Positions 1-64,000 of a stretch of 64,000 bases of DNA are shown in pieces. Within the stretch, counting starts at the first letter, position 1; the number at the start of each line of letters is the position of its first letter. The DNA lies in the sequence record NC_054930.1. One strand, written 5' to 3'. Origin of the DNA: Escherichia phage PP01. A program made the translations under genes and the position numbers. Below the pieces are notes generated by a model, which was not told the origin of the DNA, did not search any database, and saw only the letters and a list, made by a program, of their open reading frames with translations.

Positions 1-11
1 AATTTTCCTTA

Positions 12-2189
12 TTAGGCCGCAAGGGCCTTCATAGTTTTAGCGATTTGGGAAACTTCATCATCACTTAAAGAGTTGCGATAACCGATGAAGTCAGAAACAA
101 TACGGAATTTCTTGGTAAACTCAGCAACCATTTTATCACTGTTTTTTGAAGCATTATTTGATAATACATCAAAAAGATTAGTTACTGTCCAGATGTCATG
201 ACCGATGGTATCTTTTCCACCATTAAAATATACACCCTGTAATGAACTAACCATATTAGCGAGTCGTGTATATTCTTCAGAAACTTCATCTACACTGAAG
301 TACTTCATCATAAAATCTAATTCAGGATACTTGATAATTTTATCAATATATCGTTTAGCTGAACTTGAATAACCTACATACTTATCATAATCTACATCAT
401 CAAAAGCATCTACATATAAATCACGCAAAGCTTCAAAAATACATTGGCACTGACCGAGTTCTTTTACCTTTTTCTGTAAAAGCGGACGAATAACATAAAA
501 TTCATTAATGCCAATAAGATTAGCCATACGAATCAAAATATTCATAGATGGATGACAAAGAGATGTAGTACCATCCATAGAGAAAATATCAGAACGATGC
601 ATATACGCTACATAACCAGTAATTTCATCTGCTTCTGATGTGAGCGTAAATAATTCCTCTTTTTCCCACCGCCCGTCTTTAATTTCAAACTTAAATGCTG
701 TAGCAGCTTTAGGACAAGGAGCTTTACTTTTAACTACCTTTGGAATATAACTTTTTACTAAAGCTTCAATTTCTGACAAATAATGAATGTTAACTTCATC
801 ACTTTCAAACATCGCCATAATATCAGGAAGTAAATCAATCTGTGATTCTACTTCCGGATTAATAAACAGAAGACGCTCATTGTGATGAATATTTAAAGTG
901 TTATTAAATTCTTTATCATCTAACGCATGTGCTAATCCACGGACAATATTAACACGATTTTTAATATTATCAATAACGATATTAATTTTTGTTGTATTAA
1001 TACCAAACAGACGATAACTTGATGCAACGGCTGAAGTTTCATGACTTTGCTTAATGCGTTTCAGTCGAGGGTCAAGATTTACTTCATACACAACTCCTGC
1101 ATTGCATAACTTACTATCAGGTTCAAACATGCTTTGCATCTTCTTATATGACAGATTTTTAGTCGTAAATTTGACTGAATTACTAATCATATAATCTCGA
1201 GCAGAATACCCCATCTTCATCAATTCACGGTATGTGTGACGAGGAGATGTAGATTCTTTAAATCGTTTTACATCTTCATTAAATGCTTTCTCACTGAGTT
1301 CTTTAACTCGTTCAATAATATTTTTACGAGTACGATCATCCAGTGAAAGAGCCTCACGAGATGGAGCAATATCAAGTGAACCCATTGGAAACTTAATGTA
1401 ATTCACTTCATTGCGAATGCTTAGCCAGTTACGGTCTCTAATAACACCATCGATAGGATAAACAATACCGCCATAGATAGCATATAATCCACCACGATCA
1501 GGCCAGTATCTTTCTGGATTTACGCCATAATAATCATCAAAATCCGGAAAATAATCAATTTCGCGGTCAAGACCATTAATGATAGCCAAATCTTTGAACG
1601 GTCGCATGATATAAGAAACTTCATAAGCAAAGTTTCTAAAGTCTTTTTCTTCAACTGGAACTACGATTTCAATACCAGTTTTATCATCTGGACCCATTTC
1701 TTTTACGAATGTAGGTTTAATCTGTGGACCATCACCATCCATATAAGCTACATAACCACGAATTTCACCTTTATGGTATGAAGTAATACTAAACGTATCA
1801 GTATAACTAAATGGAGATTTAGAACCTAAACCAAATCCACCAATGAAATCGTTAGATTCAGCCTTAGATGAACTGAAGTATGAATTATACAGACCAGGAG
1901 AATTATCATCACCCTGAATATCAAAATCACTCATACCCGGACCAAAATCTCGACAAACAAATCGTGGATCTAAACGTCCAGGAACTTGTATGATAAATTT
2001 TTCAGGATTTCCATTGAGTGCATGGGCATCAATCATGTTAGTAATCAATTCACGGACTACTGCGCGAATTTTGTTTGTATACAAATCAGATGACAGAATT
2101 TTAAATACTTTAGGAGATGCTGTGATGCTAAATGCTTTTGATTTAGAACCATTACCAAGAATTGTTTCTTTTTCAGTGGTGATAATCAT
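12..2189 (-). CDS. rIIA: rIIA protein (lysis inhibition / rapid-lysis locus)
   Basis: 725-aa ORF; length, N-terminus and position at the window start match T4 rIIA. Confidence 0.93.
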
Positions 2190-2199
2190 AATTTCCTCA

Positions 2200-2403
2200 T
2201 TAATTCATATTGCGTTTAATAACTTCAGCAACTTCTAGTAGTTCATCTTTAGTTGCGGTGTCGGATTGAATTTTATCTCTAATATCTTTAAAGCGGTTTT
2301 TAAATTCTTCGGCTTCTCCCATATCGAAAAAGCGTTGAATGATTCTATATTCTCGATGAACTGCTTTATCAAAAAGTTCTAAATTTACTTTATATGATTT
2401 CAT
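2200..2403 (-). CDS. rIIA.1: rIIA.1-like small protein
   Basis: 67-aa ORF between rIIA and the topoisomerase gene; GAGGA Shine-Dalgarno upstream; early promoter at 2429-2458. Confidence 0.65.
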
Positions 2404-2428
2404 TTCAATATCCTCATTTGCCCAATTA

Positions 2429-2458
2429 ATTATACCACATCCTTGTGGTAAAGTAAAC
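2429..2458 (-). promoter_or_regulatory. T4-type early promoter (minus strand)
   Basis: Minus-strand GTTTAC, 18 bp, TATAAT preceded by GTGG; upstream of rIIA.1. Confidence 0.65.
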
Positions 2459-4278
2459 TACTGGCTCATCCATTCTTTGCGAAGGTCAGCATTATCTCCC
2501 ATGAGCATTTCAAAAAGCTCTTTCCAGTTCTCAGGAAGTTTAACAACATCATATACTGGATTTTGAATCATCTCACGATATTCAGATTTTTCCAAAGAGC
2601 CAAGTCCCTTAATATAACGGATGCTATGTTTAGGTAGAGCATCTTTGGCACTCTCATATTCAGCGACTGTATAAAACCATTCTTGTTTTTTACCGACTTG
2701 AGCGATGATTACAGGAGTTTTGACAAAGCGAATTCGTCCTTGCTCAAACAGTTCTGGCCAATTACTAAAAAATCCAAGAAGAGAAGGATAAATGCTTCCT
2801 AAACCATCATGGTCAGCATCGGTCATAATAGCAATATTATGATAATTCAAGTTTTCAGCTTTTTCACCAAGAACTAATCCAGTGATTGCGCAAATATCAA
2901 ATAGTTCTTTGTTTTTAAGCATATCAGCATATGACATACCCCAACTGTTGAGAACTTTACCGCGCAATGGATAACCACCGTGAAGTTCTTTATCACGAAC
3001 ATCAATAAGATATCCGATAGCAGAATCACCCTCAGTCAAGAAAAGAGTAGTGTCAGCATCTTTACCGCAAAGATTCGCTTTGATATGTTTATGAACCTTA
3101 GCTTTAGAAGCCTTTTTAGCTGCTTTAGTTTCTGCTGCTTTTTCTGCTGCCAATTTACGGGCCAAGGCAGCTTCAATAATTGGCATCAGAATTGCTTCAT
3201 TATTTAAAATAGCGCGTGAAATCTTTTTAGCATCAAGTTGAATATGACTACGAATTTCGCCAAATGGAGAAGTCAAACGCTCTTTAGTTTGAGAATCAAA
3301 TCGCATGTTTTTCATATCACGGACAAACATAACGATAGTCAAACATTCTTTGACACGTGCTTTAGTTACATCAATTTTGAACTTACGTTTGATTTGTGGA
3401 ATAAGGTCTTCACAAATATCATCCATAACACAGTCAATGTGATGGCCACCATTCTTAGTGTGAATGTTATTCACGTAAGTTAATTGACGAAATCCATCCG
3501 GTGAACGACCAACCGCAATAGAACAATTTTCTTGTTCTTGAACAATAGCATGTTCATCATATTGGCGTGCATATTTCTTAAAATTACCCTGAACCTTTTT
3601 ACCGTTAAAGGTAAATTGAATATCAGGATAAACTACTGCAAGTGTCTGGAGACGATCCAGTGTAATGTCAAGATAAACTTGAGATAGCTCATTAGTTTCA
3701 AATGACATAAAATCAGGAATGAAAGTAACGCGAGTTCCTTTCCATTTTCCAGGAATAGTTTCCCATGATTTATTTTCCATGCCATTTGAACAACGAACCA
3801 CAATATTATTTTGACCGTCGCCAGTTTCACCGACAAACATCACAGAAAAAATGTTAGTTAAACTAGAACCAACACCGTTCATACCGCCAGTGACGCGTTC
3901 TTTATCATCACCAAAGTTGCCGCCTGCTTTTGGAATAGTCCAGGCGGCAACAGGACCAGGAATTTCTTCACCAGTAGGTGTTTTAACCATCGCTTGTGGA
4001 ATACCGCGACCGTTATCTTCAACTGTTACTTGATTGTTTTTAATAGTAACATTAATTTTATTCGCGAATTTAAACTTAGTACGAATACCTTCATCTACTG
4101 AGTTATCGATAATTTCATCAATAAGCTTAACAAGACCAGGTACATACTGAACACTTTCCCATTTACCAAACAGAAAGCGCTCATGCATTTCATTAGCAGA
4201 AGAACCAATGTACATGCCGCTACGCTTTTTGATATGTTCAATATCGCTCAGAATTTTAATTTCATTCTTAATCATCAC
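2458..4278 (-). CDS. 39: DNA topoisomerase II large subunit (GyrB-like ATPase + Toprim), uninterrupted
   Basis: 606-aa continuous ORF; GHKL ATPase motifs (DNGRGIP), Toprim LTEGDSA; corresponds to T4 gp39 plus gp60 as one gene. Confidence 0.9.
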   Translation of the reverse strand: MMIKNEIKILSDIEHIKKRSGMYIGSSANEMHERFLFGKWESVQYVPGLVKLIDEIIDNSVDEGIRTKFKFANKINVTIKNNQVTVEDNGRGIPQAMVKTPTGEEIPGPVAAWTIPKAGGNFGDDKERVTGGMNGVGSSLTNIFSVMFVGETGDGQNNIVVRCSNGMENKSWETIPGKWKGTRVTFIPDFMSFETNELSQVYLDITLDRLQTLAVVYPDIQFTFNGKKVQGNFKKYARQYDEHAIVQEQENCSIAVGRSPDGFRQLTYVNNIHTKNGGHHIDCVMDDICEDLIPQIKRKFKIDVTKARVKECLTIVMFVRDMKNMRFDSQTKERLTSPFGEIRSHIQLDAKKISRAILNNEAILMPIIEAALARKLAAEKAAETKAAKKASKAKVHKHIKANLCGKDADTTLFLTEGDSAIGYLIDVRDKELHGGYPLRGKVLNSWGMSYADMLKNKELFDICAITGLVLGEKAENLNYHNIAIMTDADHDGLGSIYPSLLGFFSNWPELFEQGRIRFVKTPVIIAQVGKKQEWFYTVAEYESAKDALPKHSIRYIKGLGSLEKSEYREMIQNPVYDVVKLPENWKELFEMLMGDNADLRKEWMSQ

Positions 4279-4327
4279 TTATCCTCGTTTGGTTTCGGGA
4301 ATATTATACTCCGGTAATCATAAAGCT

Positions 4328-4345
4328 AAAGGCCCGAAGGCCTTT
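4328..4345. terminator. palindromic GC hairpin (AAAGGCC-CGAA-GGCCTTT)
   Basis: Perfect stem with CGAA loop between the lipoprotein gene and gene 39; the T-run is better on the plus strand. Confidence 0.4.
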
Positions 4346-4617
4346 TATTTAAAACGGATAGTCGAATCCTTGAAGAATAGACCAGAACATACTGTTCCTT
4401 CTACTTTCTGCCCGGTAGGTCCAATAGCACGAAATCCAGTATGCTGGAAATCATTTTCAGAGCAACCGAACCAGTTGTATCCAGTGATTTCAATATTAGT
4501 AAAACCGCTTGAAGACAAAATTTTGGTTGCATTATCAGCATCAGTACATCCTACTAAAGATACTGCTAATACTAATGCTGCGATAGAACGATTAACATAT
4601 TTCATAATTTCACTCAA
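4345..4617 (-). CDS. putative lipoprotein
   Basis: 90 aa; N-terminal signal peptide with lipobox LVGC. Confidence 0.5.
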   Translation of the reverse strand: MSEIMKYVNRSIAALVLAVSLVGCTDADNATKILSSSGFTNIEITGYNWFGCSENDFQHTGFRAIGPTGQKVEGTVCSGLFFKDSTIRFK

Positions 4618-4981
4618 ATTTAATGGCTTGAAGAAGACTAATAATTCTCAAGCGACTTCTTTCATCTTTAACTGTAAAAGAAAGAGGGTCGCCAGATTTC
4701 ATAGTGATAGTGCATTCAAAATCAAAATCTTCAGGAACTTCTTCGAAGAAGTCAAATTCTTCATCATAAATTAGAACATTACTCTGAAAACTGTGAAGAA
4801 TTTTTCCATCATTTCCAGATGCTGTACTAATCATTGTAACATTATGGCCTTTCATATCTTCAACGATAAATTCGCTTGTAGATATTACGGCATTAATAGA
4901 ACCATTCCTATAAATAGAAGAAAGCAGATATTTCTTTTCTTCACCTTCGCGAACACGATATTTCTTACCGATTTTAAACAT
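4610..4981 (-). CDS. hypothetical protein
   Basis: 123-aa ORF in the co-oriented early gene chain. Confidence 0.45.
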   Translation of the reverse strand: MFKIGKKYRVREGEEKKYLLSSIYRNGSINAVISTSEFIVEDMKGHNVTMISTASGNDGKILHSFQSNVLIYDEEFDFFEEVPEDFDFECTITMKSGDPLSFTVKDERSRLRIISLLQAIKFE

Positions 4982-4983
4982 AA

Positions 4984-5160
4984 TTACCCTTTAAGTAAGT
5001 CGTAAAAACCACCATTCACATGCTTAGGAGCAGAAGGCCGACGAGTAGACAAACGATGACATTTAGGGCAAACATCATTTTCTCGTTCAGAAATCTTTTT
5101 AATTTTTTCATATTCATGCCCGCAATCTTCGGATTGGCATTTATAATCATACATTGGCAT
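4984..5160 (-). CDS. small zinc-ribbon protein
   Basis: 58-codon ORF found by hand (below ORF-track cutoff); two CxxC pairs (CQSEDC ... CPKC); fills gap between flanking genes. Confidence 0.4.
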   Translation of the reverse strand: MPMYDYKCQSEDCGHEYEKIKKISERENDVCPKCHRLSTRRPSAPKHVNGGFYDLLKG

Positions 5161-5162
5161 AA

Positions 5163-5582
5163 TTATTCCTTAAAGTGTGCTTTCAACATCTGATACAAGG
5201 ACCATGCCTGTTCATTATTTTCAATAGTAACTTTCATGACAGGAAATTCTGTGAAATCTTCTATTTGTTCTTGCTCTTCCTGCTCTTGCTCTTCAGCTGC
5301 CTGATATGGATTTTCCACTTCATCAAAGAACTCAGCTTCGTTAGTAGAAAGCCAGATAAAGTTTTCATCAAGGATATCACCATGTTTTGCATATCCAATT
5401 GTGCCAGTAAATGACATAATTTTAGTAGGACGACCAAGATGGTCAGCATCTAAAATTTTAAAAGGATGCATACCTAAACGGCGTGCATAGATTCCGTTAT
5501 CAGTATGGTCTTTAATAAAAGCTTCTTGAGCCTGTTTATTTTTAAATTGATACCATTTATTAACTTCAAATCTAATAGCCAT
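5163..5582 (-). CDS. hypothetical protein with acidic [10 protein letters not shown] tract
   Basis: 139-aa ORF; strongly acidic stretch near C-terminus. Confidence 0.5.
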
Positions 5583-5797
5583 TAATAAATTTCCTTCCAG
5601 TAAGTTGTGCCATCTTCAGTAATTTCACGAAATACACCGTAAATTGGCTGTTTATCACCAACCTTTTCATACACATAAACCGAAGTCAAGTGAGTAAACT
5701 TAACAGTATGTTCCTTTTGAACCACTACCAAATCTGGATCGAATAATACATCTTCAAATTCGTCATTAGTGCATTTCTGAACAGTTTTACGTTTCAT
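5582..5797 (-). CDS. hypothetical protein (size and position compatible with T4 cef)
   Basis: 71-aa ORF; start overlaps upstream stop. Confidence 0.45.
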
Positions 5798-5810
5798 TAC
5801 AATTTCCTCA

Positions 5811-6080
5811 TTAATTGAACAGTGGAGCGATGCGTTTCAGAAGAGTGGCAGCACCTTTGGCGAATTTTACATCATGAAAAACAGTTTCTTCTTCCGTTAC
5901 AACACGAGCTTTAATGTTTTCACAATCCCAATTTTTACGAACAATCTTCAAAAGCTGCAGTAAATCTTTACATTCAGCAATATCGATAACACATCCATGA
6001 GAATCTTCCATTATCGCACGATAACCATAAGCCATACCATAATCGTTGAAAGACTGTTCGATGATAATTAAGTTTTCCAT
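5811..6080 (-). CDS. hypothetical protein
   Basis: ORF track gives 5811-6092 (MENKM start); the ATG at 6080 follows the GGAG Shine-Dalgarno of a repeated start cassette and is the likelier start. Confidence 0.45.
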   Translation of the reverse strand: MENLIIIEQSFNDYGMAYGYRAIMEDSHGCVIDIAECKDLLQLLKIVRKNWDCENIKARVVTEEETVFHDVKFAKGAATLLKRIAPLFN

Positions 6081-6187
6081 TTTATTCTCCAAGTTGTTTT
6101 CTGTATCAGTAGTTGATATTGATATAGTACCATAATCAACTACTGATGTATATAGTTTTATGAAAAAATTTTAAACTTTATGCAAAT

Positions 6188-6607
6188 TTATGCTAAAGCT
6201 GCTTCGCACCATTTTTTAATTTGGAATTCAGGAACTACCATGAACTGGCCTGCAAAAACAATATTGTAGAGCTTGACACCATCTTCTACCCAACGGTCCG
6301 AAATAAAACCAGCGACTTGATTCGTTGTCCATGGAGTTCCATCTGTTGCCGCCGCAATTGTGAATTTATGGTCTTTTACAACTAAAACTGAAGAACAAAG
6401 TTTCCATTTAAATGCGCTTTCTTCTGGCTCAATGAATTGGCTTGAGACATAACCAATGTTACCATCAGCGTCACGAACTTTAACCTCGTTACGACCAAAA
6501 ACTGGATCACTTACAGAAAGAACTTCAACCAGCTTTCCTGCAACTTTAGAACGAGAAGCAACGGATACATATACGTAATCACCAGTAGAGAGATTTACAA
6601 TATTCAT
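6188..6607 (-). CDS. MotB-like paralogue (KOW-like N-terminus)
   Basis: 139 aa; shares RSKxAGxLVEV and C-terminal WxEDGxxLYNxVFxGxF motifs with the next two ORFs. Confidence 0.5.
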   Translation of the reverse strand: MNIVNLSTGDYVYVSVASRSKVAGKLVEVLSVSDPVFGRNEVKVRDADGNIGYVSSQFIEPEESAFKWKLCSSVLVVKDHKFTIAAATDGTPWTTNQVAGFISDRWVEDGVKLYNIVFAGQFMVVPEFQIKKWCEAALA

Positions 6608-6616
6608 AATAATTCC

Positions 6617-7093
6617 TTAAGCTTTACGAGGAGAAGCATAACGAATGATTTCAGATTCTTCAACAACCCGGAAGTCACCTAAAAATACAATATTGTATAG
6701 CTTTTTACCATCTTCAATCCATTGGTCTGTAATGAAGCCACACATCCTATCAGTTTTACTTGGACCAGCGAAATCATCAATATAATCGAATTTTTCAGCA
6801 GTTACAAATTCAACGCCTTTGCACAACGGCCATTTAAATTGTGCATTAGACTTAGTGGATTCAACTTCTTTAACAGAAGCAAAATGAGCGCTAACATGAG
6901 TTTCCAGAAATTTAGGACTTACGTAAGCGTACTGAGTTTCAATTTTTCCAGAACTAGGAATGATTCGAACTTTAACTTCTTTAACACGACCAGTACCATT
7001 AGTACGAAGTCCTACCACTTCAACTAGACGACCTGCAGCTTTAGAACGGGATTTATCAGATACACGAGCAATTTCACCAATATTAATAATCAT
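6617..7093 (-). CDS. motB: MotB-like DNA-binding protein
   Basis: 158 aa, near T4 MotB size and position; KOW-like N-terminal motif; paralogous to neighbours. Confidence 0.45.
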   Translation of the reverse strand: MIINIGEIARVSDKSRSKAAGRLVEVVGLRTNGTGRVKEVKVRIIPSSGKIETQYAYVSPKFLETHVSAHFASVKEVESTKSNAQFKWPLCKGVEFVTAEKFDYIDDFAGPSKTDRMCGFITDQWIEDGKKLYNIVFLGDFRVVEESEIIRYASPRKA

Positions 7094-7137
7094 AGTTATC
7101 TCTCACTTGTTAAAAAGATTTTATACTCCGCGGGACC

Positions 7138-7167
7138 ATTATACTCTGGTCCCAAGAGTTTGTAAAC
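7138..7167 (-). promoter_or_regulatory. early promoter; -10 region embedded in an inverted repeat
   Basis: GTTTAC / TATAAT with 18-bp spacing; -10 lies in the loop of GGGACCA...TGGTCCC. Confidence 0.5.
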
Positions 7168-7169
7168 TA

Positions 7170-7712
7170 TTAATTTAAAATAGCTACCACAGCACTACGA
7201 GGTACTACACTAAAATCACCTGCATGAACAACGTTCAGAAGTTCAACACCATCTTCAACCCACTGGTCTGTTACCCAACCACAGACCGAAATAAATGGGG
7301 TCTTGATAGCTACAGCACGAGTTAGAAGGTCGGTAGGGTCTTGTTCTTCAACTTCTTGGAACAGGATGAACTCTGCTTCATAAACCAGGATTTTCTCCAT
7401 TTTGTTATTGTCTAAACGACGACCGTGGACAATATAAGATTTAGTAAACCATTTACTTTTTTCAAAGTCTTCAACGGTAAATTCGCCTTCGCCAAAAACA
7501 TCAGTCAAAGTTTTATGGCCGGAAATCAAGGCATTAGTTTTAATTTCAGGTTCAACCAGTTTGTAGGTTTTGCCGATTTCAATAGCAGTAGTCATAGTAG
7601 GTTCCTTAATTTCCAGTGGTTTAACAGGGCATACATAAGTGCTTACAACATCAAAATCAATCAGTTTAGCTACCGGATTTGGTGTGTATTCAGGATTATA
7701 ATTAAATTTCAT
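7170..7712 (-). CDS. MotB C-terminal-domain paralogue
   Basis: 180 aa; C-terminal QWVEDGVELLNVVHAGDFSVV matches the family motif. Confidence 0.45.
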   Translation of the reverse strand: MKFNYNPEYTPNPVAKLIDFDVVSTYVCPVKPLEIKEPTMTTAIEIGKTYKLVEPEIKTNALISGHKTLTDVFGEGEFTVEDFEKSKWFTKSYIVHGRRLDNNKMEKILVYEAEFILFQEVEEQDPTDLLTRAVAIKTPFISVCGWVTDQWVEDGVELLNVVHAGDFSVVPRSAVVAILN

Positions 7713-7714
7713 AT

Positions 7715-8218
7715 TTATCTCATTTCAATAAAATCTACGAGTTCAGCATGCGATTTACGGAACATTACTTGGTGTCCGCCAATTATAACTTCATCTTCAG
7801 GAACTTCGTATACAGCGAGATAAAATCCTTTGGAAGATAATTCTTCACGCTCTTCTCGAGTAAACCATCTCATCATATCATATTCACTAGCGAAAGCAAA
7901 ATGATAAAGAGCTATAAACCATCCTGGAATATAGTGATCTACGCCTACATATTCCTCTTTCTCAAATTTAGTATTAATTGCTATATTAGCATTTTTAACT
8001 AATAATTTGTCTTCGCGCGGAAGAGGAATTCTTTTGTTATCATTACTATGATGTGTAAAATTAGGTCTATCATAACCTACGTGTAATAACCACTCTTCGC
8101 TCCATGAATCTATTATACTCCTGTATGGCGTTATTTGAACACAAAGATTTCGACGTATTGTTATAGCATCTTCACAATTAAGAATACTAAACGATGATTC
8201 AACACGATAAATTTTCAT
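7715..8218 (-). CDS. hypothetical protein
   Basis: ORF track 7715-8257; start moved to the Met at 8218, which lies downstream of the early promoter at 8246-8275 and has a GAGGA Shine-Dalgarno. Confidence 0.4.
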   Translation of the reverse strand: MKIYRVESSFSILNCEDAITIRRNLCVQITPYRSIIDSWSEEWLLHVGYDRPNFTHHSNDNKRIPLPREDKLLVKNANIAINTKFEKEEYVGVDHYIPGWFIALYHFAFASEYDMMRWFTREEREELSSKGFYLAVYEVPEDEVIIGGHQVMFRKSHAELVDFIEMR

Positions 8219-8245
8219 TTTATTATCCTCAGTAGCTATGGTGTT

Positions 8246-8275
8246 ATAATACCACAACTAACCGAGGAAGTAAAC
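8246..8275 (-). promoter_or_regulatory. early promoter
   Basis: GTTTAC, 18 bp, TATTAT with GTGG extension. Confidence 0.5.
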
Positions 8276-8281
8276 AACTTT

Positions 8282-8965
8282 TTATCGTTTTGTTGGAAGA
8301 GAAAGAGGATCGCACTCTTCCTCTGACGGAGCATCTTCAAGACCCATAGCATATCGCAAAGCATACTTCATCATCAGGATGTCTTTCGCACAGTCATGAA
8401 TAGAATCATGTGCAACGAATCCATCTAAAGTTCCCTTTGGAAGAGGACACGTGGTCATATCACGAACAAGCAGAAGTGCTTCAATTCTGGTACGAATATC
8501 ACGTTGATTCCAGAATTTACATGGTTCTAACTTAAATGTGTCAAGTTCATTCTCAGAAACGCCGTTAAGACGCTGAATATCGCGAATGAGATCGACTAAA
8601 ATTGGAAAATCAAACGACATTCCACGGCACCAGCCTTGAGATTTCCAAGGATCGATGTTATGTGCATTGATGTAATCATTAAATTTTGCAATACCATCGA
8701 TAGTGCTTACATCTTCATCTGATGGTGCAATATTTTTTCGAGCTTCAGGAGACTGATTTTTCCACCATTCGATAGTGCTTTTAGTAAAAAGACGATGTCC
8801 TTTTTGGCTTTTTAAATCAAACTTGATTTTAATGCCGCGTGAAACTAATTCATCAAATGTTTCAACTACTTCTGGATTAGGGTCAAAGGCAATAACAGCC
8901 AAATCAATAACAGCTGCCTTTTCACCGCTTCCCATTGTTTCAAAATCTATAATAAAATCAAACAT
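8282..8965 (-). CDS. dexA: exonuclease A (DnaQ-like 3'-5' exonuclease)
   Basis: 227 aa as in T4 DexA; DEDD-type exo motif IIDFETMG. Confidence 0.85.
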   Translation of the reverse strand: MFDFIIDFETMGSGEKAAVIDLAVIAFDPNPEVVETFDELVSRGIKIKFDLKSQKGHRLFTKSTIEWWKNQSPEARKNIAPSDEDVSTIDGIAKFNDYINAHNIDPWKSQGWCRGMSFDFPILVDLIRDIQRLNGVSENELDTFKLEPCKFWNQRDIRTRIEALLLVRDMTTCPLPKGTLDGFVAHDSIHDCAKDILMMKYALRYAMGLEDAPSEEECDPLSLPTKR

Positions 8966-9240
8966 TAAATTTTCCTCGCTAAATCGCGAATTTGACCTAC
9001 AGTATAATCTTGGATATAAACTTTATTAATGGGCTCATCAATAAATTTTGCCATAGATTCAATATCTTTTTGTATCTCTTCAAGACTGTATACTATCTTT
9101 AAAGCTTTTTCGCGAATAGTAACATTATCAGGTCCTGAATTTTCTTGAATGACAGCTTTAACATTTGCCATAAGAGATTTAAACTGATGCAAACTTAATT
9201 CAATCATTAATAACCGCCTTATAAAGATGGCTAATTTCAC
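8965..9240 (-). CDS. small hypothetical protein (dexA.1 position)
   Basis: 91-aa ORF; C-terminus paralogous to the next ORF. Confidence 0.45.
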   Translation of the reverse strand: MKLAIFIRRLLMIELSLHQFKSLMANVKAVIQENSGPDNVTIREKALKIVYSLEEIQKDIESMAKFIDEPINKVYIQDYTVGQIRDLARKI

Positions 9241-9445
9241 CTAAAACATAATCACTGATTGTAACAGTTTTCACTTCACCGCAAAAGAATTCTAATGCAA
9301 TCAAATCTCGTTCAATTTCTTCCAATTGAAGCATTAACTTGCCCGATTCAATTTTCACGTTTTTGCGATTTTTACTATAAGCTATTTCATAAATTTCGCT
9401 CACTTTATCTTGAAGCAGATAAAACTGGTCTTTAGTTATTTCCAC
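9200..9445 (-). CDS. small hypothetical protein (dexA.2 position)
   Basis: 81-aa ORF; paralogous to 8965-9240. Confidence 0.45.
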   Translation of the reverse strand: MEITKDQFYLLQDKVSEIYEIAYSKNRKNVKIESGKLMLQLEEIERDLIALEFFCGEVKTVTISDYVLGEISHLYKAVIND

Positions 9446-9466
9446 GAATAGCTTCCTCGAATTTAA

Positions 9467-10786
9467 TCATACGTAAAACACATCATAACGACCACGAGTG
9501 ACACCAACATAAAGAAGCTGCTGAGCTAGTTCAGCATCTGCATAATGAATACAAGGCGTATAGATAAAAGCACGGTCTACAGACATGCCCTGAGCTTTAT
9601 GGAATGTTGATGCGGGAAGTGCTTTCACTTTACTAAACTGTGATTTAGCATCCCAAAAATCGCTCCACGGAGCTTTTCCACCTTTATTCCAATTTTTATA
9701 AGTTTCTGCCGTTTTACCTAAAAATAAGTTAAACTTATACAACTCTTCATCAGATGAAATTATTTTAATCTTTTCACGATAATATTCATCATCGCCGTAA
9801 GTTTCTACTGTTAAATCCCAATGACGAATTAGATATTCTCCAGAAACACCACGAGCTTTAACAAATGTTGATGTATACTCTGCTTCTATAATACGAACTA
9901 ATTGTCCGTTATTAAAAATAATTTCTGACACAGGCTTTCCATCAATTTTATATGTTTTAATTAATGGTTCCTGCATTACAATAATTTCACCAACGATAAA
10001 ATCTTTATCAGTTTCAAAAATCTTTTTGCGAATAATGCTATTTAACTTGTCAACGGATTTATTCGTAAATGCCATTACACGATTTTCAAACAAATCATCT
10101 AGCGATTTGACGATTGAAAAATAATTTACCATAAAATCGCGTAAAGCGGTATCACCAGTAAATCCACGTACTCCATGCCCGTCAACAATTTTATCATAAA
10201 TCCACTTACCATTACGAACATCAGTAGCTACATCAATAATAGGAGCATTACTACGTTTAACTTCAGTGAGTTCACACTGATAAAAATCTTTGTGTGTAAA
10301 GAATGGACTGATATAAGCAGTGTTTTCTCCTGGGTCAACAGGTCTAATTTGCTTATTATCGCCTATTCCAATTATAGTACACCATGGCGGGATAGTTGAA
10401 AGCAAAATTTTAGATAGCTTTCTATCATACATTGACACTTCGTCGCAGATTAATACCCTGCATTTAGCCAAATCCGGTACTTCTTTTTGCTCAAAAAGAA
10501 CGTTTTCTTCGTATGTTACTGGGTTAATTTTAAGAATACTGTGAATAGTACTCGCTTCTTTCCCTGACAGTTTTGAAAGAATCTTTTTAGCTGCATGAGT
10601 AGGAGCTGCTAAAATAATGCCAGTTTCGCCTGTAGATATTAAGGCTTCAATGATGAACTTAGTAAGAGTAGTCTTACCAGTACCAGCAGGTCCATTAATA
10701 GTTACATGATGTTTCTTTTCTTTAATAGCCCTCATAACGATGTTAAAGGCATTTTTCTGGCCTTCTGTCAAATCATCAAATGTCAT
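9467..10786 (-). CDS. dda: Dda DNA helicase (SF1)
   Basis: 439 aa as in T4 Dda; Walker A GPAGTGKT, Walker B LICDEVSM. Confidence 0.9.
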   Translation of the reverse strand: MTFDDLTEGQKNAFNIVMRAIKEKKHHVTINGPAGTGKTTLTKFIIEALISTGETGIILAAPTHAAKKILSKLSGKEASTIHSILKINPVTYEENVLFEQKEVPDLAKCRVLICDEVSMYDRKLSKILLSTIPPWCTIIGIGDNKQIRPVDPGENTAYISPFFTHKDFYQCELTEVKRSNAPIIDVATDVRNGKWIYDKIVDGHGVRGFTGDTALRDFMVNYFSIVKSLDDLFENRVMAFTNKSVDKLNSIIRKKIFETDKDFIVGEIIVMQEPLIKTYKIDGKPVSEIIFNNGQLVRIIEAEYTSTFVKARGVSGEYLIRHWDLTVETYGDDEYYREKIKIISSDEELYKFNLFLGKTAETYKNWNKGGKAPWSDFWDAKSQFSKVKALPASTFHKAQGMSVDRAFIYTPCIHYADAELAQQLLYVGVTRGRYDVFYV

Positions 10787-11094
10787 CGTAAATTCCCTGC
10801 AATTGGTATACTAACAATACGCCCAGTATCTAAAATTCGCCGATATAATCTTTGTGTGTCTACATCAGGCTTAACATGTTTAACTTCTATTTTATTAAAC
10901 CAAAACTTGCGTGGAGTCTCAACTAATCTCGGAATTCCCATACCTAAAGCTAGTCGATACTGCTCTTTAAGAGTTGTAAAAACTTTATCGGCAATCTCCC
11001 TTTCAAAAAATACAGCAGGACGATGTTCATCAAGAGGAACAGGCACCGCAAATCCATCTTTATCTCTATACACTATCGCATATACATAAAACAT
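10783..11094 (-). CDS. hypothetical protein (dda.1 position)
   Basis: 103-aa ORF overlapping dda start by 4 nt. Confidence 0.5.
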   Translation of the reverse strand: MFYVYAIVYRDKDGFAVPVPLDEHRPAVFFEREIADKVFTTLKEQYRLALGMGIPRLVETPRKFWFNKIEVKHVKPDVDTQRLYRRILDTGRIVSIPIAGNLR

Positions 11095-11095
11095 A

Positions 11096-11842
11096 TTATC
11101 CTCGGATAAGTTTAAAAATTGAACAATTTAGCGGGTATCCTCTTTTCAGTTTAAGTTTATCAATAAAAGACAAGTTTTGATACCGCTCTACACCTTGAAT
11201 AATTTTATCACACATATCATATTGCATTTCTGCTTCTGACAACTTTTTCACAGTTTTCCAATCCGAGCCTTTAAGAAGAACGTTCAATTTAACAACTTCA
11301 GCGCCTTCTGCTATACGAGAACCATCAATACGAGCTTTGAGTGCTATAATCGTTAGCTTAACGTCAGAAGTTTGTTTTGATTTAGAAAGCTGAGAAATGT
11401 GCTCAATTCGGTTTTCACGTTTTTTCTGTATAGCTTTAATTTGATTATAAGTCTTTTTGATTTTAGCCCATTTCTTTTCATCTAAATTTAGTTTATGAAC
11501 TTTTTTCGCAGATGAACGACCAATTCGCAAAGCAAATAAATCACGCTTTTCAATCAACTCTTCTAAAGTATAATCAGAACGAAATGTATTGTACTTTTTC
11601 TTTACTGCAATAACATTCCCTTTAATGTATCCAACGTTATTATCAAAACGTTCTAATGATAATTTCTCTCCTTCAATACGATTATCAAAAGGTTCTCCTG
11701 AGTAAGCGCAAACTTTCTGATCTAAAATGTTCTTAATGTAATTGAAGTCTAAGTTAAAATCTTTAGAACGTCTTTTGGCAGATGCCTGAGTATGCTCTAG
11801 ACGACGTTTAATTTTACGAATTTGATTATTAGACAGTTTCAT
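11096..11842 (-). CDS. srd: Srd-like protein
   Basis: 248 aa, basic; position between dda and modA as in T4. Confidence 0.5.
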   Translation of the reverse strand: MKLSNNQIRKIKRRLEHTQASAKRRSKDFNLDFNYIKNILDQKVCAYSGEPFDNRIEGEKLSLERFDNNVGYIKGNVIAVKKKYNTFRSDYTLEELIEKRDLFALRIGRSSAKKVHKLNLDEKKWAKIKKTYNQIKAIQKKRENRIEHISQLSKSKQTSDVKLTIIALKARIDGSRIAEGAEVVKLNVLLKGSDWKTVKKLSEAEMQYDMCDKIIQGVERYQNLSFIDKLKLKRGYPLNCSIFKLIRG

Positions 11843-11872
11843 ATTTTTCTCACGGACGGGTTAACTACTTAT

Positions 11873-11902
11873 ACTATAACATTTTTACTTCAGCTTGTAA
11901 AC
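11873..11902 (-). promoter_or_regulatory. early promoter upstream of srd
   Basis: GTTTAC, 18 bp, TATAGT. Confidence 0.5.
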
Positions 11903-11916
11903 AACTTTATGAAAAA

Positions 11917-11941
11917 TGCTTTAAAACTTTCATGGTATAAT
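11917..11941 (+). promoter_or_regulatory. plus-strand middle-promoter-like element (MotA box + extended -10)
   Basis: TGCTTTA then 12 nt then TGGTATAAT on the plus strand, between srd and modA. Confidence 0.35.
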
Positions 11942-11958
11942 GAATCTAAGTCCTTCCA

Positions 11959-12561
11959 TTATAGATTAAATCCTTCAAAATCAAGAGTATAGATAGTGTA
12001 TGTTGAATACTTTTTATACTCGTATCTATCCGCAATTCTAAATACACTTCCAGCTGGTATCATTACTTCCTGTTCATCTGAAACTAATTCCATATTACGA
12101 TAACGATGGCTATCCGGAAATTTAAAACTCGGACTATATTCTTTACAACGTAGAGCTTTTATAGCATACTCCTGAAAATTAAATACCATAGGAGCTTTAA
12201 ATTCAAAAATAACTTGTGTGTTATACTCTAAACCAGAAGCAAAATGTAGAGCTATATTTTTATCATATGAAGCTGATACTACTTTATCAAATGTAATAAT
12301 ATCAATTCCTTGATTTAACACTTGCTTAGTCTCAACTGGAACACCTCTCCAAAGAGGTTTATCGTTTGGAACCAAACGAGATTTGATTATTTCATTTAAC
12401 CAGGAATGATCGTCTGGCTTATTAGTAATACAATGAATTAAAAGTTCAATTTCAGATAAATTAAATCCTTCAGAAAGTAATTCTTCACGAATAGAAGCAC
12501 GCACCGATGCATCCATTGATTTGATTTTAAAATCTTTTAATTGCATTGCTGAATATTTCAT
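11959..12561 (-). CDS. modA: ADP-ribosyltransferase ModA
   Basis: 200 aa as in T4 ModA; R / S-x-S / E-Q-E ART triad pattern; paralogue of next gene. Confidence 0.75.
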   Translation of the reverse strand: MKYSAMQLKDFKIKSMDASVRASIREELLSEGFNLSEIELLIHCITNKPDDHSWLNEIIKSRLVPNDKPLWRGVPVETKQVLNQGIDIITFDKVVSASYDKNIALHFASGLEYNTQVIFEFKAPMVFNFQEYAIKALRCKEYSPSFKFPDSHRYRNMELVSDEQEVMIPAGSVFRIADRYEYKKYSTYTIYTLDFEGFNL

Positions 12562-13193
12562 TCAACTACCTCAATATCATACACTTTAAATGTTCCAAAT
12601 GAATCGTGTAATTTTTCTTTTGAAATAGAAGTTATTTTATACTTTCCAATTGGAATCATCCATTCTTGTTCATGTACAATCATCATTAAGTTATCAGTAC
12701 GTTCTGAATCTAATCCATCAGTATCTTCATATGTATACTTAAACTCAGTATTAGGAGAAGAAAGTATAATATCGCTGATATGGTCAGAGTAATTAAAAGC
12801 TTTATCCGTTTTTAAGCGAAGTACTATTTCAGTGAAATATTCAGCATAAGAAAAAGAACACGCTGTATGCAAACTAGTAGTAAATGAATCTACTCTGTTC
12901 GTTGAAAACACTTCTCCAACTTGTAAATCTTTAATGAGTTCTTTTGTCGATTTTGATATACCACGATATAGCTGATACGGCGATTTAGTTAAATGCTTTT
13001 TAACGATTTTATTCAACTGCCGATGAAGAGCTTCATTCTTTTTGGCTTCCATACATTGCCAAAGAACTGACTGCTCAAAGTCAGTAAATTTTTCACAGAC
13101 CTTTTTATACATGTCATATTGAAAATCGACACTTTCAGCTTTTATAGATAACTGTTCAACATCTGCGAGATTAATAATCATGATAGCCTCCAT
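12558..13193 (-). CDS. modB: ADP-ribosyltransferase ModB
   Basis: 211 aa; ART motifs (YRG, STN, EQEWMIP); tandem paralogue of modA. Confidence 0.7.
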   Translation of the reverse strand: MEAIMIINLADVEQLSIKAESVDFQYDMYKKVCEKFTDFEQSVLWQCMEAKKNEALHRQLNKIVKKHLTKSPYQLYRGISKSTKELIKDLQVGEVFSTNRVDSFTTSLHTACSFSYAEYFTEIVLRLKTDKAFNYSDHISDIILSSPNTEFKYTYEDTDGLDSERTDNLMMIVHEQEWMIPIGKYKITSISKEKLHDSFGTFKVYDIEVVE

Positions 13194-13207
13194 ATACTTC
13201 AGAAGCT

Positions 13208-13237
13208 ATCATATCATTGTTAGGAAGGAAAGTAAAC
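13208..13237 (-). promoter_or_regulatory. early promoter upstream of modB
   Basis: GTTTAC, 18 bp, TATGAT. Confidence 0.45.
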
Positions 13238-13248
13238 AACTTTTTGAA

Positions 13249-13431
13249 TTATTTTGCCCAGGGAGCCCAGGGCGGAGGGTCAAGATGGTATGAAGCTAGT
13301 TCTTCTAGAAGAGCATCTGGGGCTTCAATTCCATAATTCTGTAATACTATACGGTACTCTTTCTTATAATCACTAGAATCATTCTGGATATTCGTAGAAT
13401 GATTATCTTCTAACATCTCAAATAAATCCAT
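13249..13431 (-). CDS. small hypothetical protein
   Basis: 60-aa ORF; GC-rich 3' end. Confidence 0.4.
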   Translation of the reverse strand: MDLFEMLEDNHSTNIQNDSSDYKKEYRIVLQNYGIEAPDALLEELASYHLDPPPWAPWAK

Positions 13432-13439
13432 ATTAATTC

Positions 13440-13910
13440 CTAGCGATAAAAACCAAAATAACGATTAGTTTCAATAATCTTTCTTTCTTCTTCGGACATT
13501 CTCCAGCGTAGTCCAACATCAAAATGAGCCCAGACCATCTTAACAAATGCATTTATATCTTTAATATCTTCAATAATGAATGTTTTACTTTTAGAAGGTT
13601 GACTCGCTAATTTAACTTTATCGTCTTCAAACAGGTCAAAAAGACCATATTCATGAGCTCTTTTATAGCCTTTAATAGTTAAAGCTTCAGAAGAAGAAAA
13701 TGGTGAATCAGTATTCTGCAAAATATCTTCAGTATGCTTTATAATTAGAATAACATTTTCTGGATATTTTCTTTCTTTTATATCTTTAATTAAAATATCC
13801 GGATTTTCTGCTAAAGGAATAATTAATGAGCACTTTTTATCAAGTGTATTTACTGATTTACCTTCTTTGGACATAAATTCTATTGAATAATGTTTTGCTA
13901 CTTCAATCAT
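13440..13910 (-). CDS. hypothetical protein
   Basis: 156-aa ORF in early gene chain. Confidence 0.5.
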
Positions 13911-14063
13911 GTGATTTCCTCTTGCCTACTAATGGGCCGTCAGGAATTTTGTTTTCCTGGATATATTTCTCATTTTCTTCCATCATTTTACTGCCAATTT
14001 TAAGAAGCAAATCCAATGCTTCATTTGCTTTAGCCTTGGCCTCTTCTAGCGTCATATCTCTGT

Positions 14064-14267
14064 TCACGATTTATCCCCATAGATGTCTCTCATCAATTTA
14101 AGCGCTGAGCGTTCTAATTTCTTTTCTTTCTCAGCACTAATCATTGATTTCATCCATTCTTCTGATTCGTTCTGCATTTCTTTATTTGCTTGTTCAACCC
14201 AACCATCATCAATGTACATTGAGTTTGGTCTACTGAACCATTCAAGCATTTTCTTCAGAACTTTCAT
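14064..14267 (-). CDS. small hypothetical protein
   Basis: 67-aa ORF. Confidence 0.4.
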
Positions 14268-14739
14268 TTGTTTTACCTAAAACAACAGTAGGAGCATCAT
14301 CAAATTCATGAATTTTTAGCAAATTTGGATGTAAACTATTCCATACAGAAGAAATAAAGTATGATAAAGCATCTTCACTCACAATTATAAATTTATTTCC
14401 TTTATCTATTTTCCAGCTATATACTGAATCATACGAATAGAAAGATAAAGGTTTATCATTATATTGTTCTGCGCTAACATTAATGTATTCGGATTTAGTA
14501 AATGCTTCAATTGCTCTAAATGGAATATTTGGTACAGTTTCAATAATACCAATCTTTTTAAGTTTTATTTCAGCATCTTCTGGAACTGGCATTGAAACAA
14601 AATTTTCTACGAGATACATTGGGTCACAATAACCCTTATCAATCATTACTGCTACTGTAATTGGAACATCTTTAGCAAACGACATGCTATTACTGCTAAT
14701 ATACATTTCAAACAAAATCGCTTCCATAATTTTCCTCAA
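14242..14739 (-). CDS. hypothetical protein
   Basis: 165-aa ORF. Confidence 0.45.
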
Positions 14740-15077
14740 TCACAAGATGTAGATGAACAACTAGAATCGCAAGAACTTCCACACGAATCGCCCGTCCATA
14801 CATGAACAGGAACATTAGTGTCATATGAATCAGAACTAGACTGTGTATTCTGCGTATTAGATGATGTAGTAGGTGTTGACCAGCGCCAAGGATTTTTATA
14901 ATATTCTTGGGCTTCTTCATAAGTCATAGTAACTGCTTCTACTGTTCCATCTCCCATATAAACATACTCAACTACAGTTAAAGGGAGGTAGTCATTTGAA
15001 ATAGGAACTACACCTTCTCCGGGAGTTGTAGAGAAAAAATCCGTAAAGAAACTTTTAAACCAATTAAAGATAAACAT
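14736..15077 (-). CDS. hypothetical protein with Cys/Ser-rich C-terminal tail
   Basis: 113 aa; C-terminus [18 protein letters not shown]. Confidence 0.45.
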
Positions 15078-15283
15078 TACAAAAAGCCTCTCTTGAATTC
15101 GACTTGCTTTTCGCCATAATCATATCGAATCTCTGCATTAAATTCGACAGAACCATCTGCGTACATCATAAATGAGTGCACAACAACTTCTGTAGACCAT
15201 GGCTGCAGTTCATATTTCTTCATTACATGCCGTGAAATGATAATATCTAAATCTTCATTTGGTTTAATCCAACGATTTAACAT
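15077..15283 (-). CDS. small hypothetical protein
   Basis: 68-aa ORF downstream of early promoter at 15310-15339. Confidence 0.45.
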   Translation of the reverse strand: MLNRWIKPNEDLDIIISRHVMKKYELQPWSTEVVVHSFMMYADGSVEFNAEIRYDYGEKQVEFKRGFL

Positions 15284-15309
15284 AGTACTCTCCTCTATAA
15301 GATAATTCT

Positions 15310-15339
15310 ATTATACCATACTCATTTTGGAAAGTAAAC
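15310..15339 (-). promoter_or_regulatory. early promoter
   Basis: GTTTAC, 18 bp, TATAAT with TGG extension; just downstream of the soc terminator. Confidence 0.6.
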
Positions 15340-15349
15340 CAGTAAAATG

Positions 15350-15373
15350 AAAAAGGACTCCCGAAGGAGTCCT
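15350..15373 (-). terminator. rho-independent terminator after soc
   Basis: GGACTCC-CGAA-GGAGTCC stem followed by a T-run on the minus strand. Confidence 0.65.
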
Positions 15374-15378
15374 TGAAT

Positions 15379-15624
15379 TTATTCACCAGTTACTTTCCAC
15401 AAATCTTCGTTTGCAGTAATCCATTCAGTACGTTGATTTTCTTCATATACTGTAGAATATGCTGCTTTTTCTGAAGGGAATATCTGATAATGAGCGCCAG
15501 AAATTTTGTGAACGTCAGAATAAAGAGGGAAAGCTACAGAAATTTCCTTTCCTTCAATTTTCTTATTTCCATCTAATTTTTGCTCAAATGTTTTAATATT
15601 AACATAACCGCGAGTACTAGCCAT
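15379..15624 (-). CDS. soc: small outer capsid protein Soc
   Basis: Sequence MASTRGYVNIKTFEQKLDG... matches T4 Soc as recalled; late-promoter TATAAATA upstream; terminator downstream. Confidence 0.9.
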   Translation of the reverse strand: MASTRGYVNIKTFEQKLDGNKKIEGKEISVAFPLYSDVHKISGAHYQIFPSEKAAYSTVYEENQRTEWITANEDLWKVTGE

Positions 15625-15640
15625 GTAATTCTCCTTTTAT

Positions 15641-15850
15641 TTAAATTACATGACTATTTATAATAAATTCTTGCGGAACGTTAAAATACCCAATTTTAGT
15701 TAATATAACAACATCACCGTTAATAATTACCGGAGAATAATCGGCTGGAGCATTAAACTTCCAATGAGCTCTAATATTATATCCATCAGAACCAAATGCT
15801 CGACTAGCCGGTCTCCCGGCTTTTTGCCATGCATAAAAATCAAATTTCAT
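15641..15850 (-). CDS. small hypothetical protein
   Basis: 69-aa ORF; occupies the locus where T4 has segF. Confidence 0.4.
   Translation of the reverse strand: MKFDFYAWQKAGRPASRAFGSDGYNIRAHWKFNAPADYSPVIINGDVVILTKIGYFNVPQEFIINSHVI
15655..15662 (-). promoter_or_regulatory. late promoter upstream of soc
   Basis: Exact minus-strand TATAAATA about 31 nt upstream of the soc ATG. Confidence 0.6.
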
Positions 15851-16047
15851 TTTGAATGCTCTATAATTAATTTTAAGGCTTCTTCATGCACCTTACCTAA
15901 TTGTATATGTCCAGTTTTAATTGTGTAAGCTTTGTGGAGCTGATTAGATAAGAGCTCGTATGTGAGCTCCTTGTCATAATTTTTAAATAGCTGGTCAATA
16001 CGTTTCTTGTGGGCTTTCTTAAGCTGGCGTTTATTTAAACGAGCCAT
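15847..16047 (-). CDS. small basic hypothetical protein
   Basis: 66-aa ORF overlapping neighbours by 1-4 nt. Confidence 0.4.
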   Translation of the reverse strand: MARLNKRQLKKAHKKRIDQLFKNYDKELTYELLSNQLHKAYTIKTGHIQLGKVHEEALKLIIEHSK

Positions 16048-16565
16048 TAATAACCTCGGTCTTGACGAGCGAAGTTTTCAGCATTTTTCAGATAATAAAG
16101 TTTAAAGATTTCTTCAGCTGACATTCCAAGAGCAATGAATTTATTCATGAAAAAGTGAAATTGATCAATCAATTCAAATTTAATTTCAAGTTGATCTTCA
16201 GGAGATAAATCTTGAATTTTCTTGGATTGCATTTCAGAATAACGTTTCTTCCAAGGTTTCCATACAGCAGAAGCTTCTTTTTCGCCATTGCTCATACCAC
16301 CAAGAGAAGTATATAGCTCGCGAGTTTCGTCTGCGATATAATCGTCTTGGTTTCGCAGCCAAGCAAGAACTTCTCCCGCAGTTTCAAGCGAATCGGGGTG
16401 ACGATTCGTTTCTGGTTTATCATTAGCCAAACGAATCTGTAAATGCCGCTGCATATCAAGCATAACCTGCAGTGGGTCAATATTGTGCATAATATTCTCA
16501 GCATATGCACGATTTGCTTTATCAACACCTTCGATCAAATGAGCGCATTCATTAAAGTAAGCCAT
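16047..16565 (-). CDS. 56: dCTPase/dUTPase (MazG-like NTP pyrophosphatase)
   Basis: ORF track 16047-16658; internal Met at 16565 gives about 171 aa as in T4 gp56. Confidence 0.75.
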   Translation of the reverse strand: MAYFNECAHLIEGVDKANRAYAENIMHNIDPLQVMLDMQRHLQIRLANDKPETNRHPDSLETAGEVLAWLRNQDDYIADETRELYTSLGGMSNGEKEASAVWKPWKKRYSEMQSKKIQDLSPEDQLEIKFELIDQFHFFMNKFIALGMSAEEIFKLYYLKNAENFARQDRGY

Positions 16566-16636
16566 TATTTTTCCTTTCAATTCATGAGTTAGTAGATTAA
16601 TTATACAATAAATATATAAAGCAATAAGGAGGATAT

Positions 16637-16837
16637 ATGGTACAAAAATTAATGGCACTTGTTAATGCCATAAAAGGTAATAAAAAACGTATAGCTTTTA
16701 CTATTTCTGCTATGATAGGAATTTTACTCTGGAATTTTGTTTTATCGCCAATTGCTATTGCTCATGGTGTTAATATTCCAGTAATTACTCTTGATACATT
16801 CGTAGATTTAGCATTTGCTTTGGTTGGGTTAATTTAA
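16637..16837 (+). CDS. small hydrophobic membrane protein (plus strand)
   Basis: 66-aa ORF preceded by AAGGAGG 7 nt from ATG; lies between the divergent 56 and 61 ends; two hydrophobic segments. Confidence 0.5.
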   Translation: MVQKLMALVNAIKGNKKRIAFTISAMIGILLWNFVLSPIAIAHGVNIPVITLDTFVDLAFALVGLI

Positions 16838-17862
16838 ATCTTAGCATATTTAGATAGCCGCATTTTAGCCATCAACCCTTGAGCAATATTATTTTTCATA
16901 TATTCCATAATTTGTTCAGGGGTTGCACCTTCCTTTCTAATCATATCATTAACATCTTTTGATTTCCAGGGAGATTTGTCCCAAAACATAACCCTTTCTC
17001 CTGCATCAACTAATTTAGTCATTCGTTTAATAGTGTCAGGATGACGAGGTTCATTATCTAAAACCCACACACGTCTATCTTTAAATGGAACAATTTCTAG
17101 GTCTAATTGACCACCCGTAATAGCTATACCATTTTCAATAAAAAGCGAATCTATAGGTCCTTCTAGAACATATACATCGCCATCTTTAACCCGTTCAACT
17201 CCATAGATTTTTGTTGCCTCAGGATAAGCTTTGATGGTGATATATTTTTGAGGAGCATCTTTCTTTAACGCACGGCCTTGAAAAGACTCAGCTTTTCCAT
17301 TAGCATTATAAATTGGAATAACAAGACGAGGCTCAGGTATTTCCTTTTTGTATGTTCCTGGTGCTATGCTATTAACTAATTTAGGCCATTCGGTTGTAAA
17401 CCAAAGATATTTCCATTTATCCTTTGGAATACAGCGAGCTTTTACATATTTTATAATTGGATGGTCTTCCGCCAGTTTATCTAATCTAACGCATGACGGA
17501 AGAGATTTAATTATTTTCTTCTCAGGTTGTTTAGGAAGTTCTTTAGGTTTTTCTACTGGACGACTTTTACCTTTTTCTTTTCTTATTTCAAAGATATACT
17601 CACGATATAAATCGGGTTCAAACTCCTTTAAATATATTCCGATTGGTGCATGATAGTTGCAGTTATAACAATGAATATTTCCTTCATTATTATCGCCATA
17701 ATACCATCCACGGGCTTTATTTTGGTCGGTTTTTGAATCTCCACAAACAGGGCATCTAAACCGCAATTTAAAAGTTGAACTATTATTTACTTGTGTGAAT
17801 TTAGGTAAATGAGCCAATGCACGGTATGCAAACTCATTATCAATCCAAGGTATTGATGACAT
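16834..17862 (-). CDS. 61: DNA primase
   Basis: 342 aa as in T4 gp61; zinc ribbon CPVCGDS...CYNC; Toprim region. Confidence 0.9.
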   Translation of the reverse strand: MSSIPWIDNEFAYRALAHLPKFTQVNNSSTFKLRFRCPVCGDSKTDQNKARGWYYGDNNEGNIHCYNCNYHAPIGIYLKEFEPDLYREYIFEIRKEKGKSRPVEKPKELPKQPEKKIIKSLPSCVRLDKLAEDHPIIKYVKARCIPKDKWKYLWFTTEWPKLVNSIAPGTYKKEIPEPRLVIPIYNANGKAESFQGRALKKDAPQKYITIKAYPEATKIYGVERVKDGDVYVLEGPIDSLFIENGIAITGGQLDLEIVPFKDRRVWVLDNEPRHPDTIKRMTKLVDAGERVMFWDKSPWKSKDVNDMIRKEGATPEQIMEYMKNNIAQGLMAKMRLSKYAKI

Positions 17863-17864
17863 TT

Positions 17865-18029
17865 TTACTCTTCTTTTTCTTTAGATTCCTCTTTTTTCTT
17901 TTTAGGAATCTGTTCAGGACCTTTATTTACTGCAGCGCCTGACGTTGTTCCAGTGGAGATATTTTCAGGATTACCACCCGAATCTCCAGCTACCATATCT
18001 TCTTTGATAAATTCTTTATATGTTTTCAT
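17865..18029 (-). CDS. small hypothetical protein (61.1 position)
   Basis: 54-codon ORF found by hand (MKTYKEFIKEDMVAGDSGGN...); fills gap between 61 and the next gene. Confidence 0.35.
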   Translation of the reverse strand: MKTYKEFIKEDMVAGDSGGNPENISTGTTSGAAVNKGPEQIPKKKKEESKEKEE

Positions 18030-18030
18030 A

Positions 18031-18387
18031 TTAACCTCTATTCATAAAAGCATTAAAAATTTGGTCATCAATCGATGGAATAGCAACCTTTTCGGCATCA
18101 TTTAGCAAATCATTAATTTCATCAGATAGCATAACGCATGTACCTTTATTTCCTGTAATTGTTACTGCACAATTACGAACGTTTTCTTTATCAAATTTTA
18201 GGTTAATATTTTCGTAGTGAAAATCCTTTAATGCCGAATATATTTTTAAAATGAAATTGTCTTTTACTACAATAAACCCAACCTCACTATTAAAACGTGG
18301 TTCATGGAAACTGTAATAAACCTTTTCATCTATAAAATCGTATGAAATTTTTTCCATTTTTAAATATGAAAATTCAGAACTATACAT
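18031..18387 (-). CDS. hypothetical protein (61.2 position)
   Basis: 118-aa ORF. Confidence 0.45.
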   Translation of the reverse strand: MYSSEFSYLKMEKISYDFIDEKVYYSFHEPRFNSEVGFIVVKDNFILKIYSALKDFHYENINLKFDKENVRNCAVTITGNKGTCVMLSDEINDLLNDAEKVAIPSIDDQIFNAFMNRG

Positions 18388-18399
18388 ACTAACCTCTAA

Positions 18400-18693
18400 T
18401 TACTCACCTACCACTTCAGCGATGATATTTTTATTATTGAAGTTTTTATCACAATACAGAACGTAATTATACTGCATTACACCACCAGACTTAAGTTGTT
18501 TTTGCACTTCAGCTTTCATTTCAGGACGATCACGCTCAACGATATTCATAATATCCGCTTCAATTTGAGTTTCAACTTCAGTCTGATCTGCAGTCATAGA
18601 CCACTCACACAAATCTTTGTCATAACCCGCCATAGCAGGCTGAGCAGCGCAAGAAGATAAAGCAAAAATTGCAGCAAAGATAAATTTTTTCAT
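18400..18693 (-). CDS. sp: Spackle periplasmic protein
   Basis: 97 aa with cleavable signal peptide MKKFIFAAIFALSSCAAQPAMA; size/position as T4 Sp. Confidence 0.65.
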   Translation of the reverse strand: MKKFIFAAIFALSSCAAQPAMAGYDKDLCEWSMTADQTEVETQIEADIMNIVERDRPEMKAEVQKQLKSGGVMQYNYVLYCDKNFNNKNIIAEVVGE

Positions 18694-18719
18694 GATAATC
18701 TCCTCAGTAGTTTATGTTT

Positions 18720-18749
18720 ATAGTATCTCAATTTTCAACAAAAGTAAAC
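18720..18749 (-). promoter_or_regulatory. early promoter upstream of sp
   Basis: GTTTAC, 18 bp, TACTAT. Confidence 0.45.
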
Positions 18750-18796
18750 ACTAGTAGAAGCAAACAGACAAATTGCAATAATTGGTGATTTCAGTT

Positions 18797-18982
18797 TCAT
18801 TCTCCTCCTCCTCCTTCATGTTGATGAACATATTCTTTTTCAAGTCTAGAGCACAAGTTTTCATATTCAACTAATAAAAATGAATCAAGTGCGTTATTTC
18901 TATGCTGACACCGTTCTTGTAAAGAATCCATCTCTGAACGTTGTTCTTGTGTTAATAATTGATAACCTGATACTTTAGACAT
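18797..18982 (-). CDS. small hypothetical protein
   Basis: ORF track 18797-18994 (MENKM); second Met is the likelier start. Confidence 0.4.
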   Translation of the reverse strand: MSKVSGYQLLTQEQRSEMDSLQERCQHRNNALDSFLLVEYENLCSRLEKEYVHQHEGGGGE

Positions 18983-19046
18983 TTTGTTCTCCATTTACTC
19001 GTTTGTTTTGATAGGTCTATAATAACATGTTTAAAATAAAAGTAAA

Positions 19047-19301
19047 CTATTTTATTTCCTCAAGTTCGTTAATCAATAAAAGTTCTCTGACGCTAAAAAC
19101 AAAGAAAAATGTGTTCCCATCAACCAGAGCATGACCGCTAATAGAACACCCTCTGCGGAATTTAGAAACTTCACAATCTAGAACTGTAAAGGGTTTTAAT
19201 CCTATGACTTTAGCTGTGCGTCTATTCAGTTCACAACCACTCGCGAATTTTTCCAAATCTTCTTCTGATTTAAACTGATATTCTCTATTAACTAGCATCA
19301 T
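19047..19301 (-). CDS. small hypothetical protein (61.4 region)
   Basis: 84-aa ORF downstream of early promoter at 19333-19362. Confidence 0.45.
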   Translation of the reverse strand: MMLVNREYQFKSEEDLEKFASGCELNRRTAKVIGLKPFTVLDCEVSKFRRGCSISGHALVDGNTFFFVFSVRELLLINELEEIK

Positions 19302-19332
19302 TTTCTTTTCTCCGCGATTAGCTGATAGAATT

Positions 19333-19362
19333 ACTATAACACAACTCTATCAGCTTGTAAAC
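19333..19362 (-). promoter_or_regulatory. early promoter
   Basis: GTTTAC, 18 bp, TATAGT. Confidence 0.5.
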
Positions 19363-19364
19363 TA

Positions 19365-19607
19365 CTATTTTACTAGCATCAATAACTGTTTCTCTAACTT
19401 GACGATTTTACGAAAGTATCTTTTGCATTGGCGAATCTGCCGCTTCGTAGGGCGCACAGCAAACTTAATAAATTCCACTCGACCAAATGGAGGACTTTCT
19501 TCTGCTGGAATATCTAACACCAATTCCCACGTATCTGCAACAAGTGCTTTGAATTGAGTATTTTTCCTGACATTATACGGAGTAGGTTTAAATAAAACAA
19601 TATGCAT
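19365..19607 (-). CDS. small basic hypothetical protein
   Basis: ORF track 19365-19649; the Met at 19607 directly abuts the dmd stop. Confidence 0.4.
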   Translation of the reverse strand: MHIVLFKPTPYNVRKNTQFKALVADTWELVLDIPAEESPPFGRVEFIKFAVRPTKRQIRQCKRYFRKIVKLEKQLLMLVK

Positions 19608-19608
19608 A

Positions 19609-19791
19609 TTATCCTCGACAATCAACTTCACATACTTTCTTGTCATCAATGAAAGCTTTAATTAATGCTTTATTAACTTCAGCATATTGAGTAGTAGCCC
19701 ATTGAACGTCATCTTTCATCATTGTGATTTCTTTAGTAAACATGCTTTCATTCTTAAACCGCCCCATAAAAACTACCTTTACCAATTCCAT
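19609..19791 (-). CDS. dmd: Dmd-like antitoxin (inhibitor of RnlA/LsoA)
   Basis: 60 aa; position next to gene 41 and size match T4 Dmd. Confidence 0.6.
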   Translation of the reverse strand: MELVKVVFMGRFKNESMFTKEITMMKDDVQWATTQYAEVNKALIKAFIDDKKVCEVDCRG

Positions 19792-19820
19792 AACAATCTC
19801 CCCATTTAACCAACAAGACT

Positions 19821-19850
19821 ACTATACCATAGTCTTGTCAGCTTGTAAAC
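19821..19850 (-). promoter_or_regulatory. early promoter upstream of dmd
   Basis: GTTTAC, 18 bp, TATAGT with TGG; overlaps the gene 41 stop. Confidence 0.5.
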
Positions 19851-21277
19851 TAAAATTTTAATTCATTTGCCAAAGCATCTAACTGAGCTCGAGCCGATTC
19901 ATTTCTTTGATAGCGATTCTGCTCAGCTTGAATCTGCTGTGAACCTGCCACTTCGTTCACTTCAGTTGGAGTAGAATCTTGTTCAATTTCTACCCATTTC
20001 TGATTTCCTTTTTGAACACCCATCAAAAACTTATTCCATTTATTCTTATCACCATATCGTGATTTGATTTGCTTAATTAGTTGTTGTTCAGCAGCTGCTA
20101 ACTCCTCGGTTTCAATGACCGCAAGCATAAAATCGGCTGTTGCTGGAAGACCGGCAGATTCTGCAATATCGCTCATGTTAACATCAGAAGAATCCCAAGC
20201 TTGTTTACCAACCTGTGCTGCGGTCCAAAGAACAGTTTCGGTTTCAACAGCCAGAGCACGCAATTCTTCTGCGATGGCTTTAACAGTTGTGTAACTATTT
20301 TCTGAGTAAACTCTGATGCGGCAAGATTTACAAATACCTAGATAGTCGACAATAATGATTGTTGGAACAAAATTCTTCTTGAGCTTTAATTCATTTAAAA
20401 GCGACCGAAATGTATTAGCGTCTGCTCCACCAGTAGGATACTGTTTAACGATTAAACGTCCAAGAGTAGATTTCTCACGCCATTTTTCCATTTTTCCTTT
20501 ATATTCAGCGTAAGAAATATGCCCATCATCAATGTCATCAAGAGAAACGTCAAGCATATTAGCATCAATACGTTTAGCACAGACTTCTTCTGCCATTTCC
20601 ATGGAAATGTAAAGAACATTATGTCCGAGCTGCAAATAATCTGCTGCCAATGAACACAGACCTAATGACTTACCAACGTTAACACCAGCCATTAAAACGT
20701 TCAGTGTTCCAGTTTCAGCTCCGCCTTTAGTAATTTTATTTAGAATTTTGAGTTTAAATGGAACCTTACGAGCTTTATTCATATAAGATAGCCAACGTGC
20801 TTCGTAGTCATCCATCCAATCATGACCAACGTAGCTATCAAATGAAATTGATAATGCTTGGCGCATGATGTCAGGAATAGCACCTACATCTGGCATTTTC
20901 TTATTTCGTTTTTCCGGAGGAAGCTCAGCATTAGTTTGAATTTCAATTATTTTAGATGTGGCGTTAAACATCGCCCTTTGCTGAACATATTTTTCTGTTT
21001 CTTTTACTAACCAGCTATGGTCTTCCGGAGAATCGGCCAGTTTTGAAATAAGTGTTTTTACACCAGAATATTCTGTTTCAGTAAATGAACTATTTTCTAA
21101 CGCAACATTTAACGCATTAATAGATGGAACGCTATGATACTCGTTAACATGAGATTTAATTAATTTGAATGTATTTTTAGCTGGACCACTTTCAAAATAT
21201 TCTGAATCCATATATGGCCAAACTTTTGAAAAATAAGCTTGATCAAATATGAGATGAGAAAGAATAATTTCTACCAC
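19850..21277 (-). CDS. 41: replicative DNA helicase (DnaB-like)
   Basis: 475 aa as in T4 gp41; Walker A GVNVGKS. Confidence 0.9.
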   Translation of the reverse strand: MVEIILSHLIFDQAYFSKVWPYMDSEYFESGPAKNTFKLIKSHVNEYHSVPSINALNVALENSSFTETEYSGVKTLISKLADSPEDHSWLVKETEKYVQQRAMFNATSKIIEIQTNAELPPEKRNKKMPDVGAIPDIMRQALSISFDSYVGHDWMDDYEARWLSYMNKARKVPFKLKILNKITKGGAETGTLNVLMAGVNVGKSLGLCSLAADYLQLGHNVLYISMEMAEEVCAKRIDANMLDVSLDDIDDGHISYAEYKGKMEKWREKSTLGRLIVKQYPTGGADANTFRSLLNELKLKKNFVPTIIIVDYLGICKSCRIRVYSENSYTTVKAIAEELRALAVETETVLWTAAQVGKQAWDSSDVNMSDIAESAGLPATADFMLAVIETEELAAAEQQLIKQIKSRYGDKNKWNKFLMGVQKGNQKWVEIEQDSTPTEVNEVAGSQQIQAEQNRYQRNESARAQLDALANELKF

Positions 21278-21286
21278 ACTTACTCC

Positions 21287-21649
21287 TTAAAAGAATTTAA
21301 ATTTTTTCTTTGACCTTTTATTAAATGCATCTTGTAGTTGCATTGTAATACATTTTTCTACATGAGGAGCTAACTCAGCTTTTCTTTCTTGGTCAAGAAC
21401 AGCAAAGTCCATTACGACTTTTCCATCAACCCAATCTAATTTTGTCACATACACAATGTGTGTAGAACCGTCTTCTAGTTTAATGACAATCTCCTGGATA
21501 ACATTTTCCATGGCAGATTTAATTATCTTAAGAGATTCATTAAAAAGACGTTCTTTTCTTTCTTCTTCCCCCTCCGAAGAGGGGGATTCGTCGATAATTT
21601 CTAGATCTAAATCCAAATCATCTTTATTCATTAAATTCTTCCATATCAC
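21287..21649 (-). CDS. 40: gp40-like head assembly protein
   Basis: 120-aa acidic ORF between 41 and uvsX as in T4. Confidence 0.5.
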   Translation of the reverse strand: MIWKNLMNKDDLDLDLEIIDESPSSEGEEERKERLFNESLKIIKSAMENVIQEIVIKLEDGSTHIVYVTKLDWVDGKVVMDFAVLDQERKAELAPHVEKCITMQLQDAFNKRSKKKFKFF

Positions 21650-22805
21650 TTAACTGATCTAGGTCAGTTTCTAAATCAGCTGCTGATTTACTTTTACTTT
21701 CTGGAGATTTAAATTTTTCAACCTTTGAGTTAATCAATTCATCAACTTCAGCTTCAACAATTTCATTACTATCAATAGCACCTAACTGATAAGCGCGTTT
21801 AATAGCATCTCGGAATGGTTGATGCTTAAATAAAGGACCCCAGAATGTAGTACAGTTGGTATCTTTTGCACGCCAAGATTTTTCTTCGCGAATCATCTCG
21901 CCTGTTTCTTCATCAAGAAATTCACGAGCATACCAGCCATTTTTAGGTTTTACTACAAATCCTAATTCAAGAGCCATATCTAACAATCCAGAATAAGGAT
22001 CGATACCACCGTCAAATTTAACATCAATAAAGAATTTACTTTTTTCTTTAACGGTACGAGATTTTTCTACATTTAGAACAAATTGATACCCCTGAAGATC
22101 AGAACCATCTTTAATCTGACGCTTACCGATAATGAATACAGTATCAGCCGAATACATTACGCCTGTACCACCTGTCATCACGGTTTTACTAAACATTTCA
22201 ATTGTTTCAATTGTGTGGTTAACCGCAACACATGGAATGTTTTTAATACTAAAATAAGGAGTAACAATACGGAATAATGACTTCAGTGATTTAGCACGAG
22301 TCATATCTGCCACAGATTTTTCATTTAAGGCATCTTCCGTTTCTTTCTTGGAAGCCATATTACCAATTGAGTCGATGAATACAATAACCTTTTCACCACG
22401 CTCAATAGCTTCAAGCTGATTCACCATATCAATTTTCAGCTGTTCAACTGACTGAATCGGCGTATGAATTACTCGTTCCGGGTCAACTCCCATGGATCGC
22501 AAATAAGCTGGAGTAATACCAAATTCGCTATCATAGAATAGACAAACCGCGTCAGGATATTTGTTCAAATATGCCGCAACCATAGTCAAAGACATATTTG
22601 ATTTAAAGTGTTTAGAAGGACCCGCGAAAATAGTTAAACCAGACTGCATACCACCATCAATCGCGCCAGAAATAGCGATATTGAGCATTGGAATTTTTGT
22701 ACGGATTACATCCTTTTCATTAAAGAATTTAGATGTAGTCAGTTCAGCAGTCATTTTAGAAGTGGAAGCTTTAATCAAACGGGATTTTAAATCTGCAATA
22801 GACAT
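21624..22805 (-). CDS. uvsX: UvsX recombinase (RecA-like)
   Basis: 393 aa; matches T4 UvsX as recalled; RecA fold P-loop GPSKHFKS. Confidence 0.92.
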   Translation of the reverse strand: MSIADLKSRLIKASTSKMTAELTTSKFFNEKDVIRTKIPMLNIAISGAIDGGMQSGLTIFAGPSKHFKSNMSLTMVAAYLNKYPDAVCLFYDSEFGITPAYLRSMGVDPERVIHTPIQSVEQLKIDMVNQLEAIERGEKVIVFIDSIGNMASKKETEDALNEKSVADMTRAKSLKSLFRIVTPYFSIKNIPCVAVNHTIETIEMFSKTVMTGGTGVMYSADTVFIIGKRQIKDGSDLQGYQFVLNVEKSRTVKEKSKFFIDVKFDGGIDPYSGLLDMALELGFVVKPKNGWYAREFLDEETGEMIREEKSWRAKDTNCTTFWGPLFKHQPFRDAIKRAYQLGAIDSNEIVEAEVDELINSKVEKFKSPESKSKSAADLETDLDQLSDMEEFNE

Positions 22806-22882
22806 TCATTTTTTCCATAGGCATCATTATATTTTCCTCACTGGTTAAAGATAGAGTAATTATAACACAATAAATTTAGGCA

Positions 22883-23731
22883 TTAATCGACTGCTATTGG
22901 ATGAATAGCATTAAACTTATGAAACGCTTCTGATTTTTCTTTGCGCGAAACACACATGCGAAGAACCTTTAATGGCTCGTCTTCTTCACCTAATGATTTT
23001 CGTTTTTCAATATTAGAAGTTTTCCAACGAGCTTGCTCTGGAAACTCTTTATTGATTTGCTCAAGAGCTCTATTATGTTTTGAATTACTACGAATTGAAC
23101 TACATCCGCCTGGAGCTTGTGCTTTTCCAGACACAACCAGATATTTGAACAAAGCCAAATGCGGATAACCCTGATTAATTAAATTGAGAAATGCATACAT
23201 ATCTTCGCATAAATCAATTTTTCCATACCCAATTTGTTCTGTAGTAAGTTTTCCGAGGTCATACCATGTATTCGTGAATCCATATGAATTTTCACGATAA
23301 TTACCCCAAGATGAAGTAATTTTAAAAATAGGTAGACGAGCATGACCGTGATAATACCCGCAATCCATGGCATCTTCAACGTATTGAATCAATTCATAGA
23401 ACTGTTCACGAGTTAATTGATTAATTTTATCTACGCAGCGACGATCATCTTTCTTTCGCATTGAACTCATACGAATAGTAGTATCATCATCAATCATCCA
23501 AATTCGTTGACCTGCATACATATCAGTAATTGCTTTACGAGTTCCAGCAATTCCATTAACATCATCAGGAATAGTTATAATTTTAGCCCTAGACCCGTAA
23601 GCGTCATAATAAGCTTTTTCTTCATGTTCACGTACTACAATATGAGGTTCATAATCAGTCGGAAACATATCAAGGGCAGAAACTGCCCCTACGCGTTGAT
23701 AGCTTGGAATTACGAATTGAATCATTTCCAC
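22883..23731 (-). CDS. glycosyltransferase, GT-A fold (candidate beta-glucosyl-HMC alpha-glucosyltransferase)
   Basis: 282 aa; DxD motif WMIDDDTTI; occupies the beta-gt locus between uvsX and gene 42 but is unlike T4 beta-gt (351 aa). Confidence 0.5.
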   Translation of the reverse strand: MEMIQFVIPSYQRVGAVSALDMFPTDYEPHIVVREHEEKAYYDAYGSRAKIITIPDDVNGIAGTRKAITDMYAGQRIWMIDDDTTIRMSSMRKKDDRRCVDKINQLTREQFYELIQYVEDAMDCGYYHGHARLPIFKITSSWGNYRENSYGFTNTWYDLGKLTTEQIGYGKIDLCEDMYAFLNLINQGYPHLALFKYLVVSGKAQAPGGCSSIRSNSKHNRALEQINKEFPEQARWKTSNIEKRKSLGEEDEPLKVLRMCVSRKEKSEAFHKFNAIHPIAVD

Positions 23732-24462
23732 TCACCGTTATAATCTTTTTTCGCAATATGAGTTTCGCCAGTTTTCCACCAATGGTCAACCAAATAAAAA
23801 TGACGGGAATACACATGAAGGCTCCCGACATTCCATATAATGGAACCTGCTTTATACTGACGAGTTGAATCACCTGCATTCAAATCAGATACTAATTTAT
23901 CTAGTACATATTTTTGCCATGCATAATCATTACGGAATCCGAAGACCACGTCATTTGAACGCATGTTAACCACTGCATTAATTTTCTTATCACGAATCAG
24001 GTACTGTACTGTATTAGTACACATGAAATCCGACATGCCATCTTTATTGTAGTCAAACTGCATGGATGGACGAGTATAAATCATGATACCGCGTCGAGAA
24101 TCAGGATTTTGACCAAGTTCAGCTAAACACATATCATACTGGGCATAGTTATCTTCTGACCAGATGGCCCAACCATAATTCGAGTTAATTTCGCCTTTAG
24201 AAGATGCTACCTGCTGCCAAATCTTCGGCGTTTCACCTGGAATATCTTTAACAAACAAACTTTGAGACTTATACCATTCAAGTTCACGCTGAATGTATTC
24301 ATCATTAAGAGCGCCAAAAATAAAAGGTTCATCTGCTACAAATGATGCACCAATAATTTCAATAGTTTTAACACCGGTTTTATCAATTACGAAATCTTTT
24401 TCCTTTAATGCAAGACCCAAATCAAGACGGATTTCTTCAACTGTCATATAATCGTTAATCAT
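23722..24462 (-). CDS. 42: dCMP hydroxymethylase
   Basis: 246 aa as in T4 gp42; thymidylate-synthase-like fold. Confidence 0.9.
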   Translation of the reverse strand: MINDYMTVEEIRLDLGLALKEKDFVIDKTGVKTIEIIGASFVADEPFIFGALNDEYIQRELEWYKSQSLFVKDIPGETPKIWQQVASSKGEINSNYGWAIWSEDNYAQYDMCLAELGQNPDSRRGIMIYTRPSMQFDYNKDGMSDFMCTNTVQYLIRDKKINAVVNMRSNDVVFGFRNDYAWQKYVLDKLVSDLNAGDSTRQYKAGSIIWNVGSLHVYSRHFYLVDHWWKTGETHIAKKDYNGEWK

Positions 24463-24469
24463 TTAAACC

Positions 24470-24619
24470 TCAATTGATGCATTCATATTTAATTTGTAAC
24501 AGTAATAAACTCCAACCTATAATAAGTGGCGGAATCATAAGAGGAACTGTTACGCTATAGTATATACTTATTATAATCATCAAGATTAAAAGCAATACTG
24601 CTAAAATTTTGCTTTTCAT
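24470..24619 (-). CDS. small hydrophobic peptide
   Basis: 49-codon ORF found by hand (MKSKILAVLLLILMIIISIYY...); ATGA overlap with imm stop. Confidence 0.35.
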   Translation of the reverse strand: MKSKILAVLLLILMIIISIYYSVTVPLMIPPLIIGWSLLLLQIKYECIN

Positions 24620-24867
24620 TCCTTCTCTCTGATGATAATTACTTGATTTTGCTGTACAGATTTTTTAGTTTCACCCGCAATTGACCAAATAAATGTAATA
24701 AACCAACCAATGATTGACCAGTTAAACAGTAAAGATGTGAAAAAGATTCCTACTGTCGATTTTGACCCACGCATCAAGGCGATGAACCATGGAAGCATGT
24801 ATATAATAATAGCCAACACGCCTGAAACTAAAACCATAAAAATTGAACCTGCTACTAAAGTTTCCAT
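24616..24867 (-). CDS. imm: Imm superinfection immunity membrane protein
   Basis: 83 aa as in T4 Imm; two TM helices. Confidence 0.78.
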   Translation of the reverse strand: METLVAGSIFMVLVSGVLAIIIYMLPWFIALMRGSKSTVGIFFTSLLFNWSIIGWFITFIWSIAGETKKSVQQNQVIIIREKE

Positions 24868-24874
24868 ATTTTCC

Positions 24875-25255
24875 TCACTTAGTCAAATTTTTTACGCATG
24901 AATTATAAGAATTCACTACATACTCCATCGGAGCATTTTTACCTGTACGCCATTGGTAATTATTAGCCCAATTAGCCCAAAGCTCAGCGCAGTAGTTTTC
25001 AATTTTTTCTTCGCGTGTAATTACATCTGAATTACGATATGCTTGAGCAGATTCATCTGGGCGAATAGCTTCGTCAAAATTCGCCTGCATCTGTTCTACT
25101 GTCTGTTTTGGAGCTTCTTTATAACACTTGACGTTAGGATTATAAAATTTGCTTGAACAGTTTACAATTTTTCCTACATCAGACTGATTTACTACCGGTC
25201 CTTGAGCTACACATCCAGTAAGACCCAATACAATAACCAAAATAGCGATTTTCAT
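24875..25255 (-). CDS. putative lipoprotein
   Basis: 126 aa; signal peptide with lipobox LTGC. Confidence 0.55.
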   Translation of the reverse strand: MKIAILVIVLGLTGCVAQGPVVNQSDVGKIVNCSSKFYNPNVKCYKEAPKQTVEQMQANFDEAIRPDESAQAYRNSDVITREEKIENYCAELWANWANNYQWRTGKNAPMEYVVNSYNSCVKNLTK

Positions 25256-25265
25256 AATAATTTCC

Positions 25266-25502
25266 TCAAATACAAGTAGTAATTACTCCAGTAGTGCTTA
25301 TGCAGGTATTACCCATTTGCACACCTAAAGATCCATTTGTATTCACATGAAGATTATCATCAATTTTAACTGATATTTTACCATTAGTGTGAATAACGGT
25401 GCTAGATTTAATCACAGGTTGAGTATCATTTTCAACACTAACAAATGGAACTGCTACTAATGCAACTAAACAAACTGCTAAGCATCCCATAACAATTTTC
25501 AT
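25266..25502 (-). CDS. small secreted/membrane protein
   Basis: ORF track 25266-25514 (MENKM); hydrophobic N-terminus. Confidence 0.45.
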   Translation of the reverse strand: MKIVMGCLAVCLVALVAVPFVSVENDTQPVIKSSTVIHTNGKISVKIDDNLHVNTNGSLGVQMGNTCISTTGVITTCI

Positions 25503-25539
25503 TTTATTCTCCAAATCTGTATCAGTAGTTGATAGTTGT

Positions 25540-25569
25540 ATAGTACCACAGAAGAACAGTCTTGTAAAC
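25540..25569 (-). promoter_or_regulatory. early promoter (repeat cassette)
   Basis: GTTTAC, 18 bp, TACTAT preceded by GTGG; about 45 nt near-identical to 52368-52407. Confidence 0.5.
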
Positions 25570-25650
25570 AGTTTTGTGAAAATTTTTTAGGGAATTCTAA
25601 AGGTCCAGAATCATCTGTTTTTCATAAGTATAGATTTATATTACTTGTAT

Positions 25651-25672
25651 GAAAAAGGGACCCGGAGGTCCC
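25651..25672 (-). terminator. rho-independent terminator after gene 43
   Basis: GGGACC-CGGA-GGTCCC stem plus minus-strand T-run. Confidence 0.6.
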
Positions 25673-25685
25673 TAGATTTATTCTA

Positions 25686-28382
25686 TCAGCCAAACAGGAA
25701 GTCTAACGAAGCTTTTTCTTCATAGTCCATACCAGCCGATTCACACATGCCTGCAAGCGGTTTAACAAACGATTTTTGGAACAAAGTTGAGTAGTCAATC
25801 CAAGATAGTACGTCAGAACGAATTTCTTTTGGAAGTTCCGTACCCGATGGCCAAGCAATGCACTTGTCACCAAATGGATTTCCTTCACGTAATGGAAGAA
25901 CCATTACCTTATTTCCATCCAAAATTGGAGCTACACCTAAACCACTAACAGCTCGACGATAAGTTAACACACCACGAATATGGAACGGGCATTTAAATCC
26001 TGGCCAACCTTTATCGTCATATTTCGCTATATCGTTCGCGGTTTTTACTTCAGCAATAACTTTATAGTCAAGTTGACGATATTCTTTCTCAAAGTTCTTG
26101 TAGTATTCTTGGACAGACTCTTCGCCTTCCTGAAGAATACGACGAATACTTTCTTCGAGAGCTTCTTGTACTGCTTTTGGTGTTGAACTCTGCTGAGTTT
26201 CCATACCCATGATTTTTAGATGTGGTTCAGCAAATCGCTTATCTTCCATATCATAAACGTTCAGAGCATAACGCTTTTTCGCTTTCCAAAATCCACCAAC
26301 ACCCTTTGAACCAAGTGGAGGGCAAGAAATAGCTTCACGGTCCATATGCATCAGATGCTCGCGGTTATTCATATAATCACATAACTCACGATATGCAACA
26401 TCAATCATAGGTTCCATCTTTTTCTTACCGAACTGATTCATGAATTCAACTAAATCGTTCTGCTCTTTGAATCGGTCAAGACCTACTTTTTCAATTACTT
26501 TATCTACACAAACATATACCGAATCAGTATCACCTGCTGCGATGAAATCTTCGCCATTAGTTCCGCATACTTTATTCAGATACTCATTAATTTTACGAGC
26601 AATCCACTGAATACCAACTTGGCCGAAAATTGTGATAGCAGTAGCATTTCGCAAATCATAGTAACGGAAATGAATATTACCAAGAGCACCATAAAGACTG
26701 TTAATAAGAATTTTACGGTTCAGCTGATTTGTGTTAGCAAGTGTAGCTGCTTTTTCACATTCTTCGATCAGACTATTAAGAACAGATTCAGTATAATTCG
26801 ATAGTTCATTTAAGAAATCATCACTGAACTTAACATATCGTTCAACTTCAGGTTTAGTTGAACAAGACCCTGCGCCTTTCATAATAATCTTTTTAATAGC
26901 TTCGGCATTCATTTCTTCAGCGAACATTTTCTTTTTCCAATCTTTACGCTGGAAAAATACTTTAGCGATTTCCTTTGGAATGATACCTTCTTGATGCTTA
27001 TCGTACATCCATCCATTCGGAGAACAAGAATATTCATCACTTGGCTTAGGAGCTGTTCCTGCGATATATTCATGAATTGGATGAACTTTAAACTGCCCAC
27101 GAATAGTCTCAGGACTAATGTTAACCTGACGAATAATGCTAGGATACAGAGACGTCAAGTCAAAACTCATAATGTATCGACGAGCAATCGGTTTAGGTTC
27201 AAACACAAATGCACCTGGAAAACTCTGTTTAACGTGCGAACCTTGTTGAGGAATAACCTTATGTTCACCTTTCAGTGAGTTAAAAATAATAGCATCCCAA
27301 GTTTTAATAGGACTCATTACACCAGAAAAAGGCATTTTAGCATAATAAGACATACTTAAAACTAGATCGATAAACCCACGAATTTTATCAATTGCTTGAA
27401 CTGATTCTACGTCAATGATGTTATAACTAATGTATCGTTGATGATTAGTCTCACGAAGTTTATTAATAGGACCATCGTACGGCAATTTACCTTTTTTGGT
27501 TTCGTGCTGAGCAACTGATTCCAAAGAGAATGATGGCAAATTAGTAAATGCGAATTTTTTGTACAAATCTAAATAATCAAGAATAGATACGCCATCAATC
27601 GAATAAATTTCTTTGCTACCGTACATATTTTGAATTAGTTTAGATTTTACTCGACCGATTGGAGAGAAACGTTTCATACTGCGTTCACCTAGAATCATTT
27701 TAACACGATTCATGATATACGGAACGTCAAACCCCTCAATATTCCAACCAGTAAAAATAGCAGGTCGTTTCTGTTCCCAGAGATTGATATATTCCATGAG
27801 CATATCACGCTCATTATCGAATGGCATATAAATTACTCGGTCAAGAATTTCTTGAGGAACTTCATCACCACCTTCACAGTCAAGCTTAGCAGCTAACTTT
27901 GCATCCCATTTTGATACTGAACCGTACATTGAATTCAAAAGGTCGAAAACATAAAAACGATCGTCAATTGAATCGTAATGAGTGATAGCATCAATTTCAT
28001 ATTCTGCTTTCATTGGGTCAGGAAATTTATCACCAGTAACCTCAATGTCACAATTAGCTACACGAACAAATTTTCGGTCATAAACAATTTCTGAACCATA
28101 TGTATCACTAATATAAGCGAGTTTAAAATCGTTCATACCGAGAGCTTCGAGACCGATGTCTTCCATTCGCTTCATCCAATCTCGAGCATCTTTCATTGAT
28201 GGAAATTTTTGAGGAGCGCAGTTTTTACCATAGATGTCTTTGTATTTTGACTCTTCCTTACAATGCCTAAACATAGTTGGAAGATATTCTACTTCACGGG
28301 TACGTTCCTTTCCATTTTCATCAATATAACGTTCAACAATGTTATTTCCGACTGTTTCAATAGAGATATAAAATTCTTTCAT
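25686..28382 (-). CDS. 43: DNA polymerase (family B)
   Basis: 898 aa as in T4 gp43; exo and pol motifs (DIE, YGDTDS). Confidence 0.95.
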   Translation of the reverse strand: MKEFYISIETVGNNIVERYIDENGKERTREVEYLPTMFRHCKEESKYKDIYGKNCAPQKFPSMKDARDWMKRMEDIGLEALGMNDFKLAYISDTYGSEIVYDRKFVRVANCDIEVTGDKFPDPMKAEYEIDAITHYDSIDDRFYVFDLLNSMYGSVSKWDAKLAAKLDCEGGDEVPQEILDRVIYMPFDNERDMLMEYINLWEQKRPAIFTGWNIEGFDVPYIMNRVKMILGERSMKRFSPIGRVKSKLIQNMYGSKEIYSIDGVSILDYLDLYKKFAFTNLPSFSLESVAQHETKKGKLPYDGPINKLRETNHQRYISYNIIDVESVQAIDKIRGFIDLVLSMSYYAKMPFSGVMSPIKTWDAIIFNSLKGEHKVIPQQGSHVKQSFPGAFVFEPKPIARRYIMSFDLTSLYPSIIRQVNISPETIRGQFKVHPIHEYIAGTAPKPSDEYSCSPNGWMYDKHQEGIIPKEIAKVFFQRKDWKKKMFAEEMNAEAIKKIIMKGAGSCSTKPEVERYVKFSDDFLNELSNYTESVLNSLIEECEKAATLANTNQLNRKILINSLYGALGNIHFRYYDLRNATAITIFGQVGIQWIARKINEYLNKVCGTNGEDFIAAGDTDSVYVCVDKVIEKVGLDRFKEQNDLVEFMNQFGKKKMEPMIDVAYRELCDYMNNREHLMHMDREAISCPPLGSKGVGGFWKAKKRYALNVYDMEDKRFAEPHLKIMGMETQQSSTPKAVQEALEESIRRILQEGEESVQEYYKNFEKEYRQLDYKVIAEVKTANDIAKYDDKGWPGFKCPFHIRGVLTYRRAVSGLGVAPILDGNKVMVLPLREGNPFGDKCIAWPSGTELPKEIRSDVLSWIDYSTLFQKSFVKPLAGMCESAGMDYEEKASLDFLFG

Positions 28383-28394
28383 AGATATTCCTTA

Positions 28395-28425
28395 GTTTAT
28401 AGCCCGAGTTATTAGGCTCTTGATA
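28395..28425 (-). promoter_or_regulatory. gene 43 translational operator hairpin
   Basis: Minus-strand AGCCUAAUAACUCGGGCU stem-loop just 5' of the gene 43 Shine-Dalgarno; matches the T4 gp43 autoregulation operator as recalled. Confidence 0.5.
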
Positions 28426-28437
28426 TATTATACTCCA

Positions 28438-28458
28438 AATAAGGGGCCGAAGCCCCCT
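28438..28458 (-). terminator. terminator hairpin after regA
   Basis: GGGGC-CGAA-GCCCC stem with TTATTT on the minus strand. Confidence 0.5.
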
Positions 28459-28460
28459 GC

Positions 28461-28829
28461 TTAATTACCAATCGTATATTTAGGAACGAGTTTCCATTCA
28501 TGTTTTTGTTTAAAAGAAATAACTCGGAAGTTATTAGTTAAATCTTTCATAAAAGTTCTTTGACCAGGAACGATTTCAATCAGTCCCCAATCTTCTAATA
28601 GCCATGCAATCGAATCACGACGAACTTCATCTTCTTCTGTCATTTCAACTTGACGACCATCCATACGAAGCATTTCTTTAAAATGAACGATATAGTATAG
28701 TCCTTTTTTCTGAAGAATATGACAGGACTGATACAGAACTTTATCTTTATTATTAGCAATTCCCATACGAGTCAAAGTTTCTTTTACTTTCAGAAAATCT
28801 TCAGGTTTTTTAAGAGTAATTTCAATCAT
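28461..28829 (-). CDS. regA: translational repressor RegA
   Basis: 122 aa as in T4 RegA; position upstream of 43. Confidence 0.85.
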   Translation of the reverse strand: MIEITLKKPEDFLKVKETLTRMGIANNKDKVLYQSCHILQKKGLYYIVHFKEMLRMDGRQVEMTEEDEVRRDSIAWLLEDWGLIEIVPGQRTFMKDLTNNFRVISFKQKHEWKLVPKYTIGN

Positions 28830-28830
28830 T

Positions 28831-29394
28831 TTACCATTCCAATGCTAGTTTTTTGAGTTGTTTCTGTTCTTTTACATTCTTAGTCACTTCTTTTAAAAAA
28901 TCATCCGTGACTAAACCTTTTAGTTCTTTTAATACTAAAGGAAGTTTTCCATTTTTAGTAAGAATTGATTTATAGTTAATTGCATCATTTGTATTAACTT
29001 GATACCGCTTAGCAAGTAACTTAATAATCAATACTTCAGTAGAATCTTCGACCAGTTTTGCCCATTTACCACATCTTTTACCCCGAGGAACAGCAGCCAT
29101 CAGGTAATTAAAATGGGCTTCATCGCTTAAACCTGATCCAATTAAATTCATAGCATATACAGCTGGCATGCATTCAGGAAATTGTGATAATGCATTCTCA
29201 ACCATGTATTTTGAATAATCTTTTTGAGCAATAGAGCATTTAGTTTTATTATTAATAGCTCCAATTATTTCAAAAAACTCATTTTCAGCTTTTTCTTTAA
29301 AAGAATCAGCAGCAGATTGGACAGCTGTCCAATCTTTTGAATACCAAGCAACTTGATGCTCGTTTAATTGAATATCATCTTCAAATAAGCTCAT
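28831..29394 (-). CDS. 62: clamp loader small subunit
   Basis: 187 aa as in T4 gp62. Confidence 0.85.
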
Positions 29395-29395
29395 A

Positions 29396-30355
29396 TCACT
29401 TCCACTGCATTTCGCATGCCAATTGAATGAAAAGATATGCTAAATGTAATTCCGTATTAGCCGCAATTCCGTGATACTGGTTATTTTCACCAACAATTTC
29501 ATACATACGAATAATACTTTGTGGAGTTACGCGTGTATAGATTTCTTCGGCAAGTTTACCTACGAACCACGAATAATCAGCTGCATATTTTGGTGCTAAA
29601 GCTCTGAGCTGTTTAACATCTTTATTTTTGAGAGATTCAAGAACATCATCAATAGCACCACGATCGTTAGTAACCAGTGATAAAATACCAGCATCCAAAA
29701 CACCTTTAGACGAATAACTATCGAGCTCGCCAATAGTTTTACGAAAATCAGGAAAATTCTTTTTAACCAAAGCTGCTACAACTTTCATATCAGCTATAGC
29801 AATTCCTTCATGCTTACAGATTTCAGTCAATCGGCGAATCATCTGCTTCATCATTTCAATTTTATCTTCATCGGTTGGTTGACCGAACGTAATAACTCGG
29901 CAGCGTGACTGAAGCGGTTTAATAATACCATCAATATTGTTAGCAGTAATAATAATACTACAGTTTGAACTATAAGCTTCCATAAAGGAACGAAGATGTC
30001 GCTGAGACTCTGCTAACCCTGAACGGTCAAATTCATCAATAACGATTACTTTTTGACGACCATCAAATGAAGCTGCACTAGCAAAATTAGTTAAAGGACC
30101 ACGAACGAAATCAATTTTACAATCTGACCCATTCACAAACATCATATCAGCATTTACATCATGACACAATGCTTTTGCTACAGTTGTTTTACCTGTTCCT
30201 GGAGAAGGAGAATGAAGAATAATATGTGGAATCTTACCTTTACTTGTAATAGATTTAAAGGTTTCTTTATCAAAGGCGGGAAGAATACATTCATCGATAG
30301 TAGATGGACGATATTTCTGTTCAAGAATGTGTTCTTTTTCATTTACAGTAATCAT
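29396..30355 (-). CDS. 44: clamp loader ATPase subunit (AAA+)
   Basis: ORF track 29396-30370; Met at 30355 gives 319 aa as in T4 gp44; Walker A GTGKTT. Confidence 0.9.
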
Positions 30356-30384
30356 AATTTCCTCATTCAAGTTTTAGTGTAAAT

Positions 30385-30403
30385 TATAAAGGGCCGAAGC
30401 CCT
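30385..30403 (-). terminator. terminator hairpin after gene 45
   Basis: GGGC-CGAA-GCCC stem followed by TTTATAATTT on the minus strand. Confidence 0.5.
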
Positions 30404-30406
30404 CTA

Positions 30407-31093
30407 TTAAAAATCGTGGGTAGAATCAGCTTCAAGAGCTACTACATAATTCGCATGTTCACCTTCAAATTTAGCAGCGCCTTGTTTACCTTTTGCCCAG
30501 AGAAGAAGTTTATAATTTCCTGGTTGCATTTTCATATTTGCCATATTGATAATGAAATTAAATGTATTTTCACCATCATAATCACCAAGAGTCAAAGAAT
30601 ATTTAACACGGGTCAAAGCAGAATCTTCTACTTTGTTAAAACCGTTAATTACAATTTTACCTTCTTTTACTGTGATAGCAATTGTATCAATCTGCAGACC
30701 GCGAGATACACGCAACAGCTGTTGAAGGTCTTCAGCTTTAATTTCAGTAACAACAGATGCTACCGGGAATGGAATTGGTTTATTAGGAGCAACTACTGTA
30801 CTCGGATCAGCTGCTGGCCAAAAAATTGTTGAACGGGCATCAGCAATTTTAATATTACCATCTTCTGACTGGGAAATTTCTGCATCATCATTAACGAGAG
30901 ACAGAATACCAAGAAAACCGTTCAAATCGTAAATCGCTACATCAAAATCAATAGTGTCAGAAATATTTGCTTCTGCATAAGTTGTACCATTAACCGCGCG
31001 AGTCATAATAAATTGACCGGATTTAAGCATAATACCAGAGTTAATAGTAGCGAAATTTTTGAGCAGAGCAGTAGTATCTTTAGACAGTTTCAT
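30407..31093 (-). CDS. 45: sliding clamp
   Basis: 228 aa as in T4 gp45. Confidence 0.9.
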   Translation of the reverse strand: MKLSKDTTALLKNFATINSGIMLKSGQFIMTRAVNGTTYAEANISDTIDFDVAIYDLNGFLGILSLVNDDAEISQSEDGNIKIADARSTIFWPAADPSTVVAPNKPIPFPVASVVTEIKAEDLQQLLRVSRGLQIDTIAITVKEGKIVINGFNKVEDSALTRVKYSLTLGDYDGENTFNFIINMANMKMQPGNYKLLLWAKGKQGAAKFEGEHANYVVALEADSTHDF

Positions 31094-31148
31094 GTAATTT
31101 CCTTCAATTCAAATGAGATTTAATTTTATAACTAATTTAATAAAGCAA

Positions 31149-31538
31149 TTAACGATTAAAATCAGCAGCAATTGTTTCCGCAACAATTTGAGCAGCAACA
31201 ATTAGACGTTCATCTGCATTACCACAATAACCATCTTCAAGACGTTCACCACATGAAGTCATAATAAATTTAGCACCAGCATTTAGAGATTCTGCCGTAT
31301 GTTTGCGCATCAGTTCAATCCATTTATCACTCACTTCACGATCGATAGCTTCATAATACGCATGACGAGCAGGTGCAGATTTAATTTTGTTCTGAATAAC
31401 TTCCATTGCGTTATCAGAAAGAGACAAAACCCATGCTCGACGAATTTTATTTTGGTTTTGTGGATTTGAATCAGAACGCACGTGTTTTGGTTGAATATCT
31501 TTTACATCAACAGTATAATTCACAGTAATTTTAGTCAT
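31149..31538 (-). CDS. rpbA: RNA polymerase-binding protein RpbA
   Basis: 129 aa; position downstream of 45. Confidence 0.65.
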
Positions 31539-31547
31539 AATACACCT

Positions 31548-31736
31548 TTAGTCATAATAATCAGTAACAGTCCAAGCTTCATTTCTGTTGGACATTATTT
31601 TCGTATATTCTGATTTAAATGCATTCTTAAGCATAGATTCAGTAACTATATGCTCTTCATTAGAAAAATTATTTCTCAGAATATATCGTTTTATTTCAGG
31701 AATAGTTAATAGATGCTGTCCAGTTGAATATTCCAT
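31548..31736 (-). CDS. small hypothetical protein
   Basis: 62-aa ORF. Confidence 0.45.
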   Translation of the reverse strand: MEYSTGQHLLTIPEIKRYILRNNFSNEEHIVTESMLKNAFKSEYTKIMSNRNEAWTVTDYYD

Positions 31737-31749
31737 GTTTTTCCTCCAT

Positions 31750-31785
31750 AGAGATTATACTCTAATAAATTAAAGTATAATCTCT
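31750..31785. promoter_or_regulatory. perfect 11-bp inverted repeat carrying TATAAT in both orientations
   Basis: AGAGATTATAC ... GTATAATCTCT separated by 14 nt, between gene 46 and the 45.2-rpbA-45 block. Confidence 0.4.
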
Positions 31786-31791
31786 TATAAA

Positions 31792-33474
31792 TTAAACCAT
31801 TACAGTAAATCGACCAACTTTCTTCATTTGAAGATGCTGACCATATGCTTGCGGGTCATGGTCTCTGTGTGAAATAACAAAAACATTAGTATTTTTTAAA
31901 CTATCTAAAATAGTTGAAATAGCTTTTACACCTTCAACATCGGTTGCTGAATCAAAAACTTCATCAAGAATTAATGTGTTTATTTTAACACCTGAAACTT
32001 TTTCAGCAATATCACGCCAAGTAAATAAAAGAGCAATATCAATTCGTGCTTTTTCACCTTGACTAAATGAAGCATAACTAAAATCTTCACGACCACGGGA
32101 TTTAATTGTCTCATTAAATTCTTCATCTAATGTAAACACATAATCCGCTTCCATTATTTTAAGATAATGGTTAATCTGCTTATTAAATAATGGAATGTAC
32201 TTTTTAATAATAGCACCTTTAATACCAGAATCTTTGAGCATATCAGTCAAAATTCCTCGGTGGTATTTTTCCATTACTAAATTAGTTTTTGTCTTAACAA
32301 TTTTATCAAGTTCTTCTTGAAGCAGTGCTATTTCATCAGCATGGTCAATAAACTCAGAAGATGCTTTTTCTATAGCCGCTTTAACCTTTTTAGCTTTATC
32401 TACCGTCGTGATTAGAGATTGCTTTTTATTGCGAATATCATTTGCCAACGACTGTTGGGTTTTAATATTATCTCGGTATTCATCAACAAGAACTTTTAAA
32501 TTATCACGATGTGTTGAAAGCTGTTCAAACGAATGCGTACATTCAGAAACTTTATCTTTAATTTTAGAAACAACTTTATCACCGGAACTTAATTGTGACA
32601 AACAGGTTGGACATAATCCACCTTCGTGATACATATTAATGACTTTATTATACGAGTCAATTTTTGATTTAATTAAAACTGCTTCTTGACCGATTTTATT
32701 AAATGCATCAGTAGGGTCTTCATCTAAAACAATATTAACTAATCTTTCGTTAGCTTCTTCTATTTCCGATTTTAGCGTTCTAGCTTCTTTTGCCAAATCA
32801 TCATACATATTTTGCAGACGAGTAAGGTTGTCACCCGTTAATTTTTTCTGGCGTTCAACGTTATCATTATATATTTTAATTTGTTGGATAATACTATCTT
32901 TTTTAACATCAAGCACTTGGTTCTGCGAATTTAATTCACGTATTAGTGCTTTATTAAGCTTATCCATTTCAGCTAATGTTCCTACCTCAAGCAAGTCTTC
33001 CACAAGCTTTCTTCGTGCAGGGGTCGACAAACCCATGAAAGGGGTATACCCTGCTGTACCAAGAACAACAATCTGCTTGAAACTGGCATATGACATTCCG
33101 ATAAGCTGTTCAAATTCTGCTTGGAAATCTTTACTGCTGGCAGATTCATTAAGACGTGTACCGTTAACGGTGATTTCGAAAACGTTTGGTTTTTGTCCTC
33201 TTTTGATATAGTACTTTTTCTCATCATATTCCATCCACAGTTCAACTAAAAGTTCTTTCTTATTTGTGCTGTTTATTAATTGACCTTTCTTTACATCACG
33301 AAATGGCTTGCCAAAAAGCCCAAATGTGATGGCTTCTAGCATAGTAGACTTACCACCGCCATTTCGCCCAGTAATAAGAGTTTTTTGAACCTTATCTAAT
33401 TGAATGTCAACTCCATTTTGACCAACTGACATTATATTTTTATATTTTACTCTATTAAGTTTAAATGATTTCAT
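31792..33474 (-). CDS. 46: recombination endonuclease subunit (Rad50/SbcC-like)
   Basis: 560 aa as in T4 gp46; Walker A GRNGGGKST, coiled coil, CPTC zinc hook. Confidence 0.9.
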   Translation of the reverse strand: MKSFKLNRVKYKNIMSVGQNGVDIQLDKVQKTLITGRNGGGKSTMLEAITFGLFGKPFRDVKKGQLINSTNKKELLVELWMEYDEKKYYIKRGQKPNVFEITVNGTRLNESASSKDFQAEFEQLIGMSYASFKQIVVLGTAGYTPFMGLSTPARRKLVEDLLEVGTLAEMDKLNKALIRELNSQNQVLDVKKDSIIQQIKIYNDNVERQKKLTGDNLTRLQNMYDDLAKEARTLKSEIEEANERLVNIVLDEDPTDAFNKIGQEAVLIKSKIDSYNKVINMYHEGGLCPTCLSQLSSGDKVVSKIKDKVSECTHSFEQLSTHRDNLKVLVDEYRDNIKTQQSLANDIRNKKQSLITTVDKAKKVKAAIEKASSEFIDHADEIALLQEELDKIVKTKTNLVMEKYHRGILTDMLKDSGIKGAIIKKYIPLFNKQINHYLKIMEADYVFTLDEEFNETIKSRGREDFSYASFSQGEKARIDIALLFTWRDIAEKVSGVKINTLILDEVFDSATDVEGVKAISTILDSLKNTNVFVISHRDHDPQAYGQHLQMKKVGRFTVMV

Positions 33475-33489
33475 TTTGTATCCAATTGT

Positions 33490-34344
33490 TCACAATGAAG
33501 AAAATTCTTTAACTAAAGCCTGTAATGAAGCCTCTATTGGATATCCATTCTTAACTAACATTTTCCTAAACATTACATGTTTAGGACGATTATATGATAT
33601 CCACAATTCATACAATTTATCTTTATTATCCCAATGATAGCCTTTTCGTCGAGATGCTATATGAGCTTTTCTAATCTCCGGATTTTTCCAACTAGCAGCT
33701 ACTGAATTTGATATAGCTATTTTATATTCAGGTTTTGATAAAGCAGCACGAACAGCCTTTTGGTGTTTAATTTTATTTTCTTCGTTATTAAACCATTCCC
33801 TTGAAGCCATTGAAATTTTTTGTTTTGTTTTAAAATTATTTAATCTTTCTTTATTATCTTTCCTATTTTTTGCTACTGAAAAATATTTTAATGCCCTTTC
33901 TCTAGCAGCATTTCTATTTTGCGGATTTGAATAATACTGTTGAAGCCTTTTTGATATTGTGTCACTTACATCTTGTTTTATAAAACTATATTCAGCAGCT
34001 ATTAAATCAACTTCGGCTAAAGATAAATTTTTATATGTTTTTCCTGACATCATTCTATTTAAAGCATTTAACATTTTTCCATTTTTACCTTTTGCTAATA
34101 AGAAGTGTGCTTTAAAATGATTAAAATGACTTAAATTAACTAAATTCCATGTAGATTTTAAATATTCAGGAAATATTGATTTAGGAAGCACGTGGTGTGC
34201 TTCCGTTTTACCTGGAGTTTTAACAGTTGAATTCACAGAAATAAAATTAATGTAAGACTTGGCGTCTTCTTCACTCAACGCTAATTTTTCAACTAATTCC
34301 TTTATTAAAAATTCATCATTAATGTCAAGTTTAAAATTCTTCAC
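33490..34344 (-). CDS. free-standing HNH homing endonuclease
   Basis: 284 aa; HNH motif EAHHVLPKS...NLVNLSHFNHFKAH; basic repeat-rich C-terminus; GTG start. Confidence 0.7.
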   Translation of the reverse strand: MKNFKLDINDEFLIKELVEKLALSEEDAKSYINFISVNSTVKTPGKTEAHHVLPKSIFPEYLKSTWNLVNLSHFNHFKAHFLLAKGKNGKMLNALNRMMSGKTYKNLSLAEVDLIAAEYSFIKQDVSDTISKRLQQYYSNPQNRNAARERALKYFSVAKNRKDNKERLNNFKTKQKISMASREWFNNEENKIKHQKAVRAALSKPEYKIAISNSVAASWKNPEIRKAHIASRRKGYHWDNKDKLYELWISYNRPKHVMFRKMLVKNGYPIEASLQALVKEFSSL

Positions 34345-34604
34345 AAAAGATTCCTTTTAATGTATCTTTTAGACCATTCTATCATATCATCATAATCTAA
34401 AAAGTATTCATCAAATTCAGCCATGCAAACAACACCTTGTGCTGTTTTTGATGTAATATAAATTATTCCAACATATCTAGAATCTTCTTCGGTATAATCA
34501 ATGTTTGCTATGAATTCATCATTAATGTCAAATGTCGAAAACTTCACAGTATGCATCCTTAATACAAGATACAGCCATATCTCGCAATGATTTAGGTGTG
34601 TCAT
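34341..34604 (-). CDS. small hypothetical protein (46.1/46.2-like)
   Basis: 87-aa ORF; contains FDINDEFI duplicated from the HNH gene N-terminus. Confidence 0.4.
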   Translation of the reverse strand: MTHLNHCEIWLYLVLRMHTVKFSTFDINDEFIANIDYTEEDSRYVGIIYITSKTAQGVVCMAEFDEYFLDYDDMIEWSKRYIKRNLL

Positions 34605-34791
34605 TATCTAAAATGTTGAAGTTAAAAGATACAGCCCAGTCAGTGCAGACCGTAACCTTTTTAATACAATTATCTTCAACCTCTAGCGGTTCAAACCAAT
34701 ATTCAATAATTTCTTTATGCCCAATATCATCTTTTACTTCGCATTCAAAATGCTGACTCATCATAACATTTTTAAATTCATCAAAAGTCAT
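34528..34791 (-). CDS. small hypothetical protein
   Basis: 87-aa ORF overlapping the gene 47 stop and the previous ORF. Confidence 0.4.
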   Translation of the reverse strand: MTFDEFKNVMMSQHFECEVKDDIGHKEIIEYWFEPLEVEDNCIKKVTVCTDWAVSFNFNILDNDTPKSLRDMAVSCIKDAYCEVFDI

Positions 34792-35807
34792 TGTGTTGCC
34801 TCTACATATAACTGATTTGCATATTGAATAAGTGCTTCGCGGTCAGAATCAGTGATGTCTGGAATTGCATTAATATATTCTTCCATCAACGTTTGAAGAG
34901 ATTGAACTTCAACTTCTTCACTATCATCTGACTCGACAGAGTTATCAATCTTTGACACAACTCGTAATGAATGCACAACTTTTTCTAGTTCAGATTCGAA
35001 CTTCGTTAGATTTTTGTCTACTTCAGTTACTATAACACGTACTGATAGATTTGTAAAATCTTTATAGTCAATTTTTCCTTTAAATGGATAATGAATTCTA
35101 CGATGCCAGGTAGTATTGTTTGGAATAAATTCCATTCGTTCTGTTTCTGTATCAAACATCCAGAACCCGCGAGGGTCATTCTCGTCACCTGCAGTTAGTG
35201 TCCATGGTGTCCCAATATATCTGACGTTTGCAGCCTCAGAAATAGTATGGAAGTGACCAGACCACACTTCTTTATAAGTCTTAAGGAAATCAGGTTCAAG
35301 ACCGTGAGATTTCATTCCTTTATAAAAATAAAATCCATTCAGTTCCCAGTGACCAACACAAAAAGAAGCAGATGAAGTTTTGATGTGTTCAAGAATTTCA
35401 CCAGTATTTTCTTCGCACATCCAAGGAATTAAATCAATCAAACATCCGTCAAAATCTACTGTAGTAGGCTTATCATATACTTTAACATTAGGATATTTAG
35501 CCAAAAGCTCAGTAGAAGCATTTGGAGTTAAAGTATTTTTAAAGTGCATATCATGGTTTCCTACAACAGTATGTAGGGTAATACCAGCATCATCAAGCAT
35601 TTGAACTATTTCACGAGCGAACTCCATAGTTTTATGCGTGATTGCTTTTCGCACATCAAAAATATCGCCGTATTGAATCCATGTAGTAATTCCGTTTTTC
35701 TTAGAATATTCTATTGCTTGTTTAATTCCATCCAACTGAATGGATTGAACCCACTCATCATCGGCTTTAACACCTAAATGCCAATCACCTAAATTTAAAA
35801 TTTTCAT
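34788..35807 (-). CDS. 47: recombination nuclease subunit (Mre11/SbcD-like phosphoesterase)
   Basis: 339 aa as in T4 gp47; metallophosphoesterase motifs GDWH, GNHD. Confidence 0.9.
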   Translation of the reverse strand: MKILNLGDWHLGVKADDEWVQSIQLDGIKQAIEYSKKNGITTWIQYGDIFDVRKAITHKTMEFAREIVQMLDDAGITLHTVVGNHDMHFKNTLTPNASTELLAKYPNVKVYDKPTTVDFDGCLIDLIPWMCEENTGEILEHIKTSSASFCVGHWELNGFYFYKGMKSHGLEPDFLKTYKEVWSGHFHTISEAANVRYIGTPWTLTAGDENDPRGFWMFDTETERMEFIPNNTTWHRRIHYPFKGKIDYKDFTNLSVRVIVTEVDKNLTKFESELEKVVHSLRVVSKIDNSVESDDSEEVEVQSLQTLMEEYINAIPDITDSDREALIQYANQLYVEATQ

Positions 35808-35966
35808 ATATCAAGAACCGTCATTGAAATGCAAAATAAAATTATTGAAATAAATCCATCTGGAGTACTAAAGAACCCAATCCAACATGCTCTGGTGAAT
35901 AGATAAAACGCTAGAAAAAGTATCACATATCCAAGAAATATCATTATATCAAACTCCGTATAAAGC

Positions 35967-35984
35967 TAAAGGGCCGAAGCCCTT
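35967..35984. terminator. palindromic GC hairpin between alpha-gt and gene 47
   Basis: AAAGGGC-CGAA-GCCCTTT; same architecture as 4328-4345. Confidence 0.45.
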
Positions 35985-37186
35985 TATTTTGTAATAATGT
36001 CAAACTGTTCTTTAAAGCAGAAGCTTGAATCTTGATGCTGATACAAAAATTCATAAGCTTTTTCGCGTTCACGGTCATAAAGAGCTCGGTCAGATGACAG
36101 TTCTTTAATACGCTCAAATGTTGATTCCATGTCATTTTCATCAAACCAAACGATACCGCTATCATGAGAAATTAACGGAGTATTATCAACACGGAATTTT
36201 AAATTTTCGCCAGTAGATTTCCAAAATACCGGAATTGTTCCACACGCACCAAGCTCGAGATGAGTATATTCTAAAGAACGCTGTAGATATTTTTTATCTA
36301 ATTTACTCAGCTGATAACCAAATCCGGATTTACTCATGCGTTCAAGCATTTCGCTATTTACATAACGGTCGAGAATTTGCGTTGGCAAATTAGGAGCAAT
36401 TTTAATTTGGTCTACTTGATGAAGACGATAATACTCGTATGGAATTCCTTTTTCTTTAATAGGAATGAACGCTGGAGAACGTTCCAGACCTTCCATAACA
36501 GTACTTAGTCCTGCAGGTTTAAGATGTTTTTCGTGAAAATCAAACATCTGATAAAAGCCTTTCCATGTAGTAGTACGACCAATCCAACGGTTGATATTCA
36601 TGTTAATTTCAGAAACATCTTTCCAGTAAGTTGATCGAACCTTCGCAATATCCATAGGAGGCTGAAAGTTATATACGGTCGGTGCTTCTTCAATATCATC
36701 AAACAAAGAAACTGTTTCTGGATACCATTCTTTCATTAAAACTTTATTAAAATCACCATTATCAGAATGGCTAAAAATAACATCAGCTCGACGAACAGTT
36801 TCTTCTAATCCCAAATTTCGGCGCAAAGAAAGAGAAGAATGGTCATGTTGATAAACTACAACACGAACCGAAGGTTTAATGTTATCAATAATTTTTTTAT
36901 AGTTATTAATCGTGTCTTCTTCAACTGAAGTAGCAGGAACTGAATTGATAATTAGAATATCACAATCATTTACCAACTTAAGTGTTTTATCGTATTCTTT
37001 TGCCAATAAAACCGGAATTGAAAATGACTTATAATCATGTGCGCAATTACGAGTAAATGATTTATCTTTAGCATAAACCAAAGTTACTTCATGACCATTT
37101 TTAATAAACCAATCACGTTGCTCAAGAGAAAATTTAGTTACACCACAACCTTCAAGACCTCGAGCCATAAAAATGCATACTTTCAT
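35984..37186 (-). CDS. a-gt: alpha-glucosyltransferase
   Basis: 400 aa as in T4 alpha-gt; position after gene 47. Confidence 0.85.
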   Translation of the reverse strand: MKVCIFMARGLEGCGVTKFSLEQRDWFIKNGHEVTLVYAKDKSFTRNCAHDYKSFSIPVLLAKEYDKTLKLVNDCDILIINSVPATSVEEDTINNYKKIIDNIKPSVRVVVYQHDHSSLSLRRNLGLEETVRRADVIFSHSDNGDFNKVLMKEWYPETVSLFDDIEEAPTVYNFQPPMDIAKVRSTYWKDVSEINMNINRWIGRTTTWKGFYQMFDFHEKHLKPAGLSTVMEGLERSPAFIPIKEKGIPYEYYRLHQVDQIKIAPNLPTQILDRYVNSEMLERMSKSGFGYQLSKLDKKYLQRSLEYTHLELGACGTIPVFWKSTGENLKFRVDNTPLISHDSGIVWFDENDMESTFERIKELSSDRALYDREREKAYEFLYQHQDSSFCFKEQFDIITK

Positions 37187-37238
37187 TTAATATCCTCATT
37201 GTTTTGGTTTATTTTACCAAAAATTTATAAAGCAATAT

Positions 37239-37254
37239 AGGAGCCGAAGCTCCT
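37239..37254 (-). terminator. terminator-like hairpin
   Basis: AGGAGC-CGAA-GCTCCT. Confidence 0.4.
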
Positions 37255-37426
37255 ATCCACATAATACACCATACAGAGGCTCATTAGAGCTTCTAAATTT
37301 TATGCGCTTATATGTTATAGTTCCTTCTGCTTTAGCTTTATCATGAGACTCTTTAAAGCGTCTCATCATTTCTACTTTAGAGGAACGAATTTTATTATAA
37401 TCTATTTCAGAAGTCTGGGCGTTCAT
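37253..37426 (-). CDS. small hypothetical protein
   Basis: 57-codon ORF found by hand; starts 5 nt after the upstream stop; ends in a terminator hairpin. Confidence 0.35.
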   Translation of the reverse strand: MNAQTSEIDYNKIRSSKVEMMRRFKESHDKAKAEGTITYKRIKFRSSNEPLYGVLCG

Positions 37427-37429
37427 CTT

Positions 37430-37636
37430 TCACAGTTGCCACCATTTTTTGACTTGATAAGAATCAACCCACACTTTCATATTAGGGTCTGCTCTTACAA
37501 TAGGAGGATTAACTTCTTTGATTGAACTATCATGGTATTCTTTTTCAGAAATTTTCACGCAAAGATGACCATTCAAAGATTCAGTAAATCCTGCATTAAT
37601 TTTAAGACGCTTGAATTTTACGTGTGTAAGCATCAA
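37430..37636 (-). CDS. small hypothetical protein
   Basis: 68-aa ORF. Confidence 0.4.
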   Translation of the reverse strand: MMLTHVKFKRLKINAGFTESLNGHLCVKISEKEYHDSSIKEVNPPIVRADPNMKVWVDSYQVKKWWQL

Positions 37637-37919
37637 TCATATCCTCAATCTGCGATCTAGTAGTCTTCCAAAGAATACTAATAAGTTCATCGTTATATGG
37701 CTGTTTTAGAATATCCCGACTTTTCTTGATAGCATATTCGTATTGAGCAAAATTATTGTTTTCAGCTGCAATCTGAGCGTGCTTGTAAAGACGGTTCAGT
37801 TCGCGTTTGTTTTTAGACAATAACTTATTTGCTTTTCTTTCTGCTTCAAGACGGTTCTTTTCTTCAATAGAAGAAATAAGCTTTTCCACTTCATCATTAA
37901 TTTCGGGTTTATCAGTCAT
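37602..37919 (-). CDS. hypothetical coiled-coil protein
   Basis: 105-aa ORF. Confidence 0.45.
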   Translation of the reverse strand: MTDKPEINDEVEKLISSIEEKNRLEAERKANKLLSKNKRELNRLYKHAQIAAENNNFAQYEYAIKKSRDILKQPYNDELISILWKTTRSQIEDMIDAYTRKIQAS

Positions 37920-37920
37920 A

Positions 37921-38139
37921 TTATTTCTCTAATATAAAATAAAAATCATCATCTGTTAAATGATACCGATAGTTTAATTCTACACCATTAGATTTAAAAG
38001 CGGTATCATACGGATTTTCTGGATCAATATCAATGTCAAGAGCTAAAACTTCCCTGAGATACATTTTAAGTAAATAGGGAATAGCTTCAACTTCAGGTAT
38101 TTCTTCCAAGAATCCGGAGAGGTTAATCGTTAGCCTCAT
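37921..38139 (-). CDS. small acidic hypothetical protein
   Basis: 72-aa ORF. Confidence 0.45.
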
Positions 38140-38680
38140 ATAAAAAATCCAAACTAGGAGAATCGTCTACAACACTTTTCTTTTCAGCCCCTGGTGTTCT
38201 ATAGGTTGATTCTTCGTAATGCGTCATTTTATCGTAGATGTCTTGAATAAAAGTTTCATCTACTAACGCAACCATATCGTCGTCACGACTGTCATAGACA
38301 TTGTGAACGAAGTAACTATATTTCTTTGCAACTTCCTTACGTTCTTTTTTAATACGTTGGACGAATGCATTAAAACAAGCTTGAGTTATATATGCATGTG
38401 GGTTTTTATATTTCGTTTCATCAAAATTATGAAGCCCCTTAATAGAAGCTTCTATACCATCTGCAATCATTTCTTGTTTCCAAGACTGGGTGTATCCTGA
38501 AAAGTTGAAACGTTTAGATAAGCCTTCTGCAATAAGCATAATGGCTAATCCGATGGTATCATTCTGACGAACTACTTTATTTGGGTCTTTATTATTTGCT
38601 AATTCTGTTTTCCAATCAATAATAGCTTGTAAAAGCTCTTTATTGTTTACGTAATTATATTTAGGCTTAGTTTCTGACAT
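38123..38680 (-). CDS. 55: late-transcription sigma factor
   Basis: ORF track 38123-38686; Met at 38680 gives 185 aa as in T4 gp55 ([17 protein letters not shown]...). Confidence 0.88.
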
Positions 38681-38758
38681 TTTCACCTCTTAGCTCAATT
38701 CATAGATCTATTATATCATAATATTTGAAGATCTATCTTAAAGCATAGAGGATATCAG

Positions 38759-39028
38759 TTATCTAAGTAAACAGTATGCTTGGAATACTTTCTCCATCAT
38801 CTTTTTAAATTCATGAATATCTATATAATGACTAGTTAGATCAGCATGATATAAAAAGTCTAAAAACTTTTCATGTGTACTAACATATTCACTTTCATTT
38901 AATTCAGAAACATGGCTTTCCCAATATCCAACACCAGTCTTATTTGGGAAAAATGAAATTTTCATGTATTGGTCAACATAGAAAATGCCATAATTTTCAA
39001 TAGTAATAGAAATATTAATAAATTTCAT
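38759..39028 (-). CDS. hypothetical protein
   Basis: 89-aa ORF. Confidence 0.45.
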   Translation of the reverse strand: MKFINISITIENYGIFYVDQYMKISFFPNKTGVGYWESHVSELNESEYVSTHEKFLDFLYHADLTSHYIDIHEFKKMMEKVFQAYCLLR

Positions 39029-39240
39029 ACATTCATCAACTTAGCCGCTTCGAGAGCTGCATCTAGTGAATCAAATTGATCGACATATTCAATCAGTTTG
39101 CCGTAATTAGCGTATAACCACCATTGGCTAAATTCATACTCAAGGATAAATCCATTTCCTTCAATTTGAGTTAAACCAATGCCATTTGTATTTACTTCAT
39201 ACCCAGCAAGACGTAAATCGTTAATAAGAGCTTCGTTCAT
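39025..39240 (-). CDS. small hypothetical protein
   Basis: 71-aa ORF overlapping neighbour by 4 nt. Confidence 0.45.
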   Translation of the reverse strand: MNEALINDLRLAGYEVNTNGIGLTQIEGNGFILEYEFSQWWLYANYGKLIEYVDQFDSLDAALEAAKLMNV

Positions 39241-39242
39241 AA

Positions 39243-39569
39243 TTATACCTTAGTAATTTTCAGGTCTGCAAATTTTTTCTTGCGTTGATTTTTCATACGA
39301 CGAATAGTTTTATCGGAAATTTCATGCTTTTGATAAGCTTTAGATTCTACACCAAAAGCTTTAACATCAAATTCTGACAAGATATATTGAACCAACAATT
39401 CACGGACAGTATTTCGTCCAATTTTCTGATCATTCTGTTTCATCGTCTGATGAAGCTCTTTTTCCCATTTATCCAAAATTTGAGGAGTTACAATATCGCC
39501 TTTTTCTAGCAAAGAAACTACTTTATCATATGCGTAAGAATTGATGGCGTTTTTAATTTGAATAGTCAT
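39243..39569 (-). CDS. hypothetical protein
   Basis: 108-aa ORF. Confidence 0.45.
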   Translation of the reverse strand: MTIQIKNAINSYAYDKVVSLLEKGDIVTPQILDKWEKELHQTMKQNDQKIGRNTVRELLVQYILSEFDVKAFGVESKAYQKHEISDKTIRRMKNQRKKKFADLKITKV

Positions 39570-39604
39570 ACATTATCCTCAATTACGTTAAAATTTTATT
39601 ATCC

Positions 39605-39621
39605 AAAAAGGGCCGAAGCCC
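39605..39621 (-). terminator. rho-independent terminator
   Basis: GGGC-CGAA-GCCC stem followed by TTTTT on the minus strand. Confidence 0.6.
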
Positions 39622-39822
39622 TTAGCTAAACTGTTTGGCACCCTTCCAGCCTTCGTACATCATTGCGACTGACAATGACAAAGCTCCTTCGCATGCTGCA
39701 TACTTATTATTCCAGAACCAATTTAGAAAAACTTCATCCTCAATACCATTGTGTTTCATGTTCTGGAAAAATTTGGCGCGTTCTTCACGAAGCTTTTGCG
39801 ATAACATAGATTCAGGATTCAT
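39622..39822 (-). CDS. small hypothetical protein
   Basis: 66-aa ORF followed by terminator. Confidence 0.45.
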   Translation of the reverse strand: MNPESMLSQKLREERAKFFQNMKHNGIEDEVFLNWFWNNKYAACEGALSLSVAMMYEGWKGAKQFS

Positions 39823-39961
39823 TTAAATTTTCCAGTTACCGTTTTCATCAATAAATTTAATCCAGTCATTTACTGACCACTTAGTTGTATCGCCTTTTGG
39901 AGTAACATTTAAAGTATATAGCCCTTGCTTAAAAAGCATTCGTTTGATATTCATATTTTCC

Positions 39962-40294
39962 TCAGCTGTAACGATAGCACTCGTTTGATTTACGCTTAGC
40001 AACTAGTTGAGAAGTATTATAATCAAAATCATCGTCAATGTAAACTGATTTTTTCAACTTTCTTACTTCACCACGTAATTGGCGATTTAGCTCATCTTTA
40101 ACTTCTGAATCAATACCTTTCATTCTACGCCATTTATCTGAGCGAAAAATGTTTTCAACCATATCTTTATGACTTACACCGTCTGGAGCTTTACGCTTTC
40201 CAAAATAGTCATAATCACGCACTTTTAAGTCTTTACGACGATACGTTTTACCCATGGAGTTTAATTTCCTTAGCAACTGAACTAAATGCAGCAC
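39962..40294 (-). CDS. basic hypothetical protein
   Basis: 110-aa ORF (likely start at internal Met 40255). Confidence 0.4.
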   Translation of the reverse strand: MLHLVQLLRKLNSMGKTYRRKDLKVRDYDYFGKRKAPDGVSHKDMVENIFRSDKWRRMKGIDSEVKDELNRQLRGEVRKLKKSVYIDDDFDYNTSQLVAKRKSNECYRYS

Positions 40295-40430
40295 GATCGC
40301 AAATCATGCGTTTATGTAACTTGAGTATAATATAGCAAACTTCAAAACTATTTACATGAGTAACACGAACAGCATTACCATTAATGAGATAATACTGTCC
40401 CTTTTTAATTTCTTTATCAACCACAACCAT
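40248..40430 (-). CDS. small hypothetical protein
   Basis: 60-aa ORF downstream of early promoter at 40461-40490. Confidence 0.35.
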   Translation of the reverse strand: MVVVDKEIKKGQYYLINGNAVRVTHVNSFEVCYIILKLHKRMICDRAAFSSVAKEIKLHG

Positions 40431-40460
40431 ATCAAATCCTCAAAGGCAATTCATATGTTA

Positions 40461-40490
40461 ATAATACCACGGTTTGAACTTGTTGTAAAC
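40461..40490 (-). promoter_or_regulatory. early promoter
   Basis: GTTTAC, 18 bp, TATTAT with GTGG. Confidence 0.5.
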
Positions 40491-40569
40491 AACTTTGTGA
40501 AAAATATTTTAGGGAATGACAAGAAGGGAACGATAGCTTAGAATGGTAATATACAGAATGCGAGAAAGA

Positions 40570-40586
40570 AAGGCCCAGAGGGCCCG
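40570..40586 (-). terminator. terminator-like hairpin after nrdH
   Basis: GGCCC-AGA-GGGCC stem with T-rich minus-strand tail. Confidence 0.45.
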
Positions 40587-40588
40587 TC

Positions 40589-40912
40589 TTAATCTTCTAT
40601 GATATCTCTATCATATCCAAGTGAAATGAGAGTTTCTTTGAAGTGTTTAATGTTCTTTTGTCTAGAATCATTAATGAAAATGACTGGATAACGAATGTTA
40701 AGAGATGTGAATCCAGCGCGTTTAGCAAGAGATACAATCAGCGGACGATCATACTCAATCTTACCATTATTTGTAAGAACTTTATAGAAAGTAAAAGGAG
40801 CATTGAGCTCCTTTAGAAGTTTTGTAACTGATTGACATCCAGGACAACGACCTACTTCATCTGGAATTCCATAGACTTCAATCTTATTCTTTAAGTTCGA
40901 GTTTTGTTCCAC
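40589..40912 (-). CDS. nrdH: NrdH-like glutaredoxin
   Basis: CPGC redox motif; ORF track reports 40589-41041 but probable GTG start at 40912 with AGGA upstream (about 107 aa). Confidence 0.55.
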   Translation of the reverse strand: MEQNSNLKNKIEVYGIPDEVGRCPGCQSVTKLLKELNAPFTFYKVLTNNGKIEYDRPLIVSLAKRAGFTSLNIRYPVIFINDSRQKNIKHFKETLISLGYDRDIIED

Positions 40913-41195
40913 GAGAAATAATTCCTTGGTAAGCCCAATAAGGAGGATTAACAGAATCCTCACCAGAGTTTTCTTCAGGAAAATAAACCTGGATAACGAA
41001 GCCGGATTCATCAAAGGTAAAATAAACCGTAGGCAGTTCACCTAACAAATCGGCACGAGCGTTGATTTCTTCGAGGTCTTGTTCACGTCCAGCCCAGAAG
41101 CTTGGGTTCAGACTACATTCATAGAAATAATAGTCATTACCGAACATATCAAAACCATTCCAACTCTCTACTACATACCGCTCAAAACTAATCAT
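40884..41195 (-). CDS. hypothetical protein
   Basis: 103-aa ORF. Confidence 0.45.
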   Translation of the reverse strand: MISFERYVVESWNGFDMFGNDYYFYECSLNPSFWAGREQDLEEINARADLLGELPTVYFTFDESGFVIQVYFPEENSGEDSVNPPYWAYQGIISRGTKLELKE

Positions 41196-41197
41196 AA

Positions 41198-41413
41198 TTA
41201 AGCCTTTTTATCAAGAACAGCATTCAGCTTATTAGTAATTTTATCCAGACGCTCATTGAACTCACTAGAAGATAGTCCTTTTTCTGGAGAAATCAAACTA
41301 ATCACGAAAAATATAGCAATAAAAGGAATAAGGAAAATAGCTCCAACTGCCATAAACAAAAAGAATGTTACGGTTGTAAGAAAATCAGCTAAACCTTTAC
41401 GAAATTTATACAT
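41198..41413 (-). CDS. small membrane protein
   Basis: 71 aa with hydrophobic helix. Confidence 0.45.
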   Translation of the reverse strand: MYKFRKGLADFLTTVTFFLFMAVGAIFLIPFIAIFFVISLISPEKGLSSSEFNERLDKITNKLNAVLDKKA

Positions 41414-41528
41414 ATTTTACCCTTAATTAATTAACCAAGCATTGATAAGCACTAAACTATATTGGGAATAAAATTCTGGACCAAAATGAAAAATCATATC
41501 ATTTATAGTATCCATAATGTAATTCAAT

Positions 41529-41999
41529 TTAATCATGTTTCCACACCCCATCGGTATTTGACCAAAGTCGCTGATTATCTGATCCTCGCCACAGCTTTTT
41601 GGTCGGAAGATTTTTCTCATACTTCCCATCAATAATAACATCAACATATTTAAGCATTTCTAGTTGTTTAATATCTTCAAACTTATATCCTGTCCACAAC
41701 CAAATGCTTTTATTTGGATAAAGATTTTTTACTGTTTGAACAATGCAATGAACAACATCTCGGTTATCAGGATAGAGAGGGTCTCCTCCAGTTATAGTTA
41801 ATCCTTCTATATAATCATTATTCAAACATTCAATTAATTGTTCCAGCGTTTCACCAGTGAATGGAATGCCATTTCTAGCATTCCATGTTGATTTATTATA
41901 ACACCCTTCACATTTATGCAAACAACCTGTAACGAAAAGAACGACCCTGCAACCAGGGCCATTCACAAAGCAGCACGGGTATATTCTGTCATAATTCAT
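41529..41999 (-). CDS. nrdG: anaerobic ribonucleotide reductase activating protein (radical SAM)
   Basis: CxxxCxxC radical SAM cluster motif (CLHKCEGC); start at Met 41999 (about 156 aa). Confidence 0.85.
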   Translation of the reverse strand: MNYDRIYPCCFVNGPGCRVVLFVTGCLHKCEGCYNKSTWNARNGIPFTGETLEQLIECLNNDYIEGLTITGGDPLYPDNRDVVHCIVQTVKNLYPNKSIWLWTGYKFEDIKQLEMLKYVDVIIDGKYEKNLPTKKLWRGSDNQRLWSNTDGVWKHD

Positions 42000-42826
42000 A
42001 ATAATATCCAATTTTTCCAAGCTTCATCAGTAGAATTACAGCGTTTTAGTATAAGATGTCTAGAAACTTTTATGGCATTTGAGCACTTTTTAATTGAATC
42101 ATATTTAATACCGTCAACTGAAACGGTTTTGCTAGTTGGAGAAATTTTTCCATACATTGGATTTTTTGAACCAACTTGAAGTCCTTTTAAAGCTTTTGAA
42201 AGCTTTTGTCTAGATTCCAATGACATGGGAGAATTCTTTTTACCTTCAATAATTCGCTTGCGATGAAGTTCGCGTTCTTCTTCACTCAAAGAATTGTAAT
42301 ATTTTTTAACACCGTTTGATATAGATAATTTATCTTTCTCAGACCGCTCTCCAGCTAATTTACTTCTAACATCTTTTCGCTTCATAGCTATGCTTACGGC
42401 TTTATTTAAATTTGCTTGATGCTCTGGCGTACGTTTATATTTCTTTAAAGCACGTGAAATAGCTATTTTAGTTTCTTCTGTTCTCTTTTTACCTTTATTT
42501 GCTAAACTATTTTTGCGGCGATGTTCAAGTGTCTGTTCATAGGCAGTTCCACCTTTTCCACCAGGTTTAATATTATATGTATTTTCTTTTAGACAATACT
42601 CTTCGGTTACAAGTTCAGCTTCTTTATCATACATTTGTTTTTCATTATCAAAAACATGTAAAATTTCTTTATTAAAATTTTTTCTACCATATTTTAATAA
42701 AGCGGCACGAATCAATGTTCCTGACCCCATATAACCGTCATTTATGTTATCGGTGCTATGCGCACCGATATATTCCTTTGAATTAATTATATTTGTTATT
42801 TTATAAATTATATAATACCTATGCAT
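41996..42826 (-). CDS. free-standing GIY-YIG homing endonuclease (Seg-like)
   Basis: 276 aa; GIY-YIG motif YIIYKITN...KEYIGAHS; basic C-terminal DNA-binding repeats; inserted between nrdG and nrdD. Confidence 0.7.
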   Translation of the reverse strand: MHRYYIIYKITNIINSKEYIGAHSTDNINDGYMGSGTLIRAALLKYGRKNFNKEILHVFDNEKQMYDKEAELVTEEYCLKENTYNIKPGGKGGTAYEQTLEHRRKNSLANKGKKRTEETKIAISRALKKYKRTPEHQANLNKAVSIAMKRKDVRSKLAGERSEKDKLSISNGVKKYYNSLSEEERELHRKRIIEGKKNSPMSLESRQKLSKALKGLQVGSKNPMYGKISPTSKTVSVDGIKYDSIKKCSNAIKVSRHLILKRCNSTDEAWKNWILL

Positions 42827-44636
42827 GTTTTACTCGTTTTACCATTTCTTTCATTTTACCTAAATTCCATGGAACAACGCTAGGAGTTCCAAGATAACCG
42901 CATGTTCTTCTTATGGTGTTCATCTTTTTAGGATCAGTTTCTCCACAAATAGAACAAACAAATCCGTTTTCAGTAGGAGTCATTTCATGGGTACTTCCAC
43001 ACGTAAAACATTTATCTACCGGCATGTTAACACCAAAATAATCTAAATGTTGTGCAGCATAATCCCATACGGCCTCAAGACCCTTTAAGTTATTTTTCAT
43101 ATCAGGAAGTTCAACATAAGAAATGTGACCGCCTGTCGCAATGAAATGATATGGCGCTTCACGAGAAATCTTTTCAAACGGAGTAATATTTTCTTCTACT
43201 GAAACATGGAAACTGTTAGTGTACCAGCCTTTATCGGTAACATCTTTTACGCTTCCATATTTTTCTGTATCGAGTTTACAGAAGCGATAACAAAGGTTTT
43301 CAGCAGGAGTAGAATACAAGCTAAAAGCAAAACCGGTTCTTTCAGTCCACTGCTTAAGACGAGCATTCATTTTAGTCAAAATTTCCTGTCCAATATCACG
43401 ACCGACAAGAATATTCAATTCGTGAATACCAATGTATCCTAGGGACACTGAACTTCTACCGTTTTTAAATAACTCAATTATGTCGTCATCAGGTTTAAGA
43501 CGAACCCCGAATGCACCTTCTTGGTAAAGAATAGGAGCAACAGTCGCTTTAACTCCTTTTAAGGAACTAATTCTACACATCAAAGCTTCAAAACACAAAT
43601 CCATACGTTCATTGAATAATTCAACAAATTTCTGTTCATTGAACTGTGTTCCAATATAAGAATCTAACGCGATGCGAGGAAGATTCAGTGTTACAACACC
43701 AAGATTATTACGTCCATCAAGAATTTCATTACCAGTCGAATCTTTCCATACGCTCAAGAAACTACGGCAACCCATTGGAGAAACAGGAACAGATGAACCA
43801 GTGATAGCTTTATTGTTCTTAGCTGAAATAATATCAGGATACATCCTTTTGCTTGCACACTCTAGAGCAAGCTGCTTAATATCATAGTTCGGATCGTCTT
43901 TATAAAGATTAACACCTTCTTCAACGAACATAACAAGTTTAGGGAAAATAGGAGTTATCCCATCACGACCAAGACCTTTAATACGATTTTTCAGAATTGC
44001 TTTCTGAATCATTCGTTCAGTCCAGTCAGTTCCCGTACCAAATGTAATTGTTACAAAAGGCGTTTGTCCGTTTGAACTAAAGAGAGTATTTACTTCATAT
44101 TCATAAGCTTGGAACGCATCGTATACGTCTTTTTCTGTTTTAGATTGGGCATAATTCAACGCGTCAGCGATTTGCCATTTTTCTGCATCCTCAATATGTT
44201 TTGCATAGGTGCGTTTAACATAAGGAGAAAGGACTTTATCTACATTCGCAAAAGTCGTTCCACCGTATTGATGGGAAGCAACCTGTGCAGTAATTTGTGC
44301 CATAATTGCAGTAGCAACACCGATTGATTTAGGAGTTTCAATCTGTGCATTACCGAGCTTAAATCCGTTCTCAAGCATTCCTTTTAAATCTACTAAACAG
44401 CAATTAGTAAATGGAAGAGCAGGGGAATAATCAATATCATGGAAATGAATAATTCCGCTTTCATGCGCTTTCATAATAAAAGACGGGACCATATTTTTGG
44501 CAATGTGTTTAGACACAATACCAGCCATAAGGTCCCGTTGAGTTGGAAAAACACGAGAATCTTTATTAGCATTCTCGTTTAAAAGGTCTTTATTAGTTTT
44601 ATGAATCAATCCTTCAATTTCTTTTTCAATTGTCAT
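42819..44636 (-). CDS. nrdD: anaerobic ribonucleoside-triphosphate reductase (glycyl radical enzyme), intron-less
   Basis: 605 aa continuous ORF; C-terminal glycyl radical motif RTCGYLG; Zn ribbon CFTCGS...CSICG. Confidence 0.92.
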   Translation of the reverse strand: MTIEKEIEGLIHKTNKDLLNENANKDSRVFPTQRDLMAGIVSKHIAKNMVPSFIMKAHESGIIHFHDIDYSPALPFTNCCLVDLKGMLENGFKLGNAQIETPKSIGVATAIMAQITAQVASHQYGGTTFANVDKVLSPYVKRTYAKHIEDAEKWQIADALNYAQSKTEKDVYDAFQAYEYEVNTLFSSNGQTPFVTITFGTGTDWTERMIQKAILKNRIKGLGRDGITPIFPKLVMFVEEGVNLYKDDPNYDIKQLALECASKRMYPDIISAKNNKAITGSSVPVSPMGCRSFLSVWKDSTGNEILDGRNNLGVVTLNLPRIALDSYIGTQFNEQKFVELFNERMDLCFEALMCRISSLKGVKATVAPILYQEGAFGVRLKPDDDIIELFKNGRSSVSLGYIGIHELNILVGRDIGQEILTKMNARLKQWTERTGFAFSLYSTPAENLCYRFCKLDTEKYGSVKDVTDKGWYTNSFHVSVEENITPFEKISREAPYHFIATGGHISYVELPDMKNNLKGLEAVWDYAAQHLDYFGVNMPVDKCFTCGSTHEMTPTENGFVCSICGETDPKKMNTIRRTCGYLGTPSVVPWNLGKMKEMVKRVKHA

Positions 44637-45106
44637 TTTAAACTCTTTCTAAGCTGCTTCTTAAATGAAGCTATTAATTGTGTTTTAGTGTCAGATTCAT
44701 TATATTCAAATCCTCTTTGAAGCATCTCAGCCATCATTTCCTCTTTTCCTAAACGAGAAAATTCCTTTGATTTATCTCCAACGAAGTTAGGGTGAATATT
44801 ATTTTGGGTGTAATCGGATTTTAAATAAGTAAGTAAATTTTCTAGCCATTCAAGATAATCAACACCTTGTCCCTTTAAGCCAGAACGATTGAATTTATGC
44901 TTCATTTGACCTTCTGCAGCATTACAGAGATTACATAGCAACCCACGTACCTTTCCTGCTTTTGGTCCATTTAATTCATGGTCATGGTCAAGGTGATTAG
45001 CTTGAACATCAGGATTTAGTTCTCGTTGGCAAATTAAGCATTTACCGTTTTGTGCATCATAAAATTTCTGTTTTTCTTCTTTGTATAATTTGCCAGTCAA
45101 TAACAT
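44633..45106 (-). CDS. 49: endonuclease VII (Holliday junction resolvase)
   Basis: 157 aa as in T4 gp49; Cys-rich Zn site and HNH-like core. Confidence 0.88.
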   Translation of the reverse strand: MLLTGKLYKEEKQKFYDAQNGKCLICQRELNPDVQANHLDHDHELNGPKAGKVRGLLCNLCNAAEGQMKHKFNRSGLKGQGVDYLEWLENLLTYLKSDYTQNNIHPNFVGDKSKEFSRLGKEEMMAEMLQRGFEYNESDTKTQLIASFKKQLRKSLK

Positions 45107-45145
45107 AATAAAACCCTTACCTTGAATAGATAAGGGTATTTATTA
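45107..45145 (-). promoter_or_regulatory. hairpin abutting the gene 49 translation start
   Basis: CCCTTA...TAAGGG stem immediately 5' of the gene 49 ATG; T4 gene 49 is known to be controlled by RBS sequestration on the early transcript. Confidence 0.45.
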
Positions 45146-45148
45146 TTT

Positions 45149-45325
45149 TCAAGTATTGTAAAACATTCGATGCAATCGCTTATATTGTCGAATCATCTTT
45201 TTAGTAGGACGAGAATAAGTTCCTATACAAGTGGTCATATTAGGGTCAGTAGGACTTCCTTTAATAAAAAGTTTCCAAACCTTACCGCCATTTAACTTTT
45301 CAGTATAAATTAATTCGGTTTTCAT
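45149..45325 (-). CDS. small hypothetical protein
   Basis: 58-codon ORF found by hand; TAATG overlap with upstream stop; followed by hairpin. Confidence 0.35.
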   Translation of the reverse strand: MKTELIYTEKLNGGKVWKLFIKGSPTDPNMTTCIGTYSRPTKKMIRQYKRLHRMFYNT

Positions 45326-45789
45326 TAAAACGCTCGGTCAGAAAAAGAAATTTGAGTTTCAAGCCATTCAATATATTCTGCCGCAGCTTGCATCAAATTT
45401 CCTTCATAACCATCGTTATTTTCTTGTGCAGCTAATTTAGCTAATGCATATGAAATGCGTTCACCTTGAAAAGCGGCTTTAGGTTTATGAATAACTTGAT
45501 CAACTCGTTCTACGACCTCTTCAATTTCGCCATTTTCTGTGGATTCAGTATTCCACAAGCACCAATACGTAATTGGCTTATCATAGATGTTAATAATCTT
45601 TCCATCAGAAAGTTCAATTTCAATAATTCCAGTATCAGGTTCTATATCATCTTCGCATTCTTTTGCAAGTTCACGAACTTTAAAGACAGTACCTGCACTA
45701 AGTTCCGGCCAGTAATTACACAGCCCTTTATCAGCACGATTAATTCTAAACCACTTATCTACTGTAATCATGTCCCATCTCCATATCAA
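45325..45789 (-). CDS. hypothetical protein (pin-region)
   Basis: 154-aa ORF (probable start at Met 45771). Confidence 0.45.
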   Translation of the reverse strand: MIWRWDMITVDKWFRINRADKGLCNYWPELSAGTVFKVRELAKECEDDIEPDTGIIEIELSDGKIINIYDKPITYWCLWNTESTENGEIEEVVERVDQVIHKPKAAFQGERISYALAKLAAQENNDGYEGNLMQAAAEYIEWLETQISFSDRAF

Positions 45790-45894
45790 TTAAGTCATTT
45801 ATCGTTGGTTCATTATATACTGTTTCTTCATCAGTGTAAACCGGTTCTTCCGGCTCTGGCTCTACAGTTTCCCATCTAGCCGCCCACCAGGGTT

Positions 45895-46215
45895 TTATAG
45901 CGTAATCCATTCTCGTATTGTCTGAGTTACTACGCGTTCACGAGGCTCGACTAGTTCAACAGTTGGAACTGCATAATACCAGTCAGAATGGTAAGAACCT
46001 GAGCGAGATTCATTTACGGAAACATGTACATTATGTTTCGGACTAAAATAAACGCACTGCCGATATTGGCATTTGCCATCTTGTACCCAATCTTCTATTT
46101 CGACAGGTTTAAGATAATCCGAAAAATCGAAATCATAATTTTCTGAAAATGCATCATGGTCTTCGATGATTTCACTCAGAACTGCATCAACATCTAATTT
46201 ATTTTCAATAGTCAT
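45895..46215 (-). CDS. hypothetical protein
   Basis: 106-aa ORF. Confidence 0.45.
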   Translation of the reverse strand: MTIENKLDVDAVLSEIIEDHDAFSENYDFDFSDYLKPVEIEDWVQDGKCQYRQCVYFSPKHNVHVSVNESRSGSYHSDWYYAVPTVELVEPRERVVTQTIREWITL

Positions 46216-46226
46216 TTGTCACCACT

Positions 46227-46436
46227 TTAATTTCGCAATTTATTAAGTTCTTCATAATCAATCCAGGATTCTAATCCTGATGGCAAATCAGATTCAATTT
46301 CCCAAAGAAGCTCTTCAATTTTCTGAAGACGATCTAATTCTTCGGCAGGAATAGTAACCATTGACGGAGTTCTTGATACACTAATATCGTAAATCATATT
46401 TACCCCAGTTTGACCATGCAATCGCCATATTTCCAT
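46227..46436 (-). CDS. small hypothetical protein
   Basis: 69-aa ORF. Confidence 0.4.
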   Translation of the reverse strand: MEIWRLHGQTGVNMIYDISVSRTPSMVTIPAEELDRLQKIEELLWEIESDLPSGLESWIDYEELNKLRN

Positions 46437-46615
46437 TTAGAAATAGACTTTTCACCGTTAGAATAATAAACTTCGAGTTTAGCACGATTATTTTTAATTT
46501 GAATAACCTTTGCTGTCATCAAAGTTCCATACCCGTAATAAACTGCAACCTCATCACCTACATATACCGCGCTTCCGCGGTAGTCATGGATATAATCAGT
46601 TCCTTCGAGCATCAT
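46400..46615 (-). CDS. small hypothetical protein
   Basis: 71-aa ORF overlapping the nrdC stop. Confidence 0.4.
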   Translation of the reverse strand: MMLEGTDYIHDYRGSAVYVGDEVAVYYGYGTLMTAKVIQIKNNRAKLEVYYSNGEKSISKWKYGDCMVKLG

Positions 46616-46875
46616 TTAAAGTATTCCCGCAATTGGTCAAATCCACCAATATGACTTCCATCAGGAGCAAATACTTGTGGCATTGTCAACCCAATTTGAG
46701 TATCACGACCTAGTTTCGTCAGAAGCTCAGCGATTTTCTCATCATCAAAAACACCTTTTTCCGGCATAATGTTGATAAATTCAAATGGCTGTTTCTTCAC
46801 AGTCAAGAGACGTTTTGCATTATCGCAATACACACATTTATGGATGCTGCTATCATAACCATATACTTTAAACAT
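46612..46875 (-). CDS. nrdC: thioredoxin/glutaredoxin NrdC
   Basis: 87 aa as in T4 NrdC; CVYC active site. Confidence 0.88.
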   Translation of the reverse strand: MFKVYGYDSSIHKCVYCDNAKRLLTVKKQPFEFINIMPEKGVFDDEKIAELLTKLGRDTQIGLTMPQVFAPDGSHIGGFDQLREYFK

Positions 46876-46876
46876 A

Positions 46877-47119
46877 TTATTCCTTAATTCCTAGTACTTG
46901 TTTAAAAGTCTCGTCGTAATCAAGACTTTGACCTGTTTGTTCTTTATGTTTGTATATAATATCACTTACTTCTGATAGCATATTTTTATATGAACGAGTT
47001 AAAGCAGATTTAAGCACGCTATATCTATCAGGAAATTTACCGTGTTCATTATAATACGCTATTGCTAATTCACGGACTGCCTTTTCAGCAGTCTCCATAT
47101 ATTCTTTACGCTTTGTCAT
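46877..47119 (-). CDS. small hypothetical protein (nrdC.1 position)
   Basis: 80-aa ORF. Confidence 0.45.
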
Positions 47120-47402
47120 TTTCTTCTCGGTTAAATCGGTGTTTGCAATGACGGCATTTATAACGAAGATTACTAGTCTGCCAATGAACTAATTGTACCT
47201 GTTCGGTACCACATTCAGGACAATTAGGAACGTTTTTAGAAGCCCTTTCGCGACGTTCAACCATAGCCATAATGGCATCCCAAGCTGGAGGTTTAAAATC
47301 TAAATCGTCAGTAACTAGCAGTCCTTTATCAAACCCAGCGCATGGAGTCCATTCAGGAAAATCTGAAGCTTCGGCAATATCTTCTAATAAACGCTTTTTC
47401 AT
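47106..47402 (-). CDS. zinc-ribbon protein
   Basis: 98 aa; CPECGTEQ...CRHCKH. Confidence 0.45.
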
Positions 47403-48325
47403 TTCAGTACCTCAATAGCATCACGTAAACCATTTGCTTTGGCGGTTAAAGCCTTAATAACTTTAGTATGCTCTTCAATCTGTTTTTCAACTTCAATCAA
47501 ACGAGCACTGAGATATTCGCGTTCTTCTTTCATAGTATCATTCCCATGATTAGGCTTTGGCGTAGGTTTAAATTTACTAGGGTCCTTTAACTTAATAACA
47601 ACTTTAGTTTCAAACAGTGAAAGACCATAATTCGTATTATCATCAAAGGATTCAACTACGTCCATTTTAGACAATAACGTGCGAAGATTATAAGTCAAAG
47701 AACGAATCGTTTTATTATGTTTATTAGCTTCACATGGTTTCATATATGGAAGATTTTTATATATTTCATGTGGAGCACAAACAATAATTGACAATTCAAA
47801 TGGTCCATTCTGTGATGATGGAATGAATTTAGCCGTAACCCAATCTTTTACATTTACATTAATAGTACGGTCATCGCCATGACAAAACAGTCTACGAGAA
47901 TGCTTAAAAAGCATATTCACATTATTATTAAATTCATGTGAAAACTCACTAGCAAATTTTTCTTTACTATTTTTAGAAAACCATTCTTCTAAATAAGTTC
48001 TTTTCACGTCATTAATAATATTAAATGTAACAACATTAGCATTTGATACATTAGTCTCAATGTAGCTTGGATACATAAATTTTTTAACATTATTAACAGC
48101 TATCACAGAAGATAGTAATCGGGAACGTTTGAACCACTCTAGCAAAGAACCAAGAGAATGTGAATACGCATTTTGTGTATCTTTACAAATATGGTTTTCC
48201 CATCCAATATAGTCTAAAAAATCACGAAGAATATTATTGATTACTGCTCTATGTCCTATCTGATAATTACGATGTTTAGTAATAAGACTGTCAAAATAAT
48301 CAATATAATGTTTACGAGTTTTCAT
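47399..48325 (-). CDS. hypothetical protein with C-terminal coiled coil
   Basis: 308-aa ORF; last about 40 aa heptad-like. Confidence 0.5.
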   Translation of the reverse strand: MKTRKHYIDYFDSLITKHRNYQIGHRAVINNILRDFLDYIGWENHICKDTQNAYSHSLGSLLEWFKRSRLLSSVIAVNNVKKFMYPSYIETNVSNANVVTFNIINDVKRTYLEEWFSKNSKEKFASEFSHEFNNNVNMLFKHSRRLFCHGDDRTINVNVKDWVTAKFIPSSQNGPFELSIIVCAPHEIYKNLPYMKPCEANKHNKTIRSLTYNLRTLLSKMDVVESFDDNTNYGLSLFETKVVIKLKDPSKFKPTPKPNHGNDTMKEEREYLSARLIEVEKQIEEHTKVIKALTAKANGLRDAIEVLK

Positions 48326-48377
48326 GTTCTTCTCACTTGGTTAATGATTTATACTCCGAGCCATCCTTGGCTTTAAA

Positions 48378-49379
48378 TTACTTAATTAACTGTAAAGCTT
48401 GTTCCAAACGATCAAGGCGATTAACAGATTCTTCCCAAATCCTTTTAGCCTTCTCATATTCTTTCTGCGCTTTATTAGAAATTTCTAGAACTTCTTTATA
48501 AGCTTTTTCTAGTGCAATAACTTCTGGACGAATTTCTATCGGTTCAGGCGAATCGTCAAGACATTCCATTAGTTCTTCAAGGGTAGTTTCTTCTTTAGGA
48601 GTATTCACAATTTCATCACATTTTTGTTGGTAAATTTCTTTATCAGTCGGTGAGTACGTACGTTTCACTTCACGAAGGCTAATTATAATTTTATATCCTT
48701 CCCAACCACACATATTTTTGAAAGGATATGTATGAATACTTTTTACGGTTTCCATACAGCCCAAAGCCGCCTCTAATTGATAAGTTATAGTGCTAGCAAT
48801 TGAGAAAAATTTATTAATATTCTTTTGGTTAGCGTTTGGTGTAAAAAATCCATAATTCACAAAAATAGCTACTTTATTTTTATCAAGCTCATATTCTTTT
48901 ACGATAATCATATCAGAAGCCAAAGGATGAATTTGACGATAATCGCCATAACATAATTTAGAAGCTGATTTTAGAATCTGTCCTTTGAAAAGCCTGAAAT
49001 TACTAATCCAACGACGAGTAAAAATATTCTCAGGGTCTTCTTTATTATTAAGATGATAAGAATTAACATCACCGAACCAATTATATCCTACTACATCTTT
49101 AGTTCGTTTAATTTCTTTCCCAAATTTACCAAGAATATCTCTGTTGACTAAGTATGAAAGAAGACGAGACCCTTTAAAGGTTTTCTTAATGTCATCTTTA
49201 TCTGTACGACTAGAAATTTCACGAACTTCGTGAATAAATCTGCTGGAAGAAACAATGCTTACATCAATATTATTGAGCCATTGATTGATAATAGAAAGAA
49301 CACTATTCTGACTAGACATAGGTTTAACTTTATCATCAATAACGCTATTGAATGATTTGATATATTCGTTACGAGTCAT
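48378..49379 (-). CDS. hypothetical protein with C-terminal coiled coil
   Basis: ORF track 48378-49430; start moved to Met 49379 (GAGGAG Shine-Dalgarno, downstream of promoter 49408-49437). Confidence 0.5.
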   Translation of the reverse strand: MTRNEYIKSFNSVIDDKVKPMSSQNSVLSIINQWLNNIDVSIVSSSRFIHEVREISSRTDKDDIKKTFKGSRLLSYLVNRDILGKFGKEIKRTKDVVGYNWFGDVNSYHLNNKEDPENIFTRRWISNFRLFKGQILKSASKLCYGDYRQIHPLASDMIIVKEYELDKNKVAIFVNYGFFTPNANQKNINKFFSIASTITYQLEAALGCMETVKSIHTYPFKNMCGWEGYKIIISLREVKRTYSPTDKEIYQQKCDEIVNTPKEETTLEELMECLDDSPEPIEIRPEVIALEKAYKEVLEISNKAQKEYEKAKRIWEESVNRLDRLEQALQLIK

Positions 49380-49407
49380 ATTAATCTCCTCAGTAGAAAG
49401 TAAGAAC

Positions 49408-49437
49408 ATTATACCACATCCTTGTGGCAAAGTAAAC
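49408..49437 (-). promoter_or_regulatory. early promoter
   Basis: GTTTAC, 18 bp, TATAAT with GTGG; near-identical to the 2429-2458 promoter. Confidence 0.6.
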
Positions 49438-50327
49438 TAGTTTAGTGCATTTAGTGCATTGTTCAGTTTAGAACGTTGCTTCGTGAGATTTTTGACTTTT
49501 TCTTGAGCTTTTTCTAGCATCTTTTCAGCTTCTAGCACTTCATTAGTTGCTTTAACGAGTTCATCATCTACTGCCTTGATAGACTTCTCAATCGCATCGG
49601 CATGCCATTTTTCAACAGGTTTAAGACTCGGATTTTCAACAGGAAGAAAATTCACTTTATTGAATTTCCATGCATCCTTATTACCTGAACTATACATCCA
49701 AAATTTAGGATCGTTTGATGAGTAATTGGATAAATTTAAATTTAAGTTATCTTGCACTTCTTGCTTTTTCTCTTGCGTGACTTCGTCCTTTCTCAAAAAT
49801 TCATATTTAAATGAAACGATCATATCAAGTTCATATGTTGTTGTGTCTAATTTAAATCGTTCGAAATGTTGTGAAATCTTAGACTGAACAGCAGCAACAA
49901 CATCCATATACTTAAATGCTTCTGTCAACTGCGATTTAAGACATTCGCAAATTGAAAGAGAATTTTTTGTATTAGGTTTAAAGCTAATTCGTGCAGTTCT
50001 GTTATTTTCTTTTAATGGTCTTACTTCCATCTGAAGAGTATAACCGTCAAATTTCAGGTTCTTTAAGTTAATGTCAGAACCTTTTAATCGACTAGCCGTC
50101 GACAAAATTTGCTTTAATTGTCTACGGAACAGAGCAATAAATCTCCATTCAATACGATAATGATTTGGATTGAAAAATCCAGATGATAAATCGACCTTAC
50201 TTTGACCAACGCCTTGAACAAATAGAGGATTTTTATAATCAATAGTTTTACAGAAATCGGTGAGTTGCTCACGAGCAGTCATTTGTGTAATATACCCCCG
50301 CTTTACTAAAATGACGTAACCATTCAC
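49437..50327 (-). CDS. hypothetical protein with C-terminal coiled coil
   Basis: 296-aa ORF. Confidence 0.5.
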   Translation of the reverse strand: MNGYVILVKRGYITQMTAREQLTDFCKTIDYKNPLFVQGVGQSKVDLSSGFFNPNHYRIEWRFIALFRRQLKQILSTASRLKGSDINLKNLKFDGYTLQMEVRPLKENNRTARISFKPNTKNSLSICECLKSQLTEAFKYMDVVAAVQSKISQHFERFKLDTTTYELDMIVSFKYEFLRKDEVTQEKKQEVQDNLNLNLSNYSSNDPKFWMYSSGNKDAWKFNKVNFLPVENPSLKPVEKWHADAIEKSIKAVDDELVKATNEVLEAEKMLEKAQEKVKNLTKQRSKLNNALNALN

Positions 50328-50463
50328 TGCTATTCATATATTTAAAGTGAATATCACGATTAACTTTATCAGGGTCTAAATTATTTTGGCACAAAAATGT
50401 CATAACATCACGAGTATAGCTGGCATTACGAACCATATCTTCAATTTGAGAACGAGTTTTCAT
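50269..50463 (-). CDS. small hypothetical protein
   Basis: 64-aa ORF. Confidence 0.4.
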   Translation of the reverse strand: MKTRSQIEDMVRNASYTRDVMTFLCQNNLDPDKVNRDIHFKYMNSSEWLRHFSKAGVYYTNDCS

Positions 50464-50471
50464 GGTGTTCC

Positions 50472-51305
50472 TTAAGATTTAAGTAAATCAACAATTTTAA
50501 TTAACTTTTCACGCTCAGATTTAGCTTTACTACTCAATCCAGATAGTCTGAAAATTTCATCGTCATATTGTTGAATAGAAATATTCAGCTCTTCAATCTG
50601 CTTATTAAAATAATCAATTTGTTCAGAATGTTTTTCGTTACTACGAACTGGTACAGGTTTTGTAGGCAATTTAGTTGAACTGGATTCATCCGGGCGATAA
50701 ATTAAAATACAACTTGAACCAATAGGGCATTTTGCACCAGATGAATATTCTAATGTTCCAGCTTCTTTTAAAACTTCAAAAGCTAAACAGAGATGATGCC
50801 CCATATTAACATAATCTGTAGAGTGAGCTCTGATGTAATAATCATCGCCACGAATACTAAATTTAAAGCATTTAAGGTCTTCTGTATTATTGGTCTTAAA
50901 AATCATTTGTTTATCTAGACCTTTAGCTAATCGAGCGCCTAATGCTAATAATCGGCGTTGATTTTCCCACAAATCCGCAATCATTTGATCGAATGATAAT
51001 TTTGGCATCAGTCGACCATAAAGGTCATATCCTTTATTATAATTACGAAGAATTTCACTCGCATTAATACGAGACAACGCTCCAATTTTATTAAGGGCTT
51101 TCATAATACGATTAGATAAACTCATTCCAGACCCGTTTGTTCGCTGTAAATGTTTTTCTAATCCAAATCCAATATCAACTTTAAACTTATCTAAAATTTC
51201 TGCATGAACATCTCTGTCGATAACATTCAAATCCAAAGTTGAGTTAAATCTATGAAAAAATTTATCTGGCTCTGCACTGCGAAATACAGTCCATTCATTC
51301 ATCAT
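50472..51305 (-). CDS. hypothetical protein with C-terminal coiled coil
   Basis: 277-aa ORF. Confidence 0.5.
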   Translation of the reverse strand: MMNEWTVFRSAEPDKFFHRFNSTLDLNVIDRDVHAEILDKFKVDIGFGLEKHLQRTNGSGMSLSNRIMKALNKIGALSRINASEILRNYNKGYDLYGRLMPKLSFDQMIADLWENQRRLLALGARLAKGLDKQMIFKTNNTEDLKCFKFSIRGDDYYIRAHSTDYVNMGHHLCLAFEVLKEAGTLEYSSGAKCPIGSSCILIYRPDESSSTKLPTKPVPVRSNEKHSEQIDYFNKQIEELNISIQQYDDEIFRLSGLSSKAKSEREKLIKIVDLLKS

Positions 51306-51368
51306 TTTTTATTAACTAAAGATTTAATTACTGCATTGACATTATTAATTACTACTGACATATTTTCC

Positions 51369-51776
51369 TCACTCAATTTCAATTTTACTAAATACACAGA
51401 ATATGATTGAACAGACTACATAAGCACCACACACAGATTGAACTAATACCATCCCAAAGAACCAAACAATATTATCAAACAATGTTTGTTTTACGTCGAA
51501 AGGACGTAAACTTACAGTAATATTATCACCTTTTTCTATTGAAGAATACATCTCTGGGGAAATATATTCACTAAATCTATAACCGTCTTTGAGTTCATAT
51601 ACGGCAATAAACGATAAACTAGACCCTTTTCCTTGTGTTCCTGTAATGGTATTAACTACAGTAACATCATAATCTTTATAATGCATATAATCATTAATTG
51701 CGTAATAACCGTATGCAACTACTACACATAAACAACATATCAATAAATTCAATCTTTTAATTATCAACTGTTTCAT
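51369..51776 (-). CDS. membrane protein
   Basis: 135 aa; N-terminal and C-terminal hydrophobic helices. Confidence 0.5.
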   Translation of the reverse strand: MKQLIIKRLNLLICCLCVVVAYGYYAINDYMHYKDYDVTVVNTITGTQGKGSSLSFIAVYELKDGYRFSEYISPEMYSSIEKGDNITVSLRPFDVKQTLFDNIVWFFGMVLVQSVCGAYVVCSIIFCVFSKIEIE

Positions 51777-51831
51777 AATAATCTCAATTAAAAGGGCTTA
51801 GAACCATTATACCATCCTTGGTATAAAGCGG

Positions 51832-52359
51832 TTATGCGAGTGCCGTCTTTAACCGTTCTTCAAACTTCCGAAGAGTATTTTGGCGTTCAGCTCTTTGCTT
51901 TTTGTAAGTTTCAATACGCTCTGAAATGAGAGTGTATCGTTCATTTACTGATTCTTTCATAAAATCAGGAATTTCACGAGAAGCTTTAATCTCGTCAAAT
52001 TTATCAATAACAGCTTGCTCTTCAGCAATTAAGTTATCATACATTAAAATATCTTTCTTGATGAACTCAATATCTTCTTGAGTTACACGAGATAATTTAG
52101 ATGCTTTATCCTTTTTGTACTGTTCGTTAGTATCACGAGACCAATGTAATGTACGATTTTTATTCGTATTCTTGTAAATTTCTACAATACCAATCTCATC
52201 AATAATAACGATCCAATTCCAGCGGGATTTGTAAATTTGTCCTCCATCAACAGCGATTTCACCTCCGATTGAGATGTCGTTAAAGAACTTGCTTTGTGCT
52301 TCAGATTTAAATTTACCATCGTTGTAATTTACTAAGTTGAAAATATCTTTAGCGTTCAT
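51832..52359 (-). CDS. hypothetical protein with C-terminal coiled coil
   Basis: 175-aa ORF downstream of promoter 52378-52407. Confidence 0.5.
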   Translation of the reverse strand: MNAKDIFNLVNYNDGKFKSEAQSKFFNDISIGGEIAVDGGQIYKSRWNWIVIIDEIGIVEIYKNTNKNRTLHWSRDTNEQYKKDKASKLSRVTQEDIEFIKKDILMYDNLIAEEQAVIDKFDEIKASREIPDFMKESVNERYTLISERIETYKKQRAERQNTLRKFEERLKTALA

Positions 52360-52377
52360 TTTCTGTTCCTCCGTAGT

Positions 52378-52407
52378 TGATAGTTGTATAGTACCACAGA
52401 GGAACAG
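52378..52407 (-). promoter_or_regulatory. early promoter (repeat cassette)
   Basis: GTTTAC, 18 bp, TACTAT. Confidence 0.5.
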
Positions 52408-52419
52408 TCTTGTAAACCA

Positions 52420-52734
52420 CTAAAAGAAACTTCTTTCACAATTTTTTCCACTGAACCATGCGCTCACTGCTTTCTTAGTCTCAGGAGCAGTGTTATCCAT
52501 AAACCATTCAAAGGCAGCCTTTTTATGATTCTGGAGGGCTTCTCGGGCTTTAATCTGCTCACGGTCTATTAACACTAACATGTGAGCCTTTCTTGTCACC
52601 ATGGGCTTCTTATGATTTTTTGAATACTCCCAGTCATTTGTCCATCGCATTGTTGTTGCGAACTGAAATACTGCTTCTTTAATTTTAGTTTCGTAAATTT
52701 CATGAGCCTTTGAGTATAACATCACTACCTCCAT
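52420..52734 (-). CDS. hypothetical protein
   Basis: 104-aa ORF. Confidence 0.45.
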   Translation of the reverse strand: MEVVMLYSKAHEIYETKIKEAVFQFATTMRWTNDWEYSKNHKKPMVTRKAHMLVLIDREQIKAREALQNHKKAAFEWFMDNTAPETKKAVSAWFSGKNCERSFF

Positions 52735-52823
52735 TCACCAGTTTAATTCTAGTCATCTTTTTAATGGCAGTCCATATAATCTATTTCTGAACTGCCTTTT
52801 TGTCATAGAAGTCCTCTTATGAA

Positions 52824-53792
52824 TTATTTCAGAAGAGTAACCTCAGCAATTTCTTCCCAACCGTTTTTGTCGGTCATAATAAAGTCAGCAAGATAAAGAG
52901 CAGTACGCAGTGAAACATTGCGTAAACGATTAACATTAACTTTCATCCATGATAATGCTTTATAAGTTTCTTCATCAGAAAGACCGCGCTTTTGCATCAT
53001 GTCAGTTGAAAGAATAACATCTTCAACCCTGACCATAATTTCTTCATTAGTGTGAACACCCAAATCTAAATAAACCGAGCGGGACACTAATGCTTGTAAG
53101 TGTGGAGCAAGTTTAGTACCACGGTCTAATTCGCGGTCAATGTCAACGTTTGTGATAAAAACAATCGTTCCTTTAAATTCAAACTCACGGTCAATGCCTT
53201 TTTCTTCTAAGTAAGAAGATGCAGTGCTCCAGCAGACTTTACGGGTCTCTCCAGTGTCCAGAGCGGCTTTTAGAAGATTAAGAATGTCCATATCAGAGAA
53301 AACATCCACATCATCAATCAAAAGGACAGAATTCTCTTCACGATTATTCCAAAGCTGCTCATAAAGACCAATACCAGAGATTTTACCATTAATGCTTTTA
53401 TATTCAATGTATCCGTTATCATTTGCTTTATTTAAAGCTTTATCTAAAGAATACGTTTTACCAATACCTGCTGCGCCAGAGATAATTAATGAACGAATAT
53501 TTCCATTAATAATACCATTCGTCATCATTCCCATAACATTAAATCTTTTATTAATGCGGGTTTTCATATCTTCATACGATTCTTTAACTTCTTCAACTTT
53601 TACACCATCATATGAAATATCTGATTTGTAAACCCAAACACCGCGACGTTTACCGTCAATTTCAACAAAAACTTTACCATCTCCTTGTGCATCTACCGGA
53701 GCATTATCTGGGAACCATTCGCCTAAGAGCTCAAAAGTTCCAGAGATTTCTTTACCGAAGTAGATACCCTTATTGATAGTTACAGTTTTCAT
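52824..53792 (-). CDS. P-loop NTPase (AAA-like)
   Basis: ORF track 52824-53804 (MENKM); Walker A GAAGIGKTYS, Walker B VLLIDDVD. Confidence 0.6.
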   Translation of the reverse strand: MKTVTINKGIYFGKEISGTFELLGEWFPDNAPVDAQGDGKVFVEIDGKRRGVWVYKSDISYDGVKVEEVKESYEDMKTRINKRFNVMGMMTNGIINGNIRSLIISGAAGIGKTYSLDKALNKANDNGYIEYKSINGKISGIGLYEQLWNNREENSVLLIDDVDVFSDMDILNLLKAALDTGETRKVCWSTASSYLEEKGIDREFEFKGTIVFITNVDIDRELDRGTKLAPHLQALVSRSVYLDLGVHTNEEIMVRVEDVILSTDMMQKRGLSDEETYKALSWMKVNVNRLRNVSLRTALYLADFIMTDKNGWEEIAEVTLLK

Positions 53793-53826
53793 TTTATTCT
53801 CCAAATCTGTATCAGTTGATAGTTGT

Positions 53827-53856
53827 ATAGTACCATAAAGCTTTATGCTTGTAAAC
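53827..53856 (-). promoter_or_regulatory. early promoter (repeat cassette)
   Basis: GTTTAC, 18 bp, TACTAT; follows terminator 53881-53903. Confidence 0.5.
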
Positions 53857-53880
53857 CGTTTTGTGAAAAATTTTTGAAAT

Positions 53881-53903
53881 AAAAAGGGAGCCCGAAGGCT
53901 CCC
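53881..53903 (-). terminator. rho-independent terminator
   Basis: GGGAGCC-CGAA-GGCTCCC stem followed by TTTTT on the minus strand. Confidence 0.7.
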
Positions 53904-53906
53904 TTA

Positions 53907-54920
53907 TCATTTATAATAACTTCGGTGGTTTTCAAGATAAACCCTCTCAAGGAAGTCATCCCAGAAACTCATGTCTACTTTTTGCTGCATACCGTTCTTA
54001 GAAGCTTCAATGGATGCTGCTTCTACTTGATCGACCACATCTTCCAAAAACTCTTGAACAGTTTTAAATGGATGCTTACCCAACTTCACGTCGAGAATAA
54101 ATGAAGCATCTTGGAGTGGATAAACCAAGTCACCAGTTTTGTAAATTTCCAATAGTTGGAGTCCACCACGACAAGCATGGCTCAAAGCTTTCCAGTCAAT
54201 GCCCTCATTCGCTTCAGCTTTACGAGCGCGTTCACCGTATTCGGCATCAAGTTTATTCAATGACTGCTTGAGCTCTGTAATTGATAACGTTGTTTGGTAC
54301 TTACGTCCAAGAACAGTATAGAACGTTTGCGGGCCTGTTTTCTCATGATTATGGAACACCCATTCACAGAACTCGTTTTCAGGGAGTCTGTGTTTGATAT
54401 CTTCTACTTTAGTACGACGAAGTCTATCAGGGATTCCTTCTTGATAATCAACCCACTGGTCAGGGATTTGATTAACTACTTTCAATACATCACGTAATGC
54501 GGCCAAACGAGAACCCTTGACACCGTATTTAGAAGCTTGCTTGCGGACATATCCTAAATAGGATTTCATGTTAGTTGTATAAAACCGTGAACGATTGTCT
54601 TGGATAAATTTCCATACATCAGGCAAATCAGATTTAACCACTAGTTCAGGCGGAGTGTGAAGCATATCCAATGCTACAGTTTCACCATCTGCTGCTAATT
54701 TAAAGAAATACTTAAGACTGTATAGTTCATGGTCAATATCATCTTTAGTGTTTTTAGATGATGTGTTGTTAGTGTTTTTACTCATATGCTCTTTAACATT
54801 TCCGATAAGAATATCGCGAGCACGAGGAACAAAGATTTCTTTAAAATCTACATCAGATTCTGGAGTAGAAGTTCCATAAAGATGACTACCAAAATAGCTT
54901 TTCATTACTGTTTTCATCAT
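53907..54920 (-). CDS. nucleotidyltransferase-fold protein (Pol-beta superfamily)
   Basis: 337 aa; N-terminal GS-x9-DVD motif (GSHLYGTSTPESDVDF) typical of minimal NTases. Confidence 0.55.
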   Translation of the reverse strand: MMKTVMKSYFGSHLYGTSTPESDVDFKEIFVPRARDILIGNVKEHMSKNTNNTSSKNTKDDIDHELYSLKYFFKLAADGETVALDMLHTPPELVVKSDLPDVWKFIQDNRSRFYTTNMKSYLGYVRKQASKYGVKGSRLAALRDVLKVVNQIPDQWVDYQEGIPDRLRRTKVEDIKHRLPENEFCEWVFHNHEKTGPQTFYTVLGRKYQTTLSITELKQSLNKLDAEYGERARKAEANEGIDWKALSHACRGGLQLLEIYKTGDLVYPLQDASFILDVKLGKHPFKTVQEFLEDVVDQVEAASIEASKNGMQQKVDMSFWDDFLERVYLENHRSYYK

Positions 54921-55378
54921 TCAGCCTTATATTCAATAACAGGACATACTTTAGCTTTACGCGCTTTTAAAAATTCGACGATAATAGATTTCTTGGGTTG
55001 AATAGGAGGTAAGCCTTTATACGCCCTATCAATATTTTCTACATGTAAAGCATAATCCTTTTTCCATTTATAATCTTTATATTTTTCATGCAGTTGTGCA
55101 GGAATAACAAATGAACCGATAATAAGTAAAACAACCAAAAGCGCAAGTATAAATGCTGATGGAAGAAGAGTCCATAAACTACCGAAAATAAGCCAACGTT
55201 GTAGGCTTTCTGCACAAATAATTGTTAGCCCTACGAGTATAGTACACCCAAAAATAGAAACGAAAAATGTAGGAATGGCAATAGACCAAAAATATGCGCA
55301 TAGTGTCTTAGGTCGTTGCCATTCATCGTTAAACAATTTGAATAATTTATAGTGCCAAGAGTTTTCATTAATAATCAT
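54917..55378 (-). CDS. membrane protein
   Basis: 153 aa; 3 predicted TM helices. Confidence 0.5.
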   Translation of the reverse strand: MIINENSWHYKLFKLFNDEWQRPKTLCAYFWSIAIPTFFVSIFGCTILVGLTIICAESLQRWLIFGSLWTLLPSAFILALLVVLLIIGSFVIPAQLHEKYKDYKWKKDYALHVENIDRAYKGLPPIQPKKSIIVEFLKARKAKVCPVIEYKAE

Positions 55379-55380
55379 AA

Positions 55381-55902
55381 TTATCCTTTCATTGAAGGCG
55401 TAACGGTTGTTAAATACTTAATCATCGCTTCAGCTTCTGATTTTGATAATGAAATTTCTCCATTGTTTTGACGAATAGAAATAAAATCCGGATGACGGTC
55501 ACCACCAGCTTTTAAAACACACATATAAGTATCAGTTTCATCTTCAATATTTGAAATGATTGAAGCAGTTCCGCATGAATGCGGTTTTTGATAAATCAAT
55601 ACAGCTTTTCTTCCGCCATTTGACTGTTCATAAACTTTTAATACATCAAACAAATCACTTCTTTTATCAATAGCTAAAATGTTATTTTCATCTTCAATGT
55701 TAAATCCTTCGGATACTTCATAAAGTGTTACCCATAAATCACCGATGTCAATAACAGCATTTACTTTTCCACGGCTTTCAAGAGTATGACAAATTTTCTT
55801 GATTTCGTCATAACTCATTTTAATAATATCATCTCCTTGACTAAGAAAGATGTCATTTTTAAATTCAACACGAATTAAACCGCTTTCACTTGAAATAAAC
55901 AT
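55381..55902 (-). CDS. hypothetical protein (paralogue pair A)
   Basis: 173 aa; C-terminus similar to next ORF. Confidence 0.45.
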   Translation of the reverse strand: MFISSESGLIRVEFKNDIFLSQGDDIIKMSYDEIKKICHTLESRGKVNAVIDIGDLWVTLYEVSEGFNIEDENNILAIDKRSDLFDVLKVYEQSNGGRKAVLIYQKPHSCGTASIISNIEDETDTYMCVLKAGGDRHPDFISIRQNNGEISLSKSEAEAMIKYLTTVTPSMKG

Positions 55903-55908
55903 ATTTCC

Positions 55909-56451
55909 TCACTTTGAAATCATAGTTGGAATAACAGAATCAAGATAAGTCTTTAGTGCAATAGCTTCGTCTTTGGTAAATGTGACAATATGCGATCGAA
56001 AATCATCAATTTGACGAATAGTTAAGACATCTCCATCTTCATAACATTTTGATACGTTTAAAACAGTTTCATCATTCTGATTGCAAGCGTTAGTAATAAT
56101 AGCATTGCAATTTTTAAACCATTTTAAACTATGTTTTCTTTCATTAGAATAATAAAAATATTTAATCTTAGTTATAAAATTATCCCAATTATTAATTGAT
56201 AAGCATATTGACTCGCTTTCAATATTAAATCCTGGGCATAAAGAATAGAAATGAATTTTATGCTCATCATTAATGCTTACAATTTTATCAGTATAAGAAT
56301 TTTCAATTTGGGTTAAACGAACAATTTCGTTAGGCGTAAAATATAGCATATCGTCTTCTTGTGTCAAACGATACATATTATTTACTTTTTCTATAGCCAA
56401 TTCACCAAAAAGTGAACTAACTTCTAATACTAATCGTTTCGCCTCACTCAT
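55909..56451 (-). CDS. hypothetical protein (paralogue pair B)
   Basis: ORF track 55909-56454 with GTG; ATG at 56451 has GAGGAG Shine-Dalgarno. Confidence 0.45.
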   Translation of the reverse strand: MSEAKRLVLEVSSLFGELAIEKVNNMYRLTQEDDMLYFTPNEIVRLTQIENSYTDKIVSINDEHKIHFYSLCPGFNIESESICLSINNWDNFITKIKYFYYSNERKHSLKWFKNCNAIITNACNQNDETVLNVSKCYEDGDVLTIRQIDDFRSHIVTFTKDEAIALKTYLDSVIPTMISK

Positions 56452-56585
56452 CACTGTATACTCCTCTGAATCATATCAATAATGTTGTTCACCAGATTAT
56501 AAGTAAACATTGGGTAATTATATTGAATCATCACATACACAACAAACAAAATTTTCATTCTCTTCTCCTTGACAGTTGACAAGAT

Positions 56586-56615
56586 TACTATACCATAACC
56601 TTGCCAACTTGTAAA
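56586..56615 (-). promoter_or_regulatory. early promoter
   Basis: GTTTAC, 18 bp, TATAGT. Confidence 0.45.
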
Positions 56616-56781
56616 CCATTAAATGACGTTTTCAATAAAATTCTGAAGCTTTGTGTGAGCATCAACCATGATTTTCATTTCTTCTTTTGCGAAAGCTGTA
56701 CCTCTTTCCCGAGCAGAATACTCATAGTCAGAAACTGCATTAGCATATTCTTCAATTAGTTTCATTAAAAACATCTGCTTT

Positions 56782-56976
56782 TCAGTTTTCATTATTCCAC
56801 CTAATCATTTCAAGATATTGAACTAACTTAGCTTTAGATTTATCCAAATCCTTTTTAGCTGCTTCTATACCGTCGTATGAATATCCTTCACAATGCTCAA
56901 CTGCTAATTGATATGAATCTATTTCAATATCACGTGCTAATTTAATGATTTTTTCAAACTGTTCGCGTGTTAGCAT
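56782..56976 (-). CDS. small hypothetical protein
   Basis: 64-aa ORF. Confidence 0.4.
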   Translation of the reverse strand: MLTREQFEKIIKLARDIEIDSYQLAVEHCEGYSYDGIEAAKKDLDKSKAKLVQYLEMIRWNNEN

Positions 56977-56978
56977 AC

Positions 56979-57218
56979 TTAAACTCTCGTATTATGATCG
57001 ATAATTTCATCAAGAAACATATCTAACGCTTCTAAAGCATTATCAACTTTAGCTTCAAGTTCATCAATACCTTTATTTGCAATGCCTGACGAAAACCAAG
57101 CAAAGTCACTAAGTTCCTCATCTGCTTTACGAATTAAAGCTACCAATTCTTTAATCTTATCCGCTTGTTCGATACTAATCATTATTCCACCACATATGAA
57201 AGAGAGAATATTGCACAC
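56979..57218 (-). CDS. small hypothetical protein
   Basis: 79-aa ORF. Confidence 0.4.
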
Positions 57219-57370
57219 GCCATGTGAGTTGCAACTTCATCACACATATTATAACGTTTCTTAAGAAGTTCTACAAGTTCTTCACTAGTAACTTCATCCA
57301 TGTCGACGAAAAAATCACCATTAATGATGACGTAGATATTTCCTTCTTGATTAAGTGCTTCAATTTTCAT
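57182..57370 (-). CDS. small acidic hypothetical protein
   Basis: ORF track 57182-57415; start moved to Met 57370 (GAGGAG Shine-Dalgarno, downstream of promoter 57399-57428). Confidence 0.4.
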
Positions 57371-57398
57371 GATGTTCTCCTCTTTATCCGATGGTTGT

Positions 57399-57428
57399 AT
57401 AGTACCACGGCTCAAACGAAAAGTAAAC
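57399..57428 (-). promoter_or_regulatory. early promoter
   Basis: GTTTAC, 18 bp, TACTAT; follows terminator 57438-57460. Confidence 0.5.
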
Positions 57429-57437
57429 CGGTAAAAT

Positions 57438-57460
57438 GAAAAAAGTCTCCCGAAGGAGAC
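57438..57460 (-). terminator. rho-independent terminator
   Basis: GTCTCC-CGAA-GGAGAC stem followed by TTTTTTC on the minus strand. Confidence 0.7.
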
Positions 57461-57465
57461 TAATG

Positions 57466-57852
57466 TTATTCGAGGGAAAGAAGATACTTACTCTGGTAAA
57501 ACATCCCAGTAATATCATCTATCGTGCTTTGAATGGCTGGAGGCATTTCTTTATAAATGCTATTAGATTGGTCTAGTATGCGATCAATCATTTTAATTGT
57601 GTCGGTAGGAAGTTTACTGGCATCTGGAATTAAAGGTGTGTATTTTCTACCAGAATACCCCAAATATTGCTCACCAAATTTATCAATCAAATCTGGCAAC
57701 TCGGAGAAAATAAAATCGTATGCTTTGTGTCTAGCATAACTTTTAGTTTCAAAATGCGCAGAATGAAAATAAGCTTGTGCAGCCATTAATAAACCTAAGT
57801 ATTCATCTGCCTTTGAAGGTTTTCCACTTTGTGAAAAGTCGCTGAATTTCAT
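57466..57852 (-). CDS. hypothetical protein (rI.-1 position)
   Basis: 128-aa ORF followed by strong terminator. Confidence 0.5.
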
Positions 57853-58142
57853 TCAGTCTCCAATTTAATGTTCATAATTCTAGCGTATGATTGTGCCATC
57901 TCCGCGCCTCGTTCTATACATTCAAAATCAGAAGAGCACGGGTCATTTTTATAGGTCGTTCTCATAAAACTATAGAACTGTTCAGATGATTCTACGCTTT
58001 TATTTTCAAAAAGCATATAAACATGTCTAATACCAGATTCCATAAATTTATCAAAATGAGGATCGACATTCGCTTCAATCGATGGAGATAAAACAAATGA
58101 CAATCCTAGCATGGCAAATAGTGCCGTTGCTTTTAAGGCCAT
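57849..58142 (-). CDS. rI: lysis inhibition regulator RI (periplasmic, signal-anchor)
   Basis: 97 aa; N-terminus MALKATALFAMLGLSFVLSPSIEA matches T4 RI as recalled. Confidence 0.75.
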   Translation of the reverse strand: MALKATALFAMLGLSFVLSPSIEANVDPHFDKFMESGIRHVYMLFENKSVESSEQFYSFMRTTYKNDPCSSDFECIERGAEMAQSYARIMNIKLETE

Positions 58143-58154
58143 AAAGGCCTCCTA

Positions 58155-58367
58155 TCATTTTTGTCCTGTATTTACTTTATGCCGATGCACGGCCTTAACT
58201 TTATCAAGGTATTTTTCAAAATTTCGCAATCTAGTATAGTCTGCCGGAGATTGGTTGAGTGATACTTCTCGACGCAAAGCTGAAATGATATTTCCAACTT
58301 CCCTACGAATTTCATCTAATTGAAGCACAGTAAGATTGCGAAGTTGCTTTTCAGTTAATTGTAGCAT
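58155..58367 (-). CDS. small hypothetical protein (rI.1 position)
   Basis: 70-aa ORF. Confidence 0.45.
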
Positions 58368-58409
58368 ATATACCCCTTTAGTTAGATAAACCTATTTATA
58401 ACTTTTGCA

Positions 58410-58991
58410 CTAACCGAGCTTTTTAGTTAATTCATTCCAATGTTTTCTACACAAAGAAACATAAATTTCATCACCTATACAGATTTGATTACCTTCTTTA
58501 ACTGGTGTTCCATCTTCCATTAATCGAGCTGTCATGATCGCTTTTTTGCCGCAATGACAAACTGCCTTTAGTTCAATAAGTTTATCTGCAATCGCTAAAA
58601 GTTCTTTAGAACCTTCAAATAATTTTCCAGCGAAATCAGTCCTTAATCCATAAGCCATAACAGGAACATTATATGTATCAACAATTCGGCTCAATTGATG
58701 TACTTGTTCAGTTTTTAAAAACTGAGCTTCATCTACAAATACGCAATGAATATCTTTTTGTGCTTCAGCCCATTTATAGAATTCGAAAATGTCCATATCA
58801 TCTGTAATAATATTCGCTTCCTGCTTAATTCCAATGCGAGAAACGACTTCACAGACAGAATCGCGAGTATCAATAGCAGGCTTAAGAACTAATACACTCA
58901 TTCCACGTTCTTTATAATTATGTGCAGCAGTCAAAAGAGAAGCAGATTTTCCAGCATTCATTGCTGCATAAGTAAAAATTAAACTCGCCAT
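58410..58991 (-). CDS. tk: thymidine kinase
   Basis: 193 aa as in T4 Tk; P-loop AAMNAGKS; Zn-binding CHCGKK. Confidence 0.9.
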   Translation of the reverse strand: MASLIFTYAAMNAGKSASLLTAAHNYKERGMSVLVLKPAIDTRDSVCEVVSRIGIKQEANIITDDMDIFEFYKWAEAQKDIHCVFVDEAQFLKTEQVHQLSRIVDTYNVPVMAYGLRTDFAGKLFEGSKELLAIADKLIELKAVCHCGKKAIMTARLMEDGTPVKEGNQICIGDEIYVSLCRKHWNELTKKLG

Positions 58992-59000
58992 ATCACCTTC

Positions 59001-59186
59001 TTAAAGCGTATTCACATAAGCTATTAATTCGTTTTCTTTCTTATCAAACCGGTCAGCAAATTCTTCTTGTTGTTCGGGAGATAGCGGGCCGTATTCATCA
59101 TAAAAGGTGTTTGCTTCTGCATGCTCATCTAGAAGTTCATGGATAAGCTCAAACAATTTATCTTTTTGTTCTTTACTCAGACTCAT
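59001..59186 (-). CDS. small acidic hypothetical protein (tk.1 position)
   Basis: 61-aa ORF. Confidence 0.45.
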   Translation of the reverse strand: MSLSKEQKDKLFELIHELLDEHAEANTFYDEYGPLSPEQQEEFADRFDKKENELIAYVNTL

Positions 59187-59352
59187 ATATTAATTTCCAG
59201 GAGTTTTAAAATAATTCGCTTTTGCTTAAATATTTCCGTAGTTAAATGGTCAGTATCTTTTTGACCGATTCCAATGGCAAAACCTTTATTAACAGCGAGT
59301 TCAATTAAATTATCAAGCTCACGTAACACTTCATATTGTAACTCAAAATTAT

Positions 59353-59580
59353 TCATTTTGGTTTACCTTCTTTAACGAAATCAGGATAAGGATAAAATCC
59401 TGAATAAAATCCTTCACCTTTATGATTGATGCATCCTTTATTAGAACAATAGCACCAATAATCGAAATCACAAGCCATTTCATCATTACATAAAGCAAAA
59501 ACAACTGGCCATTCACACTTTTCGCAGTGGGCATTTTTAAGAATACTAGTTTGGCTCATAACCATGTAACCTTTAAACAA
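59353..59580 (-). CDS. Cys-rich small protein (putative zinc binding)
   Basis: 75 aa; HCEKCEW...CNDEMACDFDYWCYCSNKGCINH. Confidence 0.45.
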   Translation of the reverse strand: MFKGYMVMSQTSILKNAHCEKCEWPVVFALCNDEMACDFDYWCYCSNKGCINHKGEGFYSGFYPYPDFVKEGKPK

Positions 59581-59768
59581 TATTCTTCTACGTGCTGTTT
59601 ACGACCTTTCTTATCAATAAAGGTATATTCAACGAATGTTCCAATATAGTCTTTATCTACATCATGAGGACTATTAATTGGGCATTTAGTACGGCAAATG
59701 CGTTCCCATTGACGAATAATTTCCACTTTGTTTTTAGGATCAAACGGATGCGGGTAATGTACTTTCAT
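59556..59768 (-). CDS. small hypothetical protein
   Basis: 70-aa ORF. Confidence 0.4.
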   Translation of the reverse strand: MKVHYPHPFDPKNKVEIIRQWERICRTKCPINSPHDVDKDYIGTFVEYTFIDKKGRKQHVEEYCLKVTWL

Positions 59769-60219
59769 AATCCACCACTATTAAATCAATATCAGGAGTA
59801 AACATGTCGATTAATTTAGAAACCTTATCCCAATCACCGCCAGCAATACCACAACCTATGCGTGGAATGTAAATTACTGGTTTAAACAAAAGGGTCTCTG
59901 CCTGTAGATTTAATTCTATCATGCAGTTTACTAAAGCACCATAATCAAGATTAGGACCCGGTTCGTATTGCGTATACAGGTTATAGCACATACTAAATCC
60001 TGTAGGATTATGTTTAAAAACAATAGACATATCGCCTAATTTATCACGAGAACCGTACTCGGTAGTAGTTTTATCTATTTCTAAAATTTTGGGATAGGCT
60101 CTTGCTAATTGACCCGCTACACCAGAGCCCATTGTGTGGAAGCAGTTGCATCCGTGCGCAATAATATTACCTTGAAGAAATAGGGCGACAATATCGCCCT
60201 TGATATATTTTACAATCAT
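59740..60219 (-). CDS. macro-domain-like protein (putative ADP-ribose binding/hydrolase)
   Basis: 159 aa; GDI...IAHGCNCFHTMGSGVAGQLA resembles the macro-domain nucleotide-binding core. Confidence 0.45.
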   Translation of the reverse strand: MIVKYIKGDIVALFLQGNIIAHGCNCFHTMGSGVAGQLARAYPKILEIDKTTTEYGSRDKLGDMSIVFKHNPTGFSMCYNLYTQYEPGPNLDYGALVNCMIELNLQAETLLFKPVIYIPRIGCGIAGGDWDKVSKLIDMFTPDIDLIVVDYESTLPASV

Positions 60220-60557
60220 CTAGTACTCAATCCTCGATTATAAGAATCTACCAAACGGTCAACCATTGAATGACAAGCGGCTTTATCTTTCTCCTCCGCA
60301 ACTGAACATTCTAAGGTATTCCACTTTTTAGCATATCGTTTTAACAATGTATCATTTTTATATCTGCTTGATTTATCTCTTTCTCCGTCTTTATATGCAT
60401 ATATTAATTTCTGCGCAAATTCAGCTTGGCATGCTTTATTTTTCCCACAATAATCCGCGGCAGTACGGTTTACATACTCTCTAATTTCAGTATATGATGT
60501 ATCTGCTAACGCAGAAAATGAAATTAATCCTATACATAAAACCAAAATTTTAGTCAT
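60216..60557 (-). CDS. secreted small protein
   Basis: 113 aa; cleavable signal peptide MTKILVLCIGLISFSALA; four Cys. Confidence 0.5.
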   Translation of the reverse strand: MTKILVLCIGLISFSALADTSYTEIREYVNRTAADYCGKNKACQAEFAQKLIYAYKDGERDKSSRYKNDTLLKRYAKKWNTLECSVAEEKDKAACHSMVDRLVDSYNRGLSTR

Positions 60558-61095
60558 TTACTATTTCCAAAAGTTTATTATTTTTAAGGTAATTAGCCTT
60601 TTCTAGGACTTCAGAAGCATATTTAGAACCTGCTTTAACATTCCATCCCGAATTATAAGAGGATATCGCCTTTCTTATATCGCCCTTATGTATATTTAAC
60701 CAATAAGAAAGTTCAATGTACGCCCAGGAAGCTGAATTGGACCGTTTATTCAACATTCTTTTTATTTCAGCATCGGTCATATTATAACCAAGTTCCTTAA
60801 CTCTTGCTCGCATAGTCGGCAAATAATTTTGGAACATTCCATAGGCATGATGCTTTGGTTTAGATTTTAAATTAACTCCGGCAGAGCTTTCTTGCCATAA
60901 AATAGCAGCCATTATATGACCTAATCCGCTCTTATGGATATTTTTGTGTGTTTTATATTTTCCATCCTTAGAAAATTGTTCCCCGAATTGATACGCGTAA
61001 CGCATGTTATCGAGTTGGACATTACTGAAAGTATGCTCGGAGCTATGTGCCATCATAGAAATGGCCAATAGACCAGCGAGTAGTGCTTTTCTCAT
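60550..61095 (-). CDS. secreted lytic transglycosylase-like protein (SLT domain)
   Basis: 181 aa; signal peptide; catalytic E-S motif LWQESS...YGMFQ. Confidence 0.5.
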   Translation of the reverse strand: MRKALLAGLLAISMMAHSSEHTFSNVQLDNMRYAYQFGEQFSKDGKYKTHKNIHKSGLGHIMAAILWQESSAGVNLKSKPKHHAYGMFQNYLPTMRARVKELGYNMTDAEIKRMLNKRSNSASWAYIELSYWLNIHKGDIRKAISSYNSGWNVKAGSKYASEVLEKANYLKNNKLLEIVND

Positions 61096-61102
61096 GCTTA
61101 CC

Positions 61103-61564
61103 TCATTGAGTTTTAATTACTGCTTTAGAAGCCTTTCCTGGTAAACGACGACTGTTAATAATTGCCATCCTGCATTGAAGCGACGGGTCTTTGAACTTCG
61201 CATTAGGTTTACAAACTGTAAATCCAAGCCAAAGATTTCCATCTGTGATTTCTAAACGCCCAGGACGATATTCAACCCCATCAATAAAATCCTCGTCAAT
61301 GTCAGGACGCGGAGGCATACTCAGGAATTCATTAACTTCTAAAACATGGTCTTTTATTTTATGGAATAATTCAAAAACATATGTCTCATCAATCTCCCGT
61401 TGAATTGCACGATCAAGAAGATGTTGAGAATATTTTAGATGAAACGATGAGACCCCTGCTGCTTTTGATGCCTCACGAATCTCATTGTTAATTTGACGAA
61501 ACTCCGACTCAAAGTGACGACGGAGCTTATTTCGACGGATAAAAACTTCTATGTTGATAGTCAT
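61103..61564 (-). CDS. regB: RegB endoribonuclease
   Basis: 153 aa as in T4 RegB; basic; early promoter at 61592-61621. Confidence 0.65.
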   Translation of the reverse strand: MTINIEVFIRRNKLRRHFESEFRQINNEIREASKAAGVSSFHLKYSQHLLDRAIQREIDETYVFELFHKIKDHVLEVNEFLSMPPRPDIDEDFIDGVEYRPGRLEITDGNLWLGFTVCKPNAKFKDPSLQCRMAIINSRRLPGKASKAVIKTQ

Positions 61565-61591
61565 GTTATTCTCCTCTTAACTGATAGAAAA

Positions 61592-61621
61592 ATTATACCA
61601 CAGTCAAGAGGAAAAGTAAAC
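61592..61621 (-). promoter_or_regulatory. early promoter upstream of regB
   Basis: GTTTAC, 18 bp, TATAAT with TGG. Confidence 0.6.
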
Positions 61622-61623
61622 AG

Positions 61624-61944
61624 TTATTCTTTAAATCTAATCAATTTATTCATAGACTTTGAAACTTCTGCACGAACCTCATGTAGGTTTTTAAGCTGTT
61701 CAAGACGCTGCTCATAGTAAGCAATTTCATCTTCTTCGAGACAGTCCTGCGAATCTTCTTTAAGATAACGTGCATAGTCCTGGAAAGCTTTACGGACTAC
61801 TTCCTGGAAGTCATCAAGACTTTGAATTTTCTTAGGAGCAACAGATACACGACGAGGGGCAGTATAATATTCATAACCAAACCCTGCGCTTAATTGAGCC
61901 ATTAATATTTTTCCTCTGGTTGGAACACAGCACGACAAGCCCAC
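61624..61944 (-). CDS. hypothetical protein (vs.3 position)
   Basis: 106-aa ORF (likely start at internal Met). Confidence 0.4.
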
Positions 61945-62168
61945 ATACTGGCTTCTTTGAGTTTCGTTTTAGCAATAGTTAACTGATCGAGGCTTTCAGC
62001 ATAATTCTTTGCGAATTCACAGTCTTCACAATTATCTAGTGCTTCCCAGAATTCATCATACAAAGCATCAAAGATAAGTCCTAAACGAACTTCAGCATCT
62101 TTGATAGCATTCACTTTACCGATTTTCTCTTCAGTGTGCGGCTTATAACCTTTAATGTCTTCAATCAT
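61902..62168 (-). CDS. small helical protein (vs.4 position; candidate Acb2-like nucleotide sponge)
   Basis: 88-aa ORF; position counted from regB; identity inferred only from size and synteny. Confidence 0.4.
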
Positions 62169-62382
62169 ATTTTACTTCCTCGCCAGTACATAAATCATAT
62201 TCAACTAAACGAATAGGTTCATGAATGCCATATCCCTGAACAGAAATTTCTGTCGTAGGATAAATTCCACTAATATCACCCATGTTCCATGCTTCATTAA
62301 ATTGCTGTTCGCCTGAATTACTAAACCACTCGGCGAAAGCATTTAGCACATCTTTAGAACCTTCAATAATTATCTTTGCCAT
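62161..62382 (-). CDS. small hypothetical protein
   Basis: 73-aa ORF. Confidence 0.4.
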   Translation of the reverse strand: MAKIIIEGSKDVLNAFAEWFSNSGEQQFNEAWNMGDISGIYPTTEISVQGYGIHEPIRLVEYDLCTGEEVKYD

Positions 62383-62756
62383 TACAAGCTCTCAGTAAAG
62401 GTACGAGCGATAACGTCGCGCTGCTGTTCCGGAGTCAGAGAGTTAAAGCGAACTGCATAACCTGATACACGGATGGTCAGCTGCGGATATTTTTCCGGAT
62501 GCTTAACTGCATCTTCCAGAGTTTCACGACGCAGAACGTTAACATTCAGGTGTTGACCACCTTCAATTTTAACCGTAGGCTGTGGTTCAATTTCAATTTC
62601 ACGGGCATGCAAACCGTAGAAAATTTCCGGGTCTACAAAAGAGTCCTCTTTAAAGGTTTTAGAGACAATAATTCGTGCTTGAATACCATCTTCAAAATAA
62701 ATAGTACCTTTATGCGTGCCTTCAAGAATTTGATATGCTTTCATATAACCTCTCAA
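62382..62756 (-). CDS. autonomous glycyl radical cofactor (GrcA/YfiD-like)
   Basis: 124 aa; C-terminal 70 aa match the E. coli GrcA/PflB glycyl radical domain as recalled (RVSGYAVRF); locally GC-rich host-like codons. Confidence 0.8.
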
Positions 62757-63133
62757 TTAGAAAATAAATTTATCCAAGATTGCTCTTTAATTAAAAATGG
62801 CTCAGAATCATATGCCATTAAACTTTGGGTAATTAGTCCTTTAAAAGGCCCATCAATAAATTCCATGGTAAAATATGGAATTTTATTCATTAATCTTGCA
62901 TTAGGAGCCGTGCACAAAACTCTGCATCCTTTGAATACACCTTTTTGTAATTTGTATTGCTTAGGATAAAATTCGCTCAAGACGTTGTTATTTGCCAAAA
63001 TTTCAAAATGATTCACCAATTTATTTTTAATAGTTTTTGGCGAAAAATAAAGATATTCGAAAAGTTGCGTATCTGTCATCATTGCATTCCAATTACGAAA
63101 AACTGCGGACGAGTAATACCACCAATGCAACAT
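62753..63133 (-). CDS. hypothetical protein
   Basis: 126-aa ORF. Confidence 0.4.
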
Positions 63134-63618
63134 TTACTATTGCAACAGTAATGCACAGTTTCAATATGAATATCGTAAATTTTATCCATATCAGGAGCTT
63201 TAACAGGCTCATCAATTATATACAAAATTCGTGAAAGCGATAAACCTCTGAACTTACTTCCTTTATTGCCAATAAAACTACGCACAGAATCAGTAAATAA
63301 ACGAAAACGTATATCATCATTAGAATAACGCGAAAATTCCTTTTTAATGTTATTTGCAGAAATTTTAGCGTAAGCTGAAGTGTTAGAAAGAACAATAACT
63401 GTTCCACCATCATACAGCCAATTAGCAGCAAAGTTAGTCACAGCAGTTGATTTACCAGATTGACGTCCACCATCTAGTCGAAGTGTGCAATACTGTTTGA
63501 GTAAGTCTTCAAATGGTGGGATATAATCGTTTTTACAAATTTCTTCTACTCTAGCATCAGAATGGTGTGTAAAAGCATTCATCAGGGATAGATAAGGACC
63601 AGTTAAAAATGTTCTCAT
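63079..63618 (-). CDS. small P-loop NTPase
   Basis: 179 aa; Walker A GRQSGKST, Walker B LYIIDEP. Confidence 0.5.
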   Translation of the reverse strand: MRTFLTGPYLSLMNAFTHHSDARVEEICKNDYIPPFEDLLKQYCTLRLDGGRQSGKSTAVTNFAANWLYDGGTVIVLSNTSAYAKISANNIKKEFSRYSNDDIRFRLFTDSVRSFIGNKGSKFRGLSLSRILYIIDEPVKAPDMDKIYDIHIETVHYCCNSKCCIGGITRPQFFVIGMQ

Positions 63619-63770
63619 TTCTTCTCTCTAAATTTGGGCCATTCCGTGGCGCATGAATTGTCCATTTCTGTATTTACCCATTACCGCACTTGGGCTCGAC
63701 CTTATTACAGGTTGGCGGGAATCCCTCACAGAACCATGAGGTCCAGCTTGTTCCCATATTTCTTATTTGC

Positions 63771-64000
63771 TTATTTGAACGATTTAACGTACTGAATAGA
63801 ACCTTTACTATTCACAAAGGCAATTTTACCATTTTTGTTATACATGGTAGCAGTACGTTGATAGCCATAAGTTTGTTTACCAGATTGATAACCAACTAAT
63901 GCAAAATTATCTTCACCCATTTTATTCTGTTTAGCGCGAATGCGTTCATGACCATGTGCCATAAGAACCTTAGCATCACCAGTTGCAATGGATCGACGAG
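63771..64000 (-). CDS. hypothetical protein, 5'-truncated by window end
   Basis: Reading frame is open to the window edge; C-terminal 63 aa seen. Confidence 0.4.
   Translation of the reverse strand, partial: RRSIATGDAKVLMAHGHERIRAKQNKMGEDNFALVGYQSGKQTYGYQRTATMYNKNGKIAFVNSKGSIQYVKSFK

What the first reader, a model, noticed from the sequence alone, without database searches (positions are those of the whole stretch)
60216..61095. Secreted pair: small Cys-containing protein plus SLT-like transglycosylase
Two overlapping genes both begin with cleavable signal peptides. The second carries the lytic-transglycosylase E-S...G-x-Q motif (LWQESS...YGMFQ). Early-expressed periplasmic cell-wall enzymes are unusual and may act in envelope remodelling, superinfection exclusion or lysis timing, alongside the periplasmic Sp, Imm and RI proteins in the same window.
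Basis: seen in the sequence. Interest (0 to 1): 0.5.

Follow-up and report, generated by a model that had tools for sequence, protein, structure and literature searches.

The report
T4 vs.1 and vs: exported pair
These are the known phage T4 genes vs.1, an uncharacterised cell-wall-cutting enzyme sent to the periplasm, and vs, which is annotated as a modifier of a cytoplasmic tRNA synthetase yet looks by sequence like a secreted, disulfide-bonded protein.

Summary
On the minus strand, 60550-61095 (181 aa) and 60216-60557 (113 aa) overlap by 8 nt, and both begin with Sec-type signal peptides. The window is a Tequatrovirus, and the genes are T4 vs.1 and vs, lying between regB and tk.4.

**Vs.1.** It passes the Pfam SLT threshold, as do 44 of 50 homologues at E<=0.01. 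Its AlphaFold model (pLDDT 91) matches only GH23 structures: g-type lysozyme, GH23 chitinase, MltD, Slt70 and the phi6 lysin. Glu69 and the GMFQ and SYNxG motifs are invariant or nearly so. The signal peptide is present in 48 of 49 homologues and in one representative each checked from Ackermannviridae, Felixounavirus and Pseudotevenvirus. The SLT similarity was already published in 2003 and 2006, so this part is known. The enzyme has never been assayed.

**Vs.** Every orthologue I aligned, down to 27% identity, keeps a signal peptide. Four of its only 12 invariant residues are cysteines. This conflicts with a cytoplasmic target and I could not resolve it.

I found no evidence that the two proteins act as a functional pair; Vs.1 often occurs without Vs.

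Verdict: known genes and a known enzyme kind, with moderate interest that comes only from the Vs localisation paradox.

The parts
60550..61095 (-). vs.1 CDS, 181 aa: precursor of an exported single-domain GH23/SLT-type muramidase
   Evidence: ORF. 99-100% identical to Vs.1 of Tequatroviruses. Pfam SLT 23.4 bits against a cut-off of 21.3. AlphaFold2 pLDDT 91 with GH23-only Foldseek hits.
61042..61095 (-). Vs.1 signal peptide, aa 1-18 (MRKALLAGLLAISMMAHS), predicted cleavage AHS|SE
   Evidence: The n-h-c architecture is present in 48 of 49 homologues and in Cba120, KhF3 and RB43 homologues.
60889..60891 (-). Codon of Glu69, the predicted catalytic acid, within WQESS at 60883-60897
   Evidence: Invariant in 50 sequences. 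Aligns with catalytic Glu73 of g-type lysozyme in a weak, non-significant profile alignment (E=1.6). Coordinates.
60814..60840 (-). GMFQNYLPT, aa 86-94 (SLT motif II region)
   Evidence: G, Q, N, Y and P are invariant and F and T nearly so. Coordinates.
60646..60660 (-). SYNSG, aa 146-150 (SLT motif III, [AS]-Y-N-x-G)
   Evidence: Y, N and G are invariant. Coordinates.
60216..60557 (-). vs CDS, 113 aa, annotated valyl-tRNA synthetase modifier. Predicted precursor of an 11.0 kDa four-helix protein.
   Evidence: ORF. PHROG 1256 E=5e-40. 97% identical to the 115-aa T4-type Vs. AlphaFold2 four helices at pLDDT 74. No fold match.
60504..60557 (-). Vs signal peptide, aa 1-18 (MTKILVLCIGLISFSALA), predicted cleavage ALA|DT
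   Evidence: Conserved architecture with indels across 11 orthologues down to 27% identity.
60273..60449 (-). Span holding the four invariant Cys codons of Vs: C37 (60447-60449), C43 (60429-60431), C84 (60306-60308), C95 (60273-60275)
   Evidence: These are 4 of only 12 invariant columns in A6. The spacing between partners varies (C-x5/6-C and C-x8/10-C). Coordinates.
61592..61620 (-). Sigma-70-like promoter (TTTACT-17-TATAAT, TG-extended) upstream of regB. Probable early promoter for regB-vs.1-vs-tk.4.
   Evidence: consensus match only. T4 vs and vs.1 are scored as early RNA, middle protein.
61103..61564 (-). regB (context, upstream gene of the same transcription unit)
   Evidence: Pfam REGB_T4 E=2.8e-68.
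59740..60219 (-). tk.4 macro-domain gene (context, downstream, ATGA overlap with vs)
   Evidence: Pfam Macro E=3.7e-8. Named AdfM, an anti-DarTG2 factor, in the HIDEN-SEQ preprint.

Best explanation
The two genes are the T4 early-region genes vs.1 and vs. They appear to be co-transcribed leftward from an early promoter upstream of regB and are translationally coupled.

**Vs.1.** Strongly inferred: Vs.1 is made with a cleavable Sec signal peptide and released as a soluble 163-aa, 18.8 kDa basic periplasmic enzyme of the GH23 (SLT / goose-lysozyme) superfamily. Glu69 is the general acid that cleaves the MurNAc-GlcNAc bond of host peptidoglycan. Inferred: the reaction is most likely non-hydrolytic, that of a lytic transglycosylase giving 1,6-anhydroMurNAc ends. 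Its biological role is the weakest step. My preferred reading is a non-essential, Sec-delivered accessory muralytic enzyme that nicks or loosens the sacculus before holin-dependent lysis. That would be analogous to the secreted, early-transcribed Tgl of Staphylococcus kayviruses.

**Vs.** By sequence, Vs is also exported and cleaved to a 95-aa, 11.0 kDa four-helix protein. Its two helix hairpins are probably stapled by disulfides C37-C43 and C84-C95. This conflicts with its accepted role as a binder of cytoplasmic valyl-tRNA synthetase. I treat that conflict as unresolved rather than overturning the annotation.
For: **Identity and synteny**
- The region is 98.6% identical in DNA to Tequatroviruses, with regB-vs.1-vs-tk.4 annotated.
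- The same four-gene order holds in 27 of 27 IMG/VR loci.

**Vs.1 enzyme class**
- Pfam SLT is above the gathering score, and 44 of 50 family members hit SLT at E<=0.01, best 1.3e-7.
- The AlphaFold2 model has pLDDT 91 and pTM 0.87.
- The top 40 Foldseek PDB hits, those with probability above about 0.3, are nearly all GH23 proteins, with GH19 chitinases and fungal muramidases as weaker lysozyme-like hits. The 22 best (probability 0.96-1.0, TM 0.45-0.60) are all GH23: Ralstonia chitinase, g-type lysozymes, MltD and Slt. Slt70 and the phi6 lysin follow at probability 0.3-0.9.
- E69, G86, Q89, Y147, N148, G150 and Y159 are invariant across 50 sequences down to 44% identity.
- E69 aligns with Glu73 of g-type lysozyme, and the lysozyme Asp97 position is an invariant Tyr.

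**Export**
- Signal-peptide architecture is conserved in 48 of 49 Vs.1 homologues and in one representative each of three other phage groups.
- It is conserved in all Vs orthologues.
- The signal regions evolve faster than the mature parts.
- The four Cys are among the 12 invariant residues of Vs.
- By my reading of the ORF translation, no in-frame Met follows the signal peptide before M98. Near-cognate start codons were read by eye from the sequence, not searched with a tool.
- N-His-tagged full-length Vs is insoluble in the cytoplasm.

**Expression and precedents**
- Both T4 proteins are detected, scored as early RNA and middle protein.
- A phage-encoded secreted LT-like enzyme that is transcribed early already exists: Kayvirus Tgl.
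Against: - No enzymatic assay of Vs.1 exists in the literature I could search.
- PDB sequence-level similarity is not significant, with best E=0.54.
- Foldseek E-values are only about 1e-2, though probabilities are about 1.0.
- An active muramidase secreted early could be harmful. Periplasmic overexpression of E. coli LTs causes transient lysis.
- vs.1 did not appear among the conditionally essential genes discussed in the HIDEN-SEQ text, so any role is dispensable in the laboratory.
- For Vs, classical genetics and biochemistry (recalled from memory: Neidhardt, Marchin, McClain, 1966-1980) tie the vs gene to modification of cytoplasmic ValRS in vivo.
- The minimal-medium defect of a clean vs deletion fits an aminoacylation role at least as well as an envelope role.
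- SignalP was not run, and the Vs model has only pLDDT 74 from a 6-sequence alignment.
Confidence: 0.6

Rival explanations
1. Vs is exactly what it is annotated as: a cytoplasmic 10-13 kDa factor that binds host valyl-tRNA synthetase. Its hydrophobic N-terminus would then not work as an export signal during infection, or would do so only partly. The adjacency to vs.1 would be ordinary T4 gene packing.
For: - Every annotated record names it the valyl-tRNA synthetase modifier.
- A clean vs deletion impairs plaques specifically in M9 glucose, where amino-acid supply limits growth.
- The classical literature (memory) reports phage growth on valS(ts) hosts that depends on vs.
- The whole regB-vs.1-vs-tk.4 block is syntenic, so adjacency alone says nothing special.
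Against: - A canonical n-h-c signal with an AxA-type site is retained in all orthologues down to 27% identity, although its sequence and length drift.
- Four invariant Cys with variable loop spacing suit disulfides, not a cytoplasmic metal site.
- Reading the sequence by eye, the positive-inside rule places the mature domain outside the cytoplasm. This was not computed with a tool.
- There is no alternative start codon that would skip the signal: the next in-frame Met is M98 in the ORF translation.
- The cytoplasmic N-tagged protein is insoluble.
Confidence: 0.35
2. Vs and Vs.1 form a periplasmic enzyme-regulator pair. Vs would bind and restrain, or target, the Vs.1 muramidase, as T4 Spackle does for gp5 lysozyme and Ivy/MliC do for host LTs. 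The minimal-medium defect of a vs deletion would then be caused by unrestrained Vs.1.
For: - Both are predicted to be periplasmic.
- vs always lies directly downstream of vs.1, with an overlap or a small gap, in 27 of 27 loci and six genera.
- Periplasmic protein inhibitors of LTs exist.
- The vs deletion has a conditional fitness defect, while vs.1 is not reported as needed.
Against: - Vs.1 occurs without Vs in well over 1000 phage records. In RB43, phiAS4, Cba120 and KhF3 the neighbouring genes checked lack signal peptides.
- The Vs model matches no known inhibitor fold.
- There is no similarity to Sp.
- The synteny is shared with the unrelated genes regB and tk.4.
- No complex prediction could be run.
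Confidence: 0.12
3. Vs.1 is a hydrolytic g-type lysozyme or chitinase-like glycosidase, or a catalytically inert peptidoglycan-binding protein, rather than a lytic transglycosylase.
For: - The best Foldseek hits are a GH23 chitinase and g-type lysozymes, ranked ahead of Slt and MltD by E-value.
- The weak profile hits in the PDB are all g-type lysozymes.
Against: - The position aligned to the g-lysozyme water-activating Asp97 is an invariant Tyr. The Asp86 region is a variable Lys/His loop.
- GMFQNYLPT resembles the GLMQ-x-x-P-x-T motif of family-1 LTs (from memory).
- Pfam assigns SLT.
- Invariance of the catalytic Glu and all the motifs argues against a pseudo-enzyme.
Confidence: 0.2

Closest known systems
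Bacteriophage T4 Vs.1 (UniProt P13311, 'uncharacterized 20.7 kDa protein in vs-regB intergenic region'; PHROG 600)
   Same: This is the orthologue: 99-100% identical protein, same length, same neighbours and the same 8-nt overlap with vs.
   Different: Nothing material. Its function is still annotated as unknown or as 'SLT domain-containing'.
Family-1 lytic transglycosylases of GH23 (E. coli Slt70, P. aeruginosa Slt and MltD; Pfam PF01464)
   Same: The lysozyme-like helical fold, the E-S catalytic motif, the G-x-x-Q and [AS]-Y-N-x-G motifs, and a periplasmic location.
   Different: Vs.1 is a bare 163-aa catalytic domain with no superhelical, LysM or lipid-anchor modules. It is only about 13-19% identical to these enzymes. 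It is phage-specific: one weak hit in 185,579 species genomes. No product chemistry is known.
Goose-type lysozymes and the GH23 chitinase of Ralstonia sp. A-471
   Same: These are the best structural matches (TM 0.5-0.6), they are of similar size, and the catalytic Glu is in the same place.
   Different: The second acidic residue used by these hydrolases is not conserved in Vs.1: the Asp97 position is Tyr.
Tgl of Staphylococcus Kayvirus phages (PMC7150955)
   Same: A phage-encoded enzyme with LT motifs and a signal peptide, exported by the host Sec system, transcribable early by host RNA polymerase, and separate from the main late endolysin.
   Different: The host is Gram-positive and there is no detectable sequence relationship. 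Tgl was shown experimentally to be lytic; Vs.1 has not been tested.
Bacteriophage T4 Vs (UniProt P13310, valyl-tRNA synthetase modifier; PHROG 1256; Pfam PF26829)
   Same: This is the orthologue: 97% identical, differing by a 2-aa indel in the signal-peptide c-region.
   Different: Nothing in sequence. What differs is my reading: the sequence predicts an exported, disulfide-bonded protein, whereas the annotation implies a cytoplasmic one.
T4 Spackle (Sp) and bacterial periplasmic lysozyme/LT inhibitors (Ivy, MliC, PliG, LprI)
   Same: Like Vs, these are small exported proteins. Sp is also helical and is encoded in this window at 18400-18693.
   Different: There is no sequence or fold similarity to any of them, and no evidence that Vs binds a muramidase.

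Membership tests
GH23 / Pfam SLT (PF01464) lytic transglycosylase family | Sequence match to the family model above the curated threshold | tested here: met
   23.4 bits against a gathering score of 21.3, E=4.8e-5. 44 of 50 homologues match at E<=0.01, best 1.3e-7.
GH23 / Pfam SLT (PF01464) lytic transglycosylase family | Lysozyme-like alpha-helical fold superposable on solved GH23 enzymes | tested here: met
   Model pLDDT 91. The best Foldseek PDB hits are all GH23, with probability up to 1.0 and TM 0.45-0.60.
GH23 / Pfam SLT (PF01464) lytic transglycosylase family | Catalytic Glu followed by Ser at the end of a helix, plus the G-[LM]-x-Q and [AS]-Y-N-x-G motifs (motif definitions recalled from Blackburn & Clarke) | tested here: met
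   E69 is invariant and S70 nearly so. G86, Q89, Y147, N148 and G150 are invariant in 50 sequences. E69 aligns with Glu73 of g-type lysozyme.
GH23 / Pfam SLT (PF01464) lytic transglycosylase family | Non-hydrolytic cleavage giving 1,6-anhydroMurNAc products | not testable with these tools
   This needs a muropeptide LC-MS assay. The only indirect hint is the absence of the g-lysozyme Asp97 equivalent.
Sec / signal peptidase I exported proteins | n-region with K/R, an uncharged h-region of 8-15 residues, small residues at -3/-1, and no further TM segment | tested here: met
   Both proteins meet this. It is conserved in 48 of 49 Vs.1 homologues and all Vs homologues. There is no lipobox Cys and no twin-arginine. 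SignalP was not available.
Sec / signal peptidase I exported proteins | Actual export and cleavage in infected cells | not testable with these tools
   This needs fractionation, PhoA fusions or N-terminal mass spectrometry.
T4 Vs, valyl-tRNA synthetase modifier | Orthology to T4 gene vs | tested here: met
   97% identical to the 115-aa T4-type protein. PHROG 1256 E=5e-40. Same position between vs.1 and tk.4.
T4 Vs, valyl-tRNA synthetase modifier | Access to and binding of cytoplasmic ValRS | tested here: inconclusive
   Binding could not be tested. The sequence predicts export, which argues against cytoplasmic residence. The minimal-medium phenotype of the vs deletion is compatible with the annotated role.
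Periplasmic proteinaceous lysozyme/LT inhibitors (Sp, Ivy, MliC/PliC, PliG, LprI) | Sequence or fold similarity to a known inhibitor family | tested here: not met
Periplasmic proteinaceous lysozyme/LT inhibitors (Sp, Ivy, MliC/PliC, PliG, LprI) | Obligate co-occurrence with the target enzyme | tested here: inconclusive
   Vs is always next to Vs.1 (27 of 27 loci). But Vs.1 is found in about 2012 records against 794 for Vs.

The most novel reading that the evidence does not exclude
Vs is not, or not only, a cytoplasmic modifier of valyl-tRNA synthetase. It would be a Sec-exported, DsbA-oxidised periplasmic protein that works with or restrains the neighbouring Vs.1 muramidase. The recently reported minimal-medium defect of T4 lacking vs would then be an envelope phenotype, and a fifty-year-old annotation would need revising.
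Probability: 0.12. Interest if true: 0.7.

Novelty: already known. Interest (0 to 1): 0.35.

Why it matters
Vs.1 is conserved across Straboviridae, Ackermannviridae and Felixounavirus, in about 2000 phage genomes. It is the only predicted muralytic enzyme of T4 that reaches the periplasm on its own and early in infection. Its role is unknown, and knowing it would add a missing piece to how large virulent phages manage the host envelope before lysis.

The more useful point concerns Vs, whose predicted cellular location conflicts with its textbook function. The conflict can be tested directly: re-search existing T4 proteomics for the processed N-terminus, and compare vs, vs.1 and double deletions in minimal medium. 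A fitness phenotype for vs has only just been reported, so these tests are timely.

Tried and rejected
2. **Relative of T4 Spackle.** There is no similarity.
3. **A general 'Vs.1 plus secreted partner' module.** In Cba120, KhF3, RB43 and phiAS4 the neighbouring genes checked have no signal peptide.
4. **Bacterial relatives.**
   - Vs has only 5 representatives at E<=1e-3 among 1.84 billion proteins, all with the same signal-peptide and Cys architecture.
   - Vs.1 has one weak hit in 185,579 species genomes.
5. **Defence and NCBI family libraries.** Nothing was found.
6. **PDB by sequence.** Only non-significant g-lysozyme hits were found.
7. **Literature.**
   - The original Marchin and Neidhardt papers and the Miller 2003 review are not held. 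How the vs ORF was assigned could therefore not be checked, and what I say about them is from memory.
   - The Nolan 2006 signal-peptide table covers only novel ORFs.
8. **Opposite strand.** Only short ORFs of 45 aa or less are present, with no support.
9. **Cys-Cys distances in the Vs model.** These could not be measured because model coordinates are not exposed.
Full report
**What is there**

The window is a Tequatrovirus, a close relative of T4. The 1.9 kb around the finding is 98.6% identical to Citrobacter phage CrRp10 and matches about 500 other T4-like records at 95-99% identity. In CrRp10 the genes are annotated, in order, as endoribonuclease RegB, a hypothetical protein, valyl-tRNA synthetase modifier and 'phosphatase'.

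On the minus strand of the window the layout is as follows:
- regB at 61103-61564
- a 181-aa ORF at 60550-61095
- a 113-aa ORF at 60216-60557
- the macro-domain gene tk.4 at 59740-60219

The two ORFs of the finding overlap by 8 nt, and the second ends in an ATGA overlap with tk.4. They are T4 vs.1 (UniProt P13311) and vs (P13310). T4 proper has the same lengths apart from a 2-aa indel in vs, and the same 8-nt overlap.

**Signal peptides**

Vs.1 begins MRKALLAGLLAISMMAHS|SEH and Vs begins MTKILVLCIGLISFSALA|DTS. Each has a basic n-region, a 13-15 residue uncharged core, small residues at -3 and -1, and no second hydrophobic segment. Neither has a lipobox or a twin-arginine motif.

I applied a crude rule to all 157 ORFs of at least 60 aa in the window. 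It flags 11, among them these two and the ORFs I take to be Sp and RI, identified by eye from their sequences and, for RI, from the CrRp10 annotation.

Conservation is the stronger argument:
- 48 of 49 Vs.1 homologues have the same architecture. The exception appears to be N-terminally truncated.
- So do the distant homologues of Cba120 (Ackermannviridae), KhF3 (Felixounavirus) and RB43 (Pseudotevenvirus).
- So do all Vs orthologues, including the 27-29% identical ones of Salmonella phage S16 and Klebsiella phage vB_KpnM_GF.
- In both families the signal region is much less conserved than the mature part (about 36-37% against 59-61% pairwise identity) and carries indels. This is how functional signal peptides evolve.

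SignalP was not available, so actual cleavage is inferred.

**Vs.1 is a GH23 / SLT-type enzyme**

- The protein passes the Pfam SLT gathering threshold (23.4 against 21.3 bits). 44 of 50 family members hit SLT at E<=0.01.
- An AlphaFold2 model of the mature protein, built from a 50-sequence alignment, has pLDDT 91 and pTM 0.87.
- Its best Foldseek matches in the PDB are all GH23 proteins, with probabilities up to 1.0 and TM-scores of 0.45-0.60. They are the Ralstonia A-471 chitinase, g-type lysozymes, MltD, Slt/Slt70 and the phi6 P5 lysin. GH19 chitinases and fungal muramidases appear further down as weaker lysozyme-like hits.
- Sequence-only comparison with the PDB is not significant, although the weak hits are all g-type lysozymes.
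- In the family alignment these residues are invariant or nearly so: E69 and S70 (WQESS), G86/Q89/N90/Y91/P93 (GMFQNYLPT), Y147/N148/G150 (SYNxG) and Y159.
- In a weak, non-significant profile alignment (E=1.6), E69 falls on catalytic Glu73 of ostrich g-type lysozyme. The position of that enzyme's Asp97 is the invariant Tyr91. This fits a single-acid lytic-transglycosylase mechanism better than a hydrolase, but it is an inference from a weak alignment.

The family is phage-specific, with one marginal hit in 185,579 bacterial and archaeal species genomes. It is widespread among phages, with 2012 phage records.

**This part is not new**

Nolan et al. 2006 (PMC1524935) already reported the SLT match for all six vs.1 orthologues then known. 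They cited earlier PSI-BLAST matches of T4 vs.1 to lysozyme. UniRef already names several homologues 'Transglycosylase SLT domain-containing protein'. I found no paper that assays the protein or assigns it a role.

In T4 itself, both vs.1 and vs are scored as early at RNA level and middle at protein level, so both proteins are made. A TG-extended sigma-70-like promoter lies upstream of regB at 61592-61620.

The small Cys-containing protein is the gene annotated everywhere as the valyl-tRNA synthetase modifier. ValRS is cytoplasmic, yet the sequence points to export:
- It has a conserved signal peptide.
- No alternative in-frame Met follows the signal; the next in the ORF translation is M98.
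- Reading the sequence by eye, the flanking charges place the mature domain outside the cytoplasm.
- Cys37, Cys43, Cys84 and Cys95 are four of only twelve invariant residues across 11 orthologues.
- The spacing within each Cys pair varies between genera (C-x5/6-C and C-x8/10-C). That suits disulfide-closed loops and not a metal site.

The AlphaFold2 model is of modest confidence (pLDDT 74, from a 6-sequence alignment). It shows four helices, with each Cys pair near a hairpin turn. It matches no solved fold beyond generic helical bundles.

The family is tiny: 5 representatives at E<=1e-3 among 1.84 billion proteins. All examples located were on T-even-type phage contigs.

The mature protein would be 95 aa and 11.0 kDa, against 12.9 kDa for the precursor. 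From memory, the purified 'tau' factor was reported at about 10 kDa. A structural-genomics study found N-His-tagged full-length Vs only in inclusion bodies (PMC8076793). That is what one would expect of a tagged secretory precursor, although the evidence is weak.

Two things weigh against export. The classical genetics (from memory; the papers are not held) link vs to ValRS modification in vivo. And the HIDEN-SEQ preprint shows that a clean vs deletion impairs T4 plaques specifically in M9 glucose, which fits an aminoacylation role at least as well as an envelope role. I therefore record this as an unresolved paradox and not as a re-annotation.

**Are they a pair?**

In 27 of 27 IMG/VR loci, and in six genera inspected by hand, vs lies directly downstream of vs.1. 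But regB and tk.4 are just as syntenic, so adjacency proves little.

Vs.1 occurs in about 2.5 times as many phage records as Vs. In phages without Vs, the neighbouring genes checked have no signal peptide. Vs resembles no known lysozyme or LT inhibitor, including Spackle.

A regulator-enzyme relationship is therefore possible. It is attractive given the vs phenotype and the known toxicity of periplasmic LT overexpression. It is nevertheless unsupported, and I give it about 0.12.

**Most likely mechanism**

Vs.1 is exported by Sec from early in infection, is cleaved after Ser18, and acts as a soluble periplasmic muramidase, most likely a lytic transglycosylase, with Glu69 as the catalytic acid.

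I cannot determine its biological purpose. My preferred reading is an accessory, holin-independent muralytic activity that loosens or remodels the sacculus before lysis. The closest functional precedent is the secreted, early-transcribed Tgl of kayviruses.

**Verdict**

Residual interest is moderate. It rests on the Vs localisation paradox and on the fact that a widely conserved periplasmic phage muramidase still has no assigned role.

Noticed in passing
window 59740-60219 (-), compared with L011-L037: tk.4 is a macro-domain gene, named AdfM (an anti-DarTG2 factor) in the HIDEN-SEQ preprint. Its identity to the window copy is decoupled from its neighbours. It is 56-57% identical in loci where Vs is 97-99% identical (L011, L014, L015), but 90-94% identical where Vs is only 42-45% identical (L028-L032). 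This suggests allele swapping of an anti-defence gene between T-even genera.
   Followed up: partly
L009 2363-2755 (Klebsiella phage vB_KpnM_GF); L008 2366-2767 (Salmonella phage S16): In vB_KpnM_GF a third gene with a clear signal peptide (130 aa, MKKAAILLCCAFSVNA|WEK...) sits between vs and tk.4. That gives three consecutive predicted exported proteins. S16 has an annotated gene of similar size in the same position, which I did not translate. The gene is absent from this window.
   Followed up: no
window 60182-60200 (-): A strong GC-rich hairpin (GGGCGAUAUUGUCGCCC) followed by a U-rich tract lies just after the vs stop, inside the first codons of tk.4. It is terminator-like on both strands. 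The whole-segment folding z-score is only -1.8.
   Followed up: partly
window 24875-25255 (-) and 4345-4605 (-): Two ORFs have lipoprotein-type signal sequences: MKIAILVIVLGLTG|C and ...LAVSLVG|C. They were flagged by the same crude signal-peptide rule that picks up Sp (18400-18693) and RI (57849-58142).
   Followed up: no
L008 2058-2369 (Salmonella phage S16 gp67.2): The annotated Vs-like CDS translates from a non-Met codon (IALVLSLLL...), so its start is probably mis-set. The true start, with the n-region of the signal peptide, should lie a few codons upstream.
   Followed up: no
phage records MH688040.1, KP869111.1, PV390659.2, MK373787.1 and protein clusters P0014, P0044: Some vs.1 homologues are labelled 'RegB', 'endoribonuclease' or 'site-specific RNA endonuclease' in phage records and in UniRef names. 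The label appears to have been carried over from the neighbouring gene.
   Followed up: no

Follow-up and report, generated by a model that had tools for sequence, protein, structure and literature searches.

In the genome of Escherichia phage PP01 (sequence record NC_054930.1) we encountered, on the minus strand of the window (the whole 64,000-nucleotide stretch that was analysed), an 88-codon open reading frame that, judging from its deduced product, is the vs.4 (acb2) gene, encoding the known sponge of T4-like phages (Tequatrovirus). Taken as a whole, the assignment as a cyclic-dinucleotide sponge gene directed against CBASS in a T4-like phage appears to us almost certain. The preliminary description had placed this frame in the slot of T4 vs.4, and both its size and its synteny with the T4 reference (NC_000866, where the gene is 267 nt long) agree with that placement. 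The gene, its structure, ligand, mechanism and phenotype are already known, having been published since 2023 for the identical protein, and because the PP01 protein is identical to T4 Acb2 any novelty must come from the context. The gene and the features that adjoin it are as follows.

61902-62168, minus strand: vs.4 (acb2) coding sequence, 88 amino acids plus stop, predicted cyclic-dinucleotide sponge (from the open reading frame list, PDB 7UQ2, NP_049728, PF24729 and PHROG 717).
62175-62181, minus strand: Shine-Dalgarno sequence of vs.4, GAGGAAG, read from the sequence.
61624-61902, minus strand: vs.3, 92 amino acids, directly downstream of vs.4, with a one-base overlap with the vs.4 stop as in T4.
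62161-62382, minus strand: vs.5, 73 amino acids, directly upstream of vs.4, with a full-length match to PHROG 1986.

The vs.4 frame runs from an ATG at 62168-62166 to a TAA at 61904-61902 (88 codons, 267 nt), and the GAGG of its Shine-Dalgarno sequence, at 62181-62178, ends 9 nt 5' of the ATG. The T4 counterpart of this element is annotated as 'pot. rRNA binding site (ORF 62.5)' in X04567.1. The stop codon of vs.4 shares one base with the start codon of vs.3 (TAATG), and the TGA stop of vs.5 falls 8 nt within vs.4, inside ATGATTGA. These overlaps suggest that translation of vs.4 is coupled to that of its neighbours, and the location of the vs.5 stop within vs.4 suggests co-transcription of the two genes and, possibly, their translational coupling.

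When all PDB chains were searched, the product matched 7UQ2 ('Vs.4') at 88 of 88 residues (E=1.9e-57), and no amino-acid differences separate it from T4 NP_049728. It also scores 71.4 bits against the Pfam family PF24729 'Acb2/Tad1 hairpin' (Acb2_Tad1_hairpin; gathering score 27), with an alignment that spans the whole profile (positions 1-58 of 58), and belongs with PHROG 717 (E=2.3e-32), the group used by Jenson et al. to gather Vs.4 homologs (PMC10097602). NCBIfam holds no model for Vs.4, Vs.5 or Vs.3. The alignment to T4 Vs.4/Acb2 that had been proposed as a check therefore shows complete identity, and the earlier identification of the product as the Acb2 sponge is borne out by these matches. 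A weak full-length phmmer match (E about 0.03) was obtained with the Acb2 of Pseudomonas phage PaMx33 (p26; PDB 8H2J and 8IXZ), in which Y8 and K23 of the PP01 protein align with Y11 and K26. The pocket residues Y8, H11, K23, S74, R79 and F82 are all located at their published positions in the PP01 protein and the hexamer-interface residues L29, F33, A66, A73 and A77 are all present, such that each feature of Acb2/Vs.4 that can be read from sequence (model score, identity with the founder, pocket, interface and synteny) was found.

The DNA of vs.4 differs from that of T4 at 14 positions, all of them third-codon positions and all synonymous (94.8% nucleotide identity; Nei-Gojobori pS 0.284, pN 0), and comparison with four IMG/VR alleles gives pN/pS ratios of at most about 0.11. 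Fourteen synonymous differences with none that is non-synonymous exclude a chance frame and denote strong purifying selection, which confirms vs.4 as a genuine coding gene. Over 3.2-24 kb the best-matching phage records share 95-97.5% identity with PP01, and for T4 the figure in this region is about 95%, so that the window comes from a T4 relative and not from T4 itself. Homologs of vs.4 were detected by tblastn in 1,234 phage records with identities ranging from 100% to about 30%, most of them T4-like phages of Escherichia, Klebsiella, Shigella, Enterobacter and Yersinia, and among the records listed the product is mostly labelled 'hypothetical protein'. The small size of the frame (88 codons), the A+T-rich genome and the existence of a few relatives with frameshifted copies (loci L042, L045 and L046) might be taken to indicate that the frame is open merely by chance or that it is a pseudogene in decay, without function in PP01, but the substitution pattern, the homologs in so many phage records, the intact frame, the GAGG Shine-Dalgarno sequence and the overlaps with neighbouring genes make this scarcely conceivable.

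Conservation of the vs.4 product was assessed with a single scan of IMG/VR, which returned 46 loci; 44 of these were extracted and represent 40 distinct sequences including PP01, 37 of them intact. Both hairpin arms (residues 1-36 and 66-88) show hardly any variation among the 40 distinct sequences. Residues Y8, H11 and K23 are conserved in all of these sequences, and S74, A77, R79 and F82 are invariant in 37/37 intact proteins. The interface residues are likewise kept (L29 in 37/40, A66 in 38/40, A73 in 37/40 and A77 in 37/40), with either Phe or Leu at position 33.

The middle of the protein (residues about 37-65, encoded at about 61974-62060 of the window) is hypervariable in the same 40 distinct homologs and contains indels; this segment lines the site of the cyclic-trinucleotide pocket in the PaMx33 Acb2. 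Three of the 44 loci (L042 2501-2972, L045 2501-2978 and L046 2501-2972) each carry a single frameshift in vs.4, beyond which homology resumes in another frame. Either errors in sequencing or genuine alleles that have lost the sponge may underlie these frameshifts, and loss of vs.4, if real, is expected to allow escape from Panoptes-type defences. The idea that the middle segment is under diversifying selection, imposed by ligand range or by host systems that detect the sponge in the manner of Panoptes, and that the frameshifts are natural sponge-loss escapes, is in our view unlikely. A weaker possibility is that Vs.5, as a conserved and overlapping upstream partner, acts together with Vs.4.

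The properties of the protein have been established by others on the identical T4 sequence, including its hexameric assembly, stoichiometry, affinity, inhibition of CapV and knockout phenotype. Among T4 mutants that are sensitive to a Cap2-defective type II CBASS, vs.4 was the gene most often mutated, and knockout of vs.4 in T4 reduced the titre about 50-fold on a host carrying the Cap2-mutant CBASS (PMC10097602). Purified Vs.4 (residues 1-88) binds 3'3'-cGAMP with a Kd of 31 nM as determined by ITC, and the 2.0 A crystal structure reveals a hexamer, confirmed by analytical ultracentrifugation (AUC), with three molecules of cGAMP, each located between two subunits (PMC10097602). Within each pocket Y8 and F82 provide base stacking, and polar contacts are made by Y8, H11, K23 and R79; Vs.4 inhibits activation of CapV, an effect that is abolished by mutation of Y8, F82 or the interface (PMC10097602). 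Cao et al. obtained a Kd of about 84 nM for T4 Acb2 and a range of cyclic dinucleotides equal to that of the PaMx33 Acb2, for which Y11 and K26 are essential to cGAMP binding (PMC10312549). T4 Acb2 also sequesters 2',3'-c-di-AMP, which is both necessary and sufficient for the OptSE (Panoptes) defence to be triggered, and 14/15 T4 Panoptes escapers carry mutations exclusively in acb2/vs.4 (PMC12657218).

T4 Acb2 acts as a sponge rather than an enzyme, because digestion with proteinase K releases the bound nucleotide intact (PMC12657218). In a crude assay an Acb1-like phosphodiesterase, removing the signal enzymatically and not by sequestration, would look alike, as free cyclic nucleotide would be depleted in both cases. 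It is nevertheless extremely improbable that Vs.4 is such an enzyme, given the recovery of intact 2',3'-c-di-AMP from the T4 protein, the presence of intact cGAMP in the crystal structure (PMC10097602) and the profile matches of the PP01 product, which are to the Acb2/Tad1 hairpin only and not to any hydrolase family.

As all of the residues named above are at the same positions, we expect with very high confidence that the sponge mechanism carries over to PP01. Vs.4 would be expressed from the early-region gene string that extends from vs.8 to vs.3, and six copies of the 10-kDa helical hairpin would then associate into a hexamer, leaving three pockets at the contacts between pairs of subunits, and each pocket is predicted to clamp a single cyclic dinucleotide, 3'3'-cGAMP or another. 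Base stacking by Y8 and F82, together with hydrogen bonds and salt bridges from Y8, H11, K23 and R79, would retain the signal, undegraded, with nanomolar affinity. As a consequence, the second messenger that the host CD-NTase (a cGAS-like enzyme) produces would, in its free form, stay under the threshold of the CBASS effector, for example the phospholipase CapV, and the infected cell would be spared suicide, allowing the phage cycle to be completed.

With respect to ligand range, the preliminary description had proposed a test for binding of 3'3'-cGAMP and related cyclic oligonucleotides; for the identical T4 protein binding has been measured for 3'3'-cGAMP and cyclic dinucleotides (PMC10097602, PMC10312549) but does not extend to cA3 or cAAG, neither of which was bound in ITC or native gels (PMC10312549). 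It is very unlikely that the PP01 protein is a broad-spectrum Acb2 resembling that of PaMx33, in which a second pocket would sequester cA3 and cAAG as well, extending the block to type III CBASS, even though the two proteins belong to the same family and T68 corresponds to the cA3-contacting residue T74 of the PaMx33 Acb2. In T4 Acb2 the Arg that is essential for this binding (R67 in PaMx33) is replaced by D61, and a D61R mutant still does not bind; the pocket helix lacks a kink, which leaves the trinucleotide pocket too small (PMC10312549). The PP01 protein possesses D61, Y37, A57, L60 and T64, exactly as T4. Assignment to the PaMx33-like trinucleotide-binding subtype was accordingly rejected, with D61 at the position of R67 and T68 alone being kept.

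The order of genes along the direction of transcription in PP01 (vs.8, vs.7, vs.6, vs.5, vs.4, vs.3, regB, vs.1, vs and tk.4) is that of T4 NC_000866, where regB is located at 62279-62740, vs.3 at 62800-63078 and vs.4 at 63078-63344 (minus strand, 267 nt). In PP01 regB is at 61103-61564 (minus strand), with vs.4 two open reading frames upstream of it with respect to transcription, and vs.4 occupies the early-region position conserved in the Tevenvirinae, from regB/vs.3 to vs.5/vs.6. A similar arrangement is found in the related IMG/VR loci, most of which have vs.5 adjoining vs.4 (vs.5 is upstream in 34 loci, and vs.3 downstream in 21). In the original T4 record (X04567.1) vs.4 appears as ORF 62.5, and the region is titled 'early region'. 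The gene string vs.8-vs.3, to which vs.4 belongs, is bounded at its 3' side by one further element, located downstream of vs.3:

61592-61620, minus strand: regB promoter, strong early-type, TTTACT-17-TGgTATAAT; the best site in the promoter scan (10/12), with an extended -10.

A -10 region is annotated at the same place in X04567.1. This was the only convincing site when positions 60500-64000 were scanned for sigma-70 promoters and terminators; the counts in this interval were not above those of shuffled sequences, no promoter specific to vs.4 was detected, and a promoter for the vs.8-vs.3 string was not located within the window. The MotA-box pattern TGCTTNA-N10-14-TANNNT matches 21 times in the whole window, against 7.9 expected (0/100 shuffles reach 21), and mostly on the minus strand, which is consistent with middle promoters of the T4 type; the interval from about 60 to 64 kb contains none of the matches. 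A scan of 60000-64000 against Rfam (E<=1) gave a single meaningless sub-threshold match to an lncRNA and thus no RNA element at the locus, and folding of the unusually G+C-rich segment at 63625-63745 (minus strand) gave no structure signal (z-score +0.98). Since the scans detected neither a promoter of its own nor a MotA box between 60 and 64 kb, vs.4 is most likely co-transcribed with the vs.8-vs.3 string from a promoter further upstream, possibly past the end of the window. We infer that vs.4 is expressed in PP01, with early timing and with co-transcription or translational coupling; as no promoter of the string was located, this timing and transcript structure are based on knowledge of T4 and on the 'early region' title of X04567.1.

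Several observations were made on the genes upstream of vs.4. Vs.5 has 73 amino acids in PP01, in contrast to the 58 amino acids annotated in T4 NC_000866 (63381-63557), where the reference lacks one C (tgctttcg-cgag) and the frame is shifted. The 73-amino-acid form is also encoded by the independently sequenced T4 strain 147 (KJ477685, L050) and by 34 IMG/VR loci. Because of this distribution, and because the full-length protein matches PHROG 1986 from end to end, the 58-amino-acid T4 Vs.5 probably stems from an error of sequencing or annotation, or else from a frameshift specific to that lineage. The product of the adjacent vs.6 gene (62382-62744, minus strand) resembles GrcA, an autonomous glycyl-radical cofactor (66.8 bits against Pfam Gly_radical), as known from T4, from which it differs by only 1 non-synonymous change. 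Vs.8 (63079-63618, minus strand) has 179 amino acids in PP01, in line with the 177 positions of the PHROG 1488 profile, and is annotated with 219 in T4; the extra 40 N-terminal residues of the T4 protein correspond in PP01 to a separate 33-amino-acid open reading frame with a GTG start (63628-63729, minus strand), a stop codon lying between the two, which suggests that the T4 start is over-extended. Vs.8 also shows weak, sub-threshold similarity to a P-loop (AAA_14) and to terminase-like sequences. At the nucleotide level PP01 is homologous to T4 only as far as about 63759, and denV is not located beside vs.8. The gene extending from 63771 to the end of the window (minus strand) is represented by its C-terminal 63 amino acids, which belong to an internal virion protein family (DUF7412 / PHROG 3155).

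The value of identifying vs.4 in PP01 is primarily one of annotation, as a product that records call a 'hypothetical protein' can be named with confidence. It adds a fully characterised anti-CBASS sponge gene to another T4-like genome and carries little weight as a discovery. PP01 is predicted to resist CBASS systems that signal through cGAMP or other cyclic dinucleotides, unless conjugation of the cGAS boosts the signal, and is predicted to be sensitive to Panoptes-type defences, which fire once the sponge takes up the decoy nucleotide.

Amongst known systems the closest is T4 Vs.4/Acb2 itself, which PP01 resembles in the protein, its length, genomic slot, overlap with vs.3, Shine-Dalgarno sequence, and pocket and interface residues; only the DNA of the gene differs, by the synonymous changes described above, and the surrounding genome is that of a different Tequatrovirus. 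The PaMx33 Acb2 (Huiting et al. 2023, Cao et al. 2023) is, like PP01 Vs.4, a PF24729 protein that forms a hexamer with three dinucleotide pockets, and the Tyr and Lys residues aligned above correspond in spite of only about 24% identity. It differs in having an extra pocket for cA3 and cAAG that depends on R67 and T74, whereas the T4-type protein with D61 binds neither. More distantly, Tad1 (Thoeris anti-defence 1) has the PF24729 'Acb2/Tad1 hairpin' domain in common with Vs.4, by the definition of the Pfam family. Tad1 likewise forms oligomers that soak up nucleotide signals of immunity, but it is defined by sequestration of the Thoeris signal gcADPR, and the hairpin makes up only part of its sequence. 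The PDB sequence search with the vs.4 product (E<=1) gave no Tad1 structure. The second anti-CBASS protein of this phage group is Acb1, the product of gene 57B in T4, whose locus would fall outside the PP01 window. Acb1 achieves the same outcome as Vs.4, in that the cyclic-nucleotide signal is removed, but, in contrast to Vs.4, does so by enzymatic cleavage; the two are unrelated in sequence and differ in their ligand spectrum (PMC10312549).

Follow-up and report, generated by a model that had tools for sequence, protein, structure and literature searches.

The vs.6 gene of Escherichia phage PP01 appears to be a mosaic of a phage-type 5′ half and a 3′ half copied from host grcA

The vs.6 Locus and Its Product

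The stretch of DNA that was analysed, hereafter the window, comprises 64,000 nt of Escherichia phage PP01 (NC_054930.1). It belongs to Tequatrovirus; the best nucleotide match is 97.2% identical over 1.5 kb. An open reading frame on the minus strand (62382-62756) has its probable start codon, ATG, at 62744 and from there specifies a protein of 120 amino acids, which is the length of the CDS annotated in close phage relatives, where the annotated start agrees with the one chosen here. This is gene vs.6, whose features and immediate neighbours are collected in Table 1. Its product is a stand-alone protein of ~14 kDa, bounded by vs.7 and vs.5 and devoid of the catalytic barrel of glycyl-radical enzymes. 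The gene order in the window, vs.7 - vs.6 - vs.5 - acb2 (vs.4) - vs.3 - regB - vs.1 - vs, is the same as in phage T4.

Table 1. Features at the vs.6 locus, with their positions in the window
Feature	Position	Strand	Evidence
vs.6 (Y06I) CDS, autonomous glycyl radical cofactor by sequence; 120 aa plus TAA stop (62382-62384)	62382..62744	-	ORF, Pfam, BLASTP, annotation of relatives, identity with T4
Shine-Dalgarno-like GAGAGG, 4 nt upstream of the vs.6 ATG; overlaps the vs.7 TGA stop (62753-62755)	62749..62754	-	read from the sequence
Gly95 GGT codon in RVSGYAV, predicted radical site, equivalent to YfiD Gly102	62460..62462	-	sequence, Pfam Gly_radical, alignment with 6OWR
Phage-type 5′ half: gene nt 1-178, residues 1-59; GC 0.36, GC3 0.25, ~45% identity to E. 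coli grcA	62567..62744	-	
Apparent conversion tract from the host: residues 60-118 (gene nt 179-353), with a single mismatch over 175 nt to the 503025/APEC-type E. coli grcA allele; encodes the structured glycyl-radical domain	62392..62566	-	
Phage-specific variable 3′ end: gene nt 354-363, GAG AGC TTG TAA; the TAA overlaps the vs.5 ATG (TAATG)	62382..62391	-	
vs.5, 73 aa, function unknown; start overlaps the vs.6 stop	62161..62382	-	context
vs.7, upstream gene, function unknown	62753..63133	-	context

The protein matches Pfam Gly_radical (2.8e-18) and, by BLASTP, E. coli GrcA (9e-52), the last 60 residues being 100% identical. In the PDB, it finds YfiD (6OWR; 8.6e-42) and residues 697-759 of pyruvate formate-lyase (PFL; 5e-26). 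With the vs.6 translation of T4 (KJ477684), it shares 100% amino acid identity over all 120 residues. The original prediction, made from the letters of the DNA, of a GrcA/YfiD homologue with a counterpart (Y06I) in T4 was thus correct on both counts. Phage residues 61-120 correspond to GrcA 68-127, and the RVSGYAV loop is common to both proteins, whereas the N-terminal half of the phage protein is seven residues shorter and, at the DNA level, AT-rich. The score against NCBIfam TIGR04365 (spare_glycyl) stays below the equivalog cut-off (153.3 bits vs 170) because the N-terminus is divergent and shorter, so that only residues 20-120 align; TIGR04365 is still the best-scoring family for the vs.6 protein, and E. 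coli GrcA scores 234 there. In PHROGs, vs.6 is assigned to phrog_1209, labelled as function unknown.

By its structural definition, read here from the amino acid sequence, the vs.6 product is an autonomous glycyl radical cofactor, equal to the validated T4 member. The gene, which is conserved across T4-like genomes (PMC1524935), and its biochemical function are already known, since the protein is identical to T4 Y06I, the biochemistry of which was published earlier: according to the summary in PMC8683613 of the work of Wagner et al. 2001 (BBRC 285:456), both T4 Y06I and YfiD accept a glycyl radical from the activase PflA and restore PFL that had been cleaved by O2.

A promoter and terminator scan of 61500-64000 yielded counts no higher than those of shuffled controls, and an Rfam scan of the whole window returned no family at the gathering score. 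Two genes downstream of vs.6, at 61902-62168 (minus strand), vs.4 encodes Acb2, an anti-CBASS cyclic-oligonucleotide sponge (Pfam Acb2_Tad1_hairpin, 7e-20).

A GC-Rich Segment of vs.6 Is Nearly Identical to E. coli grcA

The GC content of the 185 nt at 62382-62566 is 0.476, against a window mean of 0.344, and lies at the 99.9th percentile of all 185-nt windows. The GC at third codon positions (GC3) is 0.41 in the tract, against 0.25 in the 5′ half of vs.6 and 0.24 in the ORFs of the window; no 61-codon window of the minus-strand ORFs of at least 120 aa matches that value, which is attained only by spurious antisense ORFs. A GC-rich island with E. coli-like codons had been predicted at about 62400-62650, coinciding with a GrcA-like segment of roughly 70 residues. 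The island is real and the amino acid sequence that had been quoted does match, but the actual limits are 62382-62566 and the matching segment is 59-60 residues long.

The codons are not merely E. coli-like: in each of the 5,426 complete E. coli genomes, grcA matches the 185-nt segment with 98.4% DNA identity, and every difference from the E. coli sequence is synonymous. The core of the segment, gene nt 179-353 (62392-62566), differs from one extant E. coli allele by a single base, the private 201T. The GC and codon island is therefore accounted for by the segment being E. coli-derived DNA. When the whole 64-kb window was compared by megablast with the same 5,426 genomes, no match was obtained besides the grcA tract, so the suspected signature of capture from the host, now seen as 98-99% DNA identity to grcA, is the sole segment of its kind in the window. 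If our interpretation holds, the grcA tract constitutes the only detectable DNA homology between phage and host in these 64 kb. The genes pflB and tdcE were considered as donors of the tract and rejected because their DNA identity is only ~79%.

Six other GC maxima (0.46-0.49 in 185-nt windows) occur at 20070-20297, 45802-46035, 3809-4037, 16224-16488, 54149-54347 and 7181-7376; none of them had a megablast match in the 5,426 E. coli genomes. On the opposite strand, an ORF of 156 aa (62499-62969, plus strand) runs antisense to vs.6 and vs.7 with a GC3 of 0.64. It is probably spurious as a gene; its high GC3 is explained by the tract that lies opposite.

Breakpoint and Direction of Transfer

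The transition between the two parts of vs.6 is sharp. At gene nt 179 (window position 62566), identity to E. coli grcA changes from 45.7% on the left to 98.4% on the right, where it extends as far as the stop codon, and the maximum chi-square of 120 at this breakpoint was reached by none of 2000 permutations. In the tract, 57 of 60 codons are identical to those of E. coli grcA; in the 5′ half, this is so for only six of the 16 codons that specify the same amino acid. The N-terminal half retains protein-level homology to GrcA (ARxIVxK...EDxxV) but is diverged, and this phage-type half is common to other T4-like phages.

The two parts also differ in their affinities when the window vs.6 is aligned with E. 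coli grcA, vs.6 of a Klebsiella T4-like phage and K. pneumoniae grcA. In the 5′ half of this four-taxon alignment, 58 informative sites pair phage with phage and host with host, against three and two sites for the alternative pairings; in the tract, 18 sites pair each phage with its own host and none pairs the two phages. The bacterial genes display no such discontinuity. Identity between E. coli and K. pneumoniae grcA is nearly even along the gene (84% in the 5′ half, 87% in the tract), bacterial GC3 is uniform (0.39 in the 5′ half, 0.41 in the 3′ half), and grcA resides in a conserved synteny, ung-grcA-eamB. Since only the phage gene is mosaic, while its bacterial counterpart is evenly divergent, uniform in composition and stable in its surroundings, the direction of transfer is from host to phage.

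On the strength of these alignments, vs.6 is a mosaic, in which codons 1-59 belong to an old, AT-rich phage lineage and codons 60-118 are a copy of the chromosomal grcA of the host. As the same comparisons indicate, it arose by gene conversion of the 3′ half and not by capture of the whole gene; the horizontal acquisition that had been proposed is upheld as to its host origin but reduced to that half. In the literature that could be searched, to which the T4 genome review (PMC150520) did not belong, we found no earlier description of the vs.6 mosaic. Unlike the gene and its function, this mosaic at the DNA level is the added result.

The Tract Follows the Host Genus

With E. coli grcA as the query, 631 phage records were retrieved at 95-99% identity, always over query positions 200-384 only; they comprise T4-like phages of Escherichia, Shigella, Yersinia and Salmonella from the genera Tequatrovirus and Mosigvirus. 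With K. pneumoniae grcA (taken from entries of the plasmid collection PLSDB), we found Klebsiella-phage records instead, 106 at 95-99% and 28 at 90-95%, over query positions 202-369/374; the coliphages match the K. pneumoniae gene at only 86-88%. The 5′ half of vs.6 in the Klebsiella T4-like phages is related to the coliphage version, and the 5′ junction is the same in both groups. Moreover, residues 77 and 81 are E and K in E. coli but L and E in Klebsiella, and at both positions the phage agrees with its own host. No phage exceeded 90% identity to a Salmonella grcA query; host matching is hence not universal, a Salmonella-type tract being found in no phage.

Some of the PLSDB entries, namely CP125156.1, NZ_CP093490.1 and several E. 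coli “plasmids” of 4.8-4.9 Mb, are chromosomal or chromosome-sized sequences filed as plasmids.

The vs.6 homologues of the CC31/PG7, RB16/RB43, KP15 and T5-like groups have the same architecture and the conserved C-terminal domain, but they carry no recent host tract: in their 3′ halves, identity to the bacterial grcA genes that were sampled is no more than 70-83%. In the RB16/RB43-type phages (L094-L098; gene at 1501-1863), the C-terminal 60 residues are identical or nearly so to those of E. coli GrcA, while the DNA is only 82% identical. The KP15-type Klebsiella phages (L099/L100) likewise have the Klebsiella-type residues L77 and E81 without DNA identity. Both groups are examples of a protein-level match to the host without recent transfer.

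These homologues bear on whether the DNA identity of the tract could have come about by convergence, i.e., through selection on protein sequence and codon usage without any transfer. The extreme conservation of the C-terminal domain among phage and bacterial homologues would make such convergence conceivable at the protein level. At the DNA level, the RB16/RB43-type phages demonstrate that the same 60 amino acids can be specified at 82% nucleotide identity, whereas in the tract almost all codons are those of the host (57/60), Klebsiella phages agree with K. pneumoniae at 18 of 18 discriminating sites, and individual phages carry rare host polymorphisms (see below). The 82% figure, the shared rare alleles and the 18 concordant sites effectively refute codon convergence as an explanation for the match in DNA, and we accord it a vanishingly small probability.

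Among the sequences collected, the vs.6-like genes of two records (L117 and L119; 1480-1827) contain an in-frame stop codon, and a Klebsiella-type T4-like contig (L108; gene at about 1501-1862) has a frameshifted copy of vs.6; these may be pseudogenes or sequencing errors. A 19-kb IMG/VR contig (L111; gene at 1414-1797) harbours a full-length grcA of the bacterial type, with the N-terminus MITGIQITK... and a 3′ part 91% identical to Yersinia grcA, which would represent either a “viral” contig that contains bacterial DNA or the capture of a whole gene.

Probable Recency and Recurrence of Copying

Between the window and Mosigvirus, vs.7, vs.5 and vs.4 are 60-70% identical and the 5′ half of vs.6 is 88-89% identical, while the tract reaches 98%. 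Synonymous codon differences between Tequatrovirus and Mosigvirus amount on average to 21% for the 5′ half and to 5% for the tract; Fisher tests of the tract against the 5′ half, performed per pair, are modest in outcome (p = 0.008-0.05), with ~58 synonymous sites only.

Individual phages can be assigned to individual host alleles, in a small sample of 13 phages and 6 E. coli alleles. The 175-nt core of T4 and of two further phages (L085 and L088) has no mismatch to the NRG857C-type allele, and that of Shigella phage sb2 has none to the 503025-type allele; the tract of another (L083) is nearest to the K-12 type. The vs.6 genes of PP01 and T4, which specify the same protein, differ at a few synonymous sites, one of them being nt 282, A in the window (503025 type) and C in T4 (NRG857C type). 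The tract of phage Ozark has the haplotype of E. coli 2013C-4282 (192G, 204A, 282C and 330T), and the same variants are also present in a separate Escherichia lineage (L003). The probability that the three rarer of the Ozark sites coincide by chance is ~3e-4. No exact match to the Ozark/2013C haplotype was found in IMG/VR; it is thus rare and known from a single genome. Allele sharing of this single-genome kind could in part be mimicked by reads from the propagation host that enter the phage assembly. The last ten bases of vs.6 (nt 354-363) are phage-specific and differ among phages, which suggests, at the level of sequence, that the 3′ junctions differ between copying events.

A simpler history would involve one capture of the grcA 3′ half in each lineage (coliphages and Klebsiella phages), followed by vertical inheritance under purifying and codon-usage selection without continuing exchange with the host. 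This would agree with the same 5′ limit in all coliphage tracts and with the phage-specific G at nt 354, which they share with the exception of T4. Low divergence is also in part to be expected in a highly expressed, slowly evolving gene like grcA, the significance of the comparisons between tract and 5′ half is no more than moderate, and the tract common to Tequatrovirus and Mosigvirus could stem from exchange between phages instead of from separate captures. Against it stand the match of distinct phages to distinct extant E. coli alleles, with zero to one mismatch, and the four linked variants that Ozark shares with one of these alleles. The 98% identity of the tract between two genera that share 60-70% in their flanking genes, and the variable state of sites 354-360 among phages, likewise speak against it. 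We therefore regard a single capture per lineage as rather unlikely.

Phage-to-host transfer, or an artefact of assembly or contamination, was weighed as well. Phage lysates contain host DNA, and host grcA reads could be recruited to the vs.6 locus during assembly. On the other hand, more than 600 phage genomes that were sequenced independently, that of T4 among them, contain the tract, and Ozark-type variants recur in lineage L003; furthermore, the conserved synteny, the uniform composition and the even E. coli/K. pneumoniae divergence of bacterial grcA are at odds with a phage origin. We consider both possibilities extremely improbable.

From the allele comparisons, capture of the tract appears to be recent and probably occurred more than once, each time matched to the host. 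In a wider sense, it is likely that T-even phages are in continuing homologous exchange with host chromosomes at this 175-nt segment of vs.6, which would be re-copied repeatedly from the grcA allele of the strain or genus that they infect. If so, the tract records the recent host history of the phage and keeps the spare part matched to PflA and PflB of its host.

The copying itself could take place during infection, when fragments of host DNA would undergo homologous recombination with vs.6 or be used as its template through template switching. The 5′ end of the tract would be set where the similarity between phage and host stops, at the block coding for GGQHLNV; the 3′ end would fall just before the vs.6 stop codon, which overlaps the start of vs.5. 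The reach of conversion is probably limited on this 3′ side, because a longer conversion would destroy the vs.5 start (TAATG). Once a segment has been converted, its near-perfect homology to the host gene should make further conversion easier.

Parallel with Cyanophage Photosystem Genes

The cyanophage genes psbA and psbD are reportedly auxiliary metabolic genes that have undergone intragenic recombination between host and phage. They resemble vs.6 in that infection damages a host metabolic protein of which the phage has its own copy, in the mosaic with host segments and in the host-specific clustering. vs.6 differs in the protein and its chemistry and in the extent of the exchange, here a segment of ~175 nt with as much as 100% identity to extant host alleles. 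A further difference lies in its carrier, a virulent T-even phage, which degrades the DNA of its host and modifies its own cytosines. Our results would mean that homology still allows a T-even phage to gain short stretches of host sequence, and to gain them repeatedly, despite the destruction of host DNA and its modified cytosines. The host-allele SNPs in vs.6 could then serve as a natural marker for phage-host recombination and for the recent hosts of environmental T4-like phages. As an enterobacterial parallel to cyanophage psbA, the system should be of moderate interest to specialists in phage evolution.

The Client of the vs.6 Protein

In YfiD, residues 61-127 form the structured domain, with the fold of PFL 693-759, which carries the radical and inserts into damaged PFL, while residues 1-60 are disordered and matter for binding to cleaved PFL (cPFL) and for activation but not for catalysis (PMC8683613). 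The tract in vs.6 corresponds to the structured domain and the phage-type half to the disordered residues 1-60. The C-terminal domain of PflB (697-759), with which the vs.6 protein shares fold and motif, is the portion of PFL for which the spare part substitutes; between a PflB C-terminal sequence (L151) and phage residues 60-120, 12 of 61 positions differ by hand count. The host-identical part of vs.6 is thus the structured domain, which must fit host PflA and damaged PflB, and this argues for PFL as the client.

Going by what has been published for YfiD and for T4 Y06I, whose sequence is the same, PflA, the activase of the host, would install the radical on Gly95, and the C-terminal domain would then insert into host PFL cleaved by O2 at Gly734 and restore its activity. 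Once host gene expression has been shut off by the phage, the host would no longer make grcA mRNA, and the benefit may be that PFL-dependent fermentative energy and acetyl-CoA continue to be provided in micro-oxic, gut-like conditions. The account as a whole, in which vs.6 encodes a glycyl radical cofactor, is a mosaic with a host-copied tract, has been copied repeatedly and keeps its domain identical to that of the current host, seems to us highly probable.

Of the two clients envisaged in the original prediction, host PflB had already been established for T4 Y06I by in vitro work (Wagner et al. 2001, summarised in PMC8683613), and the match to PflB 697-759 accords with it. The other was a glycyl-radical enzyme of the phage itself: the vs.6 protein would be a spare part for phage NrdD, activated by phage NrdG. 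Both proteins are indeed encoded in the window, as had been noted (NrdD, 42819-44636; NrdG, 41529-42020). Like PFL, NrdD is cleaved by O2 at its glycyl radical. That other glycyl-radical enzymes may have spare parts has been put forward as a speculation (PMC8683613). However, sequence support for NrdD as the client was not obtained: the BLASTP alignment of the vs.6 protein with NrdD of the window is not significant (E = 2.4) and lies off the radical loop, and no NrdD chain is among the PDB matches of the vs.6 protein at E <= 1e-3, where PFL is found at 5e-26. Moreover, the domain remains the same as in the PFL-specific GrcA of the host, and the variable residues 77 and 81 track the host species, not the phage. 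The identity of the radical domain with that of the host points to host PflA and PflB as partners and not to phage NrdD, which we judge very unlikely to be the client.

Between nrdD and nrdG, and overlapping both at its ends, the minus strand contains an ORF of 276 aa (41996-42826) with a NUMOD3 motif and an I-TevI-type DNA-binding domain, which is homing-endonuclease-like.
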